Source of the DNA: Clostridium cylindrosporum DSM 605
GTDB taxonomy: Bacteria; Bacillota; Clostridia; Clostridiales; Caloramatoraceae
Direction: 5' to 3'
Assembly (NCBI RefSeq): GCF_001047375.1
Contig: NZ_LFVU01000004.1
Coordinates: 168,513-200,512 of the forward strand
Length of the DNA: 32,000 nucleotides
Shown here: positions 1-32,000 of the stretch, piece by piece
Position numbering within the stretch: position 1 is the stretch's first letter
How the letters are laid out: each line of letters starts with the position of its first letter
The notes under the pieces: model-generated
Seen by the model: the letters and a program-made list of their open reading frames with translations, nothing else
What the model was told of the DNA's origin: nothing
Databases searched by the model: none
Program-made: the position numbers and the translations under genes

Positions 1-85
1 CACCAAACTATATGATACTGAATTACATAGACATATCCTCGTCCGTGTTTAACTTCTAACATTTAAAACAACATCTATCAGTATA

Positions 86-155
86 TTAACATATGTAATT
101 ATCGAAATGAAGTAAACTCAGTGAAGTAACACTTTTATCTAATTACATATGTTAA
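86..155. repeat. Perfect 16-bp inverted repeat (TTAACATATGTAATTA / TAATTACATATGTTAA) with a 38-nt spacer in an ORF-free region
   Basis: 86-101 is the exact reverse complement of 140-155. There is no ORF >=60 aa in 1-513. Confidence 0.6.
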
Positions 156-513
156 AAGTCAATGTGGCATTCATCTCCGCACTGAAGTAGCGAGTATTCT
201 GCCGTGGGAGATAAATTATTATATAACACTAAAGCTATAATTAATAACCAAGTTTATGAATTACTTTAAATATAATTATTATGAAAAATATTACTTCAAA
301 AGTTTTACTCATTTACCATTTACTATTTGATTAATTTAAAGAAATATGGATAAAATATAATATAGCTTTATTTTGTATGCTGTTTATCTTCATACAAAGT
401 TTAGAGATATGATCCGTTAGGAATAGTTTATTTTTTATATCATTGGATATGATTATGAATATACTAATCCTAGGCTTATTACATTATTTTTTTGAATATA
501 AGGAGGCATAACT

Positions 514-702
514 ATGAAAGCAAGTGTTAATGAAGATCTATGCATTGGATGTGGACTATGTCCATCTATAGCACCACAAGTTTTCGCTCTTAACGATAAC
601 GGTAAGGCTGAAGCTATAGTAGAAGAAGTTCCAGGAGATTATGAAGATGAAGCTGCTGAAGCACGTTCAAGCTGCCCAGTTGATGCAATCGACGTACACT
701 AG
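514..702 (+). CDS. Small single-cluster 4Fe-4S (or 3Fe-4S) ferredoxin, 62 aa
   Basis: CIGCGLCP...SCPVDAI cysteine pattern. Strong SD AAGGAGG 7 nt upstream of the ATG. Acidic composition typical of ferredoxins. Confidence 0.9.
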   Translation: MKASVNEDLCIGCGLCPSIAPQVFALNDNGKAEAIVEEVPGDYEDEAAEARSSCPVDAIDVH

Positions 703-732
703 AATCTAATCTATACTGATTTTATTTTACAT

Positions 733-771
733 GACAGAAGGTAGAAGTCCACTGGACTCCTACCTTCTGTC
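733..771 (+). terminator. Hairpin downstream of the ferredoxin gene (probable intrinsic terminator, weak T-tract)
   Basis: GACAGAAGGTAG (733-744) pairs with CTACCTTCTGTC (760-771), with an inner AGTCC/GGACT stem. The trailing T-run is interrupted. Confidence 0.5.
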
Positions 772-856
772 TATTAGTCATCATTTTATATTTTACATTT
801 AAAGATGTATTTACTTCATTAGATACTGTTACATTATATACCATTTTAGTAATATT

Positions 857-1645
857 TTAAAGTTCATTTTCAAACTTATTATCATTAGGTCTTATTTTCC
901 ACTTAGGCTTTACATTCTTATCACAAAGAATAACTATATTAAGAATTATCCAAGGAATACTTATAACTATTAAGAGAAGTATTATAATCATACTTACAAT
1001 TAGAAATTCTATTCTTGGTGAAATTCCAGTATGATGACCCTCAAGTGTAAAACATTCATATAAATACAAGCATATACCTGTTCCTATAATGCTAGAAACA
1101 AGTACAATTTTTTTAAATACTAAGTTTTCACGCCATATATCATAAATTCCTATCCTAATAAAATACTCCCTGTTAACATAGAAAATATATACCCATAATA
1201 ATTGAAGCACTCTTCCTGGAATTAAGAATATAAACGTTAACCAGGGACTAGTATTCAGTGTAGAAAAATCAAAATGAAAAATATTAATAAGAATCTGTAA
1301 TGTAAATATCTCTGCTATCATAAATAGAATATGTATAAACATGCAAGTAGAAAACACCTTACATAATTGCCTTGATTTTGTTAAAATGGTAATTAAAGCA
1401 AATGATAATAGTATGTTAATTACAACCCTAACATTAAAACTTAACTTCATGGCATGTATTTCTATATTAAATACAACTACACAAGGTATTACATATGTAA
1501 AGATTATTCTTAACATACTATTCTTAATTTTATCTTTACTTAGAAACTCATACTTACCCATGGCTATTAAAATCATTATACATGCTAAAAATTCCTCTGG
1601 AATACCTATAATAAACATTTTTAATAATATCTCATTAAAAGACAA
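857..1645 (-). CDS. Polytopic (~7 TM) membrane protein, paralog 1 of 3, unknown family
   Basis: 262-aa ORF with a TTG start 5 nt after the SD GAGGTG. Shares IPEE (res 15-18), LPGR and C-terminal IPWI motifs with the two upstream paralogs. Confidence 0.75.
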   Translation of the reverse strand: MSFNEILLKMFIIGIPEEFLACIMILIAMGKYEFLSKDKIKNSMLRIIFTYVIPCVVVFNIEIHAMKLSFNVRVVINILLSFALITILTKSRQLCKVFSTCMFIHILFMIAEIFTLQILINIFHFDFSTLNTSPWLTFIFLIPGRVLQLLWVYIFYVNREYFIRIGIYDIWRENLVFKKIVLVSSIIGTGICLYLYECFTLEGHHTGISPRIEFLIVSMIIILLLIVISIPWIILNIVILCDKNVKPKWKIRPNDNKFENEL

Positions 1646-1710
1646 TTTATCACCTCAATGCATATGCACATAGCTCTATAGCTTTCTTAGTGTATTTTTT
1701 AATTACTCCC

Positions 1711-2475
1711 TTAAACCTCTTCACTTTCCTTAATTCTATGTTTGTATTTTTCCTTAGGGAATACAGACATTAAAGTTATCCATGGGATCATAATATTTAA
1801 AGCCACTAGTGCAAGTACTATTACAACTATCATTAACTGTAAATTCTCTGCAAGTAAAACAAGAGACCTTTTTACTACAAAATAATTATATAAAATTATA
1901 AGTATAATTAAATTTACAGAAGCTGGTATAAGTATACTACTTCTATAAAACTGGTTATCTCTCCAAAGCCTTGCAACATCAACACTTACTAAGGCATTTT
2001 TCTTTAAATATAGGAAGTATACTATCCCATATTGTATAATTCTTTCTGGTAATGTTATAAGGAAGTTTACTCCTGGATAGAAATCCAAGGTTGAAACATC
2101 AATTTTTAGTAGGTATACAACAATCAAGAAAGTTATTATATCTTGAATAAAGATAAGCACAAATACCATTAAGGAGAAGGAAGTCACCTTTTTCACATCC
2201 TTAGACTTTAATAAGATAAGCATAAGAATTGAAAATATTGTAACATTAGTAATTACCCTTAAATGCATATCTAGTTTCAATACAAATATATTAGTGCTAA
2301 ATATTACTACACAGGGAACTACCACAACAATCATTATTTTAATTAAATTTTTTCTTATAGAATATCTATCCAATAAATCATATCTGCCTATCCACATAAT
2401 AGTCATAAGGGTTATAACTAATTCCTCAGGTATTGAAATCAAAATCATATTCAATAATATATAATATAATGACAC
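1711..2475 (-). CDS. Polytopic (~7 TM) membrane protein, paralog 2 of 3, unknown family
   Basis: 254-aa ORF with a GTG start 5 nt after the SD GAGGTG. Carries the same IPEE / LPER / IPWI landmarks. Confidence 0.8.
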   Translation of the reverse strand: MSLYYILLNMILISIPEELVITLMTIMWIGRYDLLDRYSIRKNLIKIMIVVVVPCVVIFSTNIFVLKLDMHLRVITNVTIFSILMLILLKSKDVKKVTSFSLMVFVLIFIQDIITFLIVVYLLKIDVSTLDFYPGVNFLITLPERIIQYGIVYFLYLKKNALVSVDVARLWRDNQFYRSSILIPASVNLIILIILYNYFVVKRSLVLLAENLQLMIVVIVLALVALNIMIPWITLMSVFPKEKYKHRIKESEEV

Positions 2476-2660
2476 TACATCACCTCAATATCCTTAGGTT
2501 AACGTAATTCCCGAAGGTAATTATATCCTAGGAAATTCAAAATACAAAGCACTTTCTACCACTTACAACAAAACCTCTCAGCATACTACAAATTCCCTTA
2601 ACTCTCTACATATTTCTTCACATTAATTTAATAAATTTTATGGGTATGTTAATTTTAAGT

Positions 2661-2711
2661 ATAATAAAAAGTACACCTATAGTAATTAACTTAATAACCC
2701 TATAGGTGTAC
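2661..2711 (-). terminator. Intrinsic terminator after paralog 3
   Basis: 12-bp perfect stem GTACACCTATAG/CTATAGGTGTAC (2671-2682 / 2700-2711), followed on the minus strand by TTTTTATTAT. Confidence 0.75.
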
Positions 2712-2722
2712 TCTTTATTATA

Positions 2723-3484
2723 CTAGTTTTCCTTTTTGCTTACATTGCTTCTATACCTTTCACTGGGGTATATTGTAAGGATAATGATCCACGGTAGCAT
2801 AAAATTCAATATTAATAGGACAAAAATAATTGTAACAATAAGTATTTGAGTGTTTTGTAGTAAACATTTCAATGAGTTATTATTTATAAAACTACTATAT
2901 ATAATCATACATATAAATATATTTATAATAGAATATATTATTGTAGTAATCCTCAATGGAAAGTTTCCCATCCAGACCTTCATTATCTTAAACTCTGACA
3001 TAGAGTTTTTCTTAAGATAAATTAAGTAGATTATAGTAAACTCAATTATTCTCCCAGGTAAAGTTAACTTAAAATTCATTATAGCAGATTGGTTTATTAT
3101 ATCTCCGTCTAAACTAAGTACATAAAAAATCATACCTACTGTTGTTAGCTGTATTATCATAAACACTACCACACTAAAAAGCAAATACATAACTACCTTA
3201 AAGACCTTCTTTGTCTTTAACAGTATACATATCATTATCACCATACTTAATATGTTTATAATTAGATTAAGGTTCTCATTAATATGTAAAACATATACCA
3301 TTATATTAGATAGAATAGCGCTAGGTACTACTACTATAGATAGAACCTTAATTAAATTAATCTTTAATAAATACTTATCTATGTAATCAAACCTTTTCAT
3401 AAATATTAATGCCATAGCTACTATAAAAATCTCCTCAGGAATTGAGCATAATAGTATATTTAACACTATATCATTGGTTGTCAA
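2723..3484 (-). CDS. Polytopic (~7 TM) membrane protein, paralog 3 of 3, unknown family
   Basis: 253-aa ORF with a TTG start after the SD AGAGGTGAT. Carries IPEE / LPGR / LPWI landmarks. Confidence 0.8.
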   Translation of the reverse strand: MTTNDIVLNILLCSIPEEIFIVAMALIFMKRFDYIDKYLLKINLIKVLSIVVVPSAILSNIMVYVLHINENLNLIINILSMVIMICILLKTKKVFKVVMYLLFSVVVFMIIQLTTVGMIFYVLSLDGDIINQSAIMNFKLTLPGRIIEFTIIYLIYLKKNSMSEFKIMKVWMGNFPLRITTIIYSIINIFICMIIYSSFINNNSLKCLLQNTQILIVTIIFVLLILNFMLPWIIILTIYPSERYRSNVSKKEN

Positions 3485-3609
3485 AATATCACCTCTATGT
3501 AAAACACTTATTACATACCATCCTTATAATAATTATAAACCACTTAAATGAATAACAAAAGAATTTCCCAATTTTTATAAATATTTTCCACATAATTCTG
3601 TAATCTTAT

Positions 3610-3654
3610 ACACAAAAAGGTTAACCTATAGACTACAATCTACAAGTTAACCTT
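3610..3654 (-). terminator. Intrinsic terminator after the 188-aa gene
   Basis: AAGGTTAAC (3617-3625) pairs with GTTAACCTT (3646-3654). A TTTTGTG run follows on the minus strand. Confidence 0.7.
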
Positions 3655-3682
3655 TTCTTACATAAACACCTATATGTTAATA

Positions 3683-4249
3683 CTATTCGTTTAAAAGTAT
3701 TAATTGATCAAGAATCTTCTTGGCATTTACAGATGATTCTGCATCACTTACCTCAATACCCATATATGTATTAAGTAACTTAGGAGTATTTTTACTTTCT
3801 ATTATATTAACCTTAATCTTATCACTTTTATCCCTTATCTTCTCAGCTCTTTCTAAACTCTCTCTATAATTAAGTGCCTCTCTATCTGGTATTCTAATTA
3901 CTACAGTATCCTTCTCCCTAACAAGATTACTCCTGTTAAATTCGATTATATTGTAGTTAATACTATCCTTAGAATCCTCCTTAATAACATTCTCAACATC
4001 ACTTACAGAATCAAGAGATCCTAGAATCTTTATATTCATATGTTTAGCAAGCTTTTCCCCAAGTCCCTTTAGGATATTCTCTGTTTCCTTGGAGTTTTCC
4101 TTATTGGTAGTAAAAAGAATTATACCCCTCATACCTTGATTCATTACAGACTCACTTTCAATCTTATTTATAATATACATAAGATACCCAACAGCAAGTA
4201 CCGTGAAAGAAATCACCAAGCCTACAACAAGAATCTTAAACTTCCTCAT
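3683..4249 (-). CDS. N-terminally membrane-anchored protein of unknown function, 188 aa
   Basis: ATG start with SD (GGAGGG on the minus strand). One N-terminal TM helix followed by a charged soluble domain. No recognisable motif. Confidence 0.7.
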   Translation of the reverse strand: MRKFKILVVGLVISFTVLAVGYLMYIINKIESESVMNQGMRGIILFTTNKENSKETENILKGLGEKLAKHMNIKILGSLDSVSDVENVIKEDSKDSINYNIIEFNRSNLVREKDTVVIRIPDREALNYRESLERAEKIRDKSDKIKVNIIESKNTPKLLNTYMGIEVSDAESSVNAKKILDQLILLNE

Positions 4250-4415
4250 ATACCCTCCATAAAAGTATTTGCTATAACCAATATATGAAGGGAGAATTTA
4301 GATTATGAATGGAAGAGTAAGCGTCTTGCAAGTAGTTAAGATTAATGTATAAATAAGACTTTTATACCTATCTGAAAAGTCATATCAAAAATCTTATCTC
4401 TAGTGTAATATTGTT

Positions 4416-4655
4416 TAAATAGGATTAGTTTCATGCGAAAACTAGGGCTATCAAAACCGATGTGCTTGAGCTGACTGCTAGATATTCTTAACGAAAGTAT
4501 TAATTTTAGCCTTAGTATGGCTGCATGTTTGAGCCTTTAGGCGAGTTTGCGCCAAACTTAGGCTAAAGTTAATACTGAGTTTTAGAATATCTGCAGGCAA
4601 TCTCACCGCATTGAGGTTTTGATAGCCCTAGTTGTAGCTTCACTTACCCTATTTA
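4416..4655 (+). repeat. Long-hairpin repeat element, copy 1 (divergent; apex on + strand)
   Basis: Perfect 19-bp outer stem AACTAGGGCTATCAAAACC (4440-4458) / GGTTTTGATAGCCCTAGTT (4615-4633). Apex GCATGTTTGAGCCTTTAGGCGAGTTTGCG at 4523-4551. Terminal motifs TAAATAGGATTAGTTTC ... CTTACCCTATTTA. Confidence 0.7.
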
Positions 4656-5431
4656 AACTTAATATGAAACTCCCAATCTCCACTTTTATAGTTTCCTGAG
4701 ACTTCATATTTTGTTACTTTACCTTCTTTATCCCTAACTGATATAACAGCTTCACTTGATGTGTTGTTATATTTTCCTGTTTTTACTTCTATACTATAAT
4801 CGAAGTTTTTAGAATCAGTTGGGAAATTTACTGATATTTTATTTGCACTTACACTGTTTAGAATACTCTTTTGGTCTACTGAGGTTATTGACCTTGTAAC
4901 TGAATAGTCCTTACCTATATCAGCTACAACCTTGCTTCCCTCTTTCATTCCATGCTTCTTTATAATTGTGCTAATAAGGGATATGTAATACTCTGGTACA
5001 TTTACTAGGTCGTTTTTCTTCATAAGTCTTTTCATGAATATGTCTTCTATACTTCTCGATATTCTGTATAGCTTTCCATTCATGTCTATAAGGTTAGCCT
5101 CACTTGAATCCGTAACCCCTGCTATATACTTAAAGTTACCAACACTTCTAGTTCCATCATATAGCTCAAATACGAAGTCAGGCTCAAGTCCTGGATCTTC
5201 CTTGGCTATTCTAGCCTTTTCTATATATCCCTTGAATCTTTCCATACTCTTTTTATCTATAATCGTATATCTTCCCGCATATCTCGCATTGGTAATTGTT
5301 ATTCTTTCTATTTGTGCATTTTGCATAGCTTTCTTGATTTCTACTGCACTACCACCACCTGAACAAGCAGAAAGTAGTATAGTAAATATTAAAATAGCTA
5401 CTATGGATATTGTTTTTTTCAATTTTCTCAC
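4649..5431 (-). CDS. Lipoprotein of unknown function, 260 aa
   Basis: Signal peptide with lipobox LLSAC followed by SGGG. The start directly abuts the stop of the upstream GNAT gene. Confidence 0.85.
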   Translation of the reverse strand: MRKLKKTISIVAILIFTILLSACSGGGSAVEIKKAMQNAQIERITITNARYAGRYTIIDKKSMERFKGYIEKARIAKEDPGLEPDFVFELYDGTRSVGNFKYIAGVTDSSEANLIDMNGKLYRISRSIEDIFMKRLMKKNDLVNVPEYYISLISTIIKKHGMKEGSKVVADIGKDYSVTRSITSVDQKSILNSVSANKISVNFPTDSKNFDYSIEVKTGKYNNTSSEAVISVRDKEGKVTKYEVSGNYKSGDWEFHIKFK

Positions 5432-5968
5432 CTACTTTAGTGTTTTTCCCATTAGATAAATATCGTAGAACCTACTATCTACAAGCATACCCTTTGATAT
5501 TCTTCCCTCTATCTGAAATCCGAACTTTAGGTAAAGGCTTATTGCTGGTATATTGTCTTCTCTAACTAATAGGTCTATCTTCTTAGTTATTCCGTTTGAC
5601 TTAGCCCACTTTAGGAAACAGTCCATAAGAGCCTTTCCAACACCTACTCCCCAAAAGTCTTTAAGTACTGCTATACCCATTTCCCCTCTATGTTCCATTC
5701 GTTTTCTACTTGAAGATAAAAAAGTAACAGATGCTACTATCTTACCATCTATTATCCCAACTAAAAAGCACGAATTTCTGGAATCTTTCAATCTACTTAT
5801 ATATGAATACTGTTGATCATAGGTCATGTAATATTCTCCTTTAGAGTAGGAAAGATTACTCGTTTCACCTGCAACCTGATTGGAAATATTCAAAATTTCC
5901 TCAGTATCTTCAACAACTGCCTTTCTTATACAAAGGCTTTTTGAATTTTTTAGAGTATATATATACAA
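5432..5968 (-). CDS. GNAT family N-acetyltransferase, 178 aa
   Basis: Acetyl-CoA binding motif region VLKDFWGVGVGKALMD and overall GNAT-like length and pattern. Confidence 0.88.
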   Translation of the reverse strand: MYIYTLKNSKSLCIRKAVVEDTEEILNISNQVAGETSNLSYSKGEYYMTYDQQYSYISRLKDSRNSCFLVGIIDGKIVASVTFLSSSRKRMEHRGEMGIAVLKDFWGVGVGKALMDCFLKWAKSNGITKKIDLLVREDNIPAISLYLKFGFQIEGRISKGMLVDSRFYDIYLMGKTLK

Positions 5969-6252
5969 CGTCTTCTCCCCTTTAGTCTATAGATTTAGAT
6001 TCCCTACTTCCTAGTAAACCCTTAATGCTAGAAAGTCATGGATTATTCCATGTATAGAAACTCTAGTATAAATTTCATTCTAATAACTTTAATCGCCTAT
6101 CTAGAAGATATTCTTCATAAAATATTCTAGAAATAAAATTACACCTTAATAGAATTTATCTTCTACATGATTGATATCATTTCCTTGTTTTTTAATATGA
6201 AGTATATTCGCATATAGCACTTTTGGTGTATAAGAGGAAAAATTAGTCTCGT

Positions 6253-6570
6253 TTACTTATTCTTTATGTAAATTTGTTTACCATCTTTAAGTATGTTCTC
6301 TTTAAGACCATCCTTTTTTATATCCTCAAAATTTATAAGATCTACTGTATATATTATATCAAGTTCATAAATTGCATCTCTTAGTAAATTAAGTCTAGTA
6401 GAAGTTATTCTAGTTCCAAACAAAGCTATATCTATATCCGATGTAGTTTTATAGTCTCCTCTTGCCCTAGACCCAAAAATCATAGCCTTCTCTATCTCTT
6501 GAAATTTTTCTAACTGCTTTACTATGGACCCTATTACATAATCTTTAAGACCAAACATCATCATCAACAA
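6253..6570 (-). CDS. Minimal nucleotidyltransferase (MNT) domain protein, putative antitoxin of a HEPN/MNT module
   Basis: GSRARGDYKTTSDIDIALF matches the GSx(n)DxD polymerase-beta-type NTase motif. 105 aa. Overlaps the upstream HEPN gene. Confidence 0.85.
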   Translation of the reverse strand: MLMMMFGLKDYVIGSIVKQLEKFQEIEKAMIFGSRARGDYKTTSDIDIALFGTRITSTRLNLLRDAIYELDIIYTVDLINFEDIKKDGLKENILKDGKQIYIKNK

Positions 6571-6967
6571 CCTTCATGCTTAATATATTCTTCATATTCT
6601 CAAGCTCACAAAAATATTTATCTATTATTTTTTTATAAATAATTTCTACCAATTCCTCATCATAAACATGTGATGTAAGATTTCTATCCTTAAGCATATC
6701 TATCCATAGTTCCCCATCACTGATAAGTCCATACTTAAATCCTTCTCTGAATGTAGAGCGAGGACTTTTAGCTTCTTCTATACCTTCATTTTCTAAAAAT
6801 ACCTTCATAGACTTCCAGCACAGCTCATATGTAAACTCAAATCTTTGAATTACTCCATCCTTTAAAACTGTTGATTCTACATTATTACTACTTTCCTCTA
6901 TAGCTTCCTTAAGTCTCAAAACTGCTCTACTAAAATCATCAATTCTTTCTTCCCATCTCTTACTCAT
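6545..6967 (-). CDS. HEPN-domain protein (HI0074-like nucleotidyltransferase substrate-binding family), putative toxin
   Basis: 140 aa, predicted helical, with an Rx4H motif (RNLTSH) near the C-terminus. Paired with the MNT gene. Confidence 0.85.
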   Translation of the reverse strand: MSKRWEERIDDFSRAVLRLKEAIEESSNNVESTVLKDGVIQRFEFTYELCWKSMKVFLENEGIEEAKSPRSTFREGFKYGLISDGELWIDMLKDRNLTSHVYDEELVEIIYKKIIDKYFCELENMKNILSMKVVDDDVWS

Positions 6968-7050
6968 AACCTTCTTAACCGCCCTTTTATATAATCAATT
7001 CTCACTAAAATAATTATATCATTCTTTAGAACCTAAAACATATTCATCTC

Positions 7051-7088
7051 TATAAAAAAGGACCGTTGACAGTACTTGTCAACAGTCC
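7051..7088 (-). terminator. Intrinsic terminator after the His-rich protein gene
   Basis: GGACCGTTGACA / TGTCAACAGTCC stem (7060-7071 / 7077-7088), with TTTTTTAT following on the minus strand. Confidence 0.75.
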
Positions 7089-7101
7089 TCTATAATTATT
7101 A

Positions 7102-9363
7102 CTATTTTTTCTTCTTATCCTTTTCCTTAGGAAGCATTACACATCCTGTATATGGGTTATAGTACATAAGCCATATACCTGCGTTCCCATGCTTAGCCCA
7201 GCTTACAAATCCGGTCATTCCCTTATATGGTTGATGTGATTCCTTCTTTTCCCCTTCAACACCATATACAAGGTATTTAACTTCTCCATCCTTATCATAC
7301 TTAATACCAAAGTAGTAATATCCTTTACACTTAAAGTATTTTACATAATTGATATATGGATAAGTCATTTTTAGATGATGGATTGCACTATGATATGGGT
7401 AATGTGCATTATCCTTATTAGGGAACTTGTGGTTTTCACGAACCTTCCAGAATCTTATATCCTTGGCTCCCTTAACTTTAACCTCTTCAAATTCCTCTAG
7501 AATTTTATGAAGGATTTTCGCATATCCCTTTTTCTTATGGTCATGATGATCATGATGCTTATTACCATGATCGTGTTTATGATGATTATGATTGCATCCA
7601 CAATTATTATGATGACCATGGTGGTCTTTATCATGATGGTCATGACCTATATGATCTCCGTGTTTACCACACCCATGATGTTCATGGTGTCCTTGTCCAT
7701 GATGCTTGTGGTCGTCATCATCATGGCATCCGTGATGTCCTTGGTGTCCATGTCCGTGATGCTTGTGGTCGTTATCGTCATGGCATCCATGATGTCCTTG
7801 GTGTCCTTGTCCATGATGCTTGTGGTCGTCATCGTCATGGCATCCGTGATGCCCCTGGTGTCCATGTCCATGATGCTTGTGGTCATCATCATCATGATCT
7901 CCGTGATGCCCCTGGTGTCCATGTCCTTGATGCCCGTGATTATCATCATCATGGCCTCCATGATGTCCTTGGTGTCCATGTCCGTGATGCCCGTAGTCGT
8001 CATCATCATGGCCTCCTTGGTGTCCATGTCCGTGATGCCCGTGCTCGTCATCATCATGGCCTCCATGATGTCCTTGGTGTCCATGGTGCCCGTGATGATT
8101 GTTACATGAGTGATTTTCTAGTAAATTTTTATACTTTCTGATTTCCTGATCTAAGAATTCTTTAAATAGCCTTTGGACTTCATCATCTAGCCTATCAAAG
8201 TCAACTTTAACATCATCAGAAAGCTTATCCTTATCTAAATTAACTACCTCTAATGCTCTAGTAAGAATACTTACTTCACAACCAATAGATCTATTAAGAT
8301 CCCTTGCATCCTCTATAATTTCATCATAGTGGAAGGCATCTGAGAACCTATCTTCGCTTTCAAGTATATACATTTTATTAACTTCAGGAATATTTAGACA
8401 ATCCATTTCTTCAAAATCTCTAGTCATACTTTCTGCATAGCTATTGTCAAAATCTATAAAACTTATTTCATTCTCATAGTGTTCAAACTTCAAGCCTTCT
8501 TCTGAATAAGAGTCTATATAATCATCGTCATTTCTTTGAAGTTGTTCGTCAATGTCACTAAGACTAGTGTAGTCAGGTATATCATTATCAACTTCCTCAA
8601 ATTCAATTGAATCATTTCTATCTTCTACTGAATCTTCAGCATCAGATTGTACATCCTCTGTCTCTTCTATTGACTTTTCTACTAATTGTCTTGTCTCTTC
8701 AACTATGTCCTGACTTTCTTTTAAAACTTCTATTGACTCTTCTATAGATTCTTCTATTGATTCCTCTATTGATTCCTCTACTAGTTGTCTTGTTTCTTTA
8801 ACTATATCTTGATTTTCTTCTAGAACTTCAACTTGAGCTCTTTCTACTATATCAGCAATTTCTTCTTCTATAGTAGTTTGTTCAGCTTGTTCAGTTTCTT
8901 TAATTTCTTCTGAAGAAGTTTTCTCCTCCTCAGCAGAAACGAATGACCTACTGCTAATCTTTTCCCTCCATGGCGTTCTATCCTTTCCAGAATAGCCTGC
9001 AAGTGGAACCTGTAGTCTGTTACCTTCCTTAACTACAGCTGCTACATTAAATTTATCTGGAGTAAGACCTGTACCAAATATGTTCTTTGCGTCTTGTTCC
9101 CATACAGTTTCTCCCTTACCAGACTCGTCAACTTCAAGTTCACCAAGATTTGCAACAATAGCTGGATTTTTAGATGAGTCTACTAAGTAACAAGAATATG
9201 GACCCTTATCCCTATTTAGGTTTTGAGCGTATACTGTGATCTTGCACTTCCCACTTCTAGTCTCAATTTTAGTGTACCCTGTAGGTTGCTTATCACTTGA
9301 TATCTCAAAGCCCTTGTCTTCCTCACCAAATATGAGAAAGTATCTATTGTACTTTTTACTCAA
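7102..9363 (-). CDS. 753-aa protein: N-terminal globular domain, long acidic region, histidine-rich tandem repeats, C-terminal Tyr/Lys-rich domain; unknown function
   Basis: Long uninterrupted ORF with a TTG start 6 nt after the SD GGGAGGG. About 8 units of HKHHGHGHQGHHGCHDDDD. ESIE repeats. Confidence 0.85.
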   Translation of the reverse strand: MSKKYNRYFLIFGEEDKGFEISSDKQPTGYTKIETRSGKCKITVYAQNLNRDKGPYSCYLVDSSKNPAIVANLGELEVDESGKGETVWEQDAKNIFGTGLTPDKFNVAAVVKEGNRLQVPLAGYSGKDRTPWREKISSRSFVSAEEEKTSSEEIKETEQAEQTTIEEEIADIVERAQVEVLEENQDIVKETRQLVEESIEESIEESIEESIEVLKESQDIVEETRQLVEKSIEETEDVQSDAEDSVEDRNDSIEFEEVDNDIPDYTSLSDIDEQLQRNDDDYIDSYSEEGLKFEHYENEISFIDFDNSYAESMTRDFEEMDCLNIPEVNKMYILESEDRFSDAFHYDEIIEDARDLNRSIGCEVSILTRALEVVNLDKDKLSDDVKVDFDRLDDEVQRLFKEFLDQEIRKYKNLLENHSCNNHHGHHGHQGHHGGHDDDEHGHHGHGHQGGHDDDDYGHHGHGHQGHHGGHDDDNHGHQGHGHQGHHGDHDDDDHKHHGHGHQGHHGCHDDDDHKHHGQGHQGHHGCHDDNDHKHHGHGHQGHHGCHDDDDHKHHGQGHHEHHGCGKHGDHIGHDHHDKDHHGHHNNCGCNHNHHKHDHGNKHHDHHDHKKKGYAKILHKILEEFEEVKVKGAKDIRFWKVRENHKFPNKDNAHYPYHSAIHHLKMTYPYINYVKYFKCKGYYYFGIKYDKDGEVKYLVYGVEGEKKESHQPYKGMTGFVSWAKHGNAGIWLMYYNPYTGCVMLPKEKDKKKK
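7644..8095 (-). repeat. In-frame 57-bp tandem repeat array (~8 units, one of 48 bp) encoding the His/Gly/Asp-rich units
   Basis: The unit boundary GATGC(T/C)(T/C)GT recurs at 7701, 7758, 7815, 7872, 7929, 7986 and 8034. Confidence 0.9.
8728..8775 (-). repeat. 12-bp tandem repeat x4 encoding (ESIE)n within the acidic region
   Basis: TTCTATTGACTC / TTCTATAGATTC / TTCTATTGATTC / CTCTATTGATTC read consecutively. Confidence 0.8.
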
Positions 9364-9448
9364 CGATTTCCCTCCCTAGGCATAGTTATCATTACATTAT
9401 ATGCATGGCTAATGAAAAATGTACCTTTAGGGGAAATTTTCTTTGTTA

Positions 9449-9664
9449 ATGTAAGTATAGGGTGATGCAGTAGTTGTGTATGGGCTAAGCCAGGCGAGGT
9501 CTTCGAGAAGATCTTCTACTCTGCCTAAATGCTCCTAGACTAAGTGCGACGCAAACTCGCTTCTCTCAAACATGCTTTCTTACTAAGTCTAAGAACATTT
9601 AAACAGATAAGAAGCTCTACCTCTTGACTCTATTGACTTAGCCCCATGCACAACTACTTACAAT
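9449..9664 (-). repeat. Long-hairpin repeat element, copy 2 (apex on - strand)
   Basis: Apex complement CGCAAACTCGCTTCTCTCAAACATGC at 9550-9575. Arms GTAGTTGTGTATGGGCTAAG (from 9470) / CTTAGCCCCATGCACAACTAC (to 9657). Confidence 0.78.
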
Positions 9665-9885
9665 CAAACAAATCCTATATAACGATATTGAATTTTGTCT
9701 TTGTATATATGAAGACTTTTTAGATGGATTGGCTTTTTACTTACCCGAAGTGTTTAAAAGTAAAGCATTATCCCTAGCACTGTGAAGATGATTAAGTCTT
9801 TTAGAGCACTTATAATATTAAAAACCTGTAAGCAATAGCTTTTTAAATTTAAGCATACAAAATATCCTCTGTCTAGAATCACTGC

Positions 9886-9930
9886 CTGAAGGTCTCGTGG
9901 TTTCAGACACCAATACCACTACTGCATAGC
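9886..9930 (+). repeat. Orphan arm (half copy) of the hairpin element, abutting the rsmA stop codon
   Basis: CTGAAGGTCTCGTGGTTTCAGACACCAATACCACTACTGCA resembles the right arms of copies 2 and 4 (CTCGAAGATCTCGTCGGTTTAATCCTAGGCTACACTACTGCA). No apex is present. Confidence 0.45.
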
Positions 9931-9938
9931 AGCCTTTC

Positions 9939-10781
9939 CTACATCATCTCATATATTACATTAGAAAGCATAGCAAATTCTTGAATAGTTAGTGTTTCTC
10001 CACGTCTTTTCTCATCTATTCCTGCTGCCGCAAATGCTTCCTTTAGCTTGTCACTTGGAAGACCCACTGGCTTTAAGCTGTTTAGTAGTGTTTTACGTCT
10101 CATGTTAAATGAGTCTCTTATTATTCTGAAGAATAGCTTTTCGTCTTTTACATCTACTTCAGGTTCTTTTATGTTCATTTTAACTACCATTGATTCAACC
10201 TTTGGATTCGGTATAAAGCATGATGGTGGTGCTTTTACTACTTTCTCTACATCTGAGTAGTAGTTAGCAAGTAGAGTTAATGCACCATAGTCTTTAGTTG
10301 AAGGCTTTGCTATAAGTCTTTCAGCTACTTCTTTTTGTATCATAACTGTTATACTTTTAACTCCCTTAGCTTCCTTGAATATCTTATTAATTATAGGAGT
10401 TGTTACATAATAAGGTAGGTTGGCAACTACTTTTATGTTGTCCATTCCCTTTTCTTCAAATAGCTTGTTAAAGTCAACCTTAAGTGCATCTGAATGTACT
10501 ATTTCAACGTTATCATAACTACTTAGTGTTTCTCCAAGGATTGGGATTAATCTATCGTCTATTTCTATAGCAACTACTTTCTTACATCTGCTTGCCATTT
10601 CTTGAGTAAGGACTCCTATTCCAGGGCCTATTTCAAGTGCACATGATGTATCATCAAGTTCTGCTGAGTCTACTATTTTAGTTAGTACATTGTTATCTAC
10701 TAGGAAGTTTTGTCCTAGTGACTTTGCAAATCTAAAGTCAAAATGACTTACTATATCCTTTGTTTTTGAAGCTAAATTCAT
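9939..10781 (-). CDS. rsmA: 16S rRNA (adenine1518/1519-N6)-dimethyltransferase RsmA/KsgA
   Basis: N-terminal SLGQNFLVD, SAM motif EIGPGIGVLT, and NLPYY. 280 aa. Conserved position after rnmV. Confidence 0.95.
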   Translation of the reverse strand: MNLASKTKDIVSHFDFRFAKSLGQNFLVDNNVLTKIVDSAELDDTSCALEIGPGIGVLTQEMASRCKKVVAIEIDDRLIPILGETLSSYDNVEIVHSDALKVDFNKLFEEKGMDNIKVVANLPYYVTTPIINKIFKEAKGVKSITVMIQKEVAERLIAKPSTKDYGALTLLANYYSDVEKVVKAPPSCFIPNPKVESMVVKMNIKEPEVDVKDEKLFFRIIRDSFNMRRKTLLNSLKPVGLPSDKLKEAFAAAGIDEKRRGETLTIQEFAMLSNVIYEMM

Positions 10782-10785
10782 ATTA

Positions 10786-11316
10786 TTATATCCTTTCTAG
10801 TGCTTTTTCAAATTCTTCACGTGTAATGGAATATCTATTTAGTCTACTTAGGAACTGCTTAGCATTACCATAGCCTATTCCAAGAATGGCACCTAACGCA
10901 TCACGACGCTTCGTAGCATCGTTTCCTCCTGAAAGTCTATAGACAATCATATCAGTCATAGTGAATTCCTCGCGAGGGTTCTCAACCTCTGTCTTAACCT
11001 TAGATAAGGCTGCAAGTATGCTCTCAGGAGATGCATTCTCTATTCCTATATCTCCATTTAGTGTTCCCTCAATTCTTGGAAGATACGCATGCTTACATCC
11101 TTTTATCTTAGATGCTATAGTTTTTCTGATTTTCTCCCCTGGAAAATCTGGGTCAGTGAATATAATCACTCCCCTTTTCTCTACTGCATCTTCTATTCTC
11201 TTAAGTATCTTAGGGGTAATCCCGAAACCAGATGTAATAATACAGTCAGCATCTACTGCTCTTTTAACTGCACTAACGTCATCTTTCCCCTCAACTACTA
11301 TAAGTTCTTTTATCAT
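10786..11316 (-). CDS. rnmV: Ribonuclease M5 (Toprim domain)
   Basis: IVVEGKDD ... FTDPDFPGEKIR Toprim signature. 176 aa. Immediately upstream of rsmA, as in Bacillus. Confidence 0.9.
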   Translation of the reverse strand: MIKELIVVEGKDDVSAVKRAVDADCIITSGFGITPKILKRIEDAVEKRGVIIFTDPDFPGEKIRKTIASKIKGCKHAYLPRIEGTLNGDIGIENASPESILAALSKVKTEVENPREEFTMTDMIVYRLSGGNDATKRRDALGAILGIGYGNAKQFLSRLNRYSITREEFEKALERI

Positions 11317-11440
11317 AAGTTCAACGCCTTTCTTTTATGACTACTATTTATTCTATTATATCATCTTAATAGAAATAAGCGGTAAATAACTTTTAATCTT
11401 GTTAGTTATTCACCGCTTAGGTTTAATTTAATAGTACTTT

Positions 11441-13120
11441 TTAATTTTTCTCACTTTCAGTTTCAGATTCTTCTATATCTATTTCTGGAATTATAACATT
11501 CTCTTCTTCTATATCTACCTCTGGCACTATGACATCCTCTATTACTATATTTTCAAATACCGCTTCATTCACCCTTTGACCCTCAGGTAACCCTTTAATA
11601 TCTAGGTTAATGTTCTTCATAGTCTTAGCTTGAATTGTATTTGATTTCATTACATCTGTTAAGTCAAATCCTATTGTCTCCTTTACTGCCTCATTAACAG
11701 CCTTCATCGCTCCAACTGTGTACCTTGCAACATCACTTGCTCCGTTTTGACCCTCACCAGAGCCTCCTATGATTGTAATATTTCCAATCTTAGATAATGG
11801 TTCTGCTACGGCTCTCGCTATTTCCGGTAGTTTCTCAATTACCATTTGCAGCTTACCAGCCTCATCCATTTTAGCAAGTGCTTCAGCTTTCTTTTCTAGG
11901 GCCTCTGCCTCAGCGAGTCCCTTTGCCTTTATTGAATCTGCTTCAGCTTTACCTTGGGCCTCAATTACCTTAGCCTTAGCTTGTCCTTCAAGTTCAAGCT
12001 TTCCAGCCTCAGCTTCTGCTTTCTTTAATTCCTCAAACTTGTTAGCTTCAGCCTCAAGTTCTCTCTTCTTTCTTTCAGCCTCAGCTGGTTTTACTACTGT
12101 TTCTAGTAGTTCAGCTTCTTTTCTTTCAGCTTTCTTTTGAGCTAGTTCGATATTTCTTTGTTCCTTGGCTATTTGAACTTGTACCTCTGCTTCAGCAACT
12201 TCTTTATTACGTTGCTCTTCAAGAACTCTTGCATCCATTTCAGTATTTTTAACTTCCTTAGATGTTATATTTTCTTGAATCTTATATGCTGCATCTGATA
12301 CTGCTCTTTGAGTCTCTTGTTCTCTACTATAGTCTAATATCTTAAGCTCTTTATTTTTCTCTGCTTCAGCGATTTGTGCCTCTGCTTCTAGTTCAGCTTG
12401 CTTACCAAGTTTACGTGCTTCAGCTGTTCTAATTTGCTTTTCCTTCATAGCTTCTGCTGTACGTATTTCACGTTCCTTAGCAGCTTCTGCCTCTGCTATA
12501 GCCGCTGATGACTTAACCTTAGCGATTTGCTCCTTACCTAGTGCCTCTATATATCCATCATCATCGGTTATATCATTAATAGTAAATGACTTAAGTTCAA
12601 GACCCATTTCTCCAAGCTCAGTTCCTGCTACTTCTTGAATTCTAGCTGCGAAGTCTTCTCTGTTATTGTATATCTCTTCAACACTCATTGCTGAAACTAT
12701 TTCACGAAGTTTACCTTTACATACCTCAGATGCTTGAGTTCTAATTGTATCTACTGTTTGAGATTCCTTAGCACAGTTAAACTGTTGAACCGCTGCCATT
12801 ATACTATTTTCATCGTTTTTAACTTTTAATACTACTATACCTTCAGCATTAATTGGTACCCCAAGGGATGTCTTAGTTTGTTTTATTTGTACATCAAACA
12901 TGATATTCTCTAGTGTAATTATATCCATTCTCTGAACTATTGGAATAACCATGGTTCCTCCGCCTGTTACAACTTTAGGCTTTCCAAGACCTACAATGAT
13001 TGCCGCCTTATCTGAGGGTATCTTCTTCCATGTACTCAATATCCCTATTAAAATAATTACAAGCCCCAGAATAATTAATCCTGCAACTCCTAAAGCTGAA
13101 CCAAATATCAAATCTCCCAT
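11441..13120 (-). CDS. Flotillin-like SPFH/band-7 protein (FloT/YuaG-like), 559 aa
   Basis: N-terminal TM hairpin, an SPFH domain, and long Ala/Glu/Lys coiled-coil repeats (AEAEA...). Follows an NfeD gene. Has an acidic C-terminal tail. Confidence 0.9.
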   Translation of the reverse strand: MGDLIFGSALGVAGLIILGLVIILIGILSTWKKIPSDKAAIIVGLGKPKVVTGGGTMVIPIVQRMDIITLENIMFDVQIKQTKTSLGVPINAEGIVVLKVKNDENSIMAAVQQFNCAKESQTVDTIRTQASEVCKGKLREIVSAMSVEEIYNNREDFAARIQEVAGTELGEMGLELKSFTINDITDDDGYIEALGKEQIAKVKSSAAIAEAEAAKEREIRTAEAMKEKQIRTAEARKLGKQAELEAEAQIAEAEKNKELKILDYSREQETQRAVSDAAYKIQENITSKEVKNTEMDARVLEEQRNKEVAEAEVQVQIAKEQRNIELAQKKAERKEAELLETVVKPAEAERKKRELEAEANKFEELKKAEAEAGKLELEGQAKAKVIEAQGKAEADSIKAKGLAEAEALEKKAEALAKMDEAGKLQMVIEKLPEIARAVAEPLSKIGNITIIGGSGEGQNGASDVARYTVGAMKAVNEAVKETIGFDLTDVMKSNTIQAKTMKNINLDIKGLPEGQRVNEAVFENIVIEDVIVPEVDIEEENVIIPEIDIEESETESEKN

Positions 13121-13140
13121 TATTCTTCCCTACCTTTACT

Positions 13141-13719
13141 TTAATATTTTTGTAATGGTGACACATAACAAACCTTCGCCTGCTTATCAAAGTCTACTAT
13201 TAGAACCTTATCCCCTTGACGCAGTTCATATAGTTCCTCAGTATCTAACTCATGACTCATTTTTGCTGCATATGTTATTTTGGCTCCTGTACTGTCCAGT
13301 ATCGATACTGTGCCAGCTTTGTCATTTGTCACTCTTAGTGTTAATGTTCCTGTTTTTCCAACTAACTCATTATGTGTTAATGCCCTTGGTACATTAGCCT
13401 TAAGCCTTTTTATTATTAGCTTAAAACATAACACGTAAGCTATTATTGAAATAAATAATGATGCTACTATACATATCATTATAGTTAACTTATTGGTTGC
13501 ACCTTGTACTAGAAACCTTCCAAGTGCACCAAACACTATTAATGAAAAGCATAAACTCATTAAATTAAATGGGAGAGCTCCTTCACCCCCTGCATCTGTA
13601 TCGAATCCCACATGAAAAGCTGCTCCCATTGTTCCAATAAATATATTTAGTAGTGGTATACCGATTCCTAGTATCATACATACATTAAAAATCAGTATTA
13701 ACCTATCTACACTCAACAT
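13141..13719 (-). CDS. NfeD-family membrane protein (YuaF-like) with C-terminal OB-fold
   Basis: Several TM helices, then GKTGTLTLRVTNDKAGTVSI...GDKVLIVDF, typical of the NfeD C-terminal domain. Precedes the flotillin gene by 20 nt. Confidence 0.85.
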   Translation of the reverse strand: MLSVDRLILIFNVCMILGIGIPLLNIFIGTMGAAFHVGFDTDAGGEGALPFNLMSLCFSLIVFGALGRFLVQGATNKLTIMICIVASLFISIIAYVLCFKLIIKRLKANVPRALTHNELVGKTGTLTLRVTNDKAGTVSILDSTGAKITYAAKMSHELDTEELYELRQGDKVLIVDFDKQAKVCYVSPLQKY

Positions 13720-13825
13720 ACCACCCCCTATAGATAATGTTTAATTTCATATTGTATAAAATATTACCAACAAAATCACCATTTGTAAAATATTCACTAA
13801 TTTTTACCTTAATAAAATTAAAACA

Positions 13826-13863
13826 AAAACTCCTCAAGGATTCTCTCATATATCCCTGGGGAG
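13826..13863 (-). terminator. Intrinsic terminator after the ABC transporter operon
   Basis: ACTCCTCAAGGA / TCCCTGGGGAGT stem with loop TTCTCTCATATA. A TTTTTGTTTT run follows on the minus strand. Confidence 0.75.
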
Positions 13864-13874
13864 TTAATCTTCAT

Positions 13875-14612
13875 CTAGGCAAAGTAGTTCTCTATATTTT
13901 TTAAGGATCTATCTACAATTAAAGCAATTAAGCATATTGGAATGGTTCCTTCCATTATAGCTATAGGATTACTATTTTTCATGGATGAAAATAAAAGCAT
14001 TCCAAGGCCTCCACCACCTATATTAGAGGCTAAAGTAGCTGCAGATATATTTATTATAAGTGAAGTTCTTAAACCTGAAATAATAACAGGAATAGACATA
14101 GGCAATTCTACTTTATATAAGCACTGTAGCTCACTCATTCCAATCCCTTTAGAAACTTCTTTAATATCATGTGGAACATTTTCTATTCCTGAAACAAATG
14201 CCATAAATATAGGTACAATACCTGTTATTGTAAGTGCTACTATTGCAGGTTTTATTCCTGTTCCCATAAGGGGTACCATTATATATAGTATTGCCATTGA
14301 TGGCACCATATATAAAGTGTAAGTCCATTTTTCAAAAATCAATTTTACTTCTTTACCGATTTTTAACGAACATATTATTCCTAAGGACCCCCCTATTAAT
14401 ATAGCTAAAATACTTGAGATTAATACTATATTAATATGCTGCTTAATTAACTCTAACAATTCATACCTACCATCCCAGGCAATATTAGAGCCAAAAATAT
14501 CATATAAATAAACCTTATACTTTTGAAAGTAAAGTGTAAATAGTAATAATATAATACTATTTATTATTACACTAACCCATGACTTTAGCTTTGAGTTCAT
14601 TTGCAGTTCCAT
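13875..14612 (-). CDS. ABC transporter permease, osmoprotectant (glycine betaine/choline/carnitine, OpuB/OpuC-type)
   Basis: 245 aa, multi-TM, binding-protein-dependent transport inner-membrane pattern. Overlaps the ATPase gene end. Confidence 0.88.
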   Translation of the reverse strand: MELQMNSKLKSWVSVIINSIILLLFTLYFQKYKVYLYDIFGSNIAWDGRYELLELIKQHINIVLISSILAILIGGSLGIICSLKIGKEVKLIFEKWTYTLYMVPSMAILYIMVPLMGTGIKPAIVALTITGIVPIFMAFVSGIENVPHDIKEVSKGIGMSELQCLYKVELPMSIPVIISGLRTSLIINISAATLASNIGGGGLGMLLFSSMKNSNPIAIMEGTIPICLIALIVDRSLKNIENYFA

Positions 14613-15576
14613 CCAATCTATTACAATTATTCTCTGTAATATTAAGCCTTAAAAAACTTAATATATCTTGAATCTCAACAGTATACTTGTACTTGCTTTG
14701 AATATCGTTAATTTCAATTTTACTCTTACCATCCTTAACCATAACCGCAAGTAATTCTTGTATAGACATTTCTTTTATTACTATATTTTTGCTACTATAC
14801 TCTACTTTGCTTTTTAACACATCTGAAACTTTATACTTTAATAATAACTTTAAGGAATATTCACTTCCTAAAAAGTCTTCTACGAATTCATTTTTATTTT
14901 TCATTATTAAATTAACAGGGTCATCATAATTTTGTACTTTCCCATCACTTAAAACAGCAATTTTGTTCCCTAAGATTATAGCTTCCTCTACATCATGGGT
15001 AACAAATATAACTGTTTTCTTTAATGACTGTTGTATTTTTAAAAATTCTATCTGCAGCCTTTTTCGATTTAAAGGGTCAACAGCTCCAAAGGGCTCGTCC
15101 ATCAATAATATTGGTGGGTCTCCAGCAAGTGCCCTAGCTACACCAACTCTTTGTGCTTCTCCACCTGATAATTCCCTTGGCTTTTTTTTCTTAAATGTTT
15201 CTGGTTCTAATCCTACTAATTCAAGTAATTCATTTACTCTATTATTAATTTTGCTCTTAGACCATTTTAGAAGCTTTGGGGTTACAGCAATATTTTCATA
15301 AACCGTCATATGTGGAAAAAGCCCTACAGACTGAACCACATATCCAATGCTTCTGCGTAAAGCTACTATGTCATAATCATTAATATTTTTATTATCAATA
15401 TAAATATTGCCTTTACTTGGAGTAATAAGTCTATTTATCATTCTTATGATTGTTGATTTCCCACATCCTGAAGACCCTAATAAAACCGATATTTCACCTT
15501 TGTTTATTTTTAGGCTTACATCATTTACAGCTAAAGTGTCTTCATATGTTTTTGTGATATTTTCTAAACGTATCAT
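14572..15576 (-). CDS. ABC transporter ATP-binding protein (osmoprotectant uptake type) with a C-terminal regulatory extension
   Basis: Walker A GSSGCGKST, signature LSGGEAQRV, Walker B ILLMDEPFGA, H-loop VTHD. 334 aa. Confidence 0.95.
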   Translation of the reverse strand: MIRLENITKTYEDTLAVNDVSLKINKGEISVLLGSSGCGKSTIIRMINRLITPSKGNIYIDNKNINDYDIVALRRSIGYVVQSVGLFPHMTVYENIAVTPKLLKWSKSKINNRVNELLELVGLEPETFKKKKPRELSGGEAQRVGVARALAGDPPILLMDEPFGAVDPLNRKRLQIEFLKIQQSLKKTVIFVTHDVEEAIILGNKIAVLSDGKVQNYDDPVNLIMKNKNEFVEDFLGSEYSLKLLLKYKVSDVLKSKVEYSSKNIVIKEMSIQELLAVMVKDGKSKIEINDIQSKYKYTVEIQDILSFLRLNITENNCNRLDGTANELKAKVMG

Positions 15577-15588
15577 AAATTCACACCT

Positions 15589-16728
15589 TTAATATTTTGT
15601 TTTTTCAATTATTATCTTTATAAAGCTATCGAATAAAAATGTTACTATTACTATTGGCAATATTCCTAGTATCATAAGATCCATAGATTCCCTCTCTACT
15701 AGAAATACTCCTAGGCCTCCTCCACCAGTAAATGCAGCTAATGATACTGCGGATATAGTATAAATTACAGCTAATCTAATCCCTGATAAAATAATTGGTA
15801 AGGCAATAGGAACTTCTATACTAAGAAAAATCTTCCCATATCTCATTCCCATAGATTGAGCTGTTTCTAAATAGCTTTTATCAATACTTTTAAATGCCGC
15901 TCTTGTATTATGTAAAATAGGAAACAATGCATAAAATAATAATGCAATAAAGGCTGGTGCAACGCCAAACCCTGATATTCCCATTTTCCTCAATACGTGA
16001 AATTTATTAGATAAAATATATAAAGGAATCATTAATATAGCAATAAATGATATAGCAGGTAAAGTTTCCGTTATATTTAAAATGCTAAATATTATTTTGT
16101 CTAACTTTTGTGATCTATTTATCAAATAGCCTAAGGGAACACCTATTAAAATAGCTGATGCAATAACAGAAATTGAAATTTCAATATGCTTTATTAATGC
16201 AAGCCATAATCGATCTTTTTTACTTTCGTATTCCATAACAATCCCTAATCCAGATAAATTGTGTGTTATTAATAAAATAATTAATAATGCTAGTGGAATA
16301 AAAATAATAGAATACCTTTGAAATTTATTATTGATACCTTCTAAGGACTTAATAATTATTCCATACATAACAAATAACCATATCCACATTGTTAATCCTA
16401 TAGTTAAACGTGAATAGGGAGTTTTATCTAAAGGTAACCACTTAAGTGCATTTGACATGTAATATAGAGTAACAATAATCAATATGCCAGCTAACAAACC
16501 ACAAAAATACCCAGTATATTTATATCTTTTTCTAACTAAACTTAATAAAAATATAATTATGCATCCTATTAATATAAATTTAAAACCAGAACCAAGACAA
16601 GTGTTTGCGCTAAGCGAAACACTTGTCTGAATTCTCATTTTCTTAAAATTAATAAAATTAGGGGAAAATAAAAGCATAATTGAAAATAAAGTAAGAACAC
16701 TTAATACCTTATCTATTTTTCCGCTCAT
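15589..16728 (-). CDS. ABC transporter permease (osmoprotectant type) with a ~170-aa N-terminal multi-TM extension
   Basis: 379 aa. The C-terminal half resembles the 13875-14612 permease (AATLA/AAFTGGGGLG motif). SD AAGGAGAG. Confidence 0.88.
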   Translation of the reverse strand: MSGKIDKVLSVLTLFSIMLLFSPNFINFKKMRIQTSVSLSANTCLGSGFKFILIGCIIIFLLSLVRKRYKYTGYFCGLLAGILIIVTLYYMSNALKWLPLDKTPYSRLTIGLTMWIWLFVMYGIIIKSLEGINNKFQRYSIIFIPLALLIILLITHNLSGLGIVMEYESKKDRLWLALIKHIEISISVIASAILIGVPLGYLINRSQKLDKIIFSILNITETLPAISFIAILMIPLYILSNKFHVLRKMGISGFGVAPAFIALLFYALFPILHNTRAAFKSIDKSYLETAQSMGMRYGKIFLSIEVPIALPIILSGIRLAVIYTISAVSLAAFTGGGGLGVFLVERESMDLMILGILPIVIVTFLFDSFIKIIIEKTKY

Positions 16729-16746
16729 TTTACTCTCCTTAAAACA

Positions 16747-17697
16747 CTACTTAATATAGCCCTTTTGCTTTAGATACTCCTTAGCTACTTCTTCACCACT
16801 TGCACCCTTAGATAGTACCTTTGCATTCATTGTCATTAATTCATCTGTAGTCATATTTTCAAATATAGGATTTAATATTTTTGAAATCTGTGGATACTTT
16901 TCTAGAGTTTCACCTGAAACTACTGGAGTTGGAGCATAATATGGTGGGATTTTAAGTGGATCTTCTATGATATACATACCTAATTCCTTTAATATCCCAT
17001 CAGTTGTAAATACCATAATACTGTTTAGACCATCTACACCACTGGCTACTTGCTCTGCTTTAAACTCTCCAAGTACTAACTGTTCTTTTTTAAGTTTAAA
17101 TCCATATGCCTTTTCAAGGTCTCCTAATCCACCATCTGGTTCAGCCCAATAGGCAAGTGTTGCTAACTTTACTTTTCCACCTTTATTTACATACTTAGCA
17201 AAGTCATTCATGTTTTTTATATTGTTTTCTTTTGCAAATTTATCAGTAACAGCTATAAGTTCAGTGTTGTTAGCCTTAGCTGGGGATAGCCAAACTAGAT
17301 TATTTTGCTTTTTATCAAAATCACGAATAAGTTTATACCCATCTTCTAATTTTCTCCATGCTGGGTCTTTTACATTTGTTTTATCTCCCATGTAGTACAT
17401 TCCACTTCCTGTATAACTTACTGTTATATCAGCTTGACGTTGAATTGCAGCTTCTCTATTAAGTTTAGTACTACCTAAAGTTCCTGTATTATCTTCTACT
17501 TCAAATCCATTTGCTTTTAGGGCTTGTACAATAATTTGTCCTAGAGTACTACCTTCAGTATCTGTCATAGTTGAAACTATAACCTTTCCTGTTTTTTCAT
17601 TAGAAGTAGATGTTGAACTAACTTCTTTGTTAGATGAACATCCAATTAATGATATTGAAAAAACCACTAAAATTAAAAAAGTAATTATTCTTTTCAT
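16747..17697 (-). CDS. Osmoprotectant ABC transporter substrate-binding lipoprotein (OpuBC/OpuCC-like)
   Basis: Signal peptide with lipobox LIGCSS. 316 aa. First gene of the SBP-permease-ATPase-permease operon. Confidence 0.88.
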   Translation of the reverse strand: MKRIITFLILVVFSISLIGCSSNKEVSSTSTSNEKTGKVIVSTMTDTEGSTLGQIIVQALKANGFEVEDNTGTLGSTKLNREAAIQRQADITVSYTGSGMYYMGDKTNVKDPAWRKLEDGYKLIRDFDKKQNNLVWLSPAKANNTELIAVTDKFAKENNIKNMNDFAKYVNKGGKVKLATLAYWAEPDGGLGDLEKAYGFKLKKEQLVLGEFKAEQVASGVDGLNSIMVFTTDGILKELGMYIIEDPLKIPPYYAPTPVVSGETLEKYPQISKILNPIFENMTTDELMTMNAKVLSKGASGEEVAKEYLKQKGYIK

Positions 17698-17715
17698 ATT
17701 TTACCCCTCCATATT

Positions 17716-17946
17716 TTAAATTTTCACCATTGTAATTGCACTTACTGGGCACTTACTTTCACAAAGTCCACATCCAATGCATTTATCACTTTTGATATTA
17801 ATATGTCCTTATTCTTTAGTTATAGCTTTCATTGGACATCTTTTAATACATACCCCGCACTTAAGACATTTTTTATTGCTAATAACAGCGTTGTATTCTA
17901 TTTGAGAATAATTATTCTGAAATCCTTCTTTTATTAAAAATCTCAT
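17716..17946 (-). pseudogene. 2x[4Fe-4S] ferredoxin-like gene interrupted by an in-frame TAA
   Basis: Minus-strand translation: MRFLIKEGFQNNYSQIEYNAVISNKKCLKCGVCIKRCPMKAITKE*GHINIKSDKCIGCGLCESKCPVSAITMVKI*. The two CxxCxxCxxxCP motifs lie either side of the stop at 17809-17811. Confidence 0.6.
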
Positions 17947-18224
17947 AGGATAACAGCAACAATTACAACAGTTGCAAATATAACTACCTTAGGTACTTTA
18001 AATAAATTAAAAAACTCCCTAATATTGATCATCTCTATTAATTTTTATTACTTTTAATGCATAATTATTATTTTTATCACATTCCAAATTTTATCAAACA
18101 TTTAAAATTCATTCAAATAGAATATTCTAATATAATTTCTGTTTACTATTTAGTAAATTTAGCATTAATTTGTAAAACCTTCGCATTATCATACAATACT
18201 ATTTTGGCATAATTATAAATTTAT

Positions 18225-18263
18225 AAAAAAAAACCTCAGGGATTCTCTCATCTATCCCTGAGG
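18225..18263 (-). terminator. Intrinsic terminator after yabE
   Basis: CCTCAGGGA / TCCCTGAGG perfect 9-bp stem with loop TTCTCTCATCTA. A T9 run follows on the minus strand. Confidence 0.85.
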
Positions 18264-18273
18264 GTTCTATACA

Positions 18274-19299
18274 CTATTTTATAATGTAAACCTTAACTGT
18301 CTTCTTACCCCATCTCTCATATTCTGAGCCTGGGTTAAAGTATAAGTCTATTTTGTTGCCCTTAATAGCTCCCCCTGTGTCTGAAGCTATTGCCATTCCG
18401 TACCCTTCAACATAAACCTTTGTTCCTAGTGGAATTACTCTTGGATCAACTGCAACAGTACTAATACCTTTAGGATTTCTTATAACCTTAGTACCTGATG
18501 CTGTTATACTTCCTCCACCAGTTGGGTCGTATGGTGCCTGTGAATAAGCTGTAGCAGTCATTGTCATAATACTCTTATATGTGAAGTCCAATCCCCCTCT
18601 TGAGGCTGTTAGGACTACCTTCTTAGGTCCTGATGCTATTAACTTATTTACTGGTTTTACAACTATCTTTTCTTCTATCTTTTGTTTACTAATTAATTTT
18701 CCGTTTTCGTATACTGACTTAAAGACTATTTCACGTCTACCGTTAGCACCTTCTTTAACAACCTTTGTTGTTCCTGGTGAAAGTGACTTATCATCTTGCT
18801 TTTTTATAGTATAAGGAATAGTCTCTGAATTTGCTTCTAATTTCTCAGTTACTCTAGTTATATTTATCTTCATGTTTGGTTGAATTTTCGCTGTCACACC
18901 TGGATTAATTTTGTCTAGAGCACTAATGCTCAACTTTTCTTCCTTTAGCATATCAGAAACAGTAGTAGCTGTTGTTTTTATTTCCTTTAGCTTTCCTGCT
19001 TCTTCAACCTTTATAGGAACTGCTCTTTTTATACTTATTTTCATATCCTTTTCCAGGTTACTATCTAGTGAATGGGATATCTTATCTTCTTTATCTAGCA
19101 CTATATTTTGTGCCTCGATAAGTCCCTTAACTGTGCTTTTGTTTGTTGTAAGGATGTCTATCCTTCCATCATATGCTAGTGTTACTTTTTTTCTTTTCCC
19201 TGCGATTACGAAGAATGAAACCACAAGCATTAGAATTAATGATGCGATAAGAATCTTCTGCCCCGAGGGTCCTTTTAGTGTTTCCTTTAGTTTAGTCAT
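18274..19299 (-). CDS. yabE: YabE-like cell-wall protein (N-terminal anchor, DUF348-type repeats, G5 domain, C-terminal 3D/RlpA-like domain)
   Basis: 341 aa. C-terminal ...ASGTKV...VAVDPRVIPLGTKVYVEGYG.AIA.DTGGAIKGNKIDLYF. Synteny after tatD. Confidence 0.85.
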   Translation of the reverse strand: MTKLKETLKGPSGQKILIASLILMLVVSFFVIAGKRKKVTLAYDGRIDILTTNKSTVKGLIEAQNIVLDKEDKISHSLDSNLEKDMKISIKRAVPIKVEEAGKLKEIKTTATTVSDMLKEEKLSISALDKINPGVTAKIQPNMKINITRVTEKLEANSETIPYTIKKQDDKSLSPGTTKVVKEGANGRREIVFKSVYENGKLISKQKIEEKIVVKPVNKLIASGPKKVVLTASRGGLDFTYKSIMTMTATAYSQAPYDPTGGGSITASGTKVIRNPKGISTVAVDPRVIPLGTKVYVEGYGMAIASDTGGAIKGNKIDLYFNPGSEYERWGKKTVKVYIIK

Positions 19300-19458
19300 A
19301 TTTTTACCTCCCTTTCGTTGACTGAAGATAGAGATAGGCCTCTTCTCTTCTTCACCTTGATAATTCTCGGTTACTCAATTTAGGGGTACGTATCAAAATT
19401 CATAAGCCTATTGGCATTTACTAAATATATTATTAGTAAACCAGCAAAAGTATTCCAT

Positions 19459-20220
19459 CTATTTTAAACCAAATAGATTTGAGGCATTTTCAAATGTTAG
19501 TTGACATGTCTCGTTGTAAGTCTTTCCTATGGTCTTAGCCATAACATTTAAAGTATGAATTAAGTAAGAGGAATCATTTCTTTTTCCTCTATTAGGAACA
19601 GGTGTTAGGTATGGACAATCTGTCTCAACCAATATTCTGTCTAGAGGAGTTTGTTCTAATACCTCTAGAGATTTTCTAGCATTCTTAAATGTAATCACAC
19701 CTGTGAAACCAAGATAATAATCAAGTTTTAGTACTTCCTTCGCAAATTCCGGGCTTCCTGAGTAGCAATGAAGTACCCCTTTGACGCTCTTAAATTCCTT
19801 TAAGATTTTTAATGTGTCCTCATGAGCGTCTCTGTCGTGTATCACTACTGGAAGATTTAAATCCCTTGCAAGTACCATTTGTTCTCTGAATATTTTTTTC
19901 TGTATCTCTCTATCTGAAATGTCATAGTAGTAATCAAGTCCAATTTCTCCTACAGCAAGTATCTTATCACTCTTACCAAACATGTCCCCTAGTATGTTAA
20001 TACCACCTAGCAGCTCCTCTGCATCGTGTGGATGCACTCCTAGTGCACCATAGAAGAAATCATGTTTTGAAGTAAGACTTAGAGTATCTTCACAGCCCTT
20101 AAGATTCGCTGCACAATTAAGTACTCTAGTTACCCCTGCTTTATTTATCTTATCTATAACATCGTTTCTGTCTTCATTAAACATCTCACTATCATAGTGA
20201 GCATGTGAATCAAATATCAT
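19459..20220 (-). CDS. tatD: TatD-family metal-dependent hydrolase (YabD)
   Basis: MIFDSHAHY start, GEIGLDYY, VIHDRDAHED, and ETDCPYL motifs. 253 aa. Follows metG. Confidence 0.92.
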   Translation of the reverse strand: MIFDSHAHYDSEMFNEDRNDVIDKINKAGVTRVLNCAANLKGCEDTLSLTSKHDFFYGALGVHPHDAEELLGGINILGDMFGKSDKILAVGEIGLDYYYDISDREIQKKIFREQMVLARDLNLPVVIHDRDAHEDTLKILKEFKSVKGVLHCYSGSPEFAKEVLKLDYYLGFTGVITFKNARKSLEVLEQTPLDRILVETDCPYLTPVPNRGKRNDSSYLIHTLNVMAKTIGKTYNETCQLTFENASNLFGLK

Positions 20221-20476
20221 AACTTAAATTCTCCTTTTGCGCTTGTAACACTGTCAGAAAACTAGCCTAATTTATTTACTTCGCTCATTATAACAGTAAG
20301 AGAATTAAAAGGCAAATTTACAAATCAGTATAGTGTGTGAACATTTTGTTAACAATAACCAAAATTTCCTGCCTTTTAACACATTTTTTTACATTTTGTC
20401 CTAAGTTATGACATAATATTATCACTGCATATTTTTTGTGAAATTCAACATAATTTGAAAATGGCTATTTTACCCA

Positions 20477-20485
20477 TGTGGATAA
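20477..20485 (-). promoter_or_regulatory. Perfect DnaA box (TTATCCACA on - strand)
   Basis: The plus strand reads TGTGGATAA, a 9/9 match to the consensus. Confidence 0.5.
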
Positions 20486-20561
20486 CTCTAAATAACAGGA
20501 GAGATTGTCAAAGCCTTTATTTACAGTAAATCACAAATAACCTAAAACTTATTTACCACAA

Positions 20562-20570
20562 TTATCCACA
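20562..20570 (+). promoter_or_regulatory. Perfect DnaA box (TTATCCACA)
   Basis: 9/9 match to the consensus, 76 nt from the oppositely oriented box. Confidence 0.5.
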
Positions 20571-20864
20571 CAAAATTTCATCCAAAACTTTACAATTATC
20601 TATGTCATAATATTCAGATAATACTGTAAAAATATTCACTTCAATTTTCTACACAACATTTTTCAAATCTTTAAAGTTTTTATTTACAATTGTTTAAAAA
20701 AATTTTTTTAAGTTTGTTTTTCATCTAGGTTTGCGCTCTTGTAAGGATGTGTATCTAAAACAACTTTTAAATTCGAGGTTTAGTTTTTAATTTTTTAATT
20801 ACCTAGAACATATATAAAAACTATATATTGATTTAAATTGTAAAAACTATCAACTATATACTAA

Positions 20865-20873
20865 TTATCCCCA
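20865..20873 (+). promoter_or_regulatory. Near-consensus DnaA box (TTATCCCCA, 8/9)
   Basis: One mismatch to TTATCCACA. Confidence 0.25.
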
Positions 20874-21111
20874 CTTCTAATAAATGTAATATGGCCTTAT
20901 TTAAAAAAATCCCTTCTATTATATATACGCTTTTTTTGGTATGTATTTTTTGATTCATAAAAATATCTGTAAATACAAAAAAATCCTTAACATATAAATT
21001 CTATAATAATATTAATTTCATAATTTTTGGATTCTATATTTGTAGATTTAACAAATCCAAATTCGGTACCTTTTGAGCATTTTCAACCCCACTTTAAACT
21101 ATTCAAATTTA

Positions 21112-21151
21112 CATAAAAGAAGGCCGCTGACATTTTCATGTAAGCGGCCTT
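21112..21151 (-). terminator. Intrinsic terminator after metG
   Basis: AAGGCCGCT / AGCGGCCTT stem (21120-21128 / 21143-21151). A CTTTTATG run follows on the minus strand. Confidence 0.75.
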
Positions 21152-21163
21152 AAATTTTTATAT

Positions 21164-23113
21164 CTATCTTACTTGGCTTCCTGATGGAATATCCTTATTT
21201 ATCATTGGAATTTCTAGTATTGAATCATCATCTGTTGATGCTGCAAGTATCATTCCATGTGATTCTATTCCACGTAGTTTTGCTGGCTTTAGGTTAGCTA
21301 CTAGTATAACCTTTTTACCTATTATGTCCTCTGGTGCATAGTGCTTAGCTATTCCTGAAACTATTGTACGAGTTTCTCCTCCTAGTTCCACTGTTAGCTT
21401 AAGTAGCTTATCAGCTTTCTTTACCTTTTCGCACTCTAGTACCTTTACTACTCTAAGGTCTATCTTTGAGAAGTCATCTATTGTTATCTCTTCTTTTATA
21501 GGGATTATTTCTCTCTTTTCTACTCCTTGAGCCTTTAGCATTTCTTCTCTTATCTTGTCTAGTTCTTCTAGCTTCTTTTCTACGTCTATTCTTGGGAACA
21601 TTACTTCTCCTCTTTCAATGCTTAGGTTAAAGTCTATATCCCCGAATACTTTTATGCTGTCTAGTGTAAGAATATTTTCTTCAAACTTGAACTGTGAGTT
21701 TATCTTAACTGCTGTGTCTGGAAGGAATGGTGATATAAGTGTGCTTATAAATCTTATAGCTTCAGTTAGGTTGTATAGTACACCCTTTAGTCTTTCACTA
21801 TTTGCTTCATCCTTCGCTAGTACCCATGGTGCAGTTTCATCTATATACTTGTTCGCTCTAGCTACAAGCTTCATAACTGATTCAACAGCATCATTAACCT
21901 TTAAATTGTCCATGAACTTATCCACATTATTAACAGTTTCCTCTGCAAAACTCTTTAAAGCTTCATCAAATTCATCTTCAATAAGTCCCTTTGAGATATT
22001 ACCATCAAAGTATTTTACTATCATTTGAAGTGTTCTTGAAACAAGGTTTCCAAGGTCATTTGCAAGGTCTGAGTTTGTTCTCTTTATGAAGTTTTCACTT
22101 GTGTATTGTCCGTCACTTCCAAATGATACTTCACGAAGTAGGTAGTATCTAACAGCGTCTACTGAGAAGTGCTCTGAAAGTAGAATTGGGTCTACTACAT
22201 TACCCTTTGACTTTGACATTTTTCCACCGTCAACTAATAGCCAACCATGTCCATATACCTTTTTAGGTAGTGGCATGTCTAGTGCCATTAATAGAGATGG
22301 CCATATAATAGTATGGAATCTTATAATATCTTTTCCTACTATGTGAACATCTGCTGGCCAGAACTTTTCTAGCATTTCTTCATTTTCTGAACTATACCCA
22401 AGTGCTGTTATGTAGTTTGAAAGTGCATCTATCCAAACATATACAACGTGGTCAGTATCAAATGTTACAGGAATTCCCCAGTTAAATGTAGTTCTTGATA
22501 CACATAAATCCTCAAGTCCTGGCTTTATGAAGTTGTTTATCATTTCGTTTTGTCTACTAACTGGTTCTATGAACCCTGGGTTTTCTTCTATATGCTTAAG
22601 TAGTCTATCTTGGTATTTAGATAGCTTAAAGAAGTATGCTTCTTCCTTAGCCTCTTCAACATCTCTTCCACAGTCTGGACATTTTCCATCTACTAATTGT
22701 GTTTCTGTGAAGAAAGTTTCACAAGGTGTACAATACTTTCCTTCATAATGCCCCTTGTATATATCACCTTGATCATAAAGTTTTTTGAATATCTTTTGAA
22801 CTGCTGCTATATGATAATCATCAGTTGTTCTTATGAACTTGTCATTAGATATATTCATTACCTTCCAAAGGTCTTGAATACCAGCTACTATCTCGTCTAC
22901 GTATTCCTTAGGAGTTACCCCTTTATCCTCTGCTTTTCTTTGAATCTTTTGACCATGCTCATCTGTTCCAGTTAAGAACATAACATCGTATCCTGCAAGT
23001 CTTTTGTATCTAGCAATTGCATCTGCAATAACTGTTGAATATGTATTTCCTATATGTAGTTTATCACTTGGATAATATATAGGAGTAGTAATGTAAAAAG
23101 GTTTCTTTGTCAT
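21164..23113 (-). CDS. metG: Methionine--tRNA ligase with C-terminal tRNA-binding (EMAP/Trbp111-like) domain
   Basis: HIGN (HIGH-type) motif, KMSKS motif, zinc knuckle CTPCE...CPDCG, and C-terminal DLRVVKV...ESHGMILAA. 649 aa. Confidence 0.97.
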   Translation of the reverse strand: MTKKPFYITTPIYYPSDKLHIGNTYSTVIADAIARYKRLAGYDVMFLTGTDEHGQKIQRKAEDKGVTPKEYVDEIVAGIQDLWKVMNISNDKFIRTTDDYHIAAVQKIFKKLYDQGDIYKGHYEGKYCTPCETFFTETQLVDGKCPDCGRDVEEAKEEAYFFKLSKYQDRLLKHIEENPGFIEPVSRQNEMINNFIKPGLEDLCVSRTTFNWGIPVTFDTDHVVYVWIDALSNYITALGYSSENEEMLEKFWPADVHIVGKDIIRFHTIIWPSLLMALDMPLPKKVYGHGWLLVDGGKMSKSKGNVVDPILLSEHFSVDAVRYYLLREVSFGSDGQYTSENFIKRTNSDLANDLGNLVSRTLQMIVKYFDGNISKGLIEDEFDEALKSFAEETVNNVDKFMDNLKVNDAVESVMKLVARANKYIDETAPWVLAKDEANSERLKGVLYNLTEAIRFISTLISPFLPDTAVKINSQFKFEENILTLDSIKVFGDIDFNLSIERGEVMFPRIDVEKKLEELDKIREEMLKAQGVEKREIIPIKEEITIDDFSKIDLRVVKVLECEKVKKADKLLKLTVELGGETRTIVSGIAKHYAPEDIIGKKVILVANLKPAKLRGIESHGMILAASTDDDSILEIPMINKDIPSGSQVR

Positions 23114-23159
23114 TATTATTCCTCCATTCTATATAGGGTTTCCCCTAAAAGTTACTTAA

Positions 23160-23395
23160 AAATAAAAAAGCCCCACCCCTAGTATCCTAGGGGCGAAGCG
23201 CCGCGTTACCACCCTAATTCATCTTAATGACCTTAAGTGCTATAACGGTGCAACCGTTTTGACCTAAACTAAATTAGATTCAGCCAAAAAGCTCAGGAGC
23301 CATCTTCCTATAATACACATTCTATCGGCTTTCACCTAACCCGACTCTCTTGAAGATACACATTATAGTACTCTTTCCTTCGTAGCTATAAACAG
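23160..23395 (-). promoter_or_regulatory. T-box riboswitch leader (methionine specifier) with terminator/antiterminator, controlling metG
   Basis: The minus strand reads ...AGAGAGUCGGGUUAGGUGAAAGCCGA... (AG box and distal loop). It continues AAUUAGGGUGGUAACGCGGCGCUUCGCCCCUAGGAUACUAGGGGUGGGGCUUUUUUAUUU (T-box sequence plus terminator). A candidate AUG specifier lies at 23301-23303. Confidence 0.85.
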
Positions 23396-23490
23396 AATTC
23401 TTAAATCAGTAGTAGTTTTACTCCAACGGATTCTTAGATGTCCTTATCCAGGAACTTAGCGTAGCTAAGTTATCGGATAAAAAGAATTCT
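23394..23490. repeat. Imperfect ~97-bp palindrome in the divergent metG-leader / chemoreceptor promoter region
   Basis: AGAATTCTT (23394-23402) / AAGAATTCT (23482-23490). Inner stem TTATCC-AGG-AACTTAGC-GTA-GCTAAGTT-ATC-GGATAA (23444-23480). Confidence 0.5.
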
Positions 23491-23776
23491 CTTATCATTA
23501 TGTTATATCAAAATGTAAATAGAGTCAATTACAACTCTAGCCTAATTTTCACTGTTACAAATAGCGAATTATTTTGAACAAATTCACTATAATATTCTTA
23601 ATTGTCGAGCAAATTCCAACTGTTTCAACAGTATTTTCACTTTTTTACTGTATAAAGTCGATATACATATATATTTTTTACATTTTTAATCGAAAATTAT
23701 TATAAACGCTTCTATTTTAGTCGATAACTAATTTTTTTGATTTATTTTTAATATTTATTTAAAGGGGGTAATACAA

Positions 23777-25789
23777 ATGCTAAAAATTCAATTTAAAAGT
23801 TTAAGTAGACAAATGCTGTTAAGTATAATTCTACTGATAACTATAGTATGTTTAGGTATAGCTATAATTTCAAATATAATATCTAAAAATGCTATTATAA
23901 AAACAGTAAATACTGATCTACCTGAAATAGCAGATCAAGCTTCAAAAACTATAGAAGCTGAGATAAACCAACAACTTAAAGTATTAGAACTATTTTCTCT
24001 GAATCCTACTTTAGGTGATGAAAAGGCTCCTATAAACATTAAAATGGAGCTACTAAACAAAGAAAAAACTAGAAGTGGACATTTAGATATGGCTATAGTA
24101 GATGCTGCTGGTAATGGCATTAATACTAGTGGTGACACTTTTAATTCTAAGGGTCAAATAGGATATGAAAAGGCAATATCAGGTACACCTAACGTTTCTG
24201 ATCCTTTAATTAGTAAAGCTAATGGTAAACTCATAGTTATATATTCTGTTCCTATAATAAAAAATGGTTCCTTAGTAGGGGTTTTACAATCAGTTAGAAG
24301 CGGTGATGCATTAAGTGCTTATACAAGTTCTATTAATCTCGGAAAAACAGGTAAAGCATATATTATAAGTAAGGATGGTACATTAATTGCAAGTGAAAAT
24401 AAGGATCTTGTAATGTCTCAAAGCAATAACATAAAAAATTCTGAGAAGGATTCATCTCTAAAGGAAATTGCAGATATTGAAAAAGAAATGGTTTCAGGAA
24501 AAAAATCCGCTGCTAAATACAAGTCTAATGGAGTTGAACACTATATAGGTTATTCTCCTATAAAAAGTGCAGGTTGGTCACTTGGAATAGATGTTGAGTC
24601 AAGTGAGGTTCTAGCTTCAATTACTACACTAACAAAAAGTATAGTAGTTGTGTCCATTTTATTTATCATAATCGGTGCTGCAATTGCATATTTAATTTCA
24701 AAGTCTATTACAAAACCTATTAATAATTCTGTAAGTGAACTTGAGACTATTGCAAACGGAGACTTAACTGGAGAGATATCAGATAAGCTTCTTTCTAGAA
24801 AAGATGAAATAGGAAGTATGGTTAAGGCTATAAACACTATGAAGGAATCAATTTTACACATGTTACATGATGTAGAAGGCAGCTCATCAAGCATAGATCA
24901 ACAAATAAACACTATCCATGGAATCTCCCAGGAATTAGCTTCATCAAGTGAAGATATAACTGTTGCAACAAATGATGTTGCTAAGGGAAATACAGAACAA
25001 GCAGGTGATCTTGTTGACATAACCTCTATAATTGAAGACTTTAGCAATAAACTAAGTGATATGATCGACCTTATAAAAAATGTTGATACTAGTACCGTAG
25101 ATATTAAAAATATGGCCGATAATAGTAGTATAGACATGGATAATCTCGTAATATCTATAAAAAATGTTAATGAGGTATTTAGGGACCTCATTATAAAAAC
25201 GAAAAACGTCGAAGAAAACATTCTAAAAATTAACACAATCACTAATCTAATAAATCAAATTTCAGATCAAACTAACTTATTAGCACTTAACGCAGCAATC
25301 GAAGCAGCAAGAGCTGGAGAAGCTGGTAGAGGATTTTCAGTGGTAGCCGACGAAATAAGGAAGCTAGCTGAACAAAGTAAAACCTCATCGGTTAATATTT
25401 CAAGCTTAATCGAACAAATTTCCACAGATACAGAGCGTATGGCAAATGCTACTGATATAGTAAATACAGAACTTAGCGCTCAGGAAGAGAATATATACAC
25501 AGCTATAGAATCCTTTAAGACTATTACACAGGCTGTAGACGATATTACTCCTAAAATGCATGAAGCTAACAAATCAATAGCGCACTTAAACGAAAGTAAA
25601 GAAGTAATTCTATCTAAGGTAGAAGGCGCATCTGCAATTGCTGAGGAAGTATCAGCATCCTCTGAGGAAATAGCAGCTTCTACTGCGGACATGGGTACAT
25701 CAGCTAAAAATATTGAAGATTCACTTGCATTATTATCAGATATGAGCCAAAAATTAATGAACAATGTAACAAAATTTAAGATTAATTAA
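23777..25789 (+). CDS. Methyl-accepting chemotaxis protein (double-Cache sensor, HAMP, MCP signalling domain), paralog 1
   Basis: 670 aa with two TM segments flanking a ~260-aa periplasmic domain. Signalling hairpin [43 protein letters not shown]. Confidence 0.95.
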
Positions 25790-25924
25790 TTATAATAGGT
25801 CTTTTTCAGGATACCTTTGTTATAGTATTTGAAGTTTTTACATACTAGTCCTACTTTGTATTATGTTTTGAAGATTTACGATATTATTAATATTTTTTTA
25901 AAATATTTATTTGGGGGTAATGTT

Positions 25925-27934
25925 ATGAAACTAGTACAATTTAAAAGCCTAAAGCAACAAATGCTAGTAAGCATAATAATGCTAATAGTATTGATATGTT
26001 TAGGACTATCTTTAATATCAATTATAGTTTCCAAACAATCTATAATAAAAACTGCAAATAAAACATTACCAGAAGTAGCTAAGCAAGCAGCTTCTACGGT
26101 AGAAAGTGGAATTCAAGAGGAACTTAAAGTACTTGAATTACTTGCAACAAACCCTATTCTAAGCGATGAAAAGATAGCAATAGAGCAAAAAATGCAAGTA
26201 CTAAAGGAAGAAGTAAAAAGAAGTAATCATATAGATATGACCTTAGTTGATGTAAATGGAAATGCCTTAAATACATCTGGAAATAAGTTTAACATCAAGG
26301 AACAGGAGCATTTTAAAAAGGCCCTAGGCGGAGTCAGTAACGTATCTAATCCTATGATTAGTAAGAACAATGGAAAGTTAATAGTTCTTTATGATGTTCC
26401 AATAAAAAAGAATGGTAATGTAATTGGAGTTATTAATGCTGTAAGAAGTGGTGATGAACTTAGTAGTTACACAAAGCCTATAAAACTAGGTGTAACAGGA
26501 CAAACCTATATGCTAAGTACTGAGGGAACACTGATTGCAGACAATAACTCAGAGCTTGTTTTATCCCAAAATAATAACATTAAAAACCTAGAAAAAGACC
26601 CATCTCTTAATGATGTTGTAGACATAGAAAAGAAAATGATTGCAGGAGAAACTGGCGTAGGCAGATTCGTAAAAAATGGCATTGAAGAATATGTTGGGTA
26701 TGCCCCTATCAAAACCGCTGGATGGTCTATTGCAACAGTTATTGAGTCAAGTGAACTACTTGGTGAGTTAAACAAACTAAACATAAGTATAGGTATAGTG
26801 TCTATAATCTTCTTAGCACTTGGTACACTACTTGCTTATGTTATATCAAGTTCTATTTCAAAACCTATAAACGCATCTGTTAATGAACTATCACTTATAG
26901 CAGATGGTGACTTAACAGGAACTATTCCTGATAAGCTTCTTAATAGAAAAGATGAAATAGGAAAAATGGTTAAGGCAATTGATACTATGAAACACTCTAT
27001 TCTATCAATGCTTGATGATATAAAAATAAGTTCTATTAACATTAATGACCAAACTGAGCAGCTACACATTGTATCTAAGGAACTTATGGCTTCAAGCGAA
27101 AATATCAGTATTGCAACTAGTGACGTAGCTAAAGGCAATACTGAACAAGCTGGTGATTTAATCGACATAACACAAATTGTTGAAGCATTTAGTTCAAAGC
27201 TTGATGAAATGACTACTTTAATAAAGGATGTAGACAAAAACACAACAAACATAAAGGATATGGCTGATAGTAGCAGCGTAGACATGGATAACGTTGTTAA
27301 CTCAGTTAAAAATGTTAATGAGGCATTTAAGGATCTTATTAATAAAACACAAAATGTTGAAATTAATGTAGTAAAAATAAATGAAATAACAAACCTTATA
27401 AACAGCATCTCTGAGCAAACCAACCTACTTGCCCTTAATGCAGCAATCGAAGCTGCTAGAGCCGGTGAATCAGGCAGAGGCTTCTCAGTGGTTGCAGATG
27501 AAATAAGAAAACTTGCAGAACAAAGCAAGGCTTCATCAATTAATATCTCTAAAATAGTAATGGAAATATCTAAGGACACAGACCTTATGGTTAAAACTAC
27601 AAACACGGTTAATGAAGAAATAAACACCCAAGAAGGTAGCATAAGTACAGCCATAAAGTCCTTTGAACTAATTACAGACGCTGTAAAGGAGATAACCCCT
27701 AAGATGGATGCTGCAACATCATCTGTTATTGAATTAAACGTAAGTAAGGAAACAATCCTAGAAAAGGTAGAAGGCGCATCAGGAATCGCACAGGAAGTAT
27801 CAGCCTCATCTGAGGAAATTGCTGCTTCAACTGGAGAAATGGGACAATCAGCTAAAAACATTGCTGACTCATTAAATAACTTAACAGATTCAAGTCAAAA
27901 ACTTATGGATAATGTGAATAGATTTAAGATGTAA
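25925..27934 (+). CDS. Methyl-accepting chemotaxis protein (double-Cache, HAMP, MCP), paralog 2
   Basis: Start moved to the ATG at 25925 (SD TGGGGG, and [12 protein letters not shown] aligns with [12 protein letters not shown] of paralog 1). The same signalling core is present. Confidence 0.93.
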
Positions 27935-27939
27935 TAGAA

Positions 27940-27974
27940 AATCCCTAGTTGATGTATTCAGCTAGGGTTTTTTA
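27940..27974 (+). terminator. Intrinsic terminator after the second chemoreceptor gene
   Basis: CCCTAG (27943-27948) / CTAGGG (27962-27967) stem followed by TTTTTTAT. Confidence 0.75.
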
Positions 27975-28210
27975 TGTGAGGTTAGGTGTCTTGCAAGGAT
28001 GTGTTGTCTCCGCCTAATCCGACGAGACCTTCAAACAGATCTTCTAATATGTATAAATCTTCTTAAACTAAGTGCGGCGCAAACTCGCTTCGCTCAAACA
28101 TGCTTCCTTACTAAGTTTAATAACATTTATACATATAAGAATCTCTAGTTTTTGGCTCTATTGTTTTAGTCGCAGACAACACATCCTTGCAAAGAAACTT
28201 TCCCCACATA
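27973..28210 (-). repeat. Long-hairpin repeat element, copy 3 (apex on - strand)
   Basis: Apex complement CGCAAACTCGCTTCGCTCAAACATGC at 28078-28103. Perfect outer stem GGATGTGTTGTCT (27997-28009) / AGACAACACATCC (28174-28186). Termini TATGTGAGG ... CCCCACATA. Confidence 0.82.
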
Positions 28211-28425
28211 ACAAAACACTTGCTTTAATCACAATAAGAGATATTAGGGGGATTGGAATCTTTTATATATCTATATTTTGATGAAGTTATCGATTAAAGT
28301 ATTCGTTCTTGACTATTACTTTATGTTTTTATTTTAATAGAGTAATTTTATGAACAAGTGAAGTTCTTGTTAAATTATCATTATATTTACGCCTCTGCTA
28401 TGACACTGAAAAATAATAATCTCTT

Positions 28426-28584
28426 TTAATCACTTTTCATAACCCTACACACAGTTAAAATAATAGCTCCTATCATAGCTACTAAATATATACTTCTAGA
28501 TGCAAGTCCCATTGGATATAATGCTCCCAAAAGTATTAATAAAACCCCTAAATATGATCCATAGTCAAGGAATTTATTTTTCAT
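28426..28584 (-). CDS. Candidate small membrane protein, 52 aa (two predicted TM segments)
   Basis: Found by hand; below the ORF-track cutoff. Sequence MKNKFLDYGSYLGVLLILLGALYPMGLASRSIYLVAMIGAIILTVCRVMKSD. SD GGGGAGG 9 nt upstream of the ATG. Confidence 0.5.
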   Translation of the reverse strand: MKNKFLDYGSYLGVLLILLGALYPMGLASRSIYLVAMIGAIILTVCRVMKSD

Positions 28585-28665
28585 ATAATATTTCCTCCCC
28601 TATCTATTTTCATTCATATACATATTATACTAAAACCCTCTCTCAAAAGTGAAATTAAACATTGT

Positions 28666-28905
28666 TATATAGGGATAGTTTCTTTGCAAATAGTGTATCC
28701 TAGGGTTAAACCATAGAGGCAAGAGCTAGAAATTCTTATCCTTATAAATGCTCTAAGACTTAGTTCGGCAGCATGTTTGAGCGAAGCGAGTTTGCGTCGA
28801 TCTTAGTCTCAGAGCATTTGTGGGGATTAGAAGTTCTTCTCGAAGATCTCGTCGGTTTAATCCTAGGCTACACTACTGCAAGGCGCACCACCCTCCCAAT
28901 GTATA
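28666..28905 (+). repeat. Long-hairpin repeat element, copy 4 (apex on + strand)
   Basis: Apex GCATGTTTGAGCGAAGCGAGTTTGCG at 28771-28796. Arms CTTTGCAAATAGTGTATCCTAGGGTTAAACC / GGTTTAATCCTAGGCTACACTACTGCAAGG. Confidence 0.82.
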
Positions 28906-28937
28906 TTTCATCCTCAATTCTGTAAAAATAGTATAAG

Positions 28938-30461
28938 GTGATGTATATGAAATTAATCTTTTTATCTTTAAGAGCAGGTTCTTATATTATTGATATTATA
29001 TTTTACACAGCATGTGTATACATATTAGGAGGTTTGTCCTACTACTCTATTATTTTAAGTCTTCTTATCCTTTTTACATATAGGATTATTACAAGCTGTC
29101 TTTTAGGGGCTACTTTAGGTATGAAGGTTTTAGGACTTTCTTTAAGTAGACATGATTTTAAGACAGTTCTTAAGAGGGAACTTTATAGAATAGCTTCAAG
29201 ACCTTTTTATATAGGTTATTTATTTGCCCTAGGTGGAGACCACTCTCAATGTCTCCATGATAAGATGGCAGGTGTTAAAATCATCTATATATCTAGAAAA
29301 AAAAGGCATGATAAAAAGCCTCATGATAAGTCTATTAATGACTCTAGACTTCCCTTAAAGAAGCCCTCATCCTATATGTTGATACTAACGGTCCTACTAA
29401 CTGTACTCTCTATAGGAAACTTTACTACTAAGTTTCTTATGAATCATGTAGGTATGATTGGATTTACTAAGAAGTATACTTCAAGTGAGTATTATAACAA
29501 TCTTGATTCTGATTTAAATACTATAAAAAGCCAAGAGGGACTTTTTAAGTCAACTATAGGTATGAAGTTTACTGAAGTTATAACCATAGGCTCCCGTGAC
29601 ACCCTTATTAAAATTTCTCCTAAGGACAGTACAACTGAGGTGTATATGATGAAACCAAGGGGCAAGGATATAATCGGTGAATATTTGTACACTCTACCCT
29701 ACAAGGCTGAGTATATCGATACTGTAAGCTTAAATGGAAAAAAGCTTCTTACATACCTTACTAAGGATAAGAAGCTTCATATAGTAGATAGTTACGGCAA
29801 TATAATTCACTCTACTGATTCTAGCCTAAATACACCAATTGACCTTAAAGTAGGGATACTAAATGGCATCCAGTCAATTGTTGTTATTTGTAATAATGGT
29901 TATGCTGAAATCTTTCACATAGGTAATGATATAACTAGTGTATATAAAGGCAAAATAGGTGAAGATATATCCCCAGAACAGTTTTTAGTTGATGATTATC
30001 TATATATTCTTACAAGATCTAATCCTAAACTACTTTATAAATATAAATTTAATAACTCCATGCACTTTTTAGCAAAGAACCCTATTAGTATTGACTCTGC
30101 ATCTACCTTTGAGAAAATAAATCTTAAAGGTAAGGAATATTTTGTCTTATCAGATGTAAAAAGAGCAAACATGACCTTTAACGCTGGAAGAATTCAATTA
30201 AGTAAAATATTCACTAAAGATGGTAAGCTTAAGTATAACCTAGGCGCTAGAAGAGGTTCACTTTACACATACAAAGTAAATCAAGTTGAAAACGTTCTAG
30301 ACATAAACGGTGATGGAAAGGATGAAATTATCATTAAATCCGTTAGAAAAGGAAACGTAACAGGTGATTCCTATACTCTTAATGTATATGAACCTAATGC
30401 ATTTCTTACTGTTAATGAGGTTCTAACTAAGTTACTTAAAGTTTTTAATTATGTTATATAA
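28938..30461 (+). CDS. Membrane protein with N-terminal RDD domain, a basic linker, a further TM helix and a ~330-aa extracytoplasmic beta-rich domain ending in an FG-GAP-like Ca-binding motif
   Basis: RDD-type landmarks (R..YIIDII ... HDKMAGVKI). DINGDGKDEIII near the C-terminus. The true start is probably the ATG at 28941 or 28947, after the SD AAGGTG. Confidence 0.82.
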   Translation: MMYMKLIFLSLRAGSYIIDIIFYTACVYILGGLSYYSIILSLLILFTYRIITSCLLGATLGMKVLGLSLSRHDFKTVLKRELYRIASRPFYIGYLFALGGDHSQCLHDKMAGVKIIYISRKKRHDKKPHDKSINDSRLPLKKPSSYMLILTVLLTVLSIGNFTTKFLMNHVGMIGFTKKYTSSEYYNNLDSDLNTIKSQEGLFKSTIGMKFTEVITIGSRDTLIKISPKDSTTEVYMMKPRGKDIIGEYLYTLPYKAEYIDTVSLNGKKLLTYLTKDKKLHIVDSYGNIIHSTDSSLNTPIDLKVGILNGIQSIVVICNNGYAEIFHIGNDITSVYKGKIGEDISPEQFLVDDYLYILTRSNPKLLYKYKFNNSMHFLAKNPISIDSASTFEKINLKGKEYFVLSDVKRANMTFNAGRIQLSKIFTKDGKLKYNLGARRGSLYTYKVNQVENVLDINGDGKDEIIIKSVRKGNVTGDSYTLNVYEPNAFLTVNEVLTKLLKVFNYVI

Positions 30462-30505
30462 AAACAAAATCCGTAGAAACACTTCTTCTCCAATAAAATT
30501 ATGTT

Positions 30506-30739
30506 ATGTAAGGGAAGTTTCTCTTCTGAGATGTGTTGTCCCTTACTAAATCAATAGAGTCAAAAATTAGAGCTTCTTATCTGTTCAAATATTCATAGAT
30601 TTAGTAAGGCAGCATGTTTGAGCGAAGCGAGTTTGCGCCGCACTTAATCTATGGATGTTTGGATAGATTAGAAGCTCTATTGGAAGATCTCGTCGTTTTA
30701 GTCAGGGACAATACATCTCGAAGGACACCTTCCCACATA
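30506..30739 (+). repeat. Long-hairpin repeat element, copy 5 (apex on + strand)
   Basis: Apex GCATGTTTGAGCGAAGCGAGTTTGCG at 30612-30637. Stem GAGATGTGTTGTCCCT (30528-30543) / AGGGACAATACATCTC (30704-30719). Termini TATGTAAGGGAAG ... CTTCCCACATA. Confidence 0.85.
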
Positions 30740-30888
30740 AAAATTTTTTCTACTTTATGTATAACTCTTCTAATTATGGCTATACTAATAATACAAAGGC
30801 AATATTAAGTACTCCCTTTTACTTCTTATTGTTTTTGTAAAAATCATTTTCCCAAAATGATAGTAAAAAATTAATAAATACCCCCCAA

Positions 30889-30923
30889 AATAATTCCTTC
30901 CGCCCCCCCGTGAAGGAATTATT
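30889..30923. terminator. Bidirectional hairpin terminator between the + strand RDD gene/repeat and the - strand spmB
   Basis: Perfect 12-bp stem AATAATTCCTTC / GAAGGAATTATT with a C7-containing loop. T-run on the + side and TTTT on the - side. Begins 4 nt from the spmB stop. Confidence 0.65.
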
Positions 30924-30926
30924 TTT

Positions 30927-31439
30927 TTATGCGAAGAAAGCATAACATATGTAAACTGTAGCAACACTTCCTAAAATATGCGCTATAAGTGCAGCTGATA
31001 GTGAGTGTCTTATTTTCTTAATTCCAAGTGCCCCAAAGTATATTGATAATGTATAGAATATTGTTTCTGTAGACCCCATTAAAACAGAGGCTATTTTCCC
31101 TTCTATTGAGTCTACTCCATATGTATTCATTATATCTGTCATAACTCCAAGTGATGCACTCCCTGATAGTGGCTTTATAATTATCATCGGAACTACCCCC
31201 TCAGGTATTCCAATAAGTTTTGCTAATGGTGCGAAAAATGATAGTAACCACTCTAGGGCTCCAGATTGTCTAAATATATCTATTGCAAATAGCATTGTTA
31301 ATAGAAATGGTGCTATCTTTACTACTGACTTGAATCCATCCTTTGCACCATCAACAAACTCTTCAAAAACCTTAACCCTTTTAAATACTGCGAAAAATAA
31401 TATACAAAGAATCATAATTGGAACTATGTACTGTGACAT
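30927..31439 (-). CDS. spmB: Spore maturation protein B
   Basis: 170-aa multi-TM protein of the nucleoside-recognition/SpmB type, directly downstream of spmA. Confidence 0.88.
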   Translation of the reverse strand: MSQYIVPIMILCILFFAVFKRVKVFEEFVDGAKDGFKSVVKIAPFLLTMLFAIDIFRQSGALEWLLSFFAPLAKLIGIPEGVVPMIIIKPLSGSASLGVMTDIMNTYGVDSIEGKIASVLMGSTETIFYTLSIYFGALGIKKIRHSLSAALIAHILGSVATVYICYAFFA

Positions 31440-31450
31440 TTTTATCCCTC

Positions 31451-32000
31451 CTACCTGTAAAATCTTCTAAGAAGTGATGATGCAAAAAGTCCTATAATAA
31501 GTGAAGCACCTGTTGCTAGAATTGTAGGTAATATTATGTCTGAAGGGTTTGCACTTCCAAGACTACCTCTTATAGAAATTACTGTTGTCGGTAGAAACTG
31601 AATGCAGGCAGAGTTAACAATTAAAAATGTTACCATGTAGTCAGATGCCCTCTCCTTATTTGGATTTATCTTTTGAAGGCTTTCCATTGCCTTTATTCCA
31701 AATGGTGTTGCTGCATTTGAAAGACCCATCATATTAGATGCTATATTCATAATTATGTTTCCTTGAGCCTCAGGGCTTTTTTGATATAGTCCCCTAAATA
31801 AGAATCTCATAGGTAGTGACAGTGCCTTTGATAATAGGTCAACTAATGATGAAGCTTGACATATTTTCATAATTCCACTCCATACAGCCATCATACCACC
31901 AAGAGTTACAAGTAATTTAATACTCTTTTCAGCTGAAGAACCTATAGTCTCTACCATCAAAGTGGCTTCCCCCTTAATAAGAAAGCTTATTATTCCAAGT
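31451..32000 (-). CDS. spmA: Spore maturation protein A (5' end lies beyond the window)
   Basis: The reading frame stays open upstream of the listed start to position 32000 (...LGIISFLIKGEATLMVETIGSS...). SpmA-like membrane pattern, paired with spmB. Confidence 0.88.
   Translation of the reverse strand, partial: LGIISFLIKGEATLMVETIGSSAEKSIKLLVTLGGMMAVWSGIMKICQASSLVDLLSKALSLPMRFLFRGLYQKSPEAQGNIIMNIASNMMGLSNAATPFGIKAMESLQKINPNKERASDYMVTFLIVNSACIQFLPTTVISIRGSLGSANPSDIILPTILATGASLIIGLFASSLLRRFYR

Follow-up and report, generated by a model that had tools for sequence, protein, structure and literature searches.

Organisation of the locus

The window, that is, the whole 32-kb stretch of Clostridium cylindrosporum DSM 605 DNA analysed here, carries a complete coding sequence for a 753-aa protein directly 3' of rnmV-rsmA (Table 1). 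This open reading frame is a real gene. Its frame is validated because a single ORF links two terminal domains, each of them conserved in more than 120 other proteins. Its Shine-Dalgarno sequence and TTG start recur identically in the closest relatives (L002 and L003). Overlapping ORFs at 7507-8109 (plus strand) and 7647-8084 (minus strand) were rejected as by-products of the repeat composition. The original prediction, made before the present analysis from the DNA letters alone, had placed the gene just downstream of rsmA, with a TTG start behind a strong Shine-Dalgarno sequence, and had divided the product into five parts with no signal peptide or transmembrane segment. All of this stands: segment composition reproduces the five-part anatomy, and a search of the protein for a signal peptide or transmembrane segment found neither, the highest Kyte-Doolittle 19-residue mean being 0.85.

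Besides rnmV and rsmA, the neighbours of the gene are a HepT/MNT toxin-antitoxin pair, a GNAT and a lipoprotein-like ORF. The window and the C. ljungdahlii locus contain no genes for hydrogenase, urease, CODH or Ni/Co transport. A Gate-domain gene pair in the window resembles spmA/spmB and received no confirmation from NCBIfam; the content of the window alone is no proof that the organism sporulates.

Table 1. Features of the 753-aa gene, its product and its upstream neighbours (window coordinates)
Feature	Residues	Position	Strand	Basis or remark
Complete CDS, 753 aa	1-753	7102..9363	minus	TTG start 9361-9363; TAG stop 7102-7104
Shine-Dalgarno GGGAGGG		9370..9376	minus	6 nt 5' of the TTG start
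Predicted sigma-K-type promoter: -35 AC (9421-9422), 17-nt spacer, -10 CATATAAT (9396-9403)		9396..9422	minus	motif match
N-terminal domain DUF7922, predicted 8-stranded Greek-key beta-sandwich, no His	1-135	8959..9363	minus	Pfam, AF2, Foldseek
Acidic, partly helical linker	136-418	8110..8958	minus	composition, AF2
Duplicated 17-aa block QDIV.ETRQLVE.SIEE	at 185 and 218	8761-8811, 8662-8712	minus
(ESIE)4	197-212	8728-8775	minus	within the acidic linker
Short conserved linker motif EGLKFEHYENEIS	289-301	8461..8499	minus	alignment; family consensus EEAKKFKEYEE.I
His/Gly/Asp(/Cys) array, 191 residues	419-609	7537..8109	minus	composition, Tandem Repeats Finder
Cys/His cluster NNCGCNHNHHKHDH	586-599	7567..7608	minus	non-repeated tail of the His region
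C-terminal Tyr/Lys/Gly-rich alpha/beta domain, family-defining	610-753	7105..7536	minus	HMMER, AF2
rsmA		9939-10781		upstream neighbour
rnmV		10786-11316		next beyond rsmA

Two conserved terminal domains

The N-terminal domain had been described as unrecognised. It is in fact Pfam PF25538 (aa 15-126, E 2.9e-10, 40.7 bits against a cutoff of 25; 45.1 bits when the domain is scanned alone), and its predicted fold is SOD-like. Structure prediction on the termini, as proposed with the original prediction, gave for this domain a confident Greek-key fold without metal ligands (AF2 pLDDT about 90-95), for which Foldseek reported a Cu,Zn-SOD-like fold (E 8e-4 to 1e-2, target-normalised TM 0.55-0.69, probability about 1.0). 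The 8-stranded sandwich is that of the loop-deleted monomeric human SOD1 (4bcz/4bd4), but sequence identity to Cu,Zn SOD structures is just 9-16%, and comparison with PDB sequences returned no SOD match, only chance-level immunoglobulin/TCR matches. Whereas Cu,Zn SOD uses six His and one Asp as metal ligands, residues 1-135 (pI 8.5) hold no His at all; across the family the domain averages 1.3 His and lacks a conserved His column. A Cu,Zn SOD function was rejected because these His ligands are absent. A ligand-poor SOD fold is known from domain II of the copper chaperone CCS.

The C-terminal domain contains 18% Lys and 12% Tyr (pI 9.6) and is modelled by AF2 with a pTM of 0.81. The earlier description of it as unrecognised holds. 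Neither the C-terminal segment nor the separated middle of the protein matched Pfam or NCBIfam, the domain profile found no relative among PDB sequences beyond chance-level immunoglobulin/TCR matches, and Foldseek returned no credible neighbour in PDB (best E 0.3) or BFVD (best E 0.08); rows of the GNAT/ESCO1 type were rejected, with TM below 0.25 and probability below 0.1. The conserved residues are G686, Y700, G704, Q711, P712, G715, G718, F719, W722, G729 and W731. All residues conserved at 90% or more in the family's C-terminal domain are present in the 753-aa protein, as is the motif Q-P-Y-x-G-x-T-G-F..W at its end. Conserved positions in both terminal domains are Gly, Pro and aromatic residues, joined in the C-terminal domain by one Gln. 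No His, Cys or catalytic set appears among them in either domain, and the family alignment of the C-terminal domain shows no conserved Ser, Asp or Glu set pointing to catalysis either.

A hypervariable middle and its histidine-rich array

The acidic linker contains 92 Asp and Glu residues (pI 4.05), and the AF2 model has helices at aa 165-235, 288-318 and 385-421. Both of its repeats, the (ESIE)4 run and the duplicated QDIV block, had been pointed out from the sequence and were found again; the ESIE run is encoded by an array that Tandem Repeats Finder places at 8727-8780 (12-bp period, 4.5 copies). The short motif EGLKFEHYENEIS is conserved, with E297 nearly invariant in the family alignment. 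Otherwise the linker is hypervariable across the family, where it ranges from 22 to 473 aa; the longest is that of the 753-aa protein, the others spanning 22-413 aa. Linker-length variation is found even within species, such as C. baratii (510-567 aa) and C. saccharobutylicum (508-633 aa).

Residues 419-609 hold 77 His (40%), 7 Cys and 35 Asp and Glu. This region consists of seven units of 17-22 aa, each closing with an Asp run, and an eighth degenerate unit, in line with the roughly eight units originally counted; the Cys/His cluster noted beyond them is likewise where it had been seen. Tandem Repeats Finder reports a 57-bp period in 7.4 copies at 7673-8085 (84% matches, score 518). In DNA, the 19-aa units share 77-93% identity, which points to recent duplication. 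A Cys at a fixed position (HHGC) had been assigned to four central units. Four units do carry it, but they are the last four (units 5-8). AF2 predicts the whole array to be disordered (pLDDT below 50).

Comparison with the family places the array in context. The five closest relatives have only a His/Cys patch of 30-80 aa at the site of the array, and most family members have no His-rich region. No other representative among the 149 has more than 23 His, against 77 in this protein, and a tandem array of this size is unique among these representatives and 82 loci. His-dense patches, accompanied by Asp, Glu, Lys and often Cys, occur in 13 of the 149; they differ in linker position and are unrelated in sequence. 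Two scans of metagenomes turned up no closer relative with the array, and a single distant relative only. These comparisons indicate that the array grew, specifically in this lineage, from a short His/Cys patch through 57-bp tandem duplication. From its composition the array very probably binds metal. Metal binding cannot, on the same comparisons, be the basic role of the family, because most members are without a His-rich region.

A Clostridiaceae family at a fixed chromosomal position

When either terminal domain was used alone in a word-indexed homologue search, the result was a single fragment, and exhaustive HMMER searching was needed to recover the family. With the C-terminal domain profile it yielded at least 212 clusters at 50% identity, the match being nearly always C-terminal. 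An arrangement of DUF7922, linker and C-terminal domain is found in 122 of 149 representatives; the domain arrangement that had seemed unfamiliar is in fact standard for a large family of Clostridiaceae proteins. Relatives such as those of Thermobrachium celere, Fervidicella metallireducens (Q428_00140), Fonticella tunisiensis (WP_133629091.1) and Clostridium baratii (U729_1226) share with the 753-aa protein both terminal domains, the order of the parts, the post-rsmA position and the promoter motif, but they have no large tandem His/Gly/Asp array, of which the 753-aa protein is the sole bearer.

In the sources the family carries only 'hypothetical', DUF7922-type or automatic names. The labels 'BAH domain-containing protein' and 'transmembrane protein' on some orthologues were rejected, as there is no BAH match and no hydrophobic segment. 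Literature searches found no paper that mentions DUF7922, no proteomic record of the family, no transcriptome whose locus tags could be tied to it and nothing usable on His-rich clostridial coat proteins. As far as these searches reach, the family is uncharacterised; it is widespread in Clostridiaceae.

The survey of homologues and gene neighbourhoods suggested at the outset also revealed a nearly fixed position: the family gene lies directly downstream of rnmV-rsmA, inside the metG-tatD-yabE block, in 79 of 80 reference-genome loci, many of which are from related Clostridium species, so that neither this count nor the promoter counts below are independent. It follows rsmA also in the out-group L082, whose protein is 36% identical. 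In 69 of 78 loci the next gene encodes a membrane-anchored protein of about 190 aa, in place of which the window has the HepT/MNT pair.

A conserved sigma-K-type promoter motif

About 40 nt 5' of the start, CATATAnT is present in every one of 81 upstream regions of the family, within a motif of consensus GTTCAc-N16-CATATAtTATAATGA, also written GTTCAc-N16-CATATAtTA; the -10 box of the window reads CATATAATG and does not end in TA. In C. difficile, sigma-K promoters combine a -35 AC with a -10 CATATAAT, and sigma-E promoters have ATA at -35 (PMC3789822). With AC 17 nt ahead of CATATAAT, the window agrees in sequence with the sigma-K pattern and its 16-17-nt spacing. The looser pattern AC-N15-17-CATAnnnT was found in 59 of the 81 regions, against 1.6 in shuffles, and the strict combination of AC and -10 box in 57, against 0.58 expected from a rate of 0.06 per kb in the rest of these loci. 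AC at the sigma-K spacing is about 100-fold enriched over background, and an ATA -35 of the sigma-E type occurs in none of the 81. The distant relative L082 has no recognisable CATATA box.

A sigma-A reading, either as TTCACT-17-TATATT or as TATAAT with a 22-nt spacer, is disfavoured: the invariant CA of CATATA lies outside the hexamer, and a simple sigma-70 scan 5' of the start gave no site. At its third position the -35 block has C in 66 of 81 regions and G in none, a further argument against a sigma-A TTGACA box. The conserved block runs 8 nt past the sigma-K -10 box (TATAATGA) and holds a perfect TATAAT, which leaves room for another regulator or a second promoter. Fur-, PerR- and Zur-type boxes were compared by eye with the block 3' of the -10 and dropped, the half-sites being non-palindromic. 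By its upstream motif, the family gene appears to have a sigma-K-type promoter of its own and to be expressed late in sporulation, in the mother cell. In some clostridia an early action of sigma-K has also been reported.

A putative role in the spore outer layers

Because the sigma-K-type motif and the post-rsmA synteny are both conserved, we read the product as a late mother-cell protein, and give roughly even chances to its being a structural component of the outer spore layers (coat or exosporium) whose ends dock and whose middle is a spacer. A spore-associated role, originally offered as conceivable on the strength of the neighbourhood, has become the best-supported reading, with a sigma-K-type promoter motif and a near-invariant synteny conserved over 80 genomes. 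Coat assembly is only one of several possible fates of a mother-cell protein.

Mechanistically, the model that we infer extends from sigma-K dependence and spore location to the docking and spacer mechanism and metal binding. The protein would be transcribed late in sporulation, synthesised in the mother-cell cytoplasm and then deposited onto the developing spore, with which the lack of an export signal is consistent. Its SOD-like beta-sandwich and its Tyr/Lys/Gly-rich alpha/beta domain would dock onto partners or self-associate, with a long, hypervariable, acidic and partly helical region serving between them as spacer. In this lineage the short His/Cys patch before the C-terminal domain was amplified by duplication of a 57-bp unit into the 191-residue disordered array, which should bind many divalent ions (Ni, Zn, Cu, Co) and would lend that layer a metal-binding or metal-cross-linked property.

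A parallel in organisation is the Bacillus spore coat protein CotG, whose ends contact partners in the coat and whose central repeats form a permeability-tuning spacer. These repeats arose by gene elongation, are disordered and vary between species; organisation and place on the chromosome, not sequence homology, are what define CotG-like proteins (PMC9765600). The 753-aa protein likewise has central tandem repeats between N- and C-terminal modules, and the likeness ends with organisation, for there is no sequence or domain homology. CotG is a known coat protein, whereas the coat location of the present family is putative. The family's termini, unlike those of CotG, are large, folded and conserved domains, and the spacer of the 753-aa protein is acidic or His-rich where that of CotG is rich in Lys, Arg and Ser and positively charged. 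CotG also has the kinase gene cotH divergently adjacent, while the genes around the present one (rsmA, HepT/MNT, GNAT) were found to include no cotH. Given the acidic/His-rich repeats and the missing cotH neighbour, we treat the protein as an analogue of CotG and not as a member of its group.

The promoter and synteny evidence also fits a sporulation protein that is not structural, such as a transient mother-cell assembly factor, scaffold or regulator not kept in the spore, or an enzyme residing in the C-terminal domain. In Bacillus subtilis the sigma-K-dependent yabG follows ksgA, and the family gene occupies the corresponding post-rsmA/ksgA slot, as a positional analogue; an activity stays conceivable for a C-terminal domain with no match to a known fold. 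The conserved set of that domain (Gly, Pro, Tyr, Phe, Trp and one Gln) is, however, not of a catalytic type and no enzyme family of Pfam or NCBIfam matched, and a linker that is hypervariable, repeat-prone and variable within species would be more usual in a structural or surface protein; we consider a non-structural role rather improbable. A separate question is whether the array has any selected function. It could be a recent, slippage-driven low-complexity expansion, tolerated because the linker is merely a spacer, with metal binding incidental. Its unique size, the high DNA identity of its units, the extreme variability of linker length and composition across and within species, and the slippage-type (ESIE)4 repeat in the acidic part all agree with this. 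Against it, His-dense patches arose repeatedly, at differing positions, and the five closest relatives all keep a His/Cys patch at the array site, which suggests recurrent selection for such chemistry; moreover, the units have diverged while keeping their His, Gly and Asp pattern and the fixed Cys, and the long ORF has remained intact through a repeat that frameshifts easily. A functionless array seems to us unlikely, though a serious contender.

The original prediction had likened the array to metal binders of the Hpn kind. Taken further, this gives a vegetative, cytoplasmic protein that stores or buffers metal, or a metallochaperone, unrelated to sporulation. The His-rich tracts of the Ni-storage proteins Hpn and Hpn-like of Helicobacter pylori, and of HypB, SlyD, UreE and CooJ, are indeed chemically similar to the array in their high His content with interspersed Cys, Asp, Glu and Gln, a composition that implies divalent-metal binding at several sites; the array has 40% His, Asp runs and Cys, on a protein without export signal. 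This likeness is one of composition only, and no homology, accessory domain or hydrogenase or urease context goes with it. Hpn-type proteins are small and cytoplasmic, or are tails on Ni-enzyme maturation enzymes, whereas the array is an insert in the spacer of a large protein with two domains, whose gene has a sporulation-type promoter; its mass is 87 kDa, against 7 kDa for Hpn. Pfam and NCBIfam scans found no Hpn, GTPase, PPIase, UreE domain or other accessory core; hydrogenase, urease, CODH and metal-transport genes are missing nearby; the promoter is of the sigma-K type, with no sigma-70-like site found; and an array that most members lack cannot define the function of the family. This reading we judge very improbable.

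Returning to the outer-layer reading, a bolder version of it is a long shot: the family would be an unrecognised, Clostridiaceae-wide building block of the outer spore layers, with a self-assembling C-terminal domain of new fold, and the array a metal-coordination cross-linker. The jaw protein Nvjp-1 of Nereis is a His/Gly-rich, metal-cross-linked structural protein. The array shares with it a disordered sequence dominated by Gly and His (HGHGHQGHHG) which could form inter-chain His-metal cross-links, but this is an analogy of chemistry between different kingdoms, with no homology, and a role in a hardened material is conjectural here. If this version were true, His-Zn, His-Ni or His-Cu bridges might harden or seal the coat; alternatively, the array might be a metal reserve of the spore or a pH- or metal-responsive switch. 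It would then be a bacterial counterpart of His-rich metal-cross-linked biomaterials.

Implications

Clostridial spore coats and exosporia, many of whose parts are clade-specific and unnamed, are much less well understood than their Bacillus counterparts. The present gene holds a fixed post-rsmA position in about 80 sequenced Clostridiaceae, among them species of industrial use (C. ljungdahlii, C. carboxidivorans, C. tyrobutyricum and C. saccharobutylicum) and toxigenic species (C. baratii and C. argentinense). Its conserved promoter of mother-cell type and a C-terminal domain of no known fold make the family a testable candidate for a spore-layer protein; if the gene proved to be vegetative, the conserved promoter block would point instead to an unknown regulator. 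Within this family, the 77-His array inserted in the spacer is a natural experiment. Were it displayed at the spore surface, metal sorption, resistance and possibly germination would be affected, and the array might be of use in spore display and metal capture.

Domain architecture of the window protein

The proposed reading frame was confirmed in full, from its TTG start and Shine-Dalgarno sequence to its TAG stop, and each of the five parts originally described could be located in the 753-aa product (see table). No hydrophobic segment was found in the protein. We consider the frame real because it joins two domains, each with conserved counterparts in more than 100 other proteins. Two overlapping ORFs, 7507-8109 (+) and 7647-8084 (-), span the 57-bp repeat in other frames, with translations that are Met/Val/Ile-rich and Met/Thr/Asp-rich, respectively; both were rejected as genes, being artefacts of the codon composition of the repeat, and should not be annotated.

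The N-terminal domain and the overall architecture had been taken as unrecognised, the latter as unique. Neither claim survived: the N-terminal domain matches Pfam DUF7922, and the arrangement is standard for a sizeable family. The C-terminal 145 aa had no match in Pfam or NCBIfam, and word-indexed searches with each terminal domain returned single fragments only. An exhaustive HMMER search with a C-domain profile against 1.84 billion cluster representatives gave 212 clusters at E <= 1e-3, with the match nearly always at the extreme C-terminus of proteins of 330-690 aa. Both domains are present in 122 of the 149 sequences analysed, with 22-473 aa of linker, almost always acidic (Asp+Glu ~30%), between them; a short linker motif, EEAKKFKEYEE.I, recurs in the family. 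Among the 149 sequences the window protein is the extreme: no linker is longer, and its His content is by far the highest. Linker length also varies inside species, with proteins of 510-567 aa in C. baratii and 508-633 aa in C. saccharobutylicum, each range coming from one 90%-identity cluster. At one relative's locus (L001, 1-577 of a Logan contig), a stop codon ends the acidic region, and 4 nt further on begins a 149-aa ORF of its own for the C-domain. Either the gene is split in this relative, or its repeat-rich linker contains a frameshift or an assembly error.

The family is found in Caloramator, Thermobrachium, Fervidicella, Fonticella, Haloimpatiens and many Clostridium sensu stricto species (C. 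ljungdahlii, C. carboxidivorans, C. tyrobutyricum, C. argentinense, C. tetanomorphum, C. baratii, C. saccharobutylicum and others), and more distantly in Thermohalobacter and Clostridiisalibacter. The public names found for its members are 'hypothetical protein', 'DUF7922 domain-containing protein' or automatic labels; 'BAH domain-containing' and 'transmembrane protein' are evidently of the last kind, unsupported by domain or hydrophobicity scans. No mention of DUF7922 was found in the literature searched.

Features of the window protein and its surroundings
Feature	Position	Strand	Remarks
Target ORF	7102-9363	-	753 aa
Start codon TTG	9361-9363	-	
Shine-Dalgarno GGGAGGG	9370-9376	-	5' of TTG
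Stop codon TAG	7102-7104	-	
57-bp unit x 7.4	7673-8085		Tandem Repeats Finder
12-bp unit x 4.5	8727-8780		Tandem Repeats Finder
N-terminal part	aa 1-135		no His, slightly basic
DUF7922 (PF25538)	aa 15-126		40.7 bits, cutoff 25
Acidic part	aa 136-418		92 Asp+Glu, pI 4.05
QDIV.ETRQLVE.SIEE, 17 aa	aa 185 and 218		two copies, acidic part
(ESIE)4	aa 197-212		inside acidic part
Family linker motif EGLKFEHYENEIS	aa 289-301		
His/Gly/Asp region	aa 419-609		77 His, 7 Cys
Cys/His cluster NNCGCNHNHHKHDH	aa 586		
C-terminal part	aa 610-753		rich in Lys/Tyr/Gly
N-domain residues conserved >=90%	R7, F9, G29, E34, G74, G82, G123		
C-domain residues conserved >=90%	G686, Y700, G704, Q711, P712, G715, G718, F719, W722, G729, W731		
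Sigma-K-type promoter, -35 AC	9421-9422	-	motif match; 17 nt to -10
Sigma-K-type promoter, -10 CATATAAT	9396-9403	-	motif match
Block with extension past -10	9388-9403	-	
Palindromic element, ~185 nt	9473-9657	-	near-perfect; between rsmA and target promoter
Further copies	28014-28169	+	
	28713-28851	-	
	30546-30692	-	
Partial copy	4506-4565		
metG	21164-23113	-	with T-box leader
T-box leader	23186-23392	-	5' of metG; 111.7 bits, E 3.6e-24
yabE-like gene		-	3D-domain protein
ABC transporter		-	osmoprotectant type
HepT and MNT	6253-6967	-	overlapping genes
Lipoprotein-like ORF	4649-5431	-	260 aa
Three tandem paralogues	857-1645, 1711-2475, 2723-3484	-	about 255 aa each
Gate-domain pair	30927-31439, 31451-31960	-	~170 aa each

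Predicted structure of the terminal domains

Both terminal domains came out confidently folded in structure predictions. In an AlphaFold2 model of the window protein built on a 27-sequence alignment, residues 1-135 form an 8-stranded beta-sandwich (pLDDT about 90-95) and residues 610-745 an alpha/beta domain, which reached a pTM of 0.81 when the C-domain was modelled by itself. Between them, the acidic region is predicted to contain long helices (aa 165-235, 288-318 and 385-421), while the His array is disordered throughout (pLDDT about 40).

The nearest PDB neighbours of the N-domain in Foldseek are Cu,Zn superoxide dismutases (E from 8e-4, target-normalised TM 0.55-0.69, 9-16% identity); no PDB relative was found at the sequence level. 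The Greek-key scaffold is common to both, but the metal site is not: the N-domain has no His and the family no conserved His column, so we read it as the dismutase scaffold without its metal site. Foldseek found nothing credible for the C-domain, either among PDB structures (best E 0.3, TM below 0.35) or among those of BFVD (best E 0.08), and a PDB search by sequence gave no relative; compared with these two databases, the model may represent a new fold. Residues conserved at 90% or above in both end domains are structural in kind, and their analysis revealed no catalytic or metal-binding signature in either domain.

Origin of the His array

The 19-aa units of the array (aa 419-609) are 77-93% identical to one another at the DNA level. 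Four of them carry a Cys at a fixed position, as originally noted, but these are the last four (units 5-8) rather than the central ones. The five nearest relatives (P0003, P0004, P0198, P0199 and P0200), which are 54-60% identical and share the middle region, each have, exactly at the array site and directly before the C-domain, a short patch (about 30-80 aa) that is rich in His and Cys but not repetitive. We therefore infer that the array arose by amplification of a pre-existing patch through 57-bp tandem duplication.

Tracts dense in His, often with Cys, also occur elsewhere in the family: 13 of 149 representatives have them, at differing linker positions and with unrelated sequences (such as HEHEHEHEHEHGHEH, HKHDHEHEEHNHKHDHEHEEH and HHHEKHHHDDHHHEEHHDDHH). 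This indicates that His-rich chemistry arose repeatedly in the linker and is not family-wide. A few linkers are Cys-rich (6-8.5%). Two metagenome scans found no closer relative with a large His array, which may be a lineage-specific elaboration.

Genomic context

The target gene follows a block of genes that is conserved in Firmicutes and lies entirely on the minus strand: metG, tatD, yabE-like, ABC transporter, floT, rnmV and rsmA. The T-box leader of metG is in line with expectation for an aminoacyl-tRNA synthetase gene in Firmicutes. The position just downstream of rsmA, noted originally, holds across the family: scanning one genome per species gave 80 loci, with the family gene directly after rnmV-rsmA in 79, yabE upstream in 77 and tatD in 71. 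It also follows rsmA in L082, the locus of a marine relative (36% identical).

Downstream, the window encodes HepT and MNT, which form a toxin-antitoxin pair; a GNAT acetyltransferase gene and a lipoprotein-like ORF also lie on this side. The family gene is followed in 69 of 78 loci, often after a gap of 1-17 nt, by a gene for a ~190-aa membrane-anchored protein; this partner was undetectable anywhere in the window and is apparently also missing from L002, the locus of the nearest full-length relative. The HepT (NTase substrate-binding, 140 aa) and MNT (Pol-beta nucleotidyltransferase, 105 aa) genes sit in the slot of this partner, whose translation is often coupled to that of the family gene. 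The lipoprotein-like ORF has an LSAC lipobox-like N-terminus and no family match; since a homologue lies downstream in 70 of the 80 loci, this ORF and the target gene may form part of one functional neighbourhood.

Further away, three tandem paralogues (26-35% identity) encode membrane proteins with hydrophobic N-termini and a common I-P-E-E motif, with no match in Pfam or NCBIfam. Two adjacent genes encode one Gate (nucleoside-recognition) domain each, an arrangement shared with SpmA and SpmB, which act in spore maturation; the pair has no NCBIfam name and may be spmA/spmB.

A conserved, putative sigma-K-type promoter

Alignment of the 120 nt 5' of each of 81 family genes, many from related species, revealed a conserved block, GTTCAc-N16-tCATATAtTATAATGA, about 40 nt 5' of the start codon, in which CATATA and a T two bases later are invariant (81/81). 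The pattern AC-N15-17-CATAnnnT occurs in 59 of the 81 regions versus 1.6 in shuffles, and the strict form AC-N16-17-CATAnnnTA in 57 versus 0.58 predicted from its rate elsewhere in the same loci (0.06 per kb). The block resembles a published sigma-K example, with -35 AC and -10 CATATAAT (PMC3789822). An ATA -35 at sigma-E spacing was found in none of the 81 regions, and L082 has no recognisable CATATA-type box. Three features make a sigma-A promoter less likely: at its third base the -35 block never has G (C in 66 of 81), no sigma-A hexamer would include the invariant CA, and a simple sigma-70 scan is blank at the site. Judged from these upstream sequences, sporulation-specific, sigma-K-type expression of the family gene is probable.

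In all 81 loci the block runs on into TATAATGA, about 8 nt past the -10 box (CATATAtTATAATGA), with a perfect TATAAT inside; this extra conservation could reflect the context of the start site, another promoter or a site for a regulator.

The rsmA-to-target spacer is unusually long in the window (575 bp versus about 70-100 bp elsewhere) because a palindromic element is inserted there (RNA MFE -90.9 kcal/mol, z = -10.1 versus shuffles). This dispersed intergenic repeat, with copies about 81% identical, has no Rfam match, was not found in any of the 80 related loci, and looks like a lineage-specific MITE/REP-like element.

Proposed function and alternatives

Five observations bear on function: the conserved sigma-K-type promoter, the lack of an export signal, two conserved, non-catalytic folded ends, a Tyr/Lys-rich terminal domain, and a disordered or helical, repeat-prone and hypervariable centre. 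Their best supported joint reading is that the protein would be made late in the mother cell and then deposited on the spore, where it most probably has a structural part in the coat or exosporium; the end domains would dock and the central linker would act as a spacer. We put the chances of a structural outer-layer role at about even. A similar mode of action has been proposed for CotG of B. subtilis, whose N- and C-termini contact other coat proteins and whose central repeats, born by gene elongation and variable among species, form a spacer setting coat permeability (PMC9765600). The DUF7922 family shows no homology to CotG, has the opposite charge and lacks a cotH neighbour, making it an analogue rather than a member.

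A sporulation protein of non-structural kind, such as an assembly factor or enzyme, would fit the unassigned fold of the C-domain but is disfavoured by the lack of conserved polar or catalytic residues. A role in vegetative cells, as an Hpn-like store of metal or as an accessory protein for Ni enzymes, is disfavoured by the sigma-K-type promoter and the family architecture, with no accessory domain in Pfam or NCBIfam and no Ni-enzyme context in the window.

With its 77 His, Asp runs and regularly placed Cys, the array should bind many divalent cations, and metal binding in vitro is very likely; that this binding matters biologically has even to slightly better than even chances. It may serve storage, detoxification or cross-linking, or have no purpose. 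The array is unique and recent in origin, and a neutral product of slippage in a tolerant spacer is plausible; against this, His-rich patches arose independently and repeatedly in the family, and a His/Cys patch is kept at the same site in all close relatives.

Taken globally, the window protein is a new, extreme variant in a catalogued (Pfam DUF) family. At the family level, the fixed place after rsmA, the sigma-K-type promoter, the CotG-like organisation and a C-domain matching no known fold all appear to be new.

Follow-up and report, generated by a model that had tools for sequence, protein, structure and literature searches.

A family of palindromic interspersed repeats with a conserved hairpin tip in Clostridium cylindrosporum and other bacterial phyla

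A 32-kb stretch of the Clostridium cylindrosporum genome (32,000 nucleotides, analysed whole and called the window below) carries a genuine and unusual family of long hairpin elements, which belongs with the palindromic interspersed repeats and has no match in the catalogued RNA or repeat families that we searched. The features that demand a mechanism are the conservation of the hairpin tip across phyla, selection for folding on one strand and a rule by which close neighbours are arranged head to head. Bacterial interspersed repeats are usually confined to one lineage, but Clostridium (30% GC) and Comamonadaceae (70% GC) carry an identical 26-nt motif, on stems that have no sequence in common and share the same architecture. 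Something conserved must presumably read the folded nucleic acid. Our preferred reading, to which we give a probability of only about 0.4, is that of a REP/REPIN/MITE-like interspersed non-coding element that functions as a folded DNA single strand, with an unlinked factor serving it in trans. Although Rfam lacks it and it has gone unannotated, the family is common: it is present in Ralstonia solanacearum chromids, in Lachnospiraceae of the human gut and in freshwater Comamonadaceae. An earlier reading of the window, the first-pass annotation, had observed the repeats; what goes beyond that observation is their spread across phyla, the existence of a second tip family, the head-to-head rule and the finding that orthologous copies are conserved.

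Copies in the window and anatomy of the tip

A profile built from the five copies recovered five full copies and one half-copy remnant in the window. Together with a search for the 26-mer, this bears out the five full copies of the first-pass annotation, whose coordinates were approximately right except at copy 2, where the span 9449-9664 misses about 19 nt at the left end. The complementary arm segments quoted there are all present in the sequence. The 26-mer GCATGTTTGAGCGAAGCGAGTTTGCG is found exactly at 28078-28103 (minus strand), 28771-28796 (plus) and 30612-30637 (plus), and with one mismatch at 9550-9575 (minus); shuffled window sequence gave 0 matches. The surroundings are housekeeping genes, comprising metG with its T-box leader, tatD, rnmV, ksgA, two MCP genes and the RDD-family and Gate-domain genes. 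The KsgA encoded there matches the C. cylindrosporum protein at 100% identity.

Copy 5 (c5; 30504-30740, plus strand) is a full hairpin flanked by the RDD-family gene (28938-30461, plus) and a Gate-domain gene (30927-31439, minus). Its tip block is the exact 26-mer at 30612-30637, closed by GC/GC, in which the two plus-strand segments of an internal loop, ATGTTTGA (30614-30621) and GAGTTT (30629-30634), enclose the mini-hairpin GCGAAGC (30622-30628, plus). Copy 1 (c1; 4414-4657, plus) represents a divergent subfamily: its tip, GAGCCTTTAGGCGAG, occupies the same place as GCATGTTTGAGCGAAGCGAGTTTGCG in the other copies and has the mini-hairpin GCC-TTTA-GGC. The right end of c1 supplies the stop codon of a YhfM-like ORF (4649-5431, minus), so that the element overlaps the 3' end of a gene. 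Copy 2 (c2; 9456-9683, minus) lies between ksgA and a DUF7922 gene, and C12 of its tip is changed to A. The right-arm remnant (9872-9939, plus; profile positions 174-241) is situated just past the ksgA stop codon, in the opposite orientation to c2. Copies 3 (c3; 27972-28211, minus) and 4 (c4; 28665 to about 28907, plus) are the left and right members of the head-to-head pair of the window; c3 begins immediately past the terminator of an MCP gene, and the right end of c4 is degenerate, so its end coordinate is approximate. The 453-bp spacer between them (28212-28664) holds a 52-aa hydrophobic ORF (28426-28584, minus) that has no Pfam match. From c1 to c5 the orientations are thus +, -, -, + and +.

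The first-pass annotation had described an unpaired apex. The tip is indeed conserved, but it contains a mini-hairpin of 2-6 bp that covaries: the helix GC-GAA-GC becomes GCC-TTTA-GGC in c1 and, elsewhere, GCC-GAA-GGC, GCC-GCA-GGC, GCCC-GTA-GGGC, GCCTG-TTTA-CAGGC or GCCGCC-AAA-GGCGGC. The mini-hairpins of 272 copies fall into 32 distinct forms, whose stems measure 2-6 bp. G-N-A triloops, in which N may be any of the four bases, are present in 244 of these 272 (90%) and a C:G closing pair in 264 (97%), while GNRA-type tetraloops are nearly absent. The combination C-GNA-G marks out very stable mini-hairpins of DNA; in structured RNAs the preferred loops are GNRA and UNCG tetraloops. The loop chemistry therefore points to DNA.

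The mini-hairpin is set within a conserved asymmetric internal loop, 5'-(A/C)TGTYYGAG / GAGTTY-3', of which (A/C)TGTYYGAG is the rising and GAGTTY the falling strand; both Y positions vary freely, and the closing stem immediately outside the loop covaries. Below the tip, elements from all phyla share an architecture in which a helix of 5-8 bp is followed by a bulge of 3-6 nt on the 5' strand (GTAAG, GTTAA, ATCA or AAAAA), a helix of about 10 bp and a second conserved internal loop. In Comamonadaceae we found a second tip family, GCAGCTGTYYGAGCG-insert-GCGAGTTCTGC, in which the loop strands are unchanged and the longer central insert is either a hairpin or a tandem 9-mer. A recurrent T7 to C variant breaks the T7:A19 pair and so rules out a G:U helix that would run uninterrupted through the tip. 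The tip is not coding either (ATG TTT GAG ...), since conservation extends to every nucleotide of it but not to the peptide encoded downstream; these elements are expected to yield spurious ORFs, of which MFERSEFA... is an example.

Folding, covariation and strand preference

As RNA, c5 folds with a free energy of -114.3 kcal/mol (z -13.0), and as DNA with -53.1 kcal/mol (z -9.4). The alignment of the five copies yields a consensus hairpin of 93 pairs. Changes on both sides were observed in 47 of the 93, compared with 22.2 +/- 3.1 in shuffled controls, none of which (0/500) reached 47, and 84.8% of cells were paired, compared with 33-47% when the partners were slid by 1-3 columns. The arms are 64-75% identical among the window copies, or 45-49% when c1 is compared with the others, and these identities, taken together with the excess of covariation, show that compensation in the stem is extensive and real. 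The proposal that the arms differ between copies yet stay complementary within each is borne out by the 47 compensatory pairs, and covariation greatly exceeds both the shuffled and the slid controls.

The two strands do not fold equally well. Direct counting of mispairs gave G:T over A:C ratios of 26 to 17 in the window and 215 to 170 in 59 non-redundant copies; the first-pass annotation had noticed an excess of G:T on the tip-sense strand, and its direction was right, although it is weak by direct count (26 vs 17). Folding of the same 59 copies as RNA, with the tip replaced by GAAA on both strands, gave a clearer result: the tip-sense strand was the more stable in 50 of them, with a mean difference of -5.1 kcal/mol (Wilcoxon p 2e-6), including all five window copies and all 17 low-GC copies. 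This bias in the tip-masked test indicates that one single strand is under selection to fold. With the tip unmasked, the tip-sense strand of c5 folds as RNA at -114.3 kcal/mol and the opposite strand at -93.4 kcal/mol; with DNA energy parameters the difference is small (-53.1 vs -49.2 kcal/mol). Covariation and strand bias are compatible with the tip-sense strand acting in single-stranded form as RNA or as DNA; the first-pass annotation had placed an RNA first and a DNA-level role second, as the alternative.

Distribution, orientation and insertion sites

The exact 26-mer occurs at 106 loci in GTDB species-representative genomes (185,579 genomes searched), in at least five phyla. The carriers include Comamonadaceae (Variovorax, Hydrogenophaga, Xenophilus, Xylophilus and Rhodoferax, often with many copies per genome), Oxalobacteraceae, the Clostridium estertheticum group, Lachnospiraceae, Tissierellia, Alkaliphilus, Cloacimonadota, Saprospiraceae and Thermoanaerobaculia. 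Arm composition tracks that of the host, from about 25% to about 80% GC, and no arm sequence is common to different phyla; the centre is invariant and the element ends are not conserved between phyla. A tip variant with a 3-bp stem gave at least 120 metagenome matches, human gut samples included, and among the matches listed the GC content of the contigs falls into two bands, 30-40% and 60-70%. A metagenome pattern specific for the C. cylindrosporum subfamily gave 0 matches. Ralstonia megaplasmids each carry 2-11 near-exact tips with the same architecture. An origin from phages or plasmids was considered and dropped: the exact tip had 0 matches in 2.9 million viral contigs, apex-only matches in phage genomes were at chance level, the Firmicute-type element had no plasmid match and the plasmid matches of the Burkholderiales-type element were to chromids only. 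A 22/23 match upstream of the rep gene of an Enterococcus italicus plasmid is accompanied by no long hairpin and is probably due to chance.

The Burkholderiales elements have an additional 3' module; in it, a pyrimidine tract situated upstream runs parallel to the purine arm of a hairpin and matches it (T with A, C with G). The match was seen with at least 10 different tracts and is perfect in 89 of 90 sequence variants. These matches amount to three-way covariation for a pyrimidine-motif triplex, a structure open to either nucleic acid, and the module would seem to be a natural intramolecular triplex.

Neighbouring tips less than 1.5 kb apart are arranged head to head, with their 5' feet facing, in 57 cases, in tandem in 6 and tail to tail in none; after similar composites had been collapsed the numbers were 20, 4 and 0. 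The rule disappears at spacings beyond 1.5 kb. In the window the head-to-head pair is c3/c4, and its members are not each other's closest relatives (arm identity 68%, compared with 75% for c3 and c5), so the pair is not a recent inverted duplication. Two pairs in Rhodoferax enclose low-GC genes. In the three pairs that enclose an ORF, an element lies downstream of the ORF in sense orientation, and whichever element lies closest to a gene entering a convergent region is in antisense orientation to that gene. On each strand of a head-to-head pair the active hairpin is 3' of the enclosed segment, which is the arrangement that a 3'-end function, either priming of complementary-strand DNA synthesis or formation of RNA 3' ends, would require. 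This head-to-head-only rule is a constraint on any mechanism.

Few pairs or solo copies lie in divergent intergenic regions; most are in convergent or co-directional ones, the counts for convergent and divergent regions being 21 and 3 for pairs and 28 and 13 for solo copies. Between co-directional genes, solo copies are sense in 33 cases and antisense in 32; this independence from host transcription argues against a co-transcribed RNA element. A bias with respect to replication strand or GC skew was considered and dropped, as the split of 43 vs 63 copies is not significant. A consensus scan found no promoters at the left feet, where promoter-like sites were no more frequent than in shuffles; the left foot of c4 has the sequence TG-N-TATATA, which is similar to an extended -10 box.

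The element ends carry terminal inverted repeats, TTAT(A/G)T(A/G)(G/A)GG ... CC..A(T/C)ATAA, and in each of the five window copies the two ends pair with each other. There is no target-site duplication at the ends of these five; the flank similarity seen in c3 and in c5 reflects extension of the palindrome rather than duplication. The base preceding the left foot is G in 5/5 copies (T[T/C/A]G), and nothing complementary is seen at the right end. In the nearest available relatives (loci L107-L109, 87% KsgA identity), the intergenic regions corresponding to c2 plus the remnant, and to c1, are 65 bp and 73 bp long. Both comparable orthologous sites thus have no element, in relatives that are too diverged to provide exact empty sites. 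With arms that differ by 25-55%, the copies of the window have not arisen in a recent burst. In C. frigoris, C. frigoriphilum and C. estertheticum, by comparison, orthologous copies have a three-way identity of 80-94%, equal to that of the flanking genes, while adjacent non-element DNA at the C. estertheticum-group loci is 54-66% identical. Such sequence conservation suggests selection in place and points to a host-level role rather than pure selfishness, and that role may coexist with mobility or may have replaced it.

A partner enzyme was sought near the elements. The gene content of the window agrees with the earlier statement that it has no transposase, and it has no integrase. Clustering of ORFs at 106 and then 120 loci revealed no recurrent, element-specific neighbour, only housekeeping families or orthologous neighbourhoods. 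No cognate transposase, IS200-type TnpA or RAYT was found near the copies, the transposase search covering the window and 226 loci; tblastn with IS608 TnpA and E. coli RAYT (query sequences entered by hand) against the window and loci L001-L106 and L107-L110 gave nothing below E = 2.7. The gene enclosed by one pair (locus L029) is an HSDR_N-type nuclease with more than 2,000 homologues across phyla; 14 homologue loci that we examined had no tip motif, which rules it out as the partner and makes it cargo. An IS605-type TnpB insertion at L107 and L108 has unrelated ends and is not a related element.

Interpretation and relation to known families

On the preferred reading, the active form of the element is most likely the folded single strand carrying GCATGTTTGAG, as DNA. 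From the patterns described above we infer DNA as the nucleic acid, mobility rather than only an ancient origin, and both the existence and the identity of a trans-acting factor; of these, DNA is favoured somewhat over RNA, on the basis of loop chemistry known from the structural literature. In the mechanism that we propose, the GCATGTTTGAG strand would be exposed in single-stranded form, for example in replication, in repair or by supercoiling-driven extrusion, and the C-GNA-G mini-hairpin would nucleate folding of the stem of about 100 bp. The stem would then offer a fixed platform consisting of the internal loop 5'-(A/C)TGTYYGAG / GAGTTY-3', the 5-8 bp helix beneath it and the 5'-strand bulge of 3-6 nt. 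A sequence-specific factor encoded elsewhere, possibly an HUH-type nuclease like RAYT or a conserved host priming or replication enzyme, would read this platform and copy or move the element, often as head-to-head dimers. Only copies with the tip and a paired stem would be propagated or retained, and this limit would account for an invariant tip on arms that covary freely at the GC content of the host. Several observations weigh against this reading: no enzyme was found in the 226 loci, the insertion event is not defined by a target-site duplication or an exact empty site, the divergent arms of the window copies show no recent burst, the gene-like conservation of orthologous copies points to a role for the host, and the strand difference of c5 is small with DNA parameters.

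Were the element instead a structured non-coding RNA family, which we consider doubtful, the tip-sense transcript would come from its own promoter or from divergent transcription out of the pair spacer, and might act as a protein sponge, as an RNase III substrate or as a stabiliser of the 3' end of the enclosed or upstream gene. The wide folding preference for the tip-sense strand (c5, -114.3 vs -93.4 kcal/mol; 50/59 tip-masked copies) agrees with this, as do G:U, U:G and U:A pairs of the invariant tip that are possible on that strand only, and G9-A10 and G18-A19, which flank the mini-helix in a manner that may correspond to tandem sheared G:A pairs. Purifying selection on orthologous copies, the sense element downstream of the ORF in the three ORF-enclosing pairs and the extended -10-like sequence of c4 also fit an RNA. 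However, the elements have no Rfam match even at E up to 10, their loops are GNA triloops rather than the tetraloops typical of structured RNAs, and they show no orientation bias relative to host genes; the left feet give neither a promoter in the consensus scan nor promoter-like sites above the level of shuffles, and genes reading into convergent regions have their closest element in antisense. A DNA structure domesticated by the host and kept for its benefit, serving either as a signal for single-strand initiation or as a site, in cruciform or hairpin form, for a conserved protein of the chromosome, is in our view unlikely. For the initiation signal, precedents exist in the M13 minus-strand origin and in the single-strand origins of rolling-circle plasmids, palindromes of 150-250 nt with conserved unpaired motifs that are read by host RNA polymerase or primase. 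An identical tip in several phyla is most easily explained by a universally conserved host enzyme, orthologous copies are conserved at the level of genes, the loops are of the single-stranded-DNA type and the head-to-head rule puts the active hairpin 3' of the enclosed segment, as priming would need. A universal reader would not, though, predict so patchy a distribution (106 loci with the exact tip in 185,579 species genomes); the tip is absent from the 2.9 million viral contigs, the Firmicute-type element has no plasmid match and there is no GC-skew bias. To our knowledge the tip is unlike the known ssoA motifs; single-strand origins are characterized by RS_B and CS-6 motifs and by orientation-specific conversion of single-stranded plasmid DNA.

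Less probable than either of these is a more specific form of the single-stranded DNA idea, which we regard as a long shot: that the hairpin is a 3'-end element, a (self-)priming site for a conserved replication enzyme, and that E(-)-spacer/cargo-E(+) dimers are chromosomal mobile cassettes. If this were so, either released strand would have an active 3' hairpin for complementary-strand synthesis, the elements would be an undescribed bacterial counterpart of parvovirus-ITR or sso logic, and the triplex module of Burkholderiales would be a second single-stranded-DNA device of the same system. The first-pass annotation had named an ordinary MITE as an alternative. Such an element would be an internally deleted derivative of a DDE transposon, moved as double-stranded DNA through its inverted ends, with the palindrome as a by-product. 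The terminal inverted repeats that suggested it are present, and the copies are intergenic, multiple and accompanied by a half-copy remnant. We nevertheless regard it as very improbable: the five copies have no target-site duplication, neither the window nor the 226 loci contain a cognate transposase, and an invariant centre with ends that are unconserved between phyla is the reverse of what a MITE shows. Compensation throughout the stem, strand-biased folding and a strict head-to-head rule would also be unexpected if the ends were recognized in double-stranded form.

Searches of catalogued families agree that the element is distinct. With Rfam 15 at the gathering threshold the metG T-box was the sole match in the window; at E up to 10 the elements gave only sub-threshold matches to miRNA-like hairpins, and at six loci from other phyla no match was found at the elements. 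No matching description turned up in the literature searched by sequence string and topic, in which coverage of subscription journals was thin, so an earlier description is possible. The comparison with known families that had been suggested at the outset therefore returned no Rfam family and no published repeat.

In behaviour the closest relatives are REP and REPIN sequences, as characterized in PMC3116915, PMC3733652 and PMC6006769. Both they and the present element are non-coding, intergenic, multi-copy imperfect palindromes with a short conserved motif and variable, covarying stems; both prefer convergent or co-directional intergenic regions, form frequent inverted doublets and mosaic clusters, and persist vertically for long periods. 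A single-stranded DNA hairpin is the presumed substrate in each case, handled by an unlinked single-copy enzyme, which for our element is presumed. The defining features nevertheless fail: the element is 220-240 nt long, compared with 20-40 nt for REP and about 100 nt for REPIN; REP has a GTAG or CGTC tag at its foot, whereas the element has feet of the TTATRT... type and its conserved motif at the tip; and, unlike in REP/REPIN, the motif recurs in at least five phyla and no RAYT was found near any copy. MITEs and palindromic repeats such as Correia/NEMIS, ERIC, RUP, BOX and bcr1 share with the element a length of 100-250 bp, terminal inverted repeats, long hairpins and a scattered intergenic location that sometimes overlaps gene ends. 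On their descriptions, plus what Rfam covers of them, the element is set apart from these five by its lack of target-site duplication and by a centre that is conserved across phyla while the ends are not; the named repeats are confined to a genus or family and have conserved ends. PATE, derived from IS200/IS605, has distinct left and right subterminal hairpins and no inverted ends, and inserts 3' of a fixed tetra- or pentanucleotide without duplication. The element shows no duplication and has an invariant G at -1 on the left, yet it forms a single palindrome overall, and its ends are inverted.

Single-strand origins of rolling-circle plasmids, minus-strand origins of filamentous phages and parvovirus ITRs are imperfect palindromes of 125-250 nt that are active as one folded DNA strand. 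They bear conserved unpaired motifs on variable stems, are orientation-specific and lie 3' of the DNA that is copied. The logic of the element may be like theirs, in what is a resemblance only: they are single sites on plasmids or viruses, whereas the element is a chromosomal multi-copy family with no linked Rep gene, no viral match and almost no plasmid matches outside the Burkholderiales chromids. Integron attC sites and the attP hairpin of CTX phage resemble it in being folded single strands in which structure is conserved and sequence is not. The element differs from attC in having no R''/R' foot boxes (RYYYAAC / GTTRRRY), no integrase nearby and no co-oriented cassette array, its copies being in mixed orientations with housekeeping genes between them. 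BRE, a tandem intergenic repeat of about 90 bp from Bordetella and Comamonadaceae, previously undocumented when reported and partly transcribed (PMC3110155), is also distinct, since the tip strings are absent from its published copy list and the sequence is unrelated (PMC3110155).

The elements provide a tractable handle on what would be a new trans-acting enzyme or a host function of DNA hairpins. On the practical side, they will break assemblies and could serve as typing markers.

Orientation of neighbouring elements and the genes they enclose

Among 226 related loci, hairpin elements lying less than 1.5 kb apart showed a strong orientation bias, with 57 pairs arranged head-to-head (5' feet facing each other), six in tandem and none tail-to-tail; the window contributes the pair at 27972-28907. 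At distances beyond 1.5 kb this rule was lost.

Head-to-head pairs can enclose genes. In the window, the pair formed by copies 3 and 4 contains a 52-aa ORF (28426-28584, minus strand) with two hydrophobic stretches, for which no Pfam match was found. In another locus carrying the exact 26-nt tip, L029, the pair encloses a gene annotated as an HSDR_N-type 'type IV restriction endonuclease' (1720-2835, minus strand), the GC content of which is below that of its host. This gene has more than 2,000 homologues at 60% identity or above, distributed across phyla and mostly on contigs of 1-5 kb, and it looks like a defence-type, widely transferred gene. The right end of copy 1 (window 4649-4657) supplies the final codons of a YhfM-like gene, stop codon included; the end of this gene is different in the relatives.

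Second tip family and triplex-like module

A second family of tips has the form GCAGCTGTYYGAGCG-insert-GCGAGTTCTGC, where the insert is either a hairpin or two tandem units of GTGAACGCA. It was located at L028 3600-3760, L007 1380-1470 and in many Xenophilus/Xylophilus loci, always as the minus-strand partner of a canonical plus-strand copy within a conserved composite.

A further module in Burkholderiales is laid out as C-Y8-G, a linker of 3-4 nt and then Y9-GGCGAAGC-R9 (L028 4040-4110, L247 520-570 and most Comamonadaceae/Oxalobacteraceae loci). Its purine arm is matched in parallel by the upstream pyrimidine tract, T with A and C with G. Ten or more different tracts show this match, and it is perfect in 89 of 90 variants, which is three-way covariation for a predicted intramolecular triplex. 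Many copies of the module stand alone, without a hairpin element, in Ralstonia, Burkholderia and Paraburkholderia replicons.

Plasmid matches and unrelated features

The variant in Butyrivibrio fibrisolvens pNP243 (L246 2440-2660) has a branched apex, with two additional small hairpins after the tip motif and ahead of the closure of the long stem. In Enterococcus italicus plasmid pSRB3, the primase-type rep gene is preceded, at a distance of approximately 170 bp, by GTTTGAGCGAAGCGAGTTGGCG (L245 3140-3170); this match may be due to chance, since no long hairpin surrounds it and E = 0.1.

An IS605-type TnpB element (OrfB_IS605/Cas12f-like; L107 9833-11418, compared with L109 8990-9020) is present in two of the nearest relatives and missing from the third and from the window; it was rejected as kin of the hairpin family, its ends being unrelated. 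The T-box leader upstream of metG (window 23186-23392, minus strand; 111.7 bits) is ordinary.
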